A program made the position numbers and the translations under genes. From Entomortierella parvispora E1425 (Eukaryota; Fungi; Mortierellomycota), in contig BQFW01000012.1 in NCBI GenBank assembly GCA_020891255.1, positions 2,657,977 to 2,721,976 on the forward strand: DNA of 64,000 nucleotides. The letters run 5' to 3'. The notes under the pieces were generated by a model that saw only the letters and a list, made by a program, of their open reading frames with translations, did no database searches and was not told where the DNA came from. This document shows, piece by piece, positions 1-64,000 of this stretch; positions within the stretch are counted from its first letter, which is position 1; each line of letters begins with the position of its first letter.

Positions 1-69
1 CTGAAGTACAGCTTTCGTCAACTCATGATTGACTCCTTTGGTACGCTCTGCTTCCACAATGACATTTAG

Positions 70-510
70 ATTGTGCACGACAACTTGCTGAACCGTGATG
101 CGTTGTTGCAAGGAGCGGATATTGTGATCATGAACAACGTCTTCCAGTTCTTTGCCCCAGTAGAGATTCAACGTCAACTTTGGGAGTTTGTATACAACAA
201 CATTCGTCATCGTAAGGGAACATTGTTGATCACCATTCCCTCTCTTCAGGAACAACTCAAGGATGCTGGCTTTGACATGGGCGGTAAAAAGCCGAAGAGC
301 AAAAAGAAGAAGGTTCCTGCCAAGCCTCCAGGTGCAGTCTCCGCACCCTCCACGCCATCAAACGAGTCCGAGGCCACCATCTCCATTGGCAACATCACGA
401 GCTGGCTCAGAGTGGTCGATGTCCGCGTCACTGGCGAGGAGTTTGTAGAAGAAATGACAGAAGACGATCTGGAGGACCTCAAGATGATTCACATCTACGA
501 AGTCATTTAA
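70..510 (+). CDS. 3' exon of a SAM-dependent methyltransferase-like protein (DOT1-like motif), partial; gene begins upstream of the window
   Basis: After a TTTAG acceptor at 65-69 the frame reads IVHDNLLNRDALLQGADIVIMNNVFQFF..., resembling the D-V-I-x-x-N-N motif of DOT1-type methyltransferases; stop at 510. Family assignment is from a single motif. Confidence 0.5.
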   Translation: MVHDNLLNRDALLQGADIVIMNNVFQFFAPVEIQRQLWEFVYNNIRHRKGTLLITIPSLQEQLKDAGFDMGGKKPKSKKKKVPAKPPGAVSAPSTPSNESEATISIGNITSWLRVVDVRVTGEEFVEEMTEDDLEDLKMIHIYEVI

Positions 511-666
511 GCGTGTCCTTTCTGTTTATTTAAAATACATTCTTTTTTGTTTGAAATGCTATGCTACTTGTCGATTCGTGTGTGATGGGGGGGGGTAGCG
601 GAGAGAACTAGGGGACATTACATGAACAGTGAGTTTTTTTTTCATCTCTTCGTGCAATATCAACGA

Positions 667-3186
667 TTATGAAGAAAGTTGAGATCTCGATTGATGGTCG
701 AAATTTTCTGGCGCTGTTACGGCTCGATTGGACGAGAACTCTGCCTGAGGACTCATGGCGACAACAGCTGCTGGCTCGGCATCTTGGGCAGTGGTGACCA
801 GGGTCGCACCATCCTCCTCATGAAACTCTGTCTTCTCCGTGAGAGGTATAAGAACAGCGTGGGTCACTTCCGTGTTGGCTGGCCCTGAATCTGAATCTGA
901 GAAAGCACCATCCTGAGGTATTTGATGTGGTGTATTGGCCTGGTCTGCCCTCCGCTTTCGACGCCCAAAAACGCTGTTGCTCGAGAAAAGTCCGCCATTA
1001 TTGTTGTTATGGCCGGTGCCTGGAACAGAAACCGATATGGGCGTCGCTGGAGCTGTAAAAGGGGTCCCGGGCATCGTACTAGCTCGAACCATTTGACGGA
1101 TGGCATCAAAAGGTACAGCGCGCAAGCCTATCGGTCCCAAGTCCAAGTTTTCTTTTTCGTCCTCAAGTGTACTTTGTTCGTCGTCGTCATTTGTGTGAAG
1201 GTCGATTGTACTCTTGGATTTCTTGATTGTTTCTGCTTGGGAAGCACTCCTGGATGTCTGGAGAAGCACAACTCCTGCACAAATAACAAAGAATCCAAGG
1301 ACAACTGTCATGATCGAAGCTGGACTGGCCGAGAAACCCTGAAACAAGATGACAGAGGCAACCAAAGAGGCACTGGTGAAGAAGACGTAGTACACAGGTG
1401 TGACCATTGCAGTGTTGAACAAGTTCAGAGCCTTGTTCAGGTAGTTGATCTCGGTTACCAGAGTGCAAAAAACAAACACAATTGTCACGTAAATGAACCA
1501 GTGGTTGAATTGAGGCGTTCCTGTCGTAATGTTGTGGACAATCGCCGCACCCAGACCTTGAGTGGCAACAACGGACAGCGATCCGATCAAAGAGCAGACC
1601 GTGATGTAGACCAGCATGTGCTTCTTTCCGTATTTTGGCGCCACTTTCCAGATAATGCTGAAGCTTACGAGGATCACTAGACACATGTACACCAGAAAAC
1701 CTAGAAGGGAGCAGACAAGCAAAAAAAAAAAAAAAAAGGAAGAACTTGTCAGTCTTGTTGGATGGGCCTGTTTATATCTGCACAGTCACGACGCTCTCGT
1801 TGCCACAGCAGCACAGCAACGCTCCGCAGCCGACCTCTTCGATGACTGGCGCTCAAGCGCACTCCAATGGACGTCAACCATCCAAATGAAATCCCAAAAG
1901 GAATATAAAGCCAGGACGACCATTGTTTGAAAAACGCTTTACCTGGCTGAATAATGAAGTGCTTGAACTCATCAATGTCGGTGACCGCGGCCTGGGCTAA
2001 AATCAAGAAGAGGAAAGGGAGAGCAGCACCGCTGGTTAGCCGATCAGTTGCTGCTCCAACTGAATCACAATGGCAAGTTCTTGCATGGCGAATAACATAC
2101 CTGGGGCATGAAGGACAATGACAATTGCGCCCACAATACACAACGCACACCCGATTTTGCCATGAAGGTTCAGTTTTTCCTTGAGAATAAAGGAGGACAG
2201 GACCGCGCTAGATTCGACAAGGGCGAAAACATGGTTATTGCTTCTGGTGTAGAAGAGAGCGTGACTTGAAAGCACCGCTGTGCGCACTCTTTGACACCAT
2301 CGCTACATACCAGACTACGACACTGAGAGCTCCCAGTGGGGTAACAATCAGAGCTGGCGCAAACGAATACGCTACAAAGTTACATATTTCACCAATGATC
2401 ACTAAGAATTCCCAAGGTTGGAGAGACCGGGTGGTTAATGTCGACCCAACACGGACTGGATGGCACCATCACTCAAGAGAATAGATGTGGCAAAGGAGCA
2501 AGAAACACGACAATAAGTTGATGGCAGATAAAAGGGTGGTTGAGGTTGATCTCACTTACTAATGACCATGCCTGTCCACCACAATGGAGAACGCAGATAC
2601 GCATGTCCTTCGCCTGCAATGACACTAGTTCGAAGTAGTCCCTTCTTTTTCAGGACAAAAGAAGAGCCGATAAACATGCCTATCGCACAATCGAAAAACG
2701 GAGGAACGTAAGGCATTCAGTCAGTGTCAGTCAGTGTCAGTCTGCCTCGGCGAATTCTCGGATTCCAATCTTCCCAAGAATATGACACAAACAAACAGAA
2801 AAAAAAATACGCGCGCGCAACGCTGCCAACCCCATCAAGAACGACAAGGCAGGGAAAAGGGGGGAGATGAGAACGAGGAGAGGGACCGATCCTCGGACGG
2901 GTGAAGAGTTGCGACAGCGTACACGGGGGGAAGTAGTCTGAGATAGAATCGGTGTCTTTTACAAAAAACGAAAGTGCAGTTTTTCATGAACTCTGTGCTC
3001 ACTCTCTGCCATTGTCGAATGCGGTGGAATGAGCATGCGGGTCGAATGAGGAAAAGTAGGAGACAACGAAGGAAAGAAGGCGGCCATACCGCTAGAGACT
3101 GCAAGGGCCATGCCGATGAACTTGTAATACGTTGGAGGCGGAGCTGCCCCGCTGCCTCCAGGGGCAGATGCAGAAGAGTCGGCCAT
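667..3186 (-). CDS. NIPA-family (DUF803) magnesium transporter, multi-exon
   Basis: Exons: MADSS...[14 protein letters not shown] (ATG 3186), [16 protein letters not shown]...[11 protein letters not shown] (~2570-2680), [27 protein letters not shown], and ORF 667-1722 with [37 protein letters not shown]. These are hallmark NIPA motifs, with GT-AG introns. Confidence 0.93.
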
Positions 3187-3810
3187 CAAGGATTGGTGGT
3201 GATTCGAGGAGCCGGATTGCAGGGGGAGAAAGGGAAAGGGGAGGACGGGAGCGGCTGTATGTGAGAGAGAGTGTGTGAGTGAGAGAAGAACCGAAGGACT
3301 GAAAGGTGGAGCTGTCAGTCAGTTGAACAAGAAAGGGATGAAGACCGGAAGAAAGAGAAAGGAACCTGCAGGATGAAGAAAGCAAAAGGAGCGAAGGGCG
3401 CAAGCAGGCAAGTTGGAAGGACATGCCAAAAATAAAAGGGCCCTTTGGTTTGGACAGCAAAACACCATTGCGGACTGAATGATCCATGGTCTGTCCCTGT
3501 TCTTCTGCCCTTTCACTCTATCTGCGTCTGCTGTTGCCAATCAAGACCCCGGATGGACCATGTCGTAATGATTTTGCCTCCCGCAGGCCCGTGCTGCGAA
3601 CAGACGCTGGCTGCATGTGCCACCGTACATCGGAGGCTATCTCCATCAAGCTTTCACCTCTGCGGTCATTGTTTTTTTGGCAAGAAATGACGGTGCGCCA
3701 CCAATCTTTGGGGACGGTCACCCAAGGACAGGATCTTTCTGTATTATTAGGATCTCTCAAGGTCCCTCTCTCTCTCTACAGGTGCAACGTCTACACAACC
3801 ATCCGTTTTT

Positions 3811-6601
3811 TTACAGCATGCCAGCCGCCATCGCAACAAGCAATCCTGCGGTGAATGTCCGCCACAGCCCCGCGTTCTCAGGAGAGAGCAACAGTGGCAG
3901 TCCGCTCGCACCGCCCATCAGGCGGATCGGACCACCGAATCCTCCAAAGTGTATCTGATGCACCTGACTATTGTTGGCCGCAGAAGGCGCCGAGGCGGCC
4001 GTCGCCTTGGGGGACTGAGCGGATGAGTCAATGTTGCCATGGCTGCCACCACTCCCAGCGAGTCCCAGTGTGCTGGCGTTACTTGTGGCCGCTACACGCA
4101 CCACGCCGATCTTCTCTGCAGCTTTGGCTAATCGGCCCTCGCTCGCCAGCACATCTACAGAGCCATGGTCAGAGGGGCCAAAGCAATTCTGACCTCGCCC
4201 AAATCCGATCCTGCCAAAGTCTGCATCCCCTGGCTGAGCATCGTCGTTTCCACGCTCGAAATAGACCACTTTGCCAGCGAAGAGGGTCTCGCCCAAGATC
4301 GTGCCCACACTCCCCGGCATCACGGCTCCTCCACTAGCTGCCTCAGACTCGATTGCATCCGGTGATGTGCTCGAGGCGAATCCTATTACAGTAAAGACGA
4401 ACAGTCAAGACTTTAGTTTTTTTTCTTCATTGAGATGGAGAGTTGCGATCAAGCGGTCGAGAAACAATAATTCAATAGACACTTTTTTTCTTACCATGCC
4501 ACCAAAAGTCAACGTAGCCCGGAGGGGCCTGTCCGGCAGGCACGGCCTTGATCCTCAGAAAACTGGATGTGTAAATTGGAATAGACACCCCAGACATGAC
4601 CACCTCTACCGCCCTTGCAGCTGTGGCGATTTGAAAACTGGAGCGCGGAAGTCTCAAGACCGCGTTCTTGAACCAAAAGTTGTTTACATCCTGCTGAGGG
4701 ATCAAGCTGGACCACTGCACAATCGAGGACTGGGCCAGAGCTTGGATCAGGAACTGGAGATTGTAGTGGCTCATCAGAATGTTGGTAGTGCCGCTGTCAA
4801 CAATTGTCTTTGGCAAGTTCAGGTTCTGCATGCCTTCGATCTTCTGGCCCATGACTTTAAATCCATCGAGCTGAACTTGGTACCAGTCCTTCTTGACCAG
4901 AGGGACAAACTGCATCGGCTCTGCCAGGTGTGCTTTGGAATAACCCCCGAGGAACATGTTGCCCGACTTTGTAGTGTTGGCTGTTCGTCCACAGAGCTGT
5001 AATGCAAACCCGTTGGGGATCTTCATTGCAGCCGACAAGGTGTCAAACAAGGTCGGTTTGCGATCTACACTTAGAGAGCGATACCCGAGACCCCAGATGC
5101 CATGCTGAGCCCCACACTCCTGACTGAAGAAGCCCGAATTTTCCATGATGGCTGCAAACTCGACGTTGGTTTCTTTTTCCATGGTGATTTCAGAGTTCAA
5201 AACCGTAGCAGAAAGGCTGGTTTGGTTCTTGCTGTCCTTGCTGTCTTTGTTGTCATTGATGGGCGTTGCCACTTTGGCCATCTCCAGTGTCAACAAGTCG
5301 GATGTCATCACGCCATTCCAACCAACAGAATGCGATTTGATCCCGTAGCTGACACGGATCGTCTGACCATGCTCCCGGGAGGTGCTTGAGAGAGGGTAGA
5401 GATTCTCTGCGGGAGCCACCGCCAACACTTTCCCTGGAGGCGTCGTTTGTGCCTTCTGCGTCTGGATCGATTCTTTTGCTATAATCTGATTAAATTTTGG
5501 GGTCGAGGCGAGGTTGTTTTTCAGAGCTGAAGCCATGGACTTCAGCGTGCTCTTCCGTGCCAAAAAGTCATCCATGTTGCCTCCATTGGTGTGTTGTGAT
5601 GAGATGCTATGATAAGGCACAGAGACTGGCGAAAGCGGAGCCCCAGGAATCGGGCCATGTGGAAATTCAAAACCAGGGTGAGGAGATGGTCGTGAGACTG
5701 GCGACGTCATGAACAGCGAGTTAATCGTGGTGGAGGTGGTCACGATCGAAAGCGTTGCGGGTGATATCGCAGCTGGTTGAGGAAGACCTTCGTTTTTTGG
5801 TGGTTCTGGACGGACAGTGTCAGGTCGTGTGATGATATTGGAAGGAATAGCACTGGTCGCGGTCCCGGTCGCAGCGCTGGGTATAGGATTGCGTATTGGC
5901 TGAAGACTAGATGCCGCAATAGGCTTGACTAGAGGAACCCGCAACAGCCTCAAAGATTCCTGATTCGTATTGGGAACACTGAGGGGATCTCTGTCGATTG
6001 GGATCTCTTCCTCTTCATTTGGGCGAAAGTGATCCTTTCGTTGAATGACACAGTCGCGGCACGCGCTGGATGCAACGGCAAAGTGGGCACTTCCGGTGTC
6101 AATGATCACATTGTACTAGTGTTTCCAAATGTTGAATGCTAGGAGTAAGAAATGTTGCACTGAGGGGATTGTTCGCGCGCTTGAAGAGAATCATCTGGGT
6201 TCAACTCTTACCTCTGAGCCAGCAATGCGAATCTTGGTGGTGTAATCGCAATTTGGGTCCCCCTCTAGGTCAAGCTGAACAACGCCATAGTCTTCTGCAG
6301 AAACTATTACATTTGCCGATGACGGGGCTGTTGTCCCTGAAGTCTCCTTGACAGGAGTGACCACGTCGGGTGTATTGCCTTCCTGTTTTGTTTCTCTATG
6401 GGGATGAAGCAGATTTTCAATTGCGTCGGTAATTGGAGTCCAAAGAGCGGGTGCGGCTGAGCAGACTGAAGGGGAAAGGAAGGAGGGGCTGAATGAAGGA
6501 CCAAACAGGAGAATCGCCACTGAAACAAGTGCTAATTGTTGATGAACGGTCCAGATTTTGGGTGGATAACGAGCATGGCGCGAGCGCGAATGTAAGTGCA
6601 T
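3811..6601 (-). CDS. Secreted/membrane-anchored pepsin-family (A1) aspartic protease, BACE-like; 3 exons
   Basis: N-terminal hydrophobic segment (LALVSVAILLFG); both catalytic motifs IIDTGSAHF and TIVDSGTTN; GIWGLGY, FALQLCG, RIGFG..C; hydrophobic C-terminus. Introns at ~6115-6210 and ~4390-4495. Confidence 0.9.
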
Positions 6602-7144
6602 GGAATTGAGGCTTTGAGGTATTAAAGAGAAATGGTTGGAGTAACAAAGAGGGAAGGCAGCAGCGGAGCGATGATGGCTAGGAGCAGCGATGAATGGAAA
6701 AAGAGAGGACTAACAACGGCCGAGTGGATATTTTATCAGCAGACGGTCTGCTCTTGTTTGCTGATCAGTGCATCTGCACGGCGTTCAGGAACCGACAACG
6801 GCCAGAAAGCCATTGACTCGCAGCTGCAGCTGCAGCCGGAGCCACACATTCCATTGTACCACTGATGCACGCTATGACAGCAACTAACAGGTTCGAGCTG
6901 ATCCTGGCGTCTCTCCAATTTTTAGTGAGAACAGGATAGAAAGGCATGGCGCGCGATTTATTATACTTTACAGAAAGAACAAAAAAAGAGGGGACGAAGG
7001 GAGATAGTATGACGATGAATGGAAGGTATATAACTGATTTTGACAATGAAAAAGAAAATGCTGATGGACGACAAAAACGGAGGAAAAAAAAGTTGGAGGA
7101 CGCGCGTGCAAAGGAAGAGAGGACAAAGCCGTGAATGGCTTCCA

Positions 7145-8239
7145 TCATTCTTCTCGAGACTCTTCCTTGTGGGCGCCATGTGCAAGGACTGGGGCCGGCT
7201 CACGCGACTGCATCACTCCAAGCTGTGTCCGCGCCATGGAGAGACCATAGGTCAGCTCGACCACCTCATTGTCCATAGATCCACATCCATCCCGTAGACC
7301 AGCCGCCAACTTGACGAGATCCCGAGCAATGTTTTCAAGGACGCGTGCGTGTCTTTCTCTTTCTTCTTGCTCCGTCATCAAGTTCCTGGTCTTGCGCACC
7401 TTTTCATGGAGACGGCTTTCAACAATCTCTCCCAAATCCGTTGTAGGGATGGTATCGCATCCAATGAAGAGCTCCATCCATAGCTTGGGGCTGTTGCTGA
7501 CCCAGAATTGGCCATCAACGGCCCGGTAGAAAAAAGGATTCGAGGCAATGTCCAGCTCGATCATCCCCTGCTGAACACATTGCTCCTCCAAGCGGACATT
7601 CCAGCTGGGGACCACGATCAGTTGGATGTACCAGTCGCCGACAACACGATAGTGATCTGCGAAATACAGCTTGAAATCTGGGAACAGCTGTCGTTGCATC
7701 TGACCAAACTCGACCTGGAACCGCGTCTTGCCATAGGGCGAAGTCGCGACCGGACCGCCGGCACCGGCGCCCGTTTCGTCCAACTCGCTCTCCAGGGGAG
7801 AGCCCGTTGCACAAAAAAAGAGTCCAGAGAGATTGAAGAAAGGATTCACCACGGGCGAATGGTCATCCTCTCGGACCAGATTGTACTTTTCTGCAGGGTA
7901 CGAGAGTAGGAATCGGCTCTTGGATTGTTCCAGTTGTTTCTCCTGGCGCTGTTGGTCGTCCGGATGCCAGTTTCGGTAGATGCGGCGACAGGGTTGGGAT
8001 GTGGGTGGGGAGCAATAGACGAGAGCCTCTTGGTAGCGCTTTTGGATCAACGATTCCAGCATTTTGCAGTAGGCTTCGACAGGTTCGTAAGGAGGAGGGT
8101 TGTGTTCTGGAGTGTGTTGAAGATGTTGCATTTGTGGTTGCTGCTGCTGATTTTGTTGCTGTGGCTGTTGGTGATGGTGGTGGTGGTGTTGACGGTGCTG
8201 ACTGAGATCCGCAGCGAGGAAAGATTGAATAGCACCCAT
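7145..8239 (-). CDS. Intronless 364-aa protein with a PHYHIP C-terminal-like domain and N-terminal poly-His/Gln tract
   Basis: Motif series IYRNWH / SGLFFCATG / SPYGKTRFQV / LYFADHY / LDIASNPFF matches, in order, my recollection of animal PHYHIP (FYRNQH / HGVFFSCNT / SPYGRWRFQI / LYFADFY / LDIACNKFL). Confidence 0.8.
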   Translation of the reverse strand: MGAIQSFLAADLSQHRQHHHHHHQQPQQQNQQQQPQMQHLQHTPEHNPPPYEPVEAYCKMLESLIQKRYQEALVYCSPPTSQPCRRIYRNWHPDDQQRQEKQLEQSKSRFLLSYPAEKYNLVREDDHSPVVNPFFNLSGLFFCATGSPLESELDETGAGAGGPVATSPYGKTRFQVEFGQMQRQLFPDFKLYFADHYRVVGDWYIQLIVVPSWNVRLEEQCVQQGMIELDIASNPFFYRAVDGQFWVSNSPKLWMELFIGCDTIPTTDLGEIVESRLHEKVRKTRNLMTEQEERERHARVLENIARDLVKLAAGLRDGCGSMDNEVVELTYGLSMARTQLGVMQSREPAPVLAHGAHKEESREE

Positions 8240-11200
8240 TGGAGCGTCCTTGGAGTGAAAGTCTTGAGGGAGTCTGATTGAAAGGGAAAGGGATTGATTG
8301 TAGAAAAAAAGAAAAAGAAAAGTCAGCCTTTTTGAGCGGAGGTTATAAAGAAGAGTCGGACAGGATTGGATGGGAGGTCATGGGTAAATGAATGAGGGAA
8401 GGAAATAGTGAGCAAGTGTCGGGTTTGAGCATTGTCACAATTCTCTCCCTCTTTCTCTCTCTCTTTCTCTCTTCCAGGCCATGAGAGGGATGATATTAAT
8501 AACGGGTTGACTGAGCAGATGGAAGACAATGGGCTGGGCTTGGACTAGACGGGCTGCAAGGGGTGGGGCCTCCAGGTCTTCTTTGTTGCCAATTGCTGCA
8601 ATATCACAATATCCACATGTTGTTACAAGTGACAAGTTGGTCGAAAGCGCAATCAAATGGAGCGGGGAGAAGCCAAAAAGAATAAAGGAGGTGCAGTCAT
8701 CAAAGAAGAAAGAACCAGAACAGGCGATCAAAGAGAGGGGGGAGGGAGGGGAAAGTGGGGCGGAGGAAGGAGGACTGCATCAAACACTGCAGCTAGTCTG
8801 CACCGAGCTGCAAAAAATGGCTGTGGATGCGGTGTGGGGAAAGCAGGAGACAAGACGCAGAATGGAAGGGCAAAGGGAAGAAGGATAACGGATGATACCG
8901 CTTGTGCAGGTGAAAGTCGAGGAAATGAAGAGGTTCTCGATGCAGGACACCAGAAAACGAAGAGTTGTATTAAAAGAACGTGTCCTGCCATATCCCCTTT
9001 CCTTCCGTTCATTTAACCATCTGACTCAGGGACAGTGAGCGGGGTCATCGGCCCCCCCCAGATGAAGGGAGAAACTAAGGAACAAAAGAAACAAACGAAC
9101 AAGCCAAGAACACCGATAAACAAGGGGTAAGATGGTGCAAACAAAACGATCAACGTGAAGGGCAAAGGTGCTTGGGTGCATGCATGGATTCAGGTGTGGC
9201 TTCTTTGTTCGAACACAGGAGTATTTTTCTCAGATTGCCACCATTTCATGTGGAAGACAGAAGGCTTTGTGTCCCGCTTTTTTTGTCCATGCCCGCTGTT
9301 GGCCAGTCCCATGTGCATGTTTATCCATGTCACCCTGCCGCCCATCGATTCTCACTCGTACTCCCTCGCCTCTTTTTGCTCTCACTCTCCATCTCCCTCC
9401 CTTCCCTCTTCCCTCTTTTCTCTTTCCCTCCCATCTATTCTTTGATCATCTCTGCTCGCTCGAGGCGAGGGAGTCTTGACTGTCTCGTACCTGAGTAGAA
9501 CTTCAGACGGTAGGTGCAGTGAGGCTGGAATGGTGGAAACGTTCCTTCTTGATGAAGGTATGGTAACAATGGGAGAGGGGTGTGCTGCACTAGGGAGGCA
9601 ATGAGCCAGGGATCAAAGGAATGTGTGGTACCCTTTGTTGCAAAGTGGTCAAACAAGAGCAGGAGCAAGAGAAAGGGCGGGAAAAGACCGGGAGTGTGAT
9701 TGCGTGAGATAGAGGATGTGGATGGTAGTGTGGTAAGGTTGTGTGCGTGTGGATGTGTTTCTGTACGTTTGCGTGTGTGCCTGTGTGTGATGTTGAGCAA
9801 GACAAAGAGATGAGGATGAGAGGGGGGAGGGGAAAAGAAAGTGCGAAAAGGAGAATAAGAAGGGAAGAAGAAGAAGAGAGGAAGAGAAGAAGAGGAGCGT
9901 TTTGTTCTCTTTCTCGGGCAAAGGGATTGTCTTCATTCTCTGCATGTTTACAAGTGTTGCGCCATCCTGACCTGTCCTCTGGTTGCTCTCTCTGTTTGCA
10001 TGGATGGACTGGCATCGCTGCATTGCATGGTATCCGCGCCGGCCAATCCTTCCGTCCAATTGTCCCATCCCCACTTTTTAATATAAAATCGCCTGTAAAA
10101 AAAAATGAACAGAGGGAGTTGAAATGAAATGAAATGGGGTTTGCGTCCATGCTTTGTTTGCGTGTCCTGTTTGCCTGCGTGCTTTGTTTGTTTGCCATCG
10201 CTGAGAAAAAAAACGACCGACCAGAGAGCACTATCAACAAAGCAACTTTGACTTCTTTTGAGCACCTGTTGCCATCACCTTGCAGAAAGAGAGGGAAAGA
10301 AGAACAGGCCACGGAAATGGAAAAGCTGCTAGTCTGTCTGCATTCTCGTTAGTTTTGGTGGACGGTGTGCATCCCAGACTCGGGATGGTCGTGTGCGACG
10401 AAAATCACATCAGACCTGGACCCGACGGTCACTGTCGTGGAGCGACCTGACTATCGTTTTGTTTTTTTGCCTGGCAGCTTGATCGTCTGTCAAAGAGACT
10501 ATAATTACCCACCCGGGCCCTATCCTGCAGAAAGACCTCGGTGTACCTTGCGATGGTGGAGCGGGTGGGGCAACACGGCAGTAGAGCGAGAGGGCGCAGT
10601 GACGGTGGGTCGGGTATCAATTGAGTCGCAGTTCGATGACGCACCGATGGTTCTTCAGAGAATACAGCCAATACATCCAAGACAGGACTATTGGAAGCGG
10701 AACTAGACTAGATTGTTGTACATAGCTCATGAACTTGGCCCCGGTGTCAATTCCACAGAATGACCTACAGTACCTGCTGTAAGTATGGCCTTCCTCGCTT
10801 GTTTTCTGAACGGAGTCAGAACAGCATTGAACAGACACTAAGTTCGTATCGCTGTTCATTTCCCACTCAAATTAAAATGAAATGGCACGAGAGCCTTGTA
10901 TAAAAAAAAAGTTCTCTTTTCAAAAACAAAGTAACGGAGCTTGCCATTGTCCAAGTCCAAGAGGGTGATGAATGTCTCCGATGCTGCTACTTCACTCCAT
11001 AAAAAGGAGTACCTACAGTAGTCCATGCAAGTACATACATGTAGTGATTCTATTCATATCCTCATCCCTTGCCATGGATCCAGGGAAGTAAACCAAAGGC
11101 ACAGAAAAGAGTTCCATTCCAAAACCATCGCTGTGAGCATCGTGGTGATTATTTTTAACACCCTACCACAATACCGCGACACAACGGCAGAACAACACAT

Positions 11201-11936
11201 CGCAATGGGGCACTGAGGAGCGTTCACTACGGATGCCTCAACATGTTCCCGGTCAGACTTTTCACATAGAGCTGTAGGAAGGTAGGTAGGTCAACCATTC
11301 ATGAACTAAACGTTTTCTCTCTCCACTGGTCGATCAATTTCGATTTTCAATCCCCCTCCAGCAGTCAGCAGAGCGCCAAAGAGTCTGCTCTTGAGAGCAG
11401 CCCTTTTTGTCTTTCGTGTTGACATTGCAATTGCGAGAGCAGATAGAGGTTTCTTCTCATCATTTCGTTCATTCCGCTCACTGAAAATCGATAATTTATC
11501 GGGCACATCGATGATTGTGTGTCTATAGCCATTCAGGAACCGAGACGCGCCGGTCATTCTTGCAGTTGGACTGACTCTAGTTCTGTCATCTCCCCCCCCC
11601 CCCCACCCCTAGTCTTGTTATCTTTCACCTCCGTACTTGAGCTCGAGGCGGAAAAAAAGTGAAAGAATGAACCACTTGTTTTCTGACAAAACTATGAATT
11701 AGCGATGCTTGTGTTCCAATCAAGGCTCGTGCGCAACCCTTTTGCGCCTACGGCCTGTTGTTGTGTTGTCTGTCTGACACATGAAAATGGACTGCATGCT
11801 GCACCCGATAGCAAAAAAAACGTGTTCTGTCTGACTGCATTGACCTTTCATGTGGCCACAGCGCCACAGCTTATTTATTGATCCGCATCCTTTTCGTTGG
11901 GTGCACAACACGGAAACACTACGGTGTGAGGCGCTC

Positions 11937-14290
11937 TTAATCCTTCTTTGGAGGCTCGTTGTCCACAGTTGGACCATCTTGGGGAGATCCCGAGGAGCTA
12001 GAACCTCCGCTGGAGGCATTCTTTTTGTAGACCATCTCAAAGAGCTTGAGACTGCCCTGCTGCAAGTCGGTTGTCTCCTTTTTGATATCCTCAGCAGAGA
12101 CACTCTCACCCTTCTGAAGAACGTCACGGAGTTTGGTAATCTGATCCTTGATCTTTGAAGCCTCTGTAGAGTCCAATTGGTCCTTGAATTCGTCCATGTG
12201 CTTCTCAGTCTCCGTGATGACCGACTCTGCCTGGTTGGTAGCCTCGATTTGCTCTCTCTTCTGACGATCAGCCTCGGCGAACTTTTCAGAATCGCGGATC
12301 ATGTTCTCGATCTCATCCTTGGAAAGACCTGACGAAGCCACAATGGACATGGATTGATCGCGACCGGTGGCCTTATCCTTGGCCCCGACGTTTACAATGC
12401 CATCAGCGTCAATGTCGAACGAGACCTCGATTTGAGGGACGCCCTTGGGTGCTGGTGGGAGTCCATGGAGGTTGAAGTCGCCCAATAGCTTGTTGTCCCG
12501 GACAAGCTCACGCTCACCCTGGAATACTCGAATCTGGACCTGAGTTTGTCCATCTGCGGCGGTGGAGAACACCTGTGATTTTTTGGTGGGGATAGTCGTA
12601 TTTCTGTTGATAAGGCGCGTGAAAACACCCCCGAGAGTCTCAATTCCAAGAGAGAGGGGTGTAACATCCAGTAGGAGAATGTCGGTAACAGAGCCCGCAA
12701 GAACACCACCTTGGATGGCGGCACCGATGGCAACGGCCTCGTCTGGGTTAACCGACTTGCCTGGCTCACGACCGAAGACTTGCTTGACAGTCTCAATGAC
12801 CTTGGGGACACGCGACATACCGCCGACCAAAACAACATCGTCGATATCCTTCAAACTGACCCCAGCATCCTTGATGGCCTTTTTGCAGGGTTCAATCGTG
12901 CGCTCGATCAGGTCCTTAGCGAGACTCTCGAACTTTGTGCGTGTAAGCTTAAAGTTGATGTGCTTGGGGCCAGTGGCGTCGGCGGTGATATAGGGGAGAT
13001 TGATGTCCGTCTGCACGGTGCTCGAAAGCTCAATCTTGGCCTTTTCAACTCCCTCACGGATACGCTGGATAGCCATTCGGTCCGTCGACAGATCAATGCC
13101 TTGGTCCTTTTTGAACTCCTCCATCACGTACTTGACCAGGAGTGCGTCGAAGTCTTCACCTCCAAGTGCTGTGTCACCGTTTGTCGACTTGACCTCAAAA
13201 ACACCGTTCTGAATCTCCAGAATTGAAATATCGAACGTTCCGCCTCCAAGATCGTACACTGCCACAGTTTTGTCCGCTGTCTTGTCTAGTCCGAATGCAA
13301 GTGCGGCAGCCGTAGGCTCGTTGATCACGCGCAGCACATCCAAGCCGGCAATTGTGCCAGCATCCTTGGTCGCTTGTCGTTGGGCGTCGTTGAAGTAGGC
13401 GGGGACTGTGATGACTGCATGTTTGACCTTCTTTCCAAGATAGCCGTCGGCGGTGTCCTTCATCTTGCCCAGGACAAAAGCGCTGATTTGTGAAGGCGAG
13501 TACTTTTTGCCACGGGCCTCCACCCAGGCATCGCCGTTATCGGCCTTGACAATCTTGTACGAGACAGTTTTGATATCGTGCTGGACAGCAGGGTCGGAAA
13601 ACTTGCGTCCGATGAGACGCTTTGTGGCATAGATGGTGTTTTCGGGATTGACAACGGCCTGGCGTTTGGCAGCTTGTCCGACAACCATCTCGCCCTCTTT
13701 GGTAAATGCAACGACAGACGGGGTGGTACGGGCACCTTCTGCGTTCTCAATCACGCGTGGGGCTTTTCCCTCCATGACACTGACGCAGGAGTTGGTGGTT
13801 CCTAGATCGATACCGATGACGGGACCTTGGATAGCGGCGGCAAACGTGCGCCGTTGCTGCAATGACAAAAAAGATCGAAAAAGAGAACGACAGGTCACGT
13901 TAATAGCTGCTTTTGGATCGCAGTCACAGCAACAATGAGACCCAGGAAATGCGCGCATTCGTCAGCCTGTGGTGTTGATGCATGCACCCAGCAGAAGGAA
14001 GGGGGCATTGTCAACAAACAACACTGAAAGGAAGGGTTGCATTGAGTTCTTTGTGGGTGAATGCAGGACATTGGAGTCATTGATTCCCACCCCCTCTAAA
14101 CGCGCCATGTATTTCAACAGCCGCTGATGTACATTCAACAGCAGACCAACTCCAGTGGATATTCTCAGAATGTCAAGGAAGGCAAGGATGCATTCTGTCA
14201 GTCTGCGTCTTCTTTCCAAAGTGCTTTGCTTACCAGAGTTGGTGTGGACATTCTCCAGCCACTTCTGGCCATGGTTGCGAGGCGATACAT
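11937..14290 (-). CDS. SSC1: Mitochondrial Hsp70 (DnaK-type), 2 exons
   Basis: Exon 1 [19 protein letters not shown] (14290-14234, presequence-like, GTAAGC donor); exon 2 from ~13857 with [33 protein letters not shown]. No cytosolic EEVD terminus. Confidence 0.97.
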
Positions 14291-14570
14291 CGTGGTGTAC
14301 TGGTGACGAAGGATCAAAGACGGGAAACAAAGGAAAGGACTGGAGAGTCGACGCGATTGTCTGCGTGGCAAGAGAGGCGGTGGTGCGTGAGGAGAAAGAG
14401 AACCGGATGAAACGAAAGAAATAGTGGGGTGGAGAAAGAAAACAAAGAGAACAGAGAAAGGAAGAGGATGCAAGAAGGGGGGTGCGTTCGATCGCGAGAA
14501 AAAAAAAAGAAAAAAAAAGAAAAAAAAGGAAAAATTTTATTTGATGTGTGGCACCTATTTTTTTTTGCCT

Positions 14571-16490
14571 TCAGGGTGCGCTCGACGACTCTGCCAGTTC
14601 ACCACTGAGAATCTCGTAACCATGCTCCGTTACCAGCACCACGTCCTCCAGGCGGATGCCATATCTAGTTTCATTGTGTAGAAGAGGGAGGGAAAAAGTT
14701 CAGCAACTTAAGTGGTGGGAATTCATTCATCACTCCGGTCACTTACTCTCCTTCAACATAGATGCCAGGTTCGTTCGTGAAGACCATTCCGGGCTTGAGT
14801 TCCGTATCAGTATTTCCAATGTTCAGGTAGGGCTCCTCATGGCCATCCATGCCAAGACCATGGCCGAGACGGTGCGTGAACTTTGCACCGTATCCTTCAT
14901 GACTGATCAACGAGCGCGCAGCCTTGTCGATCGAGCTGCAAGCAGCACCTGGATGAATCGCGTTCAAGGACGCGTTCTGAGCTTGCTTGACAATTCTCCA
15001 TACCTTGTCCAGCTCCTCATTCAGCTCCTTGCTTGGACCCTTGGAGACCCAGAAAGTACGCGTGATATCGGACAAGTATCCGTGCAAACGCGCACCAGTA
15101 TCGATCAACACCATCATACCCGTTTCCAGCTTAGTGTCATTACCGCTGCCGTGAGGCAGAGCTGCGTCTTTACCAAAAAGCACTAAACTGCCACCATCTT
15201 CATAGTCCAGTCCAGCCTCCTTGTACGCACGAGTCATTAACGTTTGAACCTCAGACTCGAGAATACCATCTCTGATCTCATTCTTCACCGCACGAATCAC
15301 TTTGACAGAGGTCTGGGATACACAGCGAAGAATCTCCACCTCGTGAGCTGTCTTTTGCATTCGCAAAAGAGCAATGGCTCGATTTGCAATCATTACTTTT
15401 CTTGTTGACGACTCCAAGGCAGTTGAGAGACCGTGGGAAACAAACTGGCGCATGTCTGGATCGATGTAGACGTGGTCAATATCCTTTGGCTTTTTGCCAT
15501 GACCTCCCAGGTCCTCTTCGGTACTGTCCTCATCCGGACCAGCCCAGGGGCTATCAAGCACCTCTTGCACAACCTTGTAGGCAGATCCACCTTCTTCCCA
15601 GGTCTTGATGGAGATGCTGGCTCCGGGCATTAAACCCTGGCGAGCACGCGATGCCTCAAAGGCGGGTGCAACCAAAGTGGCCTTTGTCAAGACTGCTTCA
15701 CAGTAAAGTAGAGTGGCGTTAATGGTTGATCCGTCCCGAAACTGAAGGAGTGCACGATAACTTCTATTTACCTTGATTAGTCTTGTCCCGTTTGGCCTGC
15801 ACGACAAGCAGGAAGGGGCGCTCTGACTGAGACCAATTGATGTTTGCAAAGTATTTCATGTTGGTGCCCGGCTCGGCAATATAAGCGGTTGCCTTGAGGT
15901 CTACAAGCAGACGCGAGAGGTTTGTCTGACGCTCCTCAAATTCAGCAAGACCGATGGGCTGGACATGATCGCAGGACCCTTTCAGGTGGCGGAAAGGTGC
16001 GCCGCCGCTGTGTCTACGTTGTAAAAAAGAGGGGATTCAATGACATATTCTGCTTTTCGCAACACAGAGAGTGAATCTCGTCCCAAAACCATTTTGATCC
16101 AGTCCAACGACGCGCATGATATTTTCTTAGCGTGCTTTTCCCTCCATCTCGTTTTTCTTACCCTCTGACCATGTCGAACAATGCAAGAAGAAGGAATGCG
16201 AGTAATGCTAACAAGATTGTAAAAAGGCCAAATCTCCAGCATCTTTGAACAGACTCTTGTCGTTGCTGCTGTTCAAATGAGCTTGGTCGTCGACCAAGGG
16301 CCGTAGGGATATGAGAACGCGCCTGCGCCTCTCCGCCGACTCCCCCTCCGACGCCATTCCCGATTCCGTTGGTGTTGTAGGCACCGTTACCGCTGCTGGC
16401 GTTACGACCATGACCATTCAAAAGAGGCTGGCGCTCGAGATCTGGAGTGCTTGGCAGCGGCACATTGTTGGCACCATTAAGTGCAGCCAT
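14571..16490 (-). CDS. M24-family Xaa-Pro amino/dipeptidase with N-terminal type II membrane anchor
   Basis: Metal-binding motifs IDTGARLHGYLSDITRTF, HRLGHGLGMDGHEEP, FTNEPGIY, and final exon YGIRLEDVVLVT (stop 14571). First exon has the TM segment RFGLFTILLALLAF. Confidence 0.9.
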
Positions 16491-16845
16491 TGTTGGCTAG
16501 CTAGACGATGGTGTTTGAGGGGAGGATGGTGCGAATGATAAAACAGTGATAATGGCCACAAGAGGGACAATGAGAAGAGAGAGAGAGAGAGAGAGCGTGA
16601 AGGAGGTGAAGAGAAGAGCGGACTGCGAACAAGAGGAATAAAAGTGCGATCCAACGGCTCTCACCGCAGCTTGGGCACTTTTTCTTTGGCGGTCACATAC
16701 CGTGCGGCGGATGGATGCAGACGTCGTGTCCTTTTGAGGAAGAGATCTGACATCCACCAGGCCTCTTTCATTTTTCAGTGCGTGCTCGAACAACCTGTGT
16801 TATTGTAATGTATAAAAAAGCTATATAATGGAGCTGCTCCGGTAC

Positions 16846-19015
16846 TCACACCTCAAACCTCGCCACCTTCCGCTTGCCTCCCTCCACATGGATATAGCTG
16901 TCGGTGCTTTCATATAGTTCCTCGTACGAAAAGTCGCGCTTGTAGTCCGACACCAGGACTCCTGTCCGCACAAAGAACCAGAGAAAAGCGCCAAGGTATG
17001 CGACCGCAAACAAAATAAGTGACCGCATGACGAAAACCTCTGAGAACATTGGCGGCGATTGACCCTCGCGTAAGGGGATCTCCTGGGAGTAACGGCTGGG
17101 ATTGTGGAAGAAGCCAAAGAAGAGGATCGATCCCCAGGTTACAGGCGCAATATAGTTTTGTAGTTGAGTGAAGTTGCGGATCAATCGTGCACTATGAAAG
17201 ACAGGATTGACACACGAAGCAATATGAACATGACGTCTAAGATTTGACAAGAAGGACATGAGCTCTAAGCAAACCTGAACATTTCCCATACCTTGTGCCC
17301 CAGGAGTTGTCGTAGAGCGTCAGCGCGGCAAATATCTTTGCTGGAACATATCCAAGCATGTACAGAAGACCATAAATAGTGGTAAAGAAGAACTTTTTGT
17401 CTCCTGTGACGCGCACTGCGTAAGCAGTCTTGAGGAGACCTACGAACGCGATTGACACCAACCACCAAGACATCTGGGATCCTGTGCCGAAGTAGATGCA
17501 GTTGACAAGATTATAGATCATCATCATTGGGTAGATCAATTGATAAAGAAGCGCGTAGGTCATCCATGGGCTGTGAAGGTGCATGCAGCCAAGCTGGATG
17601 GGAATCTCCCGAAAGAATGACTTTGACCACCGTGTTTGTTGTGTGACCCAGGCGATGAAGCGAATGGGAGTGTCGGTGTAGCAGATAGCGTAGTGCGTGA
17701 ACTTGACCTTATATCCCTCTCTCAAGACCAGGTTGGTGAGATGGCGGTCATCTCCGTAGGTGCAGAGAACACCCAGGAAAGACTGCTTCGCCCAGTTATC
17801 CATCACCTCTGCTACAATCGACATGCGATATATCCCGAGAGGTCCAGATACACAATTGACGACACTGTGGTAAGATTGAGCGCCACGCTCCAAGTTGAAG
17901 GCAAACCAATACCGGAGCGAAGAAAGAAAACTGACCCAGGTCCCAGTATTGTAGATCCTGACATCTCCTGTTGCCGCTCCTACGACAGGGGACTCCGATA
18001 GAGCAAAAGCAAGTTCTATAACACAATGGATCCACCCTTTGATTAGTCCATGGTGGTGCCTATTGAGAATGTCAACTGCTCTATTTTTTTTACCTTTGCA
18101 GACATGAGGGTCCAGATAGGTGTCGGAATCTGTCACCACAACCGACTCAATTCCTTGCTGAAGGAAAGCAGCAAACCCAGTGTACATGGCCGCGCGTTTG
18201 CCGCGGTGTGGCTGCATGACACAGACTGGGCCTGGGTGATAGGCAATCTCTCGAACGAGTTCTTCGCGCGCTTTGTCTTGGGCGGTACGGTCCATACACA
18301 AGAAATCAGGGCGAAAGACGACCGCACCTTGGGATCCAAACACCTTCTTGAAGATTTGAGCCATGTACTCGTCCTGGGCTTCGTTTCCATCAACGACAAG
18401 TAGAATTCTTTGGTTGCGCTGGTAGCGCATGGCATGCAAGCTCTTGAGACAACCTTCGAGGAGCACCGGATCCTCACGGTATCCAACGGCAAGGATACCC
18501 GTGGATAGACCAACCCAGTGTGGGTCGCGTCTCTTCACCCTTGTATTAACACGACGTCGATTGAGGGCACTAAAGCTCACAACGGCCATGAAGTCTACGG
18601 CCATCAGCATACCGTAGGTTACTGAAGTTTGCCAGGCGCCAGCAGATACTTGAACATGAAAGCAAGCCTTAAGAATAACGTAGGGGAGTAAGAAGATGAC
18701 CATTGTGAATGCAATCCAAGCCGCTTTCTTCCAGAGAGATACATGCGACGACTTCAAACCAAAGCTTTGTGCAGTAATAGCCTCGTTCTTGAATGATGCA
18801 AAGGAGGGGCCATGAAGGCTCTCTGAAACGGACGTATTAATGAGATTACTGTGTCGATCACTTTTAGAGTTGCTTTGGGGTTCGGGCGCGTGGGCCAATA
18901 TACTCTGGTCGATAGACAAACTTGCACCATTGTCTGGTGCAGGATCTTTTGGAAGAACATCCTCGTGCATCTCCGTCTCCTGCACAAATGTCTCCAACGG
19001 CGGTTGAGGAGGCAT
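16846..19015 (-). CDS. Class I hyaluronan synthase-like GT2 glycosyltransferase
   Basis: YREDP, VVDGN, GKRAAMY, TDSDT, SGPLGIYR, GDDRHLTN, QQTRWSKSFFRE and WGTSAR (after splicing) motifs, plus flanking TM helices. In-frame intron ~18016-18094 and second intron ~17199-17289. Confidence 0.88.
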
Positions 19016-19839
19016 TGTAGCTGCCTATTGGGCCTCGGCGTTTTCTTTGATCGGTCTACGAGGAGGAGGAGAAGGAGATGGCGGAATATAGATCCTCGAG
19101 ACGCAAGGAGTCGGGGGTCAAGTTAGATTTTAAAGGAGGTTGCACGTTGGAGTGGACCAGAGGGAGGAGGGCGGGAGAGTGAACGGCCAATAGGCTGAAC
19201 TAGATAATTGAAGAACAAAGGAGTTGACGAAACTTGACAAAATGAGAGAAGAGAGGAAGCGGAAACAATTCGCATTGAGTCTTGAGTAATGGGACAACAG
19301 CAATACCTTTTTTGAGAGAGAGACCTGTCAGATCTATGTCCAGGGTGAGCTGGGATGATCGATCGCAAAAAAAAAAAAAAAGAGACAACTCCAAGACGGC
19401 GATACCTGCACCGGTCGGAGATCCGGGTTCGCACCGGATCAGATTCCATGGGATGGTAAGGGTTTACTCTTATTCGTCTAAGGTTGTCCTGGCAGGGAAA
19501 CGTGCGTGTGGTCGCTTCGCGCTATGCTTTCACAACTGTCATGACAACTGATAGGAAGGGTTTAAACGGAAAGTTGAAGTACATTACTCGCCTGTGGCGA
19601 CCTTCCACAAAATCATAGTACTCATGATCCCCACGGAGACCATATTGGTTTCCAGCAGGAAAATAGAAAAGTCATCATCTCCAGCGAGATCTGCTTGGAT
19701 TGTACCAGCACCAAAAATAAATCGATTCCGTCCCACGATAGGACGTTACAAAACACCATACGTTCAGAGAGAAAAAACAGTTTGGGTGGGTTCACTCATC
19801 CGTTTTATTCAAAGCTAAGGAATGTTTCGACCAATTTTT

Positions 19840-21057
19840 TTAGAACTGGAGAGCGTGGGGAGCCTGGCCCTTGGAGAGAGAGAACTTGGCAGACAAGTAC
19901 TGGCGGAGGTGCTCGACCTTGTTGATAGCCTCAAGGATAACCTTGTCGGTGGACTTCTGGAGAGCGACCTTGTTCTCAGCAAGGGGCTCCTTCTTCTTCT
20001 CACCCTCGAAGAAAGCCTCCTCAGTGGCAGCCTTCTTGGCAGCCTTGGGGCGAGCGAAGTAGGCATCGTTCAACTGAGCATCGATCTATGTCACGGACGA
20101 TGAACCGGATCCACGATTAGTCTTATTTCTGTTGGTATATTGTGTTTCCATGTTTTCCTGCGACTGTCAATAATGTCCAATCAAGTAATAAAGTCCCTAT
20201 GCATCGCCATTCCCGACAAAAAAGACAGCCACTCAACCATTATCATAAAGTTAAAGAACATATCAAGACGCACCTTGGAGGCATCGAGCTCGACCTTGGT
20301 GGAGGTGGCAATGACGTAGGCCTGGTTGACACGCTTGAGGGGAACGCCGTTGACCTTGAAGGGGCCAGAGACGAGCAACAAACCAGACTCGAGCTGCTTC
20401 AAGAAGACAACGCGCTTGCCACGGTAGCGACCGGCCAAAAGGATAAGGACGGTTCCGGGGACGATGGAGCTACGGAGCTTGGCAACACCGGCGTGCTTGC
20501 GGTTCTTCTTGGGAACAGCAACATCCTCAGCAGCGTAGAAGCGGGGAGCCTTGGAGGCAGCAATGACGCGGGAACCTCCGTTCTTGGCGCCCTTAACCTC
20601 AACGGTCTTGTTGGCGACAGCGGGGGCAGCAGCAACAGAGCCGGCGGGCTTGCGCTTGTACAAGGCGCGCTTGGCAATGACCTGCGAACGGCTGTACTTG
20701 GACACACCGACGGCCAGGAAAGAGTTGCGAGGCTAAGTTCACAAATAAGCAACGATCCGTTATTTCTATATCCTTGATGAAAAGTGGATTGTCGACGCCG
20801 TTACATAAAGTTGCTCTGGTCCAGTCGCTCCTGAATCGAAAGAGTTGAAGCAAACAGTGCTGGTGTCCAGTACATTTTGGTTTCATTGGAAGGTTGCATC
20901 GCAATCTGATTTCTGGGTCCATGACGTTGTACTTGAAGCAACTTTCCACTAATCAATGACCAACTTGGATGTAATCGAGGTTCAAGGCTCCATCCTTTGT
21001 TCCTGATGCCCTCCTATGTCCTTCGTGATGTTGCTGTCGCATACCTTGTGAACCATT
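19840..21057 (-). CDS. RPL6: 60S ribosomal protein L6 (eL6), 3 exons
   Basis: MVHK micro-exon (ATG 21057, GTATGC donor), then [16 protein letters not shown]..., [53 protein letters not shown]; last exon ends PHALQF. Confidence 0.96.
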
Positions 21058-21648
21058 TCTGATATCTACGGGCGGCAGATTATGGTGGCAAGAAGGGAAT
21101 GGACACAGATCAGTACAGGCTCTGGTCAAATCAACAAGTCTGATGAGATGTTCTGTAAGTAAAGCCCTGTCAAGATTCCTGCATCGAATCCATTGTTCAA
21201 TCCGTGATGTCTAGGTCGAATGCCAAAGTCTGTCTGGACTTTCTTTTGTCACTTCCAGCATGGTAACTTTCATCTGCGATTTCCATGATGGCGAATGCAG
21301 ACGATGGGTCATAACAGACTGAAAAATGGTCGTTTTCCAAGACGGTGTCCAGTCAGCATTGGCGATAGATGGCTTGGCGGCTCCTGAAGGGACGGATGGA
21401 TGCCATGGATGGTGGATGGCGGATGTGTGGTCCAATAAATCTCTGTGGTCTCTGCCCGTGCAAAGCACTCCGCATACATTTGGAACGAAAAGAGAAGGAA
21501 ACAAGACTGCTGGTCAGAGAGCGACATAAAAAGGTCCACGCGCCCCGTAAGCACAAAAGTTCCACCGAAGTTGAAGCAATGGAACCGCGAGGAAGGAACT
21601 GATTCCTTCAACATCACTCCATCACATCGCTCCAAGAACCAACACATC

Positions 21649-22581
21649 ATGAGGTACAGCACTCTTCGCTTGCTCTGCTGGCTACTTCAGATCGCCTGAC
21701 AAGACCTACTGTTCAATGACTCCATGCGACTAACAATTGTTCTTTACTTTGCCACCCCCTGACGTCTCATAGCACTCTTACTCCCGAAGGTACCGTGTTC
21801 AGTGTGAATGGACGGCAACGCATTTTCATTTGTTCTTTGACTGGCAATGCTGACTTGTGTCCATCCTAAATAGTTATGTGGGCCCAAGACGCCAACAAGG
21901 TCTTTGTCACTGTCAACCTTTCTGACGCCACTCCCGAGATCGACTTGACTGAGAACAAGCTTGCCGTGAAGGCTTCGTCTGGTGGCAAGGACTACGCTGC
22001 TCAGTTGGAGTTTAACCAGGAGATCGACACAAAGGTACTGCGATGCAATGAATCCATGACCATAATTGTGCTTTCAAGCTAATAGGGGTTACAACTTGAC
22101 ATGAACTAGGCTTCAACAACCCACGCAACCGCCCGCAACATTTTCTTCACCTTGATCAAGGCCAAGGGTGACAACTGGTGGCCTCGCCTCACCAAGGGAC
22201 CTAAGCCCAACTTCCTCAAGACTGATTTCGCTCGCTGGAAGGATGAGGATGATGAGGATGATGAGCCAGAGCCTTCTGCCGGTATGGATATGGGCGGCAT
22301 GGGTGGTATGCCTGGTATGGGAGGTATGCCTGGTATGGGCGGTATGGGTGGAGCCGGTGGTTTCGACATCCAGAGCTTGATGGCCCAAATGGGCCAGGGC
22401 GGTCAGGGCATGCCCGACATGGGTGACTATGACGATGATGAGGAGGAGGTAAGCACAGGTGGTCCTACCCTTGTATCGTGATCAACACGATGCACCTTAC
22501 TAACCGCGTTTTCTCTGTGTCACTTAGGCCGATGAGGCAGATGATGTCCCTGCTTTGGAAGAAGCTGAACATCAGGTGTAA
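21649..22581 (+). CDS. SBA1: Hsp90 co-chaperone p23 (Sba1/Wos2)
   Basis: Spliced MSTLTPEVMWAQD (includes a 17-nt micro-exon 21773-21789); WWPRLTKGPKPNFLKTDFARWKDEDDED; GGM-rich tail; ends EEAEHQV at TAA 22579-22581. Confidence 0.93.
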
Positions 22582-22749
22582 AAACTGCAGACAAGAGCAG
22601 CCATGTACATGTACAATCTCAATAAAGTCGTTGATACATTTAAAATATCACATATGATCGTGCCGAGGGTGCCCTGGTCTCAACAAAATCACCCAAAACT
22701 TCGGATCACGTGACAAATTCGATCCCCGTGACGTAGATGCCCCCCGACC

Positions 22750-25700
22750 ATGCGGATACAGGAGGCAGGCATCCCAAAGTCAAGTGTTCCCTTCCCGTCT
22801 GCCACCATCAACCTCAGCATGCCGCACAACAATCCTCCAGCACCGCCCATGCCGCGGCTGAACGCCGAGGAAGCAGAATTTTGGCATGCAAAGGTCAAGT
22901 AAGTATTCATTTTGTTGATGAAGATATACATTGGCATGACTGAAGGTGATGCTGTTACTGATGCATCAATACCTTCTGTTAGAGCCATGCCCCCTAGTTC
23001 TCCAGATTTCAATTGCATTCTACCCGGATGCCCTAATTCATACCAAACAAAGCAGGGCTTGGAACGACACTTTACAGCAATCCATCTTCCAAAAGCTGAT
23101 GAGGGTCCGAAGCATACGCGATCAGCGGTGAGGCCAGCAACTGTTCAAGACGACGTGCCTGGGCGCCCACCTCGCAGTCCTGCAAAGCGACGCAGAGACT
23201 CGCGCTCACGTAGAGTCCGCACAGGCCGCAAGGGGCGGCCACCAGGATCTGGAATGAAAGCTCGACTGTTGAGTCTTGCGCAGCAGGATGCCAGTGGATC
23301 CCTGTCTGGTGAACATGAGTTTCATCACCTACAATACCCGGATCATCATACCAACCATTCTCTACTCGCCAGCCACCCTGCTTCTTCTCGTCATGACCAC
23401 GGAGAGGACGAACACAAACCAAGAGAAGAGCGTTCGTTCGTAGAGTTCTTTCCGTTCCTCAAAACATCAGTGCGACTGGATATCGTGGACATCAGACGCG
23501 CTGGGCTGCCTTTGACATTGCCTGGAAATATCTTAAAGCCATCAAAAGTTGCATCGGAACGGGATGAGTCAAGTCGTATGCGCTCTGGCTCTGGTATGAA
23601 GGTCGAGGAAATTGAGGAGGGGAGTCGTTTGTCAGCAACAGGGTCAGCACTGGATTCTGTTCAACCAATGATGGACGACCCACAGGCTCCCCAAAAGGCA
23701 TCTTCGAATCTTCTGGCGAGTACCGAACCGACTATTGAAACAGACACTACGACAGACATGGATATGGAGGTCATAGAGGATGGAGATGGCGAACCTTCAT
23801 CTGACCCAGATGTATTTTTTGACGCCAAAGGATTTATCGATGGCGACATGGACCACAGTCAAAGAGCAGCCGGTTCACAGGACGAGCAGGCGAGCAATCT
23901 GCCCAAAGCGCAAATCATGGATCCAAAGGGTGTTGCTGATGATGTGACTCCTATGGATGTTGATGAAACGACCACCGTCACTATTGAGCCGACTACCACC
24001 GTAAAGCCGACAGAACATAAGGATGGCGAGGCAGCTTCGGTGGCATCTCGGATCGAGCAGCCAGCTACCGTACGACCATCTATCGCTGACACATTGCCAT
24101 CCAACGGATCTGCCACGCACTCGTCATACCCGAACAATGTTAAGCAGACTCACTCTGCGCTAGGTACTTCACTGGAACCGAAGACGCCAATGTCGCTTTT
24201 GCCAAAATCTTCGTTTCGCCTCATTCCTCGAGAAGACGATGACCTGGAGGAGTACCATTTACCGACTGGTCACAACATTCGTTATATCGGTAATTCTACG
24301 TTGATGGGTGCGAATCAATATTGCGACTTTCCTATTGCGATCTCCATGCTAACAAACATTCATTCCCTGACAAAACAGAGCCCACCGAAACTGAACTGGC
24401 GGAGAGAGTGGAGTATGACATGGACGAGCAAGGTATGTGTACTTGACAGACCTGTATAGGCGCAATGAACAGTGGCTAAACATTTCTACGCTGGTAAATA
24501 TAATAGACGAACTTTGGCTTAAGGAACTCAATGCTGAGCGACGCAAGCAGGATTTGGGTGATGTCAGCTCTTCGATGTTTGAAAGGATTTTTGATCGCTT
24601 GGAGAAGGAATGGTTTGACCTCGTAAGTTGACACCGTACTGTGAATGGACGCTATTCAAGGCACAAACGATGGATTAACAGTTGTAATCTATGGCTTTAG
24701 ACAAAAAACATACCCAAGCCAACTGAGAATCTGCCTCCAGAGGATTCGGCGTGTAATATTTGCGACGACGGCGAGTGCGAAAACAGCAATGCGATTGTTT
24801 TTTGTGATGGCTGCAACCTTGCCGTTCATCAAGGTATGATAGTGAAGGTCTTCTGGGCCACGATTGGAACGTATGGACGATTGTTCTCATTATTAATTGT
24901 ACTAATTCATTTCTTCTTGACACTGTATAGATTGCTACGGTATCCCTTATATTCCAGAGGGTCAGTGGCTATGCCGGAAGTGCATGTTGTCGCCTCAGAT
25001 GCCTGTGTCGTGTATCTTTTGTCCAGGAGAAGGAGGAGCCTTCAAACAAACAACAAATAATCGATGGGCACATTTGCTCTGTGCAAGCTGGATCCCAGAG
25101 GTCGGCGTGGCCAACACGGTGTACATGGAACCCATCGACAACATCGACAAGATACCCGCCAGTCGCTGGAAGCTGACTTGTTACATTTGCAAACTCAGGA
25201 TGGGGGCCTGTATCCAATGCGAGACAAAGAACTGCTTCCGTGCTTTTCATGTCACCTGCGCAAGAAAGGCGCACCTGTACATGAAGTCGAAGCTGTCCAA
25301 GGTAGCCCACGCAGGAGGCGAGGTTCTCATTTATCGAGCTCACTGTCACAAGCACACACCAAGGGATCACAAGGCAGACTTGGATCTTGCGGGGGCAGCT
25401 GCCTTGTTTGCGAACAAAAATCTCAAGAAGAAAAGGAGAGCCAAAGCCCTTATTCTCGATGATGATAGCGATGACCCGGATTTCGACCAAAGTGAAACGG
25501 AAACCGGATCAAGTCGACGAAAGTCGAAGTCTGGAGGCGACAAGGCACCAAAAAATACCGTTACAACCCAGGCGCTTGGTGGATCTAGGACATCCAAGGC
25601 AGCCTTGGCCCATCAGAAGCACTATACTCCTGGTGCTCCTCTAGCACCTTCCTACATCGTCAATCGGTTGGTGCCGTTCGTAAGCAAGTTGGGCGTCAAG

Positions 25701-28700
25701 GCAACGGCGCAGCGCAAAGCTTCTGCACTTAGCTTTCTCTACACCATTTGCAAATATTGGTCTCTCAAGAGAGAGTCGCGTCGTGGCGCACCGCTTCTGA
25801 AGCGTCTCCACTTGGAACCATGGACGGCATCAGCTTCAGCCCATCGCCAAACAGAGGAGGAGAAGGCCAAGAAGCTTCAGACACAGCTTCTACTTCGAGG
25901 TGACCTGGAAAAAGTTCGTATGTTGGCCGAGCTCGTTAGGAAACGCGAAAGGGCGAAGCTGAAGCGGCAGGAGCTTCAAAATCGTTACCTCTGCAAGATC
26001 ATGTTTCCTCTCAAGACAATTCTGGAGGATACTCTCGTGGAACTTGAAAAGTAAGATGTTGCGCTGGCTCATATTTTTGTCCAATACATTGCCTGGTACT
26101 AATTCACTTTTTTTTTTTTAATGGGATTCGTTTTGTTAGACATGATCGCCAAAAGTTTTTCGCCTACCCAATTTCTGCTGAGGAGGTCAAGGACTATCAC
26201 GATGTGATCAAGAATCCCATCTGTTTTCAAACGATGAACGAGAAACTTATAGCCCACAAGTACCAAACGGTGGAAGAGTTTGCAGTAAGTGTCTTATTTG
26301 TTGAATTGGCCTGAAAGTCAGCTTCTCCTTTCTCTTGCACTTGTGCTCATTTAGTACTTGACTCCTATTAGGATGATGCACGGCGAATCTATCGAAACTG
26401 TATGACCTACAACAACGCGGATACGCCTTATTACAGAGCAGCAGCACGCCAATCAAAGCTAGCGGAAGGTCTTTTGAAGAAGGCAAAAGAAGAATACGAG
26501 AGACTGGATATTGACCCTCGTACAGGATTTTTGGCTGTTCCAATCGACCGCGAGATCTTCACCTACAATTTGGTTCCATTTCAAAAACAAGGGGAGGAGG
26601 AACAAACTATGGATGATGACAGCACGTCTTCAACACCTGTCAGATCGTCTCCTGCTCTCACACCTAGGGCAAAGAAAAAGGAAATTCACCTGGATAGCCC
26701 AAAGATTCCTCAAGTCTCCGGAAACACGCCCAGATTGACAAGAGCGAGAGAGGCCAAGTTAGGAAACCAGCCAACAGCAACCTCTCCACCGCAGAAAGCC
26801 AAGCAGACGCTGGATCAGACCTCAGGATTCCGCTCCCCCTCAAGAGCTCAAAAGCCCATGGCGCCAAAGCTCAAAACCGCTACACTCACACGAGCTGACA
26901 TGGCTAAGGCGCGGCAGGGAGTGGATGATGCGACTCGACCCAAATTGGACGAGGAAGATGAGCTTTTGGAACGACTCAAGTCAAAGTCGAAGAAATCGAG
27001 ATCTCTTGCTGTCAATCTTCAGTCTCGTCTCAAGCCATCGATCGTCGATAAGGCGGTCGTCATTGACAAGCCTGCTCCAAAAGGATGGGCGTACGTCGTA
27101 GTAGAAGGCGAGGAGGACACGACTGAAGGAGAAGACGATGAGGACGATGCAGCTCAGCCCGCCGGGAAGGTAGAAGCTGGCTCTGGCTCCAGCGCTGGTG
27201 CGGAAGCTGATGCTGATGCCGATGCCGACGCCTACGAGGCAGAGGCTGGAGCTGATGCAAATTCTGGTGCCGATGTTGCTTCCGAGAGCGAGGCTGAGGA
27301 TACAGATGCAAGCAGTAATGAGAGCGAAGGCGGACAGATCCCGAAAGGAACTGCAGAGGACAGAACAAAGAGCGCGACAACTGATAACGATTTCGAGGAC
27401 AACGACTCTCCATCGGAAGAAAGCGCCGTAGACAGCGATCGCGAGGACGACGTGAAGGATGAAAGCGAAGGCGAGGAGAATCAGGAAAACGACAGCGCCA
27501 GTGATAAAGAAGGATCAGAAGAAGGATCAAGTCTCGTCCCGGAGCCATTGAGTAATGGAAACGACCGAACTGATAGCGACTATGATAGTCAGTTGGGCGA
27601 GGATGAGGAAGAGACGATAACCTTTGGAGGAGAGCAGCAGGAGGACATGGCCATAGGTGGAAAGCATGAGGATAAAGAGTCCGTGACTGAGGCCAAGGGG
27701 TACCACAAGTCTCTCTCCGCCGATGTTGAACCTCCTCGAAAGCGACAAAAACGCTCCGTAGCTAGCCTTCCCGAGGATGACGATCTCAAGGACGAGCCCG
27801 CAAGCTCCTCCACTCGTCGGCTCCGGTCATCCGAAGCAGCATCAACCCTGCCTGCGCACACAGGTCGTTCAAGGAGAGGAAGTCCTGGGAGTCAAAAGGA
27901 CAAGGCTGTTGTTGACATTGCTGGTGAGTAATGAGCTCCTCACATCGCCTTGACTCCGTTCCACAGATATACCTTGTTCCTGGGGTGTTGGCGTGTCGCA
28001 TTCGTTGTAAATTATAATCAATAACATCCAATCTGGAGCCCAGATCTTTATTCATTTCTGGTGCAGTGTCCTCCATGACTTGTACTTTCTCTCCTTTATT
28101 AATACAACTCTGCAAAACTGTTATCTGACCACAACTTCATTGGCAATGTCTTCCTGCAAAATAGCAAAGAGGCGGCGACAAACGACGGCGGAAGGCCCTG
28201 TCAAGCGTCAAAAGACCGAAAGAACTGGCGCTCCTCTTCCTTTTGGGTCCTTAGTTTGGGCAAAAATGGATGGCTTCCCATGGTTTCCTGCTGAGGTATG
28301 TCGCGCCGCTCTTTTATGTTGGTCTACCCTTGAGTCAAGTGGCCAACAACATACTGTGGTTGTGTGGACTCACAATCCAACTTGAACTATTGTCCTATTA
28401 TCAACCTCTTTAGCTGATGAATCCGAAAGGATCGAAAGTACCGGAACAGGTTCTGGAGATGAAACGCGAAGGCGGAGGGCTCCATTTAGTTCAATTCTTT
28501 GATCTGAATGAACGAGGCGATCGAGGCCGATCTTGGTACTGGGTCATGACATCTCAAGTCTCCCCACTAGGTGTGGATTTGGAGGAAGACCGGAAACGTA
28601 TCCATCTAAAGACTGGGTGGACACCCAAACGTAGAAAGTCGGTTAAACTCGCTTACGTGGATGCCTGCCAGTCCAAAGGAGTGGACTCGACTGCCGTTAT

Positions 28701-28710
28701 GACCGAGTAG
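22750..28710 (+). CDS. NTO1: BRPF1/Nto1-like histone acetyltransferase scaffold: C2H2, EPC-like, PZP (PHD-Zn knuckle-PHD), bromodomain, PWWP
   Basis: C2H2 CILPGC...HFTAIH; PHD1 [27 protein letters not shown]; PHD2 [12 protein letters not shown]...WAHLLCA...[12 protein letters not shown]; bromodomain [20 protein letters not shown]...YNNADTPYY; [21 protein letters not shown]. Start codon uncertain (22737 or 22750). Confidence 0.92.
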
Positions 28711-28885
28711 GAGACTATGATCCCGTTTTGAGTGTGTGTATGTTCTGTGCAGGAAGACTAGAATAAACATGAAAATGACAAAAACATCAGAAGTTCCCCC
28801 GTCGTTATTGACTGCAATGGACACTGGTTCGATGGTTCTGGTGTACTCTTTATTCCTGCATAAAATAGTATGATCAAAGGTCCCT

Positions 28886-30256
28886 CTACACACTTTGGTA
28901 GCCCCCATGCGAGCCTGAAGAGCGTCCTGTTACAGACTCCCACAGCTGACGGGCCAGATCCACAATAAGACCAGGGACATCTCTCCAGAAATCTAGTATG
29001 CAAAACAATAAGAGAATAAACAGGGGAGACAAGGAAAACTTTGATCAGAACAATACTTCTCGGGACAAAATCCGAGGAATGGGGGCAATACATACCAAGA
29101 TTGGGCAGCAGATCCAAGCCCTTCGCACCATAGACTTGGTGATTGTAAACCGCTCCAGCGATAACATAGATCAGTCCGAGTACAATCAACACCGTCATGA
29201 ATACGCCAAATCCGCTCATGCCTTGCTGGACTGGCAGTGGGATTGCGAGACTAAAAAAAAAAAAAAAAACCCGGCAACATTAGCTTTGATAGTCAGCTTT
29301 CGCCTCTGGTCCTCGACCTCAGGAACTCGACCTCAGGAACTGTTGAAGTAAGACTTACGGGCAGGCAACCTTGGACTTCCAAGTAAAGTAGTACGCGGCG
29401 TCATCTGAGTAGGGCGAGAGGGTAGGCCCAACCTTATCATCCGTCTGTTTTTTGAGTGCGTACGATGTCAGTTCTCCATGTACAGTCAGTCTACACATGT
29501 TTATCCCTGCAGGACCTCACGCTTACCACACTTTCATCACAAATAAAGGTGATGACAGCAGACTTGTCCTTCCCTTGAACGTTGCCTCCTTTCAATGTCA
29601 AGTTCCAAGGCACTACACATCACAATGACAAAAAACGTTAAAAACAATTGATGGACCTGGCATGTTCCAACAATCCGAGAAACTTGCAAGGAAAACTTGA
29701 TGTCGTTCTTACGCTCTTTGATATCGTCAATCTTGTCAGCTCTTGCAGTTGCTGGAGCGACTTCTCTGGCAGGCGTCTTATCGCTGGCTGGCGCGGATCC
29801 AGCGATGGTGTTGAGATAGACTGTTTGGGTTTTGTCTCCTTCTAAAAGAATCATTACATCCTGGCACACCCAGGCTCCAGCAGTGCAGTGGCTGAGCTCT
29901 TGTCCCTCGGGGATGGTGATAGCCTGGCAAGGGTTCAAGGTATAGTCAGAGCGGAACTTGTTTGGATGCGACGCCACAGGTTCTCCAGTGACGGTGTACG
30001 TGCTAAGTAATATACAACGACAGTAAGTCAGATATGATCTTTGATAAGCCTTGATGTTGACTATCACGCCGACAACCATGTCGACCTATTCAGCAGATTA
30101 GCATGCATACTTTGGCTTGAAGGCCGAGATGTCGTATTTGTGACCATCAATGTCGATGTTTGAGCAATCATATGGCGCAGCTGGGGCAGGATCTGCACTA
30201 GCCAGGGCGAGAAGCGCAACGAAGAATGCAGCTGCAGAGAAGCGAGTTCCAGTCAT
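28886..30256 (-). CDS. ATG27: Autophagy-related protein 27 / mannose-6-phosphate receptor homology type I membrane protein
   Basis: Signal peptide MTGTRFSAAAFFVALLALASA; DCSNIDIDGHKYDISAFKP; YTLNPCQ; TM GFGVFMTVLIVLGLIYVIAGAVYNHQVYGAKGLDLLPN; C-terminal YQSV sorting motif. Confidence 0.85.
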
Positions 30257-30686
30257 TGTGAAATGCGCGCGAGGAAAGAAGGATGAGGACGGAGAGGAGA
30301 GGGGAGCAGTGTGTTTTCCTTGGCGAAATCAAGGGATGGTCGCATCTTGGGTGGTTGACGAGGCAGGTCACGTGCAATTTGCAGGCATGCCTGCAGCTTT
30401 GCACATATATTTCCGGGAGAGTGCGACGCGACCGGAACAGGCGCGGTCGGCCCTCTTTCCTGCGCGCTCGCCGTTGGCCACGAGAACCTTGTTGGTTGTC
30501 GTGGGTCACGCGGGTTTCTGCCGGCGAAACCTCCCACGCTTGTCTGTTCCGTTCCTTCACCCCTGCCCCCAACTGCTTTCTCTTCTTTTTTTTTTCTCTT
30601 TCTTTCTCTTTCTTCTTCTATCCTCTCCCCTGTTCCCTCCCATTATCTGCATTTTACTCCGTCTCATTGTTAACCGCCTTCTCGCC

Positions 30687-31679
30687 ATGACCATCACCTC
30701 CACCGCCCCTCCCTCCACTCCTTACCAACGTGCCTATGTGAGAGGCTTGTCCTCCTCTTTCAGTGCCGCCGCCCTGTCCTCCCATGACAACTCACTCAAG
30801 CCCATCGACATGGACTTGGCCCACCACCAGCACGAGCGTTATGTGGAGGTTATCAAACAGCTAGTGCCTCAAGTCGCGACAGTCGTAAGTGACAACCATT
30901 AACTACTTTAAATATTGTGCTGCTGTGCTGCTGTCCTACTCTCTTACATCAACAATTCAATAAAATAGCCTGCTTCCGACAAACTGGCCGACTGTTGCTT
31001 TATTGAGGATACCTGCGTTGTCGCAGGAAATATTGCCGTTATCACTCGACCAGGTCATGAGAATCGCCGAGGCGAGGTCATCCAGGTCAAGGACTGCCTC
31101 AGCGCGAACCCAAACCTGACTCTGCACCAAATGCCCGAGCACTGCTGTCTGGATGGAGGTGATGTTCTGTTTACGGGTACGGATTTTTTCGTAGGCCTCT
31201 CCAAGCGCACGAACCAAGCCGGGGCCGACTTTCTGTCGAAGATCTTTTATGAACAGAACAAGATTGCCCCAGTTCATACGATCAACCTCCAGAACTCCGC
31301 CTCGGCCGCAACATTGCATCTGAAGTGTGTGGTCACTGCCCTCACGGATACCATTTTAGTTGTCTCAGACGATGAGCCTGGTCGATTCGTACAGGGCGAG
31401 ATTGAGAGACAGGTTCAAGAGCACTATCAAGGCGCGACTTCTGGATACAGCTTTGTGGCTGTGCCTGACCAAGTGTCCGCCAATATTCTTAGATTCCCGG
31501 ATGGAAAGGGTGGTGCACTGGGAATTGTGGTGCAAAAGGGATTCTCTCGGAGCGCCGAGATCATTAGCAAGGTGGCCAAAGAAGAGTCACCAAACTGCCA
31601 GGTCTTTGAGCTGGACATGAGTGAATTTATCTTGGCGGATGGGGCACTGACGTGCTGCTCCTTGTTATTGACAGAGTAG
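30687..31679 (+). CDS. DDAH: Dimethylarginine dimethylaminohydrolase (amidinotransferase fold), 2 exons
   Basis: AYVRGLSSSF, LAHHQHERYV, DCCFIEDTCVV, RPGHENRRGEV, LDGGDVLFTG, LHLKC, DGALTCCSLL; catalytic Asp/His/Cys positions present. Confidence 0.9.
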
Positions 31680-32971
31680 GGATAATCTGTAGATCAGAAT
31701 GCATACCCTTTGAGCTGGATATGAGCCAATATATATAATATATTTTTATGGGTGGCAATGTGCTGTTCCATGGTTTATTGAACGTGTGTGGGTGCTTTGA
31801 AGGTGAGCGAGGCTGTCGAATAGATCGAGATAAGATTAGATCGAAAGCAGATACGCTATCTTATCAAAGCAATCGCACCCTTTTACATCACATCTCGCCA
31901 ACACTCCTTCCTGCACTGCTGTGTCCACAGTGTGGCTCTCTGTTATTCCCACTTCAGTTCCATTGCGCTCTGTTCTCTCTCCAATGGGGGGGGGGGAGGG
32001 GGTTGGTCTTCCTTTCCTTCCCTCACCCCTTCCCCTTTTCTTCTCCCCAACCGTTCTTGGTCACCCCCTAGACAAGCATCCCGCACTTGTGCAACTCGTC
32101 TTTGTGGTTTCCTTCCTCTGAGAACAGGTCCCAACATGCGTCTTTGTCCATGCACCCTGTCTCCCACGCACTAAAAAACAAGAAAAAAGTGGGGAGGTTC
32201 CTGTCATGCAGAATGACACGCTCAAAAAGAAGAGAGAATTGCTCTGCACTACTCAAAACACAACAAACAACACTTGAGCAACCAAAGCAAGGAGAGACAA
32301 GGAAGAAAAAAAAAGAAGAAAAAAAACATTGGAATGAGGGTGAAATGGTTGACTGAGCAGGAATTGCATTCATGACACGATCAAGCATACGGTCAATCCC
32401 CCCATGCGGACACACACACAAATCTGTGCACACCCACAGCCAAACCCTCGCGCAAAAGGGAGGGAGGGAAGGGGGGGAGAAAGAGAAGACAGACTGACAG
32501 AGAAAGAGACAGGAGGTGGGGTGAAGAAGAAGGGAGAGTTCAAAGAGTGAAGAGGTGTCATCACGAAACAAGGCAGCAAGAAAAACAAGCACAGGAAAAG
32601 GTCGCACCGCATGAGACATTGAAAAAAGCGCGCAGTCTCGGGTCTCTTCCTCTCTCGGGCACACTCTGCACACCGCACACCGCACACTCTGCACACCGCA
32701 CACCGCACACCGCGCACACCTTGCTTGGCATGCACACTCGGTGACTCTGAGTCTCTCTCTCTCCTCTCCCTTCGCATCCACTCCCGCTCTCCCTCTGGTC
32801 CTTCGGCCCTTTGCTCGCTCCTCTACTTTTTCTCTACTTTTCTCTACTTTTATCCACTGCCCCTGCTTCTTCACCTCGTCTACATCCATACCTCTCTTCT
32901 CTTGTCTTCTGCTCCTCTCCTCCACGATCAATTCGAATCAAACGAAGCATTCAAGAACGGGCATTCGTGCA

Positions 32972-35611
32972 ATGTCGTCGTCGCATCCTTTCTCTGCCTC
33001 CCCTTCCTCTTCATTCGGACCGGGATCCATCTTTTATGATGGTCCTTTGACCCCAGCAAAGCTTCACCCTGACCAGAGAGACAAAAAGCATGCTCGTCCC
33101 CCGGGCGTCTCCAGCGTTTCTTTGAATGCTCTAGCGTCTCCACCACCCTCGCCCTCGAGAAATACCATATTTGACATCCCTTGGTCTGGCTCTGCTCCTA
33201 ACATCAGCTCACTTCGTGCTGCCACCACCTTCCCCAATGGTCCCCCAGTATCAACAACGGCTACACAGTCTGTCAACCCTACAACAATACCAACAGAATC
33301 TCTCTCAACAAGCATGTCGCCGTCATCAGCAGCAAATCTTGGCAGAACAGACTCGTACATTAGCAAACCTGTGGGGTACAGCAGCAGGATCCAACTCCAC
33401 AACAGTAAGGGTCTAACATCATTATATATGGAGTTGGCCGCTGATGGCATCCACGGAAGCAGTAGATTGAATGGTAAGCGACTGTCGCTTTGGAGTAAAG
33501 AATGAGTCAGCCAGAAAACGTTGGAGAGGGGGGTCAAAAGGGAGGGGAGAAGGGGAGAAGCCGGGGGAGTAGACACATCACACCATCAGTGTCATCGCTT
33601 TACTGGACTGACCAAATCCTTCTCTTTTGTCCCGTACAACAAGACTCACCCACAGCTAGCTGCAGGGCCAGGCCGCCGCCCACGGACTCTTTGGACCCGT
33701 TGACATCATCGCCTGCGCTCAACTCCGATGTGTCCGTGGGCGGATCTCTGACGGAGGTCCATGTCCCTCACCCCGTGTTATTGATGACATCCGTTTCCTC
33801 CGACTCGGCTTCAGAACTGCAGCAGCTCTCAGGATCCAGTCTAATGTCATCACCTTCCGCAGCCCCTTCAACAACCGGCCAAAGACTTTTATATCCTCAG
33901 GAGAGAACCGTCGCAAGGCAGTCATCTTTTGAACTGCGTCTGGATCGCACAAAGGCCAATCTACTGGGCCATGGACGCCATGCAGAGGTCTACAAGGCAA
34001 TGATGCACCCCTTGTCGATTCCAATGAGGGACTACCTTCTGTCGCGGAGGACGACACATCGCAAGTCCTGTGCAGACCTCTTTCAAATCGAGCCCACCCC
34101 TACCCCACAAACCTTATTTAAATGCGCTGCCAAGTGTCTCTTTCCCGACGAAGAATCGCAGTCAGTTGGATTGGCAGAAGCAGAGATACTTCGAAGGCTA
34201 CACTCTCATCACGAAGGGCACAATGGTCGACAACATCTTGTGGACTATTACGGACTGTATGATTACGCCAGGAAGCTAGGGATATCCAGTTACGAGGACT
34301 CTTCCCGACAAGAAGTAGCCGCCGCAACCGAAGGACAAGGAGAATGGGCTTTGCTTCTGGAGTACTGCCAACATGGGTCCATTTGGGACTGGATACGACA
34401 ACATCCTGACAGAGTCGGTTTCCGTCAGTGGCTTACCTGGGCCCTCCAGTTGGTCGAGGCCGTTGATTATATCCATGAAGCAGGCCTGATACACCATGAT
34501 ATCAAGCCCCACAATATCCTGGTAAGCGCAGAGACTTGGAGAGTAAATGTAATTGTAGCTAGTCAGGCTAACGCAGCAACATTCTTCGACCTGTTCATTG
34601 GGACCTTTATAGTTGGACTCATCGCTCCAGGCAAAAGTGTCTGATTTTGGCGCATCTCTGTTTCTGCATGAGAATGTTGGAGGTGCGACATCAGCACGCA
34701 ACAGTTTGGGATTGAAGGAGGGCCTTGGTCGAGGAACTCCTCCGTATTCAGCGCCAGAGATGTTCGCATCCGCATCTAATGGCGCACAGTATGGTCAGGG
34801 CATCGACATTTATTCATTGGGAGTTTCACTCTATGTCATTGGACTCACGGCTCAGGAACCTTTCCATAAGTTGAAGAGCGTCCTGGAGATGGTAGTTTGG
34901 ATCAAAAAGGGAGGCTTTTGGCTATGGGAAGATCAAGGATGGGTCCATGACCGTGGCCCAGTTGCAAAGGAGACGCCGATCAGCCGCCTCTCCATGTCAG
35001 CGGCTGCGCAAACTCTGGCGCACTCATCACATCTCCAATCCCCCAGCCAGCTTCCAGAAGAAAGAAAGACTGCTCGGTCCAATCTATCAAGGTCTTCATC
35101 CGCTGCATCACTGGCTCCCATTCCCCACCTACCGCCAATCAACACAAAACTATCTCTCGATGGATCAACTCTAGGTTCGTCGTGCTCTTCTTTCGGCTCA
35201 CCGAGCTCTAGTATATTTTTACAGGCTCCTTTGAAGTCAAGCCCAAGACGCGACAACTCTCTCACATTTGCAGCAGGATATTCACCAGAACAACTTGGCC
35301 GATCCTCTCAACCTGCTACGCCAGTGTCCCCCTTGCCCTTGCCCTCGCCCATCATTCGTAATCAAACCCCACGGTCTATGAGTCGCAGCGCCACCACAGA
35401 CGATCATCGCAAGAGCGGCGAGATAGTGATGCGCTTCTTGAATGGCGAAGTCGTGTCACCCGAAGTGATTCAGCTTTTGAAAGATATGTGCCATGCCGAC
35501 CCAGCCCAGAGACCGAACGCAAAGCAAACGCTGCAGCGACTGCGAGATATGGAGACATCGTTCATGATGGATGAGGACTCAGAGGATCTGGAGATAGAGT
35601 CAGAACTATAG
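32972..35611 (+). CDS. Ser/Thr protein kinase with long low-complexity N-terminus
   Basis: LGHGRHAEVYK (Gly loop), CAAK, HHDIKPHNIL, VSDFG, GTPPYSAPE, DIYSLG, DPAQRP. Spans three ORFs joined by GT-AG introns. Confidence 0.9.
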
Positions 35612-35738
35612 CAGATTTTTTTTAATTACATTCATTTCCAGGTGAAATATTCCCAACAGTTCACTCATCCTTTCCTCGAGCAAGAATCTAAATAGTGTGT
35701 CCATGATAAGTATGGTTTGATAAAATAGCCCTCAGGGC

Positions 35739-37077
35739 CTAAAAAACGATCGATTTGGGTCTACAGCACATCCCTGTTATTACCTTTCGTTGGCCCGTGG
35801 AGTCAGAGTTTTCATCTCCATCTTGGCTGGGTATAATGATGAGCTTCTCAGTGATCATTTTGCGTGTCCTGGATAGCTTCAGGAATCTCTCATAGAGCGA
35901 AGTCTCAGCCTAGGACAGGAGAAAGAGCCAGTTTCAGTAAAAGCGGCAAGTTGAATGAAGAAACAGGCGCGTAATGCTCCTCACCTCGAAGGCATCAAAG
36001 ATATCGTGGTGATGAAAGTATGCATGGGCAAAAATCCGGTACAGCCTCCTCGCAATTGACTGAAAGTTCTTCACAGAGCTCTCAGGGACGCTGATGCTAG
36101 AGATTGTGAGAAATGGGTGTGAGTGCGGACGTCAGACGCTACAAAATAGCTAGCCTTCATCCTCATGTCATTCGCAACAGAGAATCTCGACCATTACCGA
36201 CTCGGGAAGAACTTGACATTGTTCAGAAGCGCACAGGCACCATCCAGGGTATGAGTAAGATAGTCGATTGCACAACACTATGAGTTCGATCAAGACGAAC
36301 TGATGATTTAGTCCCCAGGCAACGAAATCTCCGATTTCCGACATCAATGGACGCTTACCTCCCGTGGAGTAGCATGGGTGGCGCAATAATACATCCATTC
36401 CTCAGCCCTCATTTCTGGACACACTTCCGGTGTACACTCTGGCTCTAGATGCACGATCAGATAGTTCAGCTCCAAGCAGATCTGGCTATTTACAAAAGGG
36501 AATGAAAATGGCCATGTCAACCTTCACTCCAGTGTTTATACATCCGTTTGAGTTCCACATGTTGACGACTTTTGAAATGGTATATACCACAGATGCTCAT
36601 AGAGCCATGAATGTTCATCCTGTCCTGCTGGAAGGGCTATCAATTTCTCCACGTCATGAGGGTCATGGCGAATCATGGCTTGAAGGTATTCGCGCAAGGC
36701 AAAGGCAGACTCTATAGACTCGAGCGGTCGCTGTGGCCACTGATACAGTTTCTGGTTGAAAAAGGCGCAAAAGTGTTAGCGGAGCACAGAGGGGAGTATT
36801 GGCGGATACAAGGGGTGTGCGCGTCAAGTCCTGTTCACTCAACCCGGCTTGAATGCCATGTTATAGGATGGAGAGTGCTCATTACCTCGTCCTTTGTGCC
36901 TGGCAGATTGCGCTGTGCAGACGCCATCGAAGGTGATTTTGCAGATGGTGCGTCATTTCCAGCGGGATTGGCCTGCTTTTTGTCATGTGCCATGGACTGG
37001 CCGTCTGCTTCCATGGTCTCGGGGCTGTTACGGACGGGATTGAATGTATCCTGTTCCTGCTTGTCCATCAACATCAT
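35739..37077 (-). CDS. MOB4: MOB4/phocein (STRIPAK subunit, fungal Mob3), multi-exon; not captured as one ORF in the track
   Basis: Spliced reading RNLPGTKDE / YQWPQRPLESIESAFALREYLQAMIRHDP...GQDEHSWLYEHL / QICLELNYLIVHLEPECTPEVCPEMRAEEWMYYCATH / CCAIDYLTHTLDGACALLN / ETSLYERFLKL matches phocein. The 3' end is approximate. Confidence 0.88.
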
Positions 37078-38017
37078 GCGGGGGGATTTAATGAAGCAGC
37101 GCGGAGAGTTGCTTCAAGTCTCGCACCATGTCCCGGACCAGCGAGCGCAGAAGTGACTGCTGTGCCATCAGGCGGACGTTGACCCTGAGACCTGACCCTC
37201 GTGGGTGGTCAGAGCGCACAACATCGAGCTCCTGATCTGTCCGCTTTTTGCCCCCCTTTTTGGCAATGCGGCATCGAACTTGGAGAATCTCCTGTCCGAC
37301 AACATACCTGTGTGCAGAGATGACAAACGGAGCAAGGAACAACGAAGCAAAAGTTCAGGTGCCGATCGCCTTGTTCATTATTCAGCCCTCGTCTGAGACG
37401 CGTGGTCTTCCGCATCGAACTTTGACTGGGCGCTGAACTAATCCAATGATTCGATCGAACCTCCATCTTGATTTGCGCAACAATGGAAGGTCATACCGGT
37501 GCTTCATTTGTAATTGATGCTGTGGGCTGAGAAAAATGATGATCAAATATAGTCGATGCTGGCCTTTGGCCCGTTGGACGACATCAGGTCGTCGCAACAG
37601 CTCAGCTGGGCTAAGCAAATATGAACTCTTGCACCCTAGCCAACACTGCGGCCAGTTGCTTTCGCTTAATTAGGGTCTACACTGCCACATTCGCGGCCCC
37701 GGAGTAACGATCACATCTGCCTGTCTGCCTGTTGTGGCTGATGCTCTGGAGAAGGGGGGGCCTTCCATAGATTGGCCGTGTGGCAGTGCAACATCATCCA
37801 TGCTATAAAAGGATCGGGGCACCCAAGACGCGTCCATCAGCCATCGACCACATTCCACGCGACAGTACTATCTCTCCAAGAGGAGAACCGCCAAAGTGAT
37901 CATCCATTGCGAGTAAATTGGACCCTACACCCGACCCGCAGCCTGCCTGCACTAAGCCTTATCCACCCCGTGTGTCTGACGTTCTTGATCTGAGTTTTTC
38001 GTCGTATATAATAAGCG

Positions 38018-39367
38018 ATGTCAGCCTTCTTCCCCAATTCAGACCAAAACGAAAACGATCTATCCTGGATTCATACTACAGCAGCGGCCCAAAACCAAAG
38101 ACACGACCTTCTACGAAAACAGGACTCCCCTCTGACCAGCGCTGTTATACCTTCCCTCGCACCGTCACCCAGTCTCTTCTCTGCGTCGCCATCTCCCACT
38201 TCTTTCCCACCTTCTCCTCCCACTGCGGCGGACCTATCTCACTGCAGTCTGCCACTGGCGTACCTTTGCCTGGATACTGTCTCTGCACCTTCCCGTAGGC
38301 CATCGGTGACATTCCCAGAACAGAGCGTCCAAGCGTACATGGGCAACAAAATGTTTGGTGACACAATGGATCAGTCAACAACGGCCGGACATCAAGGTAA
38401 CGAGGAGTTTGGTCCCCTTGACTGTCTGTGAAAAGTTTCTTACTCAGTTTTACATTCACGCATGCAACCAGAATCGGCATTGTATTGGTCCTGTGGCATC
38501 CCACCTTCAGAAGCAGGAAGCTTTGTCCAGAGTTCACAACATCAACCGCAGCTTCTCTCTGCAACAGACAGCTATTTTTCGCGACAGATATCTGAGCCAC
38601 CATCCCCAGCCATTCTATCACCAGCTCCTGGCCTATCTACCAGCGTTTTGCCCCCAGGCTCCCAGCATCGTCGTGCCTTGAGTGACAGTTACCCAAACGA
38701 ATACGATCGCCGATTTTCGGAAGGCGACATAATAGGGCACCTCCTTACAGACAATTACAGGGACTTCTTTATGTCTTGCTATTCGCAACAAGGAGCAAAT
38801 ATCCTCGTTGTTCCTGATGGATCATCAAACCCGTCAGAACCTTCAACAATCTCTCAGAACCAGGCGAGCCAGTGTCTGTTCGTGTCCTCTTCGAACGCGA
38901 GATCTGCAGCCACTTCCCATAGTGGTCCTGGTTCGTCTGGCTCGAATGCCGTGGCGGGTGTCTATCGCTGTGAATACGAAGGTTGCACAAAGAGTTTCTC
39001 ACGTCCTTACAATCTCAGTTCTCATATCCGCACGCACACAAACCTCCGACCTTTCAAGTGTGATTACTGCGACCGTCAGTTTGCTCGCCTCCACGACAAG
39101 AACAGGCACGCGCGGCTCCATCGAGGGGTGCGACCGTTTTCTTGCGAGCGGTGCCAGCATCAATTCGCGAGGATGGATGCTCTCAACCGCCACTTGAAGG
39201 TTGAAGGTGGCCACAACCTCTGCAACTTGTATTTGATTCAAAACAATTCACCGAATGCCATGCCGTTGGTTGACCTGCCTCCAAAGAAAGTCAACCCCCT
39301 GATCTTGGCACACTTTCCGAACTTTGGAAAACCATCGCAAGACAACGACAGCAACGAAAAAATATAG
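38018..39367 (+). CDS. C2H2 zinc-finger transcription factor, Crz1-like finger array
   Basis: Three fingers: CEYEGCTKSFSRPYNLSSHIRTH, CDYCDRQFARLHDKNRHARLH, CERCQHQFARMDALNRH. Likely intron after ...AGHQG (~38397-38460). Confidence 0.85.
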
Positions 39368-39552
39368 ACGAGCGCAGCCTTTCAAGGTCGTCATTCAGAA
39401 AGGATCACAATAAATTTGTCAAAGGCGCGTTCAGACCTGAAATCTTTCTCCCTCACGTCTCTCTTTTTTTTTCCTTTTTTTTTTTTCTTCTTTCCCGCTT
39501 TGACCAACAAACCACGACTGCAGGACGGAAGGACAAAAAGTGCAGCAGACCC

Positions 39553-41016
39553 ATGGACACACTCTCCTCAACTGCCATCCGCAAAGTCAGTCGCGAGCTT
39601 CATTCCCTGGACAATGACCCCCCAGAAGGAATTCGACTAGTCGCGAATGAAGAATCCATTGCCGACATCCAAGCATGGATCAAAGGACCTGGTACGAATT
39701 CCGCGCATTTTACTACAGATGGCATTGATTGCAGGACATTACTCAAGAGTTTATTGGACTGACATTTGAGCTGTTCTTTTGCCTGGTTCTACTGAAAGAC
39801 GGAACGCCGTATGAGGGGGGTTGCTTTGGCGTTCGAATCCAACTGCCCTCCGACTATCCAGACAGTCCTCCAAAATGTAAGCAGGTTCTCTTTGAAATGA
39901 CCACAAGTGCATCATAAATCATACATATCATACATTGTATTAACTCTCCCACTGATACCATAGGCACCTTCACTACAAAGATCTTTCATCCGAACGTGTC
40001 GCTACAAGGAGATGTCTGTGTCAGTACTCTGAAGAAAGACTGGAAGAATGATCTTGGTCTTCGTCACATCCTTTTGGTAAGTATTGTTCGGCCCTCAGAG
40101 CGAAGAGATGATGACCGGTGTCAAGCACGCAGACCGCTGATTCTTTTCACCCTTATTTATTTTGTATCCCGTCTTGCAGGTGATAAAGTGTCTACTCATA
40201 GTGCCCAATGCAGAGTCTGCGTTGAATGAGGAAGCGGGGCGCCAACTCTTGGAAAGATTCGACGATTACGCCAAGCACGCTAGACTGATGACATCCATCC
40301 ACGCACGCTCCAATACCCACCTTATATTCCCACCTTCGACCTCAGTAGCCCCTGCCGCTGTAGACACGAGAGCTCAGGAAGTTGGAAAAGGCGCAGATAC
40401 CTCTATACCCACTGGCGTTCTAGGAGTGAAGAGAAAGTTGACAGAGGACTTTGACGAAGGCGTTCCTGGGTCCGATCAGCATGCTCGCCATCAGGTGACG
40501 ACACGGGGACGTATTCAACCAACCTCTTCACGGTGCCCAGTCTCTGCGGGCCCAACGAGTTCGCAAATATTACCACTGCCATGCCCTCTTTCATCTCCTA
40601 CACTGTATGGAGCAGGAGCAGGTGCAAATAGCCAGATTCTTGGCAAAGGACCTTGCTTGCAGGAGCACCAGAACTTGACCAAACCACAACAGAGCCAATT
40701 AGCGGATTTTAAAGGGCAGCCGAGTAAAACAACAGGGAGTAGCAGCGTTGCGAGCCCGGCGACCTTGCTACAAAGTACATCTGTTCAGCCTTCTGGTCTG
40801 AACTTATCCATAGCTGGGCTCCACATGCTAGATGGTACCAATATGGCAGCTTCCAGTACTAGCAGCAGTGTTGCACTGAGTGGCTCTGGCAGCGGTGGCA
40901 GTGGCAGTAGCAGGAACGGCGGGAGCTACAATAGTTTCAACGGCAGCACGAGCTGCAGGGATCACGTCGGGATTCTCACGACCGTGGATCGCAAGCGGGC
41001 GCTGCGGAGGCTTTGA
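39553..41016 (+). CDS. UBE2S: Ubiquitin-conjugating enzyme E2 S (UBE2S-like)
   Basis: IRKVSREL..L...[35 protein letters not shown] (catalytic Cys), [41 protein letters not shown], and terminal KRALRRL. Confidence 0.92.
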
Positions 41017-41202
41017 ATAAATGTTAAGGGGCAGCCTTCCCCAGTTTTCACTCTTTCCATTGGCTTCCAATTCGCGCCAGAAGGTGCGAGCACAACGAAG
41101 GACGGGAGAGTCTCCGATTGACCTCCCCCAAAATCAATTTCGATTCTTTTTGATCTTGATCCCTCAGCATTCTCTCCATCCAACGTCTGTCGAATTTTCA
41201 TT

Positions 41203-43178
41203 ATGCTGTCCATCACCCGTGCTCTCAAGGCCAAGGCCCCTTTGGCCCGCTCTGCTGTTCAGTCCATGGCTGTCCCTGCTCGCTTCTCCAACACCCGTCT
41301 CTACTCCTCCCACAAGGAGATCAACTTCGGAATTGAGGGTCGCGCAAAGCTCCTCAAGGGTGTCGAGGTCCTCGCCAAGGCTGTTGCCGTCACCCTCGGC
41401 CCCAAGGGTCGCCATGTTCTCATTGCCCAGCCCTACGGTACCCCCAAGATCACCAAGGTACGCTTTGCACGCATCTTTTGCATTGTCGGATACCAACAAA
41501 CTGCCTGTTATTCCCAGATCGATCTCTCCGGGAGCACCCTGCCCAGATCCGCTAACTCTGTTTATGTTTATTCGTCTTTTTAGGATGGTGTCACCGTTGC
41601 AAAGTCTATCACTCTCGAGGATCCTTTTGAGAACCTCGGTGCCAAGTAAGTGGTGGATCCCGAATTGAAGGTGTTTTTGTTCATGGCTCATTGTGCGTTG
41701 TTCTTACAAACACGTCTTTTGAGAATAGATTGATTCAGGACGTTGCAAACAAGACTAACGAAACTGCTGGAGATGGTACCACCACCGCCACCGTTCTTAC
41801 CCGCGCCATTTTCGCCGAGGGTGTGAAGAACGTCGCTGCTGGATGCAACCCTATGGATCTCCGCAAGGGTGTCCAGATGGCCGTTGATGCTGTTGTCGAG
41901 TTCTTGCGCGAGAACAAGCGTGAGATCACCACTACCCAGGAGATTGCCCAGGTCGGAACTATTTCCGCTAACGGCGATAAGGCCATTGGAAACCTTTTGG
42001 CCCAGGCCATGGAGAAGGTTGGCAAGGAGGGTGTTATCACTGTCAAGGATGGCAAGACCACTGAGGATGAGCTCGAGATCACTGAGGGCATGCGCTTCGA
42101 CCGTGGATACATCTCGCCTTACTTTGTCACTGATACCAAGTCCCAGAAGGTCGAGTTCGAGAAGCCCTTGATTCTCCTTTCTGAGAAGAAGATCTCTATC
42201 TTGCAGGACATTCTCCCCGCCCTTGAGGCTGCTGCTACCCAGCGTCGCCCTCTTCTCATCATTGCCGAGGATATCGACGGAGAGGCTCTTGCTGCTACCA
42301 TCCTCAACAAGCTCCGTGGCCAGCTCCAGGTCGCCGCTGTCAAGGCCCCTGGCTTTGGTGACAACCGCAAGTCCATTCTTGGAGACCTCGCTACTTTGAC
42401 TGGAGGAGTTGTCTTCTCGGATGAACTCGATGTCAAGCTCGAGCGTTTGACCCCCGACCTTCTCGGAACTATCGGCTCTATCACTATTACCAAGGAGGAT
42501 ACTATCCTTAACGGCACTGGCGCTGGTTCCAACGAGGCCATTGCTCAGCGCTGCGAGCAACTCCGCTCTCTTATTGCCGATCCCAGCACCTCGGACTATG
42601 AGCGCGAGAAGTTGGAGGAACGCTTGGCTCGCTTGAGCTCAGGTGTTGCTATCATCCGTGTTGGCGGACAGAGTGAGGTTGAGGTCGGAGAGAAGAAGGA
42701 CAGAATTGTGGATGCTTTGAACGCCACCAAGTGCGCCGTCGATAGCGGTGTCCTTCCCGGTGGTGGTACCGCTCTTTTGAAGTCGTTGAAGGTTCTCGAT
42801 GGTTTGAAGGGCGCCAACTTCGATCAGCAGCTCGGAATCAACATTATTCGCGCTGCTATCCAGGTCCCCTCCAAGACTATTGTTTCGAACGCTGGTGGTG
42901 AGGGTGCCGTAATCATTGCAAAGGTTGTCGAGAACGAGAGCTTTAACTTTGGTTACGACGCCGCCACTGGCGACTACGGTGACATGTATGCTCGCGGTGT
43001 CCTCGATCCCTTCAAGGTTGTCGTCACTGGTTTGAAGGATGCTGCCGGTGTTGCTTCATTGCTCAGCACTTCGGAGGCTATGATTGTCGATGCTCCCAGC
43101 AACAACAGCAGCCCTATGGGTGGTATGGGTGGCATGGGCGGTATGGGCGGTATGGGCGGTATGGGAGGAATGATGTAG
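41203..43178 (+). CDS. HSP60: Mitochondrial chaperonin Hsp60 (GroEL), 3 exons
   Basis: Presequence [11 protein letters not shown]...; [47 protein letters not shown]; (GGM)n tail. Confidence 0.98.
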
Positions 43179-43411
43179 AGAAAGCTAGACTATTTTTAAA
43201 TTTTAAATGAACTTTTTTATCACAAAAAATCACAAGCCACCAAAACAATTGGGACTGCCTTGCTGTGCACTGCTGATTCGGCATGCGGACATGACCGAGG
43301 GGATGCGCATCTGTTTGGTTGGTTCATCTCTTTCGTCCTCTCCGAGCCTGCCCTCATCACTCTACCACCTACTTTACCACCTTTCACCAATATCTCTGAA
43401 CATATCTGACA

Positions 43412-44184
43412 ATGGTAAGACTTACATCCTATTACTCGCCATGGCCGTTGTCAACATGTCAACATGGACGGGCTTTGTTCTAAACTTACCATTTCCCCTC
43501 AATTCTTGTAGGCTGGTCGTGTTATTGCTCAAATCATTGTCATGGGCTCCCAGATTGTCGGCAAGGCTTTCATGGAGGCCTACCGACAGGCTGCTGCCAG
43601 TATGTTCAATACAATTCTCAACCTTTGTCTTCTACAGGAGGTCGTGCCCTGTGTGGGAACGGTGTATTCACAAATTTCTTCGTTTTTTTTTTAGATGCCG
43701 CCAAGAACGGTGGTCAACATGCAGCTAAGAATGCTAGTGGCGGTGGTGGAGCCAAAGCTGCTGCTGCAGATGCTGTGACTCGCAAGACAGGAATGTCCAT
43801 GGATGAGGCCATGAATATCTTGAACATCACCAAGGAGGCTGACCTTGCCAAGATCACCAAGGTAGATTTCCAACCGCCCCTGTTCTTTCTCAGTGGACTC
43901 CGTCTTGACCATACATTTGTTATTCTTTCCTATCAATCTAGAACTATCAACACCTGTTCAAGGTGAATGAGAAAAATGACGGAGGATCGTTCTACCTCCA
44001 GTCCAAGGTCGTACGAGCCAAAGAGCGTCTGGAGATGGAGTGGGCTGCGGAGGGTAATCCTATGAAGATCGAAATTCCTAAAACCGCGGCAGAGGCTGCA
44101 GAGGCTGCAGCGGTAGAAGGGAAGGCAGCTTCAGATGCGGCTTCAAAAGCTGGATCATCATCGCCGCCACCTGGACAGCAATAG
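43412..44184 (+). CDS. PAM16: Mitochondrial import motor subunit Pam16/Tim16
   Basis: ATG micro-exon (43412, GTAAGA donor), then [63 protein letters not shown]. Confidence 0.93.
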
Positions 44185-44593
44185 ACGTCGTTGATCTTGG
44201 AAATACTTTGGCCCGAGGTTCATTGTAGATCAAGGACCAGGAGGGCAGACCCAGGACATCGACGCACAACAAAAGCTCGACATTTATCTTGTCCCAACAA
44301 TATACAATAATTCTCATTCTCAATAAACAGCATAGAAAGTACCCAACCGAGATCTCGTTTGAAGGGGAAATACTCAACGGCCAGATGCAGCAAAAAGATA
44401 CACCTATGACCAGAGGGACTTGCGTTGTAACAAAGCAAAACTAGGAACATCTATCAATCATGGCCCCCTCTAGCAGATCGGGCTTTTGATAAATGAATCT
44501 CCACGCAAACGTGCAGTTTGAATTCAGAAAACAAACGGAAGGATTTCTTTCTTTATTTATCCTCTGGAGAGAAAAATGATAGTGTTGACAAAC

Positions 44594-45877
44594 TTAGATC
44601 TTCTGCATGGCAGCCATATCCATGGACTGGACATAGTCCTCAGCCTCCATGATGGCCTCCTCGAGGACATCGAGAGAGACGAGCTCATCCTCAATGACGC
44701 AGTTGATCTGGAGCTTCTTGATACCGTAGCCGATAGGGACGAGCTTGGACTGACCCCACAAGAGACCATCCATGGTGATGCCACGGACGTGAGCCTCAAG
44801 AGCAGCCATGTCGGTCTCATCATCCCAAGGCTTGACATCGAGGGTGCACATAGACTTAGCGATGGTCTTGGGCTTGTTGGCCTTCTTGGCGGCGTACTCG
44901 GCGAGACGCTGCTGCTTGATCTTCTCGGCCTCCTCATCGACCTCCTCATCGTCAGAGCCGAAAAGATCGACATCCTCATCATCCTCGGCGGCAGCGGCAG
45001 AGCCAGCCCTGTATCATAAAAAACAAACATGATAATTAGAAATTGGTTCGGACAAGTAATTCTCATATCCCTCCATGACGAATCAAGACATACTTGGCAG
45101 AGAGACCCTTGACCTCAGCGATGTGCTTGTACCAGCGGGCAGCGTGGGGGTACGAAGCCTCGTTGGGGCCCTCGGTCAAAGCGTTGAAGACCTCAACATC
45201 CTTGTCAGTGGCCTCGAAACTAGAGCAGGGGTGACAAGAAGGTGCAGGTTGAAGAAGTTAGTATTTTTGGTCACCAGTTGTCCAATCCCTGGGCGGGCCG
45301 TGACCATGCGGCGTGGGATTGTGTCTCTCCTCTTCCAGAGCGTGAGAGTTATAATATGTCCTGCAAGCGAAAAGACAGCAAACAAATGGAACTAGACAGG
45401 CGCGTTCAAAACACCCGCAGTAGAGTGGTGCGGGGTCGTTTGGAAACCAGTAGATAAAGATCCAGGCGAGTGACTCAGAGGTGGAGGCCAAGCACGCGCC
45501 TCCATGGCGACGGATCTGAGAGATCAAATAAAAAAAGATCGAGCTGCGTGTTCTGACGGCGTGTCTACTGCACTTCCTGGCTCTCAAATAGGCTGGCCTA
45601 CCAGTCAACAGGAGCTTTTGCTGAAAGAATAGAGGTCGCTTGAGACGTGCAATCAGGCAGACCAGTACGTCCATTTGTACTGCTGCTCTTTCCTTCAACA
45701 ATCCTGCCTTGCGAGTAGAGACGCCGGGTGATGGCGTGGTGGGGGTGGACGAGAGCTGTGGAAAAAGCAGAAGCAAAAAAAACGAGGCTAAAGGTCTTAC
45801 CCAGAGACGTAGGAGCGAGCCTCGAAGAGGGAGTTGAGGATGGTGAAAGCCAAGGGGGAAGCGAAGGTGACAGACAT
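44594..45877 (-). CDS. EFB1: Translation elongation factor 1-beta, 3 exons
   Basis: MSVTFASP...ARSYVSG / [11 protein letters not shown]...[11 protein letters not shown] / acidic [60 protein letters not shown]. Confidence 0.96.
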
Positions 45878-46170
45878 GGTGGTGTATGGGATGTGGGATG
45901 AAGAGAAGAAGAAGAAGAAAGAAGAAAACAGAAGAAAAAGCAGGGGCGAAAGAAAAAATTTGACGCTGGGATTCTCTACACAGGGCTACTGCGTGTGATT
46001 TTTGCCGCTGTGTTTTGTCCTTTGGCCCGACTCTGTTTTCCGCCGACCAGAGGCTGCTGCGCCACTGTACGTGAATCCTGACTTCAAGGGTGAGTCCAGC
46101 GTGGAGTTCTGGCCGAGCCTTGTCAGCAGTGGTCTGCCTTTCAAACTGCATTACGGACCCCTTCATCACC

Positions 46171-47447
46171 ATGTTCCATCCAACAAGAGGAGGCAAGTCG
46201 TATTCCTGATACTGCCTGAAAGACACATTACTGGTCTGTTGCACTCCCCTCGAGTGCCAGTCTTGTAATTGTATAATTGACCTGCTGACTTTTGTGCATG
46301 CAATCAATAGGCACGCGCGGAGGACAGGACCAGTTCAAATGGGAAGACGTCAAAGAGGACAAGCACCGTGAGAACTACCTCGGTAACTCGCTTCTGGCGC
46401 CAGTAGGCCGTTGGCAAAAGGGACGCGACTTGACTTGGTACGCAAAAGCAAACAACGACTCCAGCGTTGATACCAGCGAGCAGGACAAGAAACGAGCAGA
46501 GATTCAGAGTATCAAGGATGCAGAGGCACAGGCTATGGCAGAAGCATTGTATGTGGCGAGTTCCTGGCTGTTGTCCCTGCCACTCTTTGACCGCGCAACT
46601 GATCAACATCTGAATTCGTTCTTAATTGTAGAGGCTACAAAACTGCAAAACGCAAGACAGAGTCGAGCGTGACTGAAAACGAACTTCAGTCAGTTATTCA
46701 CAAGAACGACGGCATGTCAAGTGAATTTGACGAGAAGCTCCAGGAATCATCTAGGGTTCAGGGCCTGGGATTCGAGTAAGCAAGGAGAAGTAGACGCCAG
46801 GGACTATTGGCATTCTCCTGAGCAACTTACTAAACAACTTGATGTTCCCTCATAGTCGTCGGTCTGGAATGGCAATGGACAGTCAGAAGGAAGCTTTCAG
46901 GACCAATTCGACAAAGCCAATCGCCTCGGTACCTCTAATCCCAGCGACGGCAACAATGTCAGCGACGAAGCATTCTGCCCGCGAGAGCCGCAATCCTACA
47001 GATCGTTCTTCGCGTGAACATCGTAAAACGCACCGACGATCTAGTCGGAGTGCAAGCCCATCCAGAAAAAGCAGCAGACATGACCGTGAAAGGAGTAGAA
47101 GTCGTGAAAGATCGAGGACTAGTGATCGACGTGAAGCCTCTTATCGAAGCAGGAATGATGACAGTACATCCAAAAGGCGAAGCACCGCAGAGGACAGGGG
47201 TGTCACAGAGAGCCGCGACCCTGGTGATGGTAGTAGTCGTAGTGACGAAAGGCGATCTGAGCACAGGAGTCACAGCCCCCGAGTTCGACATGAACGGAGT
47301 GAGAGAGTCTCGCGTGACGATGTCTCAAAAGTATCATCTACCAGAGAGAGGCGTCGTAGCAGAAGTACGAGTAGGGACAGACGTCGCCATGGCAGTACCA
47401 CAGAAAGACAAACAAAAAGCAGGAGAGATGATCGGACTCGTTCATAG
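46171..47447 (+). CDS. MMTAG2 / MMtag-domain protein with Arg/Ser-rich C-terminus (probable splicing-associated)
   Basis: Spliced [53 protein letters not shown], the conserved MMtag N-terminus; RS-rich last exon 46839-47447. Confidence 0.88.
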
Positions 47448-47481
47448 ATCTCTGTTAACTGTATAAAGTAAGAGTAGAGCA

Positions 47482-48474
47482 CTATTCTCCAAAACTAAAC
47501 GCGCTGTCTGATAAGCTGAGGTACACTCTCTTGTGCAGAGCCTTGCCTTGATCACCACCTGCTGCTCCAATTGCAACATGGAGGGGAAGAAGGTGGTCCA
47601 AGGACGGATGCGCAAGTCGGAGAAGGTTGGATTGCGCCAACTCTTGGATTGCTGCCTGTTCACGGCCCTCTTCAGTCTAACAACAAAAGCACTGGGTCAG
47701 CAAAAACAATAAAGGTTGCCGGAAATCACGATAGGACATTTACCTCTGTCAAAACAACTTTGTCCAAGAGAGCATCAAATGGAACAGCATAGGGAGCAAC
47801 GTCAATGCCAGCCCGCATCAATGATCCAATGTCCCTCAAATTATGAACCGCTGTTCCACTGGCCACAATAAGAACATTCTCTTGACGAAGCTGACGAAGA
47901 GCGCGACCAATCCTGACGTGGTATTCAAAAACCTTTTCTGCGGGTTGCCCACGCATGTCTGCGAGTGACATCTGGACAATTGGGATCTCTGGATTCGGCA
48001 AGATCCTCATAAACGGAACCCATAATCCATGATCAATCCCGCGCTCAGTTTCAGCTGCTGCTGGAATACCAGCGTTCCCGAGCATGTCCAGGACTCTGCT
48101 TGCTAGTTCAGGACTTCCTTTTGAGGGGTATTGCAACTTGTACATGTGATCCGGAAAGCCGTAAAAGTCATAGTACAACTGGTTCTTTTCAGATGTTCGC
48201 ACACGGATCACGCCATTGTCACCTTCCCAATGACCGGAAATCACCAGAATGGAAGAGGGAGCTGGATCCGAGAAAGAGGTCCACTTTTCTCCGAGTTTTG
48301 CAAAGAAGTCGGACGTGGGAGAACTCTCCACGGCTTGGTTAGGACCTATCAAGGAAGACAGGTGAGGAGCACACTCTCTTCCAGTCTGATTTCCATTAGA
48401 AACGCCTCGCGAGACCAACCTGCGTGGGAAATAAAATAGACAGGAAGTTTCTTCGAGCTGACGTCTGCTGTCAT
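47482..48474 (-). CDS. LigB-family extradiol ring-cleavage dioxygenase (DODA/YgiD type)
   Basis: LPVYFISHAG/P, ILVISGHWE, LYYDFYGFPDHMYKLQYPSKGSPELA, RGIDHGLWVPF, PIVQMS, ASGTAVHNLR, last exon AHPSLDHLLPLHVAIGAAG. Confidence 0.92.
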
Positions 48475-48892
48475 GGTTCTGGAGGAGGAGGAGTAAGTCG
48501 TGCTTAAAGAAAAGTCAGCTACACTGCTGGGAGTATGTCCTGATAGATGTGAACGTGTATGGAGTCAGAGTCCATATCATACAGTCTCACTTATAGGAAT
48601 ATGGCTGTTACCTTGGGGGAAAAAAAAGTTGATGGATCAGGATGACAGAGAAAACGGGGGAAAGACGCTCTGTATTTATTCAGCTTGGAAAATTGGATTA
48701 CTAAGTCATCGTGGTGGCGGTGGCTGAGAATCATGTACTTTTTTCTTGAATAGAATTTTAGAAATCACGCCTTAAATTTAGTCAGCCATCTGAGATTTGA
48801 GCAAAAAAAAAAAAAAAAAACACCATTGCACAGGGGTCTGACCACCAAACAGGCGAACTGGACACAACACTGCCGCTGGGCATGGCGAACCT

Positions 48893-50409
48893 TTATTTCT
48901 TCATTAATGGCTCCTCAAACCGCGCGTGGTTGATGATACCGCACATGCGCTCTGTGACATTGAAGGTGGACCATCCGGGCCCTGCACGGCAGTTTTTACA
49001 AAACTTCGAAGGATCCTTCTTGACAATTTTCTTCCACTCATAGAACTGTGAACGATCCGCCTCTTTGATGAATGTCGCCACCTGCTCGAAGTTATCAAAC
49101 CTCGATGCATCTATGAAGCTCCCCTCTGGCACAAAATCGGAGACATCCGCAGCCCCGAGATAGATCGGAATTGCCCCCACCTCCAGAGCGTTATAGATCT
49201 TTTCCGTCACGTAGCCTCGGCAGTTTGAATTCTCAGCTGCAAAGACAAAGGGTATCCTGCAAGAGCCTTCGGCTTCTTTGGTTGCCAATCGCCCCAGCCA
49301 CTTGGTAGATTTTCCTTGGCCAATCCTTGCGGGAGGACCATGTTGTTTTTAAGCAACCTCCATATGAGTGAGCACCGGTTTTGTTGATCAGTACTTCCAT
49401 GAGCTCATTGCGACGGTTCTTGGGCCAACAGTTGTCAACCAACATGACGACATAGTTCTCAGGCGTTTGATCTACTGGGAAGGCAGGTGGTAGGCTGGCC
49501 AGCTCTAGAGCTTTCTTTTCGGAGATGTCGTATATTGGCAGAGGAATGTCCATGATTGCAGGAGGAGAACCCATCGATAAATCGAACAAGTTCAAATAAT
49601 GAGGCAGCCCTATATGGGGGTAATAACCTGCCGACTCTCCTTGCCACCAGAGAACCCACTTTTGATGTGAAAGTCTTGGTGGCAAGTTCGCCAGATCGAC
49701 ATATGGCACTTGGTCAGACCAGTCGGAATACGGGTAGTCAAAAAAAAATGATGCTGGCGTCTTCAAAATCGGCATAGTTGGTGGTTATGATGTAGTCGAC
49801 TTCGCCGTAGTTGGAGGTAGTACAGGTTTGCTTCGGGTAGGAGACTTCACCATAGGCCAATGTCCACAAAATGCACGGGGCGTAGCCTACGTCCCATTTG
49901 ATATTCGAGTCCTGGATGCGGGTTTCCAAAAAGTGATCAAAGAACGGCTGCAGCACCAAGGGGATGGGGCACATGGTCAATGACTCTTTGGGCCAGTCGA
50001 CGCCGAAGGACGAGTGCCATGTGAAAATCTTGATGGGTTCCTTGTTACTTTTGGCAAGGTGCATCTCCCTTGGGTGTCGAGGCTTCACTAAATGGTTACA
50101 GAAGTCGACCTGATCTGTAGGCTTGATCGATAGGCCAGGGTCAGAATTGTTGAAGAGGTGAATTGCAGTCGGCCTCGGAGTTGGCGACGTTGCTGTCAGA
50201 TCAGAAGTTGGAGGACCAGAGACTGATATGATGGAGAGTGTAGAGGAAGTTCCTGCTTCTTTAAGCCCTATGACGGACGACGCACGAGTCGTCGAGTCAT
50301 CCTCGACTTGTTGACGAATGCGAAGCAGGTACAGCTGCAGTAGCACAATGGAGACGACAACGGCCCCGGCCGCGAGGCGAACAATTGCAGAGTGAGAGGG
50401 CCTAGTCAT
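48893..50409 (-). pseudogene. GT10 alpha-1,3/4-fucosyltransferase, interrupted by 2-3 frameshifts (pseudogene or assembly error)
   Basis: Type II TM anchor (VRLAAGAVVVSIVLLQLYLL), WQGESAGYY, SYGGCL, and the GT10 motif FVFAAENSNCRGYVTEKIYNALEVGAIPIYLGA are split over three ORFs with no intron signals. Shifts lie at a T9 run (49740-49748), an A5 run (49346-49350) and probably CCCTTT (~49247-49252). Confidence 0.85.
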
Positions 50410-50629
50410 GACTCGTTGTTCATGTCCTTCCTGCTATAATTTCCCAAGAACATTTGAGTGATCAGTTTCTGTTGATCAGATTTCCGTCTCTCTGATGGTC
50501 GACATTGGGTGCATGAACTCGTCACCTGGGAGGATGAATGACACAGAATCTGAACCGAGCAAAGAAGAGGGCTCTGCCCTCAGTGAGAATCATCTTTTCA
50601 CCAACCACGATGCTCCAAGGCAACGGTCA

Positions 50630-50660
50630 TCTTTATTTCCGTGCAAGGCAGGAAATAACG
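50630..50660 (+). repeat. 31-bp palindromic element, copy 1
   Basis: TCTTTATTTCC-GTGCAAGGCA-GGAAATAACG; 8-bp perfect stem TTATTTCC/GGAAATAA with 10-nt spacer. Confidence 0.9.
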
Positions 50661-51641
50661 ATGCAGGTGCGAGGTTGCAGGAACCTTCACCCTTCGACTC
50701 ATCTTCTGCTTCTAATAGACGTGACTCACAGGCTCGTTCGCTATTCTGCCTTTATCCAACCTCATCGCGTACTGTTTATGATCAAGAGAATGGTCATAAA
50801 TAGCGACCACACAATCTCGAAAGAGCGCGACCATGACTTCACGTATCAAAAGGTAGAGGAGAGGAGAAATTTCTGTTTTCATTTGCCTTCTCTACCACCA
50901 CTGGTGAGGATGGACTAGTCGCAAGGTTGTAGGACGATTGGTTGGATCTGATCGAAGGAAACTGCCGTCTTTCGCTTCAGGCACTGGATTTGACGCGACT
51001 GTTTTTGAGTGCTGATCGTTGTTGCTCGAAAATCTGTCTTCTGTGGTTGAATCGTAAGAATAGTCAGCCGTCGCCATCTGATGCAAAGTACTGTTTGATA
51101 GCAGAAGGTCAAAGCAGACCTGGCAATTGCCATTGGAAGGTCAAGACTGTCCTGTTCATAAAGGACACGATGATAGCCGAATGACAAAAGAGCTCTTGGA
51201 TCGAAGTGGATCCGCTCTGCGGAGTGGTTTTCTTACTCCCTTCCTTCAAAATGTATGTCGGGTTCATATGTCAGCGTCGGCTAATGAAACAGAAAAAGTG
51301 AACAGTCAGCATTAGCGAAATCAACTTCTCCATTATGGAATGGTTCTACAACCATTATAAGCAATACATGCCTCTCATTTGGCGCCTCCAAGCACGTTCT
51401 TGGAGGTCGGTGGGTGAGCATGAGCGCAGTTCCTTGAATAGAGGGAAATTCTGGGATTGCAGAACCCAGACACCGCCGGTGGATGAGCGTTCGTTCTTAA
51501 CATCTGCTGCTCCCTGAGGTGATGGTATAGCGTTTATGGAGGAAGGCCCTGTGGAGAATGAGAATTGAAGTGGGCAGACTGGCAGAGGTGGTGGAGGTAG
51601 GGAAAGGGTGCTCAAAGCTCTGGGGGGAGAGAAAGGTGAAA

Positions 51642-51672
51642 TCTTTATTTCCGTGCAAAGTAGGAAATAACG
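51642..51672 (+). repeat. 31-bp palindromic element, copy 2
   Basis: TCTTTATTTCC-GTGCAAAGTA-GGAAATAACG. Confidence 0.9.
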
Positions 51673-52015
51673 GGTTGCACCTCACTCAATCACGGACACC
51701 GATGCACTCTCAGGGAACCCACAAAGTATCGATACACTTGTTTCCTACCAGTTATTCCCCTGGGCAGAAAGAACCATTTAATTGTGGAGAACGATGATAA
51801 TGTCATCGTAATCGTCAGAGGCAGAGGCAAAGATTGAAACGTCGAGACTGCAATTGATATTTTTATGGATAGTCACTCTGATGAACTTTTTTTAATGGTG
51901 GACCTCTGATAATCCGAGCTCTGGATCTGCTACTCAAGAGCAACCTCGAGCTTCGCCTTGTCTTGAACTCGTGTCAATTGAGTCAGAGATGGCCTGCTCT
52001 GAAACGATTCTGCAA

Positions 52016-52168
52016 TTAGATAATGCAAGAATGATCAAGGTCGGACTCCAGGCCAAGTTCTGCACAGGGCAGCCCGTCCACTTGAGCAGGGTAGGCCTTG
52101 GCAGTGGATGAGAGCAGAGCGATGACTGCCATGAAGGCAAGGATCGAGTAGGCGGTGAATCGGGCCAT
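52016..52168 (-). CDS. Candidate small secreted peptide (50 aa, 2 Cys)
   Basis: MARFTAYSILAFMAVIALLSSTAKA-YPAQVDGLPCAELGLESDLDHSCII*: textbook signal peptide with A-K-A cleavage site. Possible splicing not resolved. Confidence 0.5.
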   Translation of the reverse strand: MARFTAYSILAFMAVIALLSSTAKAYPAQVDGLPCAELGLESDLDHSCII

Positions 52169-54761
52169 GGCTTGAGTTCGTGGTGTTGGGATGAATGATG
52201 TTGAGGAGGTTGTAGAGAAGAAAGAGGGAGCTTCGGAATTCAGGTCGAGTTCTTTTAAACATTCACACACTTGTCATGGTTCTTTTGTTGAGCAGGTTCA
52301 ACCTCTTTCATCGTGGGTTCATCACAACGGAGAAAGAGCTGAACACAAACCGTTGCTTGTGTTTGCATGAATGGATGCGGCGTATAACAGAGTAGAACAG
52401 CAGATTTGGATCGTTCCCGTAATTTATCGAAGACCTGTTGGACAAGTCGAGAGCAACCAAGCCAGCAACGTTCCTAGTCATGAATATTCGGACACTGTCG
52501 TTTAAAAGAACGGTAAGTATGAGTGCCGTCTGACGACAGACAGAGGAACGTTCCGGAAAAGATCTAGCAGGATAAGAGCAAGAAAAGAGTGAGCAAGAGA
52601 GCCGAATTGAAAGCATGTGCAGTACAACGATACCCTACCAAAGGAGCAGGCAGGTCATATCGGCATCTTGACAGGATAATAGGGGGGGAGACACGATCGT
52701 CTATCCCGCTCGTCTTGATCCACAGCAGGATTTGGCATTCTGCTGGCTTACGGGCTTGAATCCATCCTGCCTCTGAGGGCCAGTTTTTTTAGTTTTTGAA
52801 TCCCACAAAGAAAAAAAAAACCAAAAAAAAAACGACAAAAAAAAATCGATGTCTTGACTCGCTTCGTACATCCCTGGTTGCCGGACAATGGCGCGTTGTG
52901 CAGTGTGAGTTCATGTAATTTGGGTCGTGGAATTGACTTTTCCTTTCTTCGGTGCACTTGCTCCTGCTTGGCGCCTACTACTACTGGGTAGACTACGACT
53001 CTCATCCCCCAATCCCTTCTCTGGGTTTTTCATAAGGGGAGGGACATGAACACGATGGGAAAGAGGACTTTCACGTTGTTGGGACTGTGCTGTGGCGTTA
53101 ATGGTGTTGACACAAGAGCTTTGTGAACAGCACTTGCATCAAAAAAAGTGCTCTCTTGTCTTTCTGTGTTGTGGGTTTATCCGTCAAAGTCGGAACCATG
53201 ACAGTTTCTTCAATTCCACATCAATAATATTCTGCTGATGGTCCTCTTTTTTCAGCCATGGACCTCATTGACGGTGGTATTGGGTTTGACGTCCTGTCTG
53301 GGAGCTGACTTAAAGTCATTATTGCCCTACCGCCATACCCTCTTTGCAATAAAGAGACAATGCTCGTAGGTGGCGCTTATGACGGCAGGCTTGGGAGATT
53401 GGTGGATTCGGCCACCTGCTCTGACCGGATGCTAGTTCAGAGACGCTTGTCCTCCACCTGATCAGCCAGCAGCGGGATGAACCTTCGCAAAAAAAAAGTG
53501 GTCGTCTGCAGTATCCCTCTGTATCCCTACAACAGGCCATCCTTCTGTTACTCTCCGTCTTCCAACAAGGATGGCCCACTTCAACATCATCTCTCCTGAG
53601 AAAAGGCGTATTCAACCTGCTCGTGAGAAAAAAAAATGGAGTCAGGCGGTTGCTATGCCATTGGATTGAGGCGTCCTGCTCTTTCGAACCTCTGGTGAAT
53701 ACAGCTCATTTCTTTTCGTTGATTCGTCCGTTTTGATCTCCTTTGTACTTCGCTGACCCGTCTGTATCCTTCTGCCTCCTACATCTATTGTATTCCATTC
53801 TAATTGCATCTATCTTTCCATCTTCTCCAGCAGCAGGGTAAACATCAACATGCATTCTCGTGTGGTTGCCAATGAGCCTTTGTTATCGCCCCTCTTTTGT
53901 CTGCTGTCACAAGCCGGACCGTAGCCTCTCATGTCCTTGTAACACCCTGTTGCATGACCACCAGCATCAAGGACATTCAAAAAAAAAAACGCGACGAAGA
54001 CGCGTCTACCAATCGCCTGCTACGAGAAAGAGCCAGATCAAGTAACCTGAACGCCAGAACTCAAAGGTCGTGGCCACAGTGATCCTCTCACGCAATCTCT
54101 CTATTTTCTCTCAGAATGGTACATCTAGAACTACTTAATAGATGTAGACGGTTCCACAGCACGCTTGCCTGTTTTTAATATGATGGGTATCGAAGGAGAC
54201 TTGTTGGTCATGACCTTCTCATGATCACGTTCTCAACAATGGTGCTTCGTGTTTCGCTTCGACCCGTGAGGAACTACACCTCTGGGGTTGTAACATTTGA
54301 TCCATCTTGCCAAGTACGAGGCTGCTCTGTCTTGTCTTCTTTTATCAACTTTGGACCCACGAAAACCATAACTAAAGGCATGTCTAAGGGCAAACTGTCG
54401 CTAGTGAATGGGAATGAAAGAAGGTGCCGGTCGACGGGAACTCACTTATCCTTTGCTTGATAGAAGTGAATGCCCCTGAGAAACAACAACAGAGGAGGGC
54501 CAAAAAAAAAAAAATTGACGAGCTTGAGTCCAGCCTTCTCCACCAACGAAGTGGACCACGATGATTCTAGCGCCAACCATGGCAGCCTTCTTTCAATCTT
54601 TCGGGATGCCCACACTAGCCTGTTTGCGAGTGAAATGATATGGAACTTCTGTTTCTTGTTCCTTGTCCATTGGGACTGGAGGACGGTTAGAGCTCGCTGA
54701 TCTCATTCTCTCTCCTCTGTCTTCCATTTCTCTTCCCTCTTCCTTCTCTCCTTCTCTTCTG

Positions 54762-54824
54762 TCTCTTCCTTCTCTTCCTTCTCTTCCTTCTCTTCCTTCT
54801 CTTCCTTCTCTTCCTTCTCTTCCC
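54762..54824 (+). repeat. 9-bp tandem repeat (TCTCTTCCT) x7
   Basis: Direct reading of the sequence. Confidence 0.9.
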
Positions 54825-55399
54825 TCTCGTTCCTTGCCTTTCGCCCTTCCCTCGCGTCTCTTGCATCTTAAACCCTTCCTTTGTCCCCACGGTTTGTGCA
54901 TGCCCACTCAAGGGAGGAATGATATGAACTCACTGCTGAAATCTTGGGATGAGCACTTTGTATCTGCTTCTGGCGTAGAAAAAAAAGCGATCAAGGTAAA
55001 AACCAAGGACCTGCTCCGTGCTTGTCCGCAACTGTACCATCTTGTTCGTTTCGCCTTCCCTCTTGTTCTTCTCTTCTTGTTCTTCCCCTCTTTAAATTGC
55101 TCTGAGGCGCAGAATCTGTGCCAACTGGCGATTCATTCTTTTGCTTTCTCGGTCACTAGGCTTGAGAACTTGATGTTGATTTGCATTGCATTGGCAAGGT
55201 GGGGTGTTTATTATTACAAGTCGAGAAAGGCCCCAGTAGCGCTGAATCAATTAGGTCCTGGAACGTTGAAACGTTGAGCGCACTCCAGCCCTTCTATCAT
55301 CCAACCTCCTAAATGCTTGACCCTGCTCCAACACCGTCTCAAATTCCGCTGCAAAAAGTCCTCTGATAATTTTCCCGTCGGTTTGTAATGGCGATCTCA

Positions 55400-57718
55400 A
55401 AGATATACTCTCCTACTCCCCGTGGTTCATTGTAAGATGCTCGTCCTTGAGATGCCTCGGGACTTCGGCTGCAGTTGATACATCAATTGTCCGCCTCATA
55501 AGGTTGATGTCGATGCCCATGGCTGTTTATTTTGACACCTGAACTCTTCAGCATACCTTCCTTGCATCAGCACGCAAAGTTTGCTTCAAAGCTTGGCTGA
55601 ACAGTGCAAACATGATGCCTGCCGCAGCACCAGTTTCTGGATCTGTGCGCCCTACTATAAAAGTAAGATCGGAGCGAGACTCGCATACCTTAGGAAAGAG
55701 CGGCGGCACAATAGCCCCGTCGTTCCCAAAATCATGACAGAAAAAAACGTTCATAATCAAAATCTGTCCCGAGCTCATGACTTCAAGTCTGGGAGTCTGT
55801 ATCGTGCTTCAAAATCCAATGATATCTGATTTGCGAGGGACATCTCTTGTAGATGCATCACGCCCTTGAAAGTGTCTTTTGAGGCGACCTTGTCATGGAG
55901 TATCCCTTTCAAGTTTGCTGATACAATGACATCCCGATTCCACCTACGAGCAGCCTCCCGAGAACATGTTGCCTGTATGTAACGCTAGTGCCAAGCCGAA
56001 AGTACTCAGGATCCGTACTCAAAAAAAAAAAAAAAAAAAGGTCTACTACCATGAGCATGACCACCCATAGATCACTTACTGAGTTACCTGAGTCCACGCA
56101 TCCTCGAATCAGGTCAAATGCAACCGCCATCTACTCCAGAAGCCCTTCCTTCTACGTCCAGGGCCCTCCCTGAATGATAAAAGAGGATATGTCCTTGATA
56201 CGTTGGAATCGGTCGAGGGCGAGCACCGACGAGTTTGGCACGGAGGTCATCGTGGGTGAGTTTCCTGTCAATAGTGCTGGCTGGGATAAATCTGTTGTCA
56301 TTCGATACATAAAGTCGCTGAGGCGCTTCGTCCACGTCGTCAGATTGTTGTTCCAAAGCAAGTCTTCATTAATGTATACGATGGGCGGATTGGCGACGCA
56401 AGCCGCAACAGAGCCTTTGACCACATCCTGATGAAGAAGACTAGCGAGCCGGGCCCTTGCTCCCAAGTCCAGTGGTAGATCCTGATCCAACAGATTTTGT
56501 TATTCGTGCATCCGGAAAGTTTGCTGGCAGTCTTTGCAGTATCAAGTTCATTTGCTGAAAAATTGGTACCTGATGAAGAGCCACTAGACCATTCCAGCTC
56601 ATAGTAGCTTAATCCCGCGTCTCAAGGCATGGATGCGAATCTTGACGTCGTCCTACATTGTTGAAACTCGCTGGAATTTGTGGAGTTAAACCAGTATGGG
56701 CGGAATGGTTGTATGGTCAATGTTGAGGCAGTCCATCGGGAGCCTTCCCAGCACTTGAACATCACCCAGAATCAAAATAAACCTGGCCATGCCTGTGATG
56801 CACGTTCAAGAAGTCGCCTCTGTGTCTCTTTCATGCAAGTCCACGCACAGGGTTGGTGATATTGAGGTTCCACGAGTCGGAAGCAGTGAGCCACCAGTCT
56901 GACATCCTTGAAAAGGCCCCCAAGCACATACAGGAAGGCTAGTGCTGCCTTGCAGGAGTAACCACCTTCTGCAGGAGAGCGAGGGCGGATCTGGTGGATA
57001 CTCACTCTGTCCTCCAGAATCAGAAGCTGCAAATACAGAAAGGCCGAATGTCAAATCTCGCACGCGGTCTGTGATTTGTTGTTTGTTGTTCGTTGAATGG
57101 ACGTTTGAGGTTATCTGACAACGCCCGTACAACGCATGCATGTCGTTCGATCCGGCATCCTTCTTATCCGCTTTGACGTAAAGGCCACATGTTTTCAGCT
57201 GCATCTCAGGACGTTGATGGATCCACAGATAGTTGGTGAGGATGTCACCTGCGCCACTTGTCGAGTTTCTAGAATGTGCAGATTTTGGCAAGCCGGAAAC
57301 AATGGCGGTGGTACTTCTTCAGCCATCACTTGTCTGCGCTTCCCTACTCCTGAGATCCTGCTCCTGTGATCCTGCCCCATGCGATAAGCCCTGTTCCTAT
57401 GGTGGTCAATGCGACTATTTTGAAGAGATGAGCAAAACGGTAAACGGCGCAGCTGAGAAGGACACGCGCGATTAACTTACCAGGTACATCTGAGTATAGA
57501 GAACGGGAAGCGGGGAAACCTTGGAGAGAGATGAGCAGATACTGGAGTATGGGCTGAGCGCTGCTGCCACGGTTACGTTGACGCCCTGATACCCAACCAT
57601 TACACCTAGAAGCAGGAGTAGTTTGTATGAGCGCACGTACAAGGGTTTTCGCAGCATTATCGAAAAACGCAGACATTACCTGATGGTGGTCCTTGGGCAA
57701 TGAAGTCGGTGTGGTCAT
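55400..57718 (-). pseudogene. Decayed multi-exon gene of unidentified family
   Basis: ATG 57718 with GTAATG/GTAAGT donors and protein-like fragments in shifting frames (KAALAFLYVLGGLFKDVRL, YVSNDNRFIPASTIDRKLTHDDLRAKL, LKGILHDKVASKDTFKGVMHLQEMSL), with many stops. No family recognised. Confidence 0.35.
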
Positions 57719-58164
57719 CGAGATTCTCGGGAAACAATCGTCCGTTTGTTCTGCTTGGTCTTCACTTCAAGGCGTTGATCATTTCGACTGAGTCGTGATT
57801 GGCATCCGGATAGGAAACGCACCAGAGGAAAGGTATGTGTGTTCGAGGTTTGCAAGTCTGTTGATTTTCTTGACGTTGATTGAAACGTTGAGGTACCAAT
57901 TGTAATGGCAGAGTGCATGTCGACAGGTTTGGCTTTCCACGAAGCATGTTGCGCATGTCTCTGAGACGAAGAAACACCGCAAGCACCGCAAGGGGGAAAA
58001 TGAAATGGAGGCTCGAGATGAGAAAAGTAGGAGCTAGGAAACAGCGTCGAGACGGGAATGGCGTGGAAGAAGGAGGACCAAGAGGATGATGTGTGGGTCT
58101 CCGATGTTTGTTGGAAGGAGACGGAAGGAGGCATCAGAAGCATCAGCATGGTGCGAGCTGCTGT

Positions 58165-58195
58165 CGTTATTTCCTACTCTGCAGGGAAATAAAGA
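58165..58195 (-). repeat. 31-bp palindromic element, copy 3 (inverted relative to copies 1 and 2)
   Basis: Reverse complement reads TCTTTATTTCC-CTGCAGAGTA-GGAAATAACG. Confidence 0.9.
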
Positions 58196-58298
58196 GACCA
58201 TGCCTGCCTGGACCGGCACTTTTTTTTTTTTTTTTGTGGGTTCAGCATCGACCTTTGTCTTCCTCGCTCCCCTATATCCTCTAATCCCTCTTCATGAA

Positions 58299-59010
58299 CT
58301 ACCGCGATAGATATCGATAGATCATGCCGCCTTGCTGACTGAAGAACAATAATGACAAGATATGGCCATTGAGGTCACGGTTCACCATGCCTCTGCACTT
58401 CCTTCTCCTTGATAATCACCAGACACCACGCCACTCCAGCAGAATGCAAGGCCATCTGGAAACAAATGAAGCTGAAAGTCGGCCATAATGTCAACGCCTC
58501 AGAGCTGGTTGTAGACCCGACAGTCAAAAGCAACACTTGCAAGTACGCGTGAAATCCACCAAGTGCTGAAAAGAGAAGGATGAGAAGAGGGCTATCATGG
58601 ATCGACCTTGAAAAGGCTGCCTTGATCTCATGATCCGTGTCGCAATATCGGCGATGTAATTCCCAGCCCCTTCTCGAACTACCAGGAACTTGGATCGAAC
58701 TTGGTATGCATTTCCGTTGTGAGATTGTTATCCCAGAAATACCGACATGGCATATGTCCCGCTCTCCTTCGTCAGGTCCAGCTTGTTATTATTACCTGCC
58801 GAATGATGAGTCACTTTCCCATATTTCGCTTTGATTCAACAGTAGGCCTGTACATCCTACACCACACAATTGTATGTGACTCCTTACCTTGTCCTCCAGT
58901 CTGCAATTCATAATAAACCATGCCTTTCGGCCCTTTTCTTATTCTTGCCCTGTCTGGTCGTGACAACGACTCTTTGTCTTCTCGAGAAGTCCTGGCTCAT
59001 GACTTGTCTC
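58299..59010 (-). mobile_element. Decayed Fanzor/TnpB-like RuvC nuclease C-terminal remnant
   Basis: Minus-strand translation VVREGAGNY...HLVDFTRTCKCCF(-1 nt: DC)...WRGVW*LSRRRKCRGMVNRDLNGHILSLLFFSQQGGMIYRYLSR* follows the Fanzor/TnpB order RuvC-II (VDExRTS), CxxC, C..C, RuvC-III (NRDxNA), terminal YLxR. The 60-codon II-III spacing is appropriate. Contains stops and frameshifts. Confidence 0.55.
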
Positions 59011-61015
59011 CCTTGCACTTCAGATAAGTCATGGGAAAAGCAAATCGAAACAAAGTCAAGTCGTGTCAGCTTTCTTCTCATGTATCGCTCTCCTCCCAAT
59101 CCTTTCTTGCCTTTGTCTTTCCCTTCGTTTCATTTTTCTTCCATCTTGCCTCTTGCATTCCACTCGGCCGCCAACTAAGTGGATATATGAACTACATACC
59201 CATTGATTGAGCCAGGTTCGGCTGCTTGTCTTCTGTTTATAGTCCTGATTGTTGATGTGGCGCGTTCCGCGTGGAGCCCATCTCTTCTGTTGATAGACTG
59301 CCAAACCAAAATGTTCCTCTACATTGTCCTCTTCTAGCTTTCGTGGCCTCTTTCTCTGTTGGAGCACCACTGCCTAAACCAAGATCGTTTCATCTTGAGG
59401 TAGGCGAGTGCCATAAGCAGGGCAAGGACAGTGAGGAGCCGAAAAATACACGATCCTGTGCTGCGGTTATCTGCTCTTGCGGGACAGATCAATCTCATTT
59501 AGAAGAAAAAGCGGAGGAACTGCCTTTTGCGATTACCTGCTGAGAAGGCGTCGGAGCGAGGAAGTTCCACGAGACTCGAAAGAAATAGTTGTTCTTTTGA
59601 TGTACCTCTCTGTCGAAGCCTTCATCTTTCTTGCCTAGTGAGAGGATAGCCTGCTCAGTTGTCTTTTGTCGTGCGTGCCCTTCTCTTCAATCCCTGGATC
59701 ACTGAGGGAAGCAGCACAGATACATGTCAAATGGTAGGGTGCGATCGATGGGTGAACGCGCAGGAAGAGGCTGTGGAGGTAGATTCAGAGCATTCGTTCA
59801 TGGTCGGATTAATGGAGACCCACTTGTCCTTGACTTGGAGCCCTATTCCCAGTGGCACCTGTGGAAACCGGACGCGGAATCCAAAAAATAAAAAAATCGC
59901 GTCTTGACGCGCTTTCCTCTCCGCCAGAGCACAACAAACCGAAGGGACTTCGAGGAAGAGGTCGCACCATCCACTGTGACAACCCTCGCACCGTGCCTGC
60001 ATCGAGATGCACATGTCCATCCAAGATCTAAAGAAGGAGCAATCTTGGAGAAGCACTTTGCGGCCGCCGGCACAAAAAAAAAGTCAGTGACTCTTCACCG
60101 TGTTGTCGTTTGTTGTCCGCATCGCATGGACTGATCGTTCCTGAACTCTCTTGCCCTTCTCTTCTCTTTCCTCTTGTCCCTATCTTCTCTTCCCTTCCAT
60201 TCCCTCTCGACAATTATCCCAAGACCATTGTAGAGGGGGAGAAATGCGCGTTGTAGTTTGTTGCCGTTGGGACTGAACTAGTCTCTTTTTCTCTCCCTTC
60301 CCTCCATCTCTCTTTGTCTCTTACCTTTCTAGGCTTGCCATCTCGTCTCTTCCATGCCTCTCATCTCTTCCATACCTCCTCTTCCATTTACAGCATTCCG
60401 TCATGCCGGACAGATGGGTGCTGACCCGACCTTGACTTGTTGGAAACAAATGCCCTTCAGCTCCAGCAGCAGAGGAAACTTCAAAAAAAAAAGGGGACAA
60501 ATGTCCTCATGTTCTGACAAGTCGGTCCAGGCCATTCCCTGCGGCGCGACAACGAAGAGAAGTGGAAGAAGATATTGCGCTGCCGACTGTGGCATCTATC
60601 TCCGCATCAGAGTGGACATGTCCATCCAAGGGAGAAGTAATTCTTGGAGGAGCAGTTTACAGCTTCTGGCGAGAAAAAAAAAACCAAGAACCCTGCCCCT
60701 TTTTTCTTTGTTGTCGCATGGACTGATCGTTTTTCTCTCCTTTCTGCTCTCCTCCTCTTTCGGAACTCGCTATCTTCCCTGTTGCTTCTCTCTTCTCTTC
60801 TCTCTTGCTCGTCTCTTCTTCCGCCTTGTCCCTCTCCTCTTTTCCCTCTTTCTCTTCTCTTCTCTTCCGTCTTGTTCCTCTCGTGTCTTCCCTCTCTTCT
60901 CTTCTTTCTTGCTCCACCATTTTCTTCCTCTTATTTTCCTTTGCTGATGTCTTCTTTTCTCTTGAACTTGTCAACTGTCCCTCTCTTCTTCTCTCTCCCT
61001 TCTTTCTCGTCTTCT

Positions 61016-61206
61016 CTTCTCTCTTGTTCGTCAGACTTGATCGTCTCTCGTCTTCTCGTCTCTCTTGTACGTCAGTCTTGATCGTCTCTCGTCTTCTCGT
61101 CTCTCTTGTTCGTCAGTCTTGATCGTCTCTCGTCTTCTCGTCTCTCTTGTTCGTCAGTCTTGATCGTCTCTCGTCTTCTCGTCTCTCTTGTTCGTCAGTC
61201 TTGATC
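61016..61206 (+). repeat. 41-bp minisatellite, ~4.7 copies
   Basis: Unit CTCTCTTGTTCGTCAGTCTTGATCGTCTCTCGTCTTCTCGT; TCAG cores at 61031, 61072, 61113, 61154, 61195. Confidence 0.95.
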
Positions 61207-61344
61207 ATTTCTTGTCTTCACTCTCGCACTTTTTGGTCGCACGATGTGAGTTTCGTGCTCGTCCACCCTTCCTCGGGATGACAGCGCAGAAAAAAAAAAA
61301 AGCACAAAAGGGACCCGCATGGACTGATCGCACCGGGGTCCTCT

Positions 61345-61445
61345 TCTCCTCCCTCTTGTTCCTCCTCCCTCTTGTTCCTCCTCTTCTCCTCCCTCTTGTT
61401 CCTCCTCTTCTCCTCCCTCTTGTCCCTCCTCTTCTCTTTCCTCCT
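61345..61445 (+). repeat. ~24-bp CT-rich tandem repeat, 3-4 copies
   Basis: Reiterated CCTCCCTCTTGTTCCTCCTCTTCT. Confidence 0.8.
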
Positions 61446-61623
61446 GTCCTCTTCCCTCCCAAGACCAATGTTCTTTTGGATGGGGCCAGTGCAGCCTCCA
61501 TTTGTCAAAAAAAAAGGCCGAGGGGGAAACGGGCGGTTGTTGTTTGTTGGATGGAGCGTCCCTGACCTTGTGTCTTTTTCTCCCGTCTTCTCTAGCCATC
61601 TCAACCCATCCTCCTTTCATCCC

Positions 61624-61836
61624 TCTCGTCTCTTGCATTCATCTCGTCCCTTGCATTCATCTCGTCCCTTGCATTCATCTCGTCCCTTGCATTCATCTCG
61701 TCCCTTGCATTCATCTCGTCCTTTGCATCCATCTCATCCCTTGCATTCATCTCGTCCTTTGCATCCATCTCATCCCTTGCATCCATCTCGTCTCTTGCAT
61801 TCATCTCGTCTCTTGCATTCATCTTGTCTCTTGCAT
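61624..61836 (+). repeat. 18-bp minisatellite A (TTGCATTCATCTCGTCCC), ~12 copies
   Basis: TTGCAT cores every 18 nt from 61633 to 61831. Confidence 0.95.
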
Positions 61837-62062
61837 CGTTTGACCTTCTCGTCTCCTGCATTCCACAGTTCTTGCATCCCTCTCTCTTGTCTCTCTTTTT
61901 TTGCATCCCTTTCCTCTCATGTCTCTCGTCTCGATTCCTGCATCCTTCCTTTCTCCTCGACTCTTGCATCCATCCTTACCCTGTCCTCCCGTATCTAGCA
62001 TCCGTCTTCTTTTTTGGATCTTTCGCCTCTTTTGCATCTCTCGTCTCCTGCCCTTTTCCTTT

Positions 62063-62485
62063 TTGTATCTCTCTTCTCTGTTGCATCTCTCTTCTCTGTT
62101 GCATCTCTCTTCTCTGTTGCATTTCTCTTCTCTATTGCATCTCTCTTCTCTGCTGCATCTCTCTTCTCTGTTGCATCTCTCTTCTCTGTTGCATCTCTCT
62201 TCTCTGTTGCATCTCTCTTCTCTGTTGCATCTCTTTTCTCTGCTGCATCTCTCTTCTCTGCTGCATCTCTCTTCTCTGCTGCATCTCTCTTCTCTGCTGC
62301 ATCTCTCTTCTTTGCTGCATCTCTCTTCTCTGCTGCATCTCTCTTCTTTGCTGCATCTCTCTTCTCTGCTGCATCTCTCTTCTTTGCTGCATCTCTCTTC
62401 TCTGCTGCATCTCTCTTCTTTGCTGCATCTCTCTTCTCTGCTGCATCTCTCTTCTTTGCTGCATCTCTCTTCTCTGTTGCATCTC
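62063..62485 (+). repeat. 18-bp minisatellite B ([T/C]TGCATCTCTCTTCTCTG), ~23 copies
   Basis: 18-nt period from 62063 to 62477, with variant blocks (TTG/CTG, CTCTG/CTTTG). Confidence 0.95.
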
Positions 62486-63630
62486 ATCTCGTGCATCCTT
62501 CTCCTCCCATGAATCGAGCTCACATCTTTCACCTTTTGCGGCCGCCGTCTCAACCGACCCAATGCATCCAACTCGACTCTTACATCAAACATCAGCGGGT
62601 CTTTTGTGCCCCTGTCTTCGTTTTCGCTCTCTTCTTTTCGTGTTGACGCAAGGTTGGGCGTTTCCTCTCGCTTTCTCCTTCCTTTCTCACGCGTTGCTCG
62701 CTACTCCTTCCCTTTGTCGTCAACAACTTCTTTTACATCTAATCATACGGAGAAAGCTCATTCAATCTAGCCATGAACCAGAGTGGACATGCGACAAACG
62801 AGATGCATTTAGGAAACGTGGTCATTAATTCAGGGGCGCGCACTTCTCAGGTAAGTCCTCTCTACCATCAACTGCTAGATTTCTCAGCCCCTTAGGTAGA
62901 GCATGCAGTAGCGAGGAATGAGTCCGTTCCAGGGCAAAGTCACCGCGGTCCCATGTGTTTTGCGCCCTCGTCTCTGCCCTCTTGTTCCTACTTTTGTCTA
63001 GCGTGTACAACTTTTAATAAAAAAACTACGTGACAACTGCACGAGCTGATGTTCTTGTCTACATGCACGATGAGGAGAGTAAAAACTGTTTGAGAGAGCT
63101 GCAAGTTCCTCGCTGAAGTCTCGAGAGAGCAAGCATGCAAGCATGTGTACGGTTCACACTCGGTCTCCTGTTGCTAGTGGATTGTCCTTTCAAGCGCGCA
63201 ACAGTGGTTCTGTCACCCAAAACTGCCGACTTTGCTCTCTTCGAATTGTAAGTGGCTAGCTCTCGGCTCCTATCACCACTTCACTCCTCCATCTTAAGAG
63301 AATTTTTTTTTCAAAAAAAAAGCGAAATCTAAGAACAGCAATTACACATCAACCACCTTGTCACTCACCAGTTTTTCTTCATGAATGTAGACCTCTGATG
63401 AATAGGCACCTCCCCATACGAAAAACACCTTGGTCATCAACGTAGATGTCAAGAAACAGGCGTTCGATTTTCACAAAAAAAGAGATTCAAAAATGCAATT
63501 GCTCAAGATCCACCTTATGGATTGACGATGTTTTTGGCCGGGTGGAATACTTGTGAGGGGAGCTATCTAATACACCATATCTTATGTCTCTACGAAGGAA
63601 AAATGAACACCTTGTTTTTATATCTTCAGA

Positions 63631-63717
63631 AAAGCAGGGCCGAAGCCGGATTCGAACCCGGGAGCAAAAGTAAACAAAGGAACACCTAATAGTCCAGGAA
63701 GTCTAAGCCACCCAAAT
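63631..63717 (-). promoter_or_regulatory. Orphan Pol III type-2 promoter unit (A box + B box + T4); tRNA relic or SINE-head-like
   Basis: Minus strand: TGGCTTAGACT (A-box-like, 63710-63700), GGTTCGAATCC (perfect B box, 63658-63648), TTTT at ~63634-63631. Acceptor and anticodon stems do not pair, so this is not an intact tRNA. Confidence 0.55.
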
Positions 63718-63858
63718 TGCAGATATTTCCTTTTTAGGACAGAACAGAAAGTGCATCTTACGGTCGATCTGAATGGCGCAAACGATGCATAGACGCTCTA
63801 GGACGTCGTTAAACTGTTCAAATACGCGAGTTTAGGGCGAATAAACCCTAAATTAAGG

Positions 63859-64000
63859 TTTAGGGTTTTTAGGGTTTTTTTAGGGTTTTTTAGGGTTTTT
63901 TAGGGTTTTTTAGGGTTTTTTAGGGTTTTTTAGGGTTTTAGGGTTTTTAGGGTTTTTTAGGGTTTTTTTAGGGTTTTTTAGGGTTTTAGGGTTTTAGGTT
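63859..64000 (+). repeat. Telomeric repeat array T(3-7)AGGG, modal unit TTTTTTAGGG
   Basis: About 14 units with the G-rich strand running 5'->3' to the end of the sequence; T6 is the most frequent, including five consecutive units. Confidence 0.95.

Follow-up and report, generated by a model that had tools for sequence, protein, structure and literature searches.

A duplicated gene of the class I hyaluronan synthase family in Entomortierella parvispora and the possibility of a glycosaminoglycan-like polymer in early-diverging fungi

The window analyzed here, a 64,000-nucleotide stretch of contig BQFW01000012.1 (C12 in the 38.9 Mb, 20-contig genome assembly) of Entomortierella parvispora E1425, contains on its minus strand a gene for a family-2 glycosyltransferase (GT2) that resembles hyaluronan synthases (HAS). 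The gene occupies exactly the coordinates given in the initial annotation of this DNA and encodes 663 amino acids in three exons (Table 1). The coding sequence is carried by two open reading frames (ORFs), the longer of which reads through intron 1 because this intron is in frame and free of stop codons. Intron 2 splits the serine codon of the WGTS motif (AG/T), so that the motif is whole only once this intron is spliced.

Table 1. Coordinates, in window positions, of the HAS-like gene and of a GT10 domain in the same window
Feature	Position	Strand	Description
HAS-like gene	19015..16846	minus	three exons, 663 aa
ORF of 592 aa	19015..17240	minus	continuous through intron 1
ORF of 147 aa	17289..16846	minus	
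Start codon ATG	19015	minus	DNA reading
Exon 1	19015-18094	minus	307 codons and the first base of a split codon
Exon 1 content		minus	non-conserved N-terminal ~90 aa, two hydrophobic helices (~aa 96-152), first half of the GT-A domain; motifs GYREDP, HRGKR, DSD
DSD motif (exon 1)	18130-18122	minus	
Intron 1	18093-18016	minus	78 nt, GTAAAA...TTATAG, GT..AG, CTAAT branch-point-like site
Exon 2	18015-17292	minus	240 full codons
Exon 2 content		minus	interface helix 1 (SSLRYWFAFNLER), switch-loop Cys, SGPLGIYR, channel helices with the Lys of LLKTAYA
GDD motif (exon 2)	17755-17747	minus	
QQTRW motif (exon 2)	17641-17627	minus	
WGT (exon 2)	17302-17294	minus	
Intron 2	17291-17192	minus	100 nt, GTATGG...TTCATAG, GT..AG
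Exon 3	17191-16846	minus	114 codons and TGA
Exon 3 content		minus	end of the gating loop (WGTS-ARL), strong C-terminal hydrophobic helix (~aa 600-628), short tail
Stop codon TGA	16848-16846	minus	DNA reading
GT10 domain	48986-49258		~30 kb from the HAS-like gene

Both introns were placed by comparative evidence. The exon translations are colinear with the annotated orthologues P0001, P0004 and P0002 at residues 1-305, 307-546 and 548-661, exactly one residue, that of the split codon, falls at each exon junction in the orthologue alignment, and the junction peptides (DPHVCK-E-LAFAL and WGT-S-ARLIRNF) are the same or nearly the same in the orthologues. Excision of intron 1 brings the protein into exact length register with the orthologues, with the HAS of Chlorella virus PBCV-1 (CvHAS) and with Xenopus HAS1 (XlHAS1), and a paralogous gene on contig C2 is broken into exons at the same places. 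The intact frame and the spliceosomal introns that the initial annotation described are thus upheld by canonical GT..AG boundaries and by colinearity with annotated orthologues, and every motif that it listed is found in the 663-aa product (GYREDP, HRGKR, DSDT, SGPLGIYR, GDDRHLTN, QQTRWSKS and, via splicing, WGTS). The gene is intact and strongly conserved. The queries in the searches described below were the separate exons and the continuous 592-aa ORF including intron 1.

A search against solved structures matched the fungal protein to XlHAS1 (PDB 8smm; E 2.9e-82, 280 bits) and to CvHAS (PDB 7sp7; E 5.9e-81, 276 bits); both scores are above the 209 bits with which CvHAS and XlHAS1 match each other. 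The alignments to both solved HAS are colinear apart from the intron insertion, the DSD, GDDR and QxxRW motifs of the GT-A domain appear in HAS order and spacing, and the hydrophobic segments seen in the hydropathy profile (~aa 96-125, 130-152, 490-511, 521-542 and 595-630) are colinear with the HAS helices in these alignments; exon 3 as the sole query had no match in PDB. In Pfam, the protein matches no more than generic GT2 domains and, in part, Chitin_synth_2 (131 aa, 34.7 bits). Against the curated NodC model TIGR04242, the fungal protein scores 144 bits, compared with a cut-off of 550 bits, and CvHAS itself scores 151 bits. Two other family assignments were considered and rejected, namely NodC, given this score and a position outside the NodC clade in the trees, and fungal chitin synthase (CHS), given the lack of QRRRW and GEDR, the merely partial Chitin_synth_2 match and a position outside CHS in the trees.

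For a comparison at the level of individual residues, roles were taken from the structural papers on CvHAS and XlHAS1 (PMC12987647, PMC11750622), and the states were tabulated for each sequence group (Table 2). Among the positions compared, R287 of XlHAS1, a residue of interface helix 1, lies next to GlcA-2 in the nascent chain and is required for length control (PMC11750622, PMC12987647). The window protein shows the HAS state at H174, R287 (the Arg of SSLRYW), F292, GDD and QQTRW; the distinction drawn in the initial annotation between QRRRW of fungal chitin synthases and QQTRW of this protein is borne out by the chitin synthases of the same genome.

Table 2. Residue states at positions compared among HAS, NodC and chitin synthases
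Position or motif	HAS clade	NodC	CHS	Prokaryotic homologues
CvHAS H174 (uracil groove)	His (chordates Trp)	Asn	Asn	Asn
XlHAS1 R287	Arg	Glu	Glu	Arg
XlHAS1 F292	Phe	Cys	His	Phe
GDD motif	GDD	GED	GED	GDD
Core motif	QQTRW	QQLRW	QRRRW	

In the window protein, R296 and K448, which lie in the channel near GlcA, are conserved, and so are the residues of the GlcNAc acceptor collar (Y288, F292, C307, W of QxxRW, S385 and GDDR) and the W, G, T and R of the gating loop, the first three of which are invariant across the fungal family. Asp occupies the position of the XlHAS1 channel residue H72, a position that varies within the family and at which CvHAS has Phe. Also conserved are the residues of catalysis and UDP contact, E93, K177, D201/D203, D302, R341, W342, the WGT of the gating loop and R348, a set that is non-discriminating, being common to NodC and CHS (with R348 replaced by His in CHS); indeed, most of the catalytic residues are common to HAS, NodC and chitin synthases. 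We know of no single residue that dictates the use of GlcA.

The GT2 phylogeny that the initial annotation had proposed was built with chordate and chlorovirus HAS, NodC and CHS, in the form of a 295-row FastTree with the five chitin synthases of the genome as the outgroup, a 101-row IQ-TREE under a site-heterogeneous model, and a 69-row tree with 1000 ultrafast bootstraps under LG+G4. NodC was represented by three sequences above the curated cut-off; Streptococcus HasA (SpHasA) and Cryptococcus Cps1 are absent from all trees. The window protein belongs to a clade that unites chordate HAS (Talpa, Zonotrichia, Lampetra, Branchiostoma), chlorovirus HAS, giant-virus sequences and all fungal HAS-like proteins, with support of 100/100 and a branch of 0.53 in the 69-row tree and support of 100 in the 101-row tree; in both trees, NodC and the prokaryotic homologues fall outside. 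Clustering within fungal chitin synthases, the outcome that would have spoken against the original proposal, was not observed: the five chitin synthases are 25-28% identical to the window protein and are split off by a long branch with a support of 100 in the 295-row tree. Within the HAS clade, the window protein is grouped with proteins from chytrids, Neocallimastigomycota, Gonapodya, Endogone, Basidiobolus and Mortierellaceae (97/90), and this group joins a Mucoromycotina clade and a Basidiobolus/Dikarya clade at 89/89, with a separate chytrid group (Rhizoclosmatium, Physocladia) clustering with viral sequences (99/98). The branching order among the deeper lineages of the HAS clade is without resolution in the trees. 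Considering the E values, the trees and the HAS-type residue states, all of which bear out the initial annotation in this respect, the window protein is almost certainly a genuine class I (non-reducing-end) enzyme of the HAS family.

A word search returned 715 relatives, of which the best 120 are all fungal or metagenomic entries; the fungal taxa among these best 120 include Mortierellaceae (with two paralogues each), Basidiobolus, Endogone, Neocallimastigomycota, many chytrids, Umbelopsis, Bifiguratus and Mucorales. An exhaustive search of representatives yielded 273 cluster representatives at E <= 1e-30, and the sample of these that was named comprises chordate HAS (Talpa, Zonotrichia, lampreys, amphioxus), additional chytrids (Gonapodya, Physocladia) and long proteins that form a clade of their own, from Basidiobolus and from Dikarya (Pseudomicrostroma, Tilletia, Laetiporus, Neolentinus/Heliocybe, Saitoella). 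The sister clade to the fungal HAS-like orthologues includes Dikarya, and relatives are also present on giant-virus contigs and in prokaryotes. Vertebrate HAS were obtained only from the exhaustive search, none being returned by the word search with CvHAS. Among 301 sampled genomes of Streptococcaceae, a HasA search detected only five ugd-linked homologues at E <= 1e-15 (those named are from Pilibacter, Lactococcus and Pseudolactococcus).

Many of the fungal relatives are named 'Hyaluronan synthase 3' or 'Hyaluronan synthase' in NCBI or UniProt, and some relatives bear wrong names. The view expressed in the initial annotation, that class I HAS is typical of vertebrates, Streptococcus and chloroviruses, does not hold in the face of hundreds of fungal homologues, many of which already bear such a name. 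HAS-like genes are not rare in early-diverging fungi, the family label is already in the databases, and the window gene is not new information there. In the literature searched, we found no report of a polymer made by a fungal class I HAS or of such an enzyme characterized in early-diverging fungi, nor any account of hyaluronan in these fungi, Mortierellaceae included. In the chitin synthase survey by Gonçalves et al., HAS were used only as the outgroup, and a 'recombined' CHS class with a HAS-like N-terminal half was described (PMC5122149).

The genome encodes two HAS-like paralogues, the window copy, which is of a short '~660-aa' type, and the copy on contig C2, which is of a long type whose N-terminus is extended; each of the two types is present across genera. 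A protein deposited for E. parvispora (P0024) matches the C2 copy at 640/640 residues when the columns of in-frame introns are discounted. Over exon 2, the two paralogues are 92.5% identical in protein and 78% in DNA sequence, with dN of 0.05 and saturated dS, and the exon 2 protein of the window gene is 94-95% identical to its orthologues in other genera. Judging from these comparisons, both paralogues are under strong purifying selection.

With regard to substrate supply, the genome contains two eukaryote-type UDP-glucose 6-dehydrogenase genes (E about 1e-119 to human UGDH), so that UDP-GlcA can be made. The genome search for this enzyme matched only on contigs C14 and C2, in agreement with the statement in the initial annotation that none is encoded in the window, and neither gene is near a HAS-like copy. 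As for turnover, the genome yielded no gene for a PL8 lyase, a search for GH56 hyaluronidase had no match in it but its control also matched nowhere, and the single GH88-family gene present is not specific to hyaluronan. The neighbors of the HAS-like gene in the window encode an Hsp70, an M24 peptidase and a PHD-finger protein. The initial annotation took a GT10 fucosyltransferase some 30 kb away as a hint at a wider surface-glycan theme; the distance is correct, but the theme is not supported, because GT10 domains occur in at least six regions of this genome and the genes that lie between the two loci are unrelated. The idea of a gene cluster was rejected given the unrelated neighbors and the distance to the GT10 gene.

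The gene context in several relatives is informative. The homologues from Lactobacillales (Pilibacter, Pseudolactococcus, Vagococcus, Lactococcus) directly adjoin a gene for UDP-glucose 6-dehydrogenase, and the HAS gene of PBCV-1 adjoins GFAT. A giant-virus relative (L012) adjoins a dehydrogenase that scores best as a TviB-like UDP-GlcNAc 6-dehydrogenase, not as UGDH, which makes a diversity of products within the clade plausible.

By analogy with CvHAS and XlHAS1, the window protein is predicted to be a membrane-integrated, processive family-2 glycosyltransferase that would act as a single polypeptide. UDP-sugars would be bound at one GT-A site (DSD, GDD, QQTRW and the gating loop WGTSxR), with the gating loop closing over the nucleotide; the enzyme would prime itself with GlcNAc, add GlcA and GlcNAc alternately at the non-reducing end from this single site, and export the anionic chain to the hyphal surface through its own basic (electropositive) transmembrane channel. 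The putative donors are UDP-GlcNAc and UDP-GlcA, the latter coming from the two UDP-glucose dehydrogenases of the genome. The donor sugars, the linkage and the expression of the gene we only infer. The similarity to proven HAS, the trees, the residue states, the UGDH supply, the purifying selection and the gene context in relatives speak for hyaluronan, or a closely similar polymer in which GlcNAc and GlcA alternate, as the most likely product, with a probability that we would put slightly short of even. More broadly, early-diverging fungi may make hyaluronan, or a close glycosaminoglycan-like polymer of GlcNAc and GlcA, with their HAS-like enzymes, a proposal that we consider somewhat less likely than not.

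Class I HAS given UDP-GlcNAc alone produce chitin oligomers, which counts against hyaluronan as the product, as do the catalytic residues common to NodC and chitin synthases, the Asp at the H72 position, the dehydrogenase beside the giant-virus relative and the lack of reports of hyaluronan from these fungi in the literature searched; vertebrate HAS are able to make chito-oligomers. For all its HAS-like sequence, the enzyme could in fact make chitin or short chito-oligosaccharides, as with NodC or DG42, made for the wall or for signaling without the use of UDP-GlcA. Such an activity would fit the score of 144 bits against the NodC model, the partial Chitin_synth_2 match and a catalytic core (DxD, G[DE]D, QxxRW, WGT) that is common to NodC and CHS; hyaluronan from early-diverging fungi is unreported in the literature searched, and fungal chito-oligosaccharide signals have been reported for which, to our knowledge, the synthases are not known. 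Nevertheless, we regard it as unlikely, given that a proven HAS, CvHAS, scores alike against the NodC model, that the window protein is far from true NodC (the 550-bit cut-off) and from the chitin synthases of the genome in all trees, that it shows the HAS state at four separating positions, including the GlcA-contacting channel Arg that is Glu in NodC and CHS, and that at least five CHS-like genes were already detected in the genome by the exon 2 search.

The walls of Mucoromycota contain GlcA-rich polymers that have been described without a known synthase (PMC10481521), and the HAS scaffold, with an altered donor or linkage specificity, might serve to make a different acidic polymer, such as glucuronan, the backbone of GlcA-rich polymers of the wall or of exopolysaccharides in Mucoromycota (mucoran, mucoric acid) or a polymer of GlcNAc and GlcNAcA. 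The conserved basic channel residues R287, R296 and K448, the duplication of UGDH in the genome, the position of the fungal clades apart from the two lineages of proven HAS, to which identity is only 35-45%, and the viral relative paired with a UDP-GlcNAc 6-dehydrogenase-like gene would all be compatible with such a product, which we nonetheless consider rather improbable: the GlcNAc-acceptor collar is fully conserved, which argues that GlcNAc is still among the sugars used, both characterized lineages that bracket the clade make hyaluronan, and the GlcA-rich polymers are documented in Mucorales, not in Mortierellaceae. That the window gene is a silent or decaying copy without a present function is hardly credible for a gene with an intact frame and canonical splice sites that is colinear with orthologues in several genera, with the conservation of exon 2 across genera and the low dN against saturated dS in the comparison with the paralogue.

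Accounts of hyaluronan usually treat it as a polymer that is made by vertebrates, by chloroviruses and by a few pathogenic bacteria. The presence of a conserved, duplicated HAS-family gene across most early-diverging fungal lineages, along with a sister clade that contains Dikarya, raises the testable question of whether there is a fungal glycosaminoglycan. If fungi do make hyaluronan, its synthesis would be an old eukaryotic trait that has been kept in several fungal phyla rather than a speciality of chordates, bacteria and chloroviruses, our understanding of the fungal cell surface and of HAS evolution would change, new microbial producers of hyaluronan would come into view, and HAS-like enzymes could explain part of the unexplained uronic-acid polymers in zygomycete walls. 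Should the product turn out to be a chitin oligomer or another polymer, the family would show how little sequence change re-tunes the HAS scaffold.

Comparison with known systems helps to place the window protein. Another fungal GT2, of the Cryptococcus Cps1 or ZtGT2 type, resembles the pneumococcal type 3 synthase rather than class I HAS. This type was reportedly linked to hyaluronan-like polymers by King et al. in 2017. The chitin synthases of the same genome (L003-L007) likewise belong to GT2 and have both a QxxRW motif and a membrane channel, but their identity to the window protein over the core is low, as given above, and they have QRRRW, GEDR and a Glu in interface helix 1. Rhizobial NodC, the next-nearest characterized family, shares the GT2 core with the window protein and is similar in size, but has Asn, Glu, Cys and GED in place of His, Arg, Phe and GDD in the window protein. 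CvHAS (A98R) is only ~37% identical, has WGTR in the gating loop where the fungal protein has WGTS, and belongs to a viral clade separate from the main fungal clade, and the fungal gene has no GFAT or UGDH neighbor; nevertheless, Y91, E93, H174, K177, D201, D203, Y299, GDD, QQTRW and R348 are identical in the two proteins. Xenopus HAS1 is colinear with the fungal protein over ~480 residues and shares the same motif set, with R287, Y288, F292, R296, C307, K448 and the WGTSxR gating loop all kept, whereas the differences from vertebrate HAS consist of an identity of ~38-40%, a fungal His in place of the vertebrate Trp in the uracil groove, the fungal Asp at the H72 position, an extra N-terminus of ~90 aa and a different C-terminal tail.

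The family of class I hyaluronan synthase (HAS)-like proteins extends beyond the main fungal clade. The long HAS-like proteins (530-1300 aa; P0236, P0237, P0240, P0247, P0264 and P0274) from Basidiobolus, Basidiomycota and Saitoella form a single clade, to which the Mucoromycotina clade is sister; the wider family therefore has members in Dikarya too. This clade of long proteins is possibly what PMC5122149 describes as a 'recombined CHS' class. A group of chytrid proteins of about 950 aa from Rhizoclosmatium and Physocladia (P0155 and P0200), the former of which additionally contains a GH16 domain (PF00722), joins the giant-virus and chlorovirus sequences (support 99/98) rather than the main fungal clade, and transfer of HAS-like genes between viruses and chytrids is possible.

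The Entomortierella parvispora genome encodes a second HAS-like paralogue (L002). The deposited protein P0024 from this species is identical to L002 over residues 127-766 and ends where exon 2 of L002 ends, so that the public gene model, named 'mannitol-1-/sugar-/sorbitol-6-phosphatase', looks mis-built. Several orthologues carry the wrong name 'ATP-dependent RNA helicase'.

None of the three genes flanking the HAS-like gene in the window (encoding Hsp70, an M24 metallopeptidase and a PHD-like zinc-finger protein) has a glycan-related function. Genome-wide, the GT10 family has nine matches, spread over at least six regions; two pairs of these matches lie close together on contig C10.

HAS-like loci elsewhere and features of the window
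Feature	Location	Strand	Score (bits)	Remark
Second HAS-like paralogue (L002)	contig C2:3754631-3758350			exon breaks same as window gene
HAS-like gene next to nucleotide-sugar dehydrogenase gene	L012:1721-2857 next to L012:3037-4704			giant-virus MAG contig
GT10 fucosyltransferase domain	window 48986-49258	minus	72	
Hsp70	window 11937-13958	minus	895	flanking gene
M24 metallopeptidase	window 14743-15849	minus		flanking gene
PHD-like zinc-finger protein	window 24984-26054	plus		flanking gene

In the giant-virus contig L012, the HAS-like gene lies directly downstream of the dehydrogenase gene. Because the best score of this dehydrogenase is to TviB-like UDP-GlcNAc C6 dehydrogenase (151 bits, as opposed to 58 bits for UDP-glucose dehydrogenase), the gene pair hints at a GlcNAcA-containing polymer.

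The HAS-like genes of two contigs binned as Gammaproteobacteria (L050 and L051) fall within the clade of eukaryotes and giant viruses, outside the prokaryotic homologues, which suggests mis-binning or horizontal transfer. In Lactobacillales of the genera Pilibacter, Pseudolactococcus, Vagococcus and Lactococcus, which are not commonly linked to hyaluronan, a HAS-like GT2 of about 400 aa adjoins UDP-glucose 6-dehydrogenase (L054, L055, L059, L065, L066 and L078); these pairs look like has-type capsule operons.
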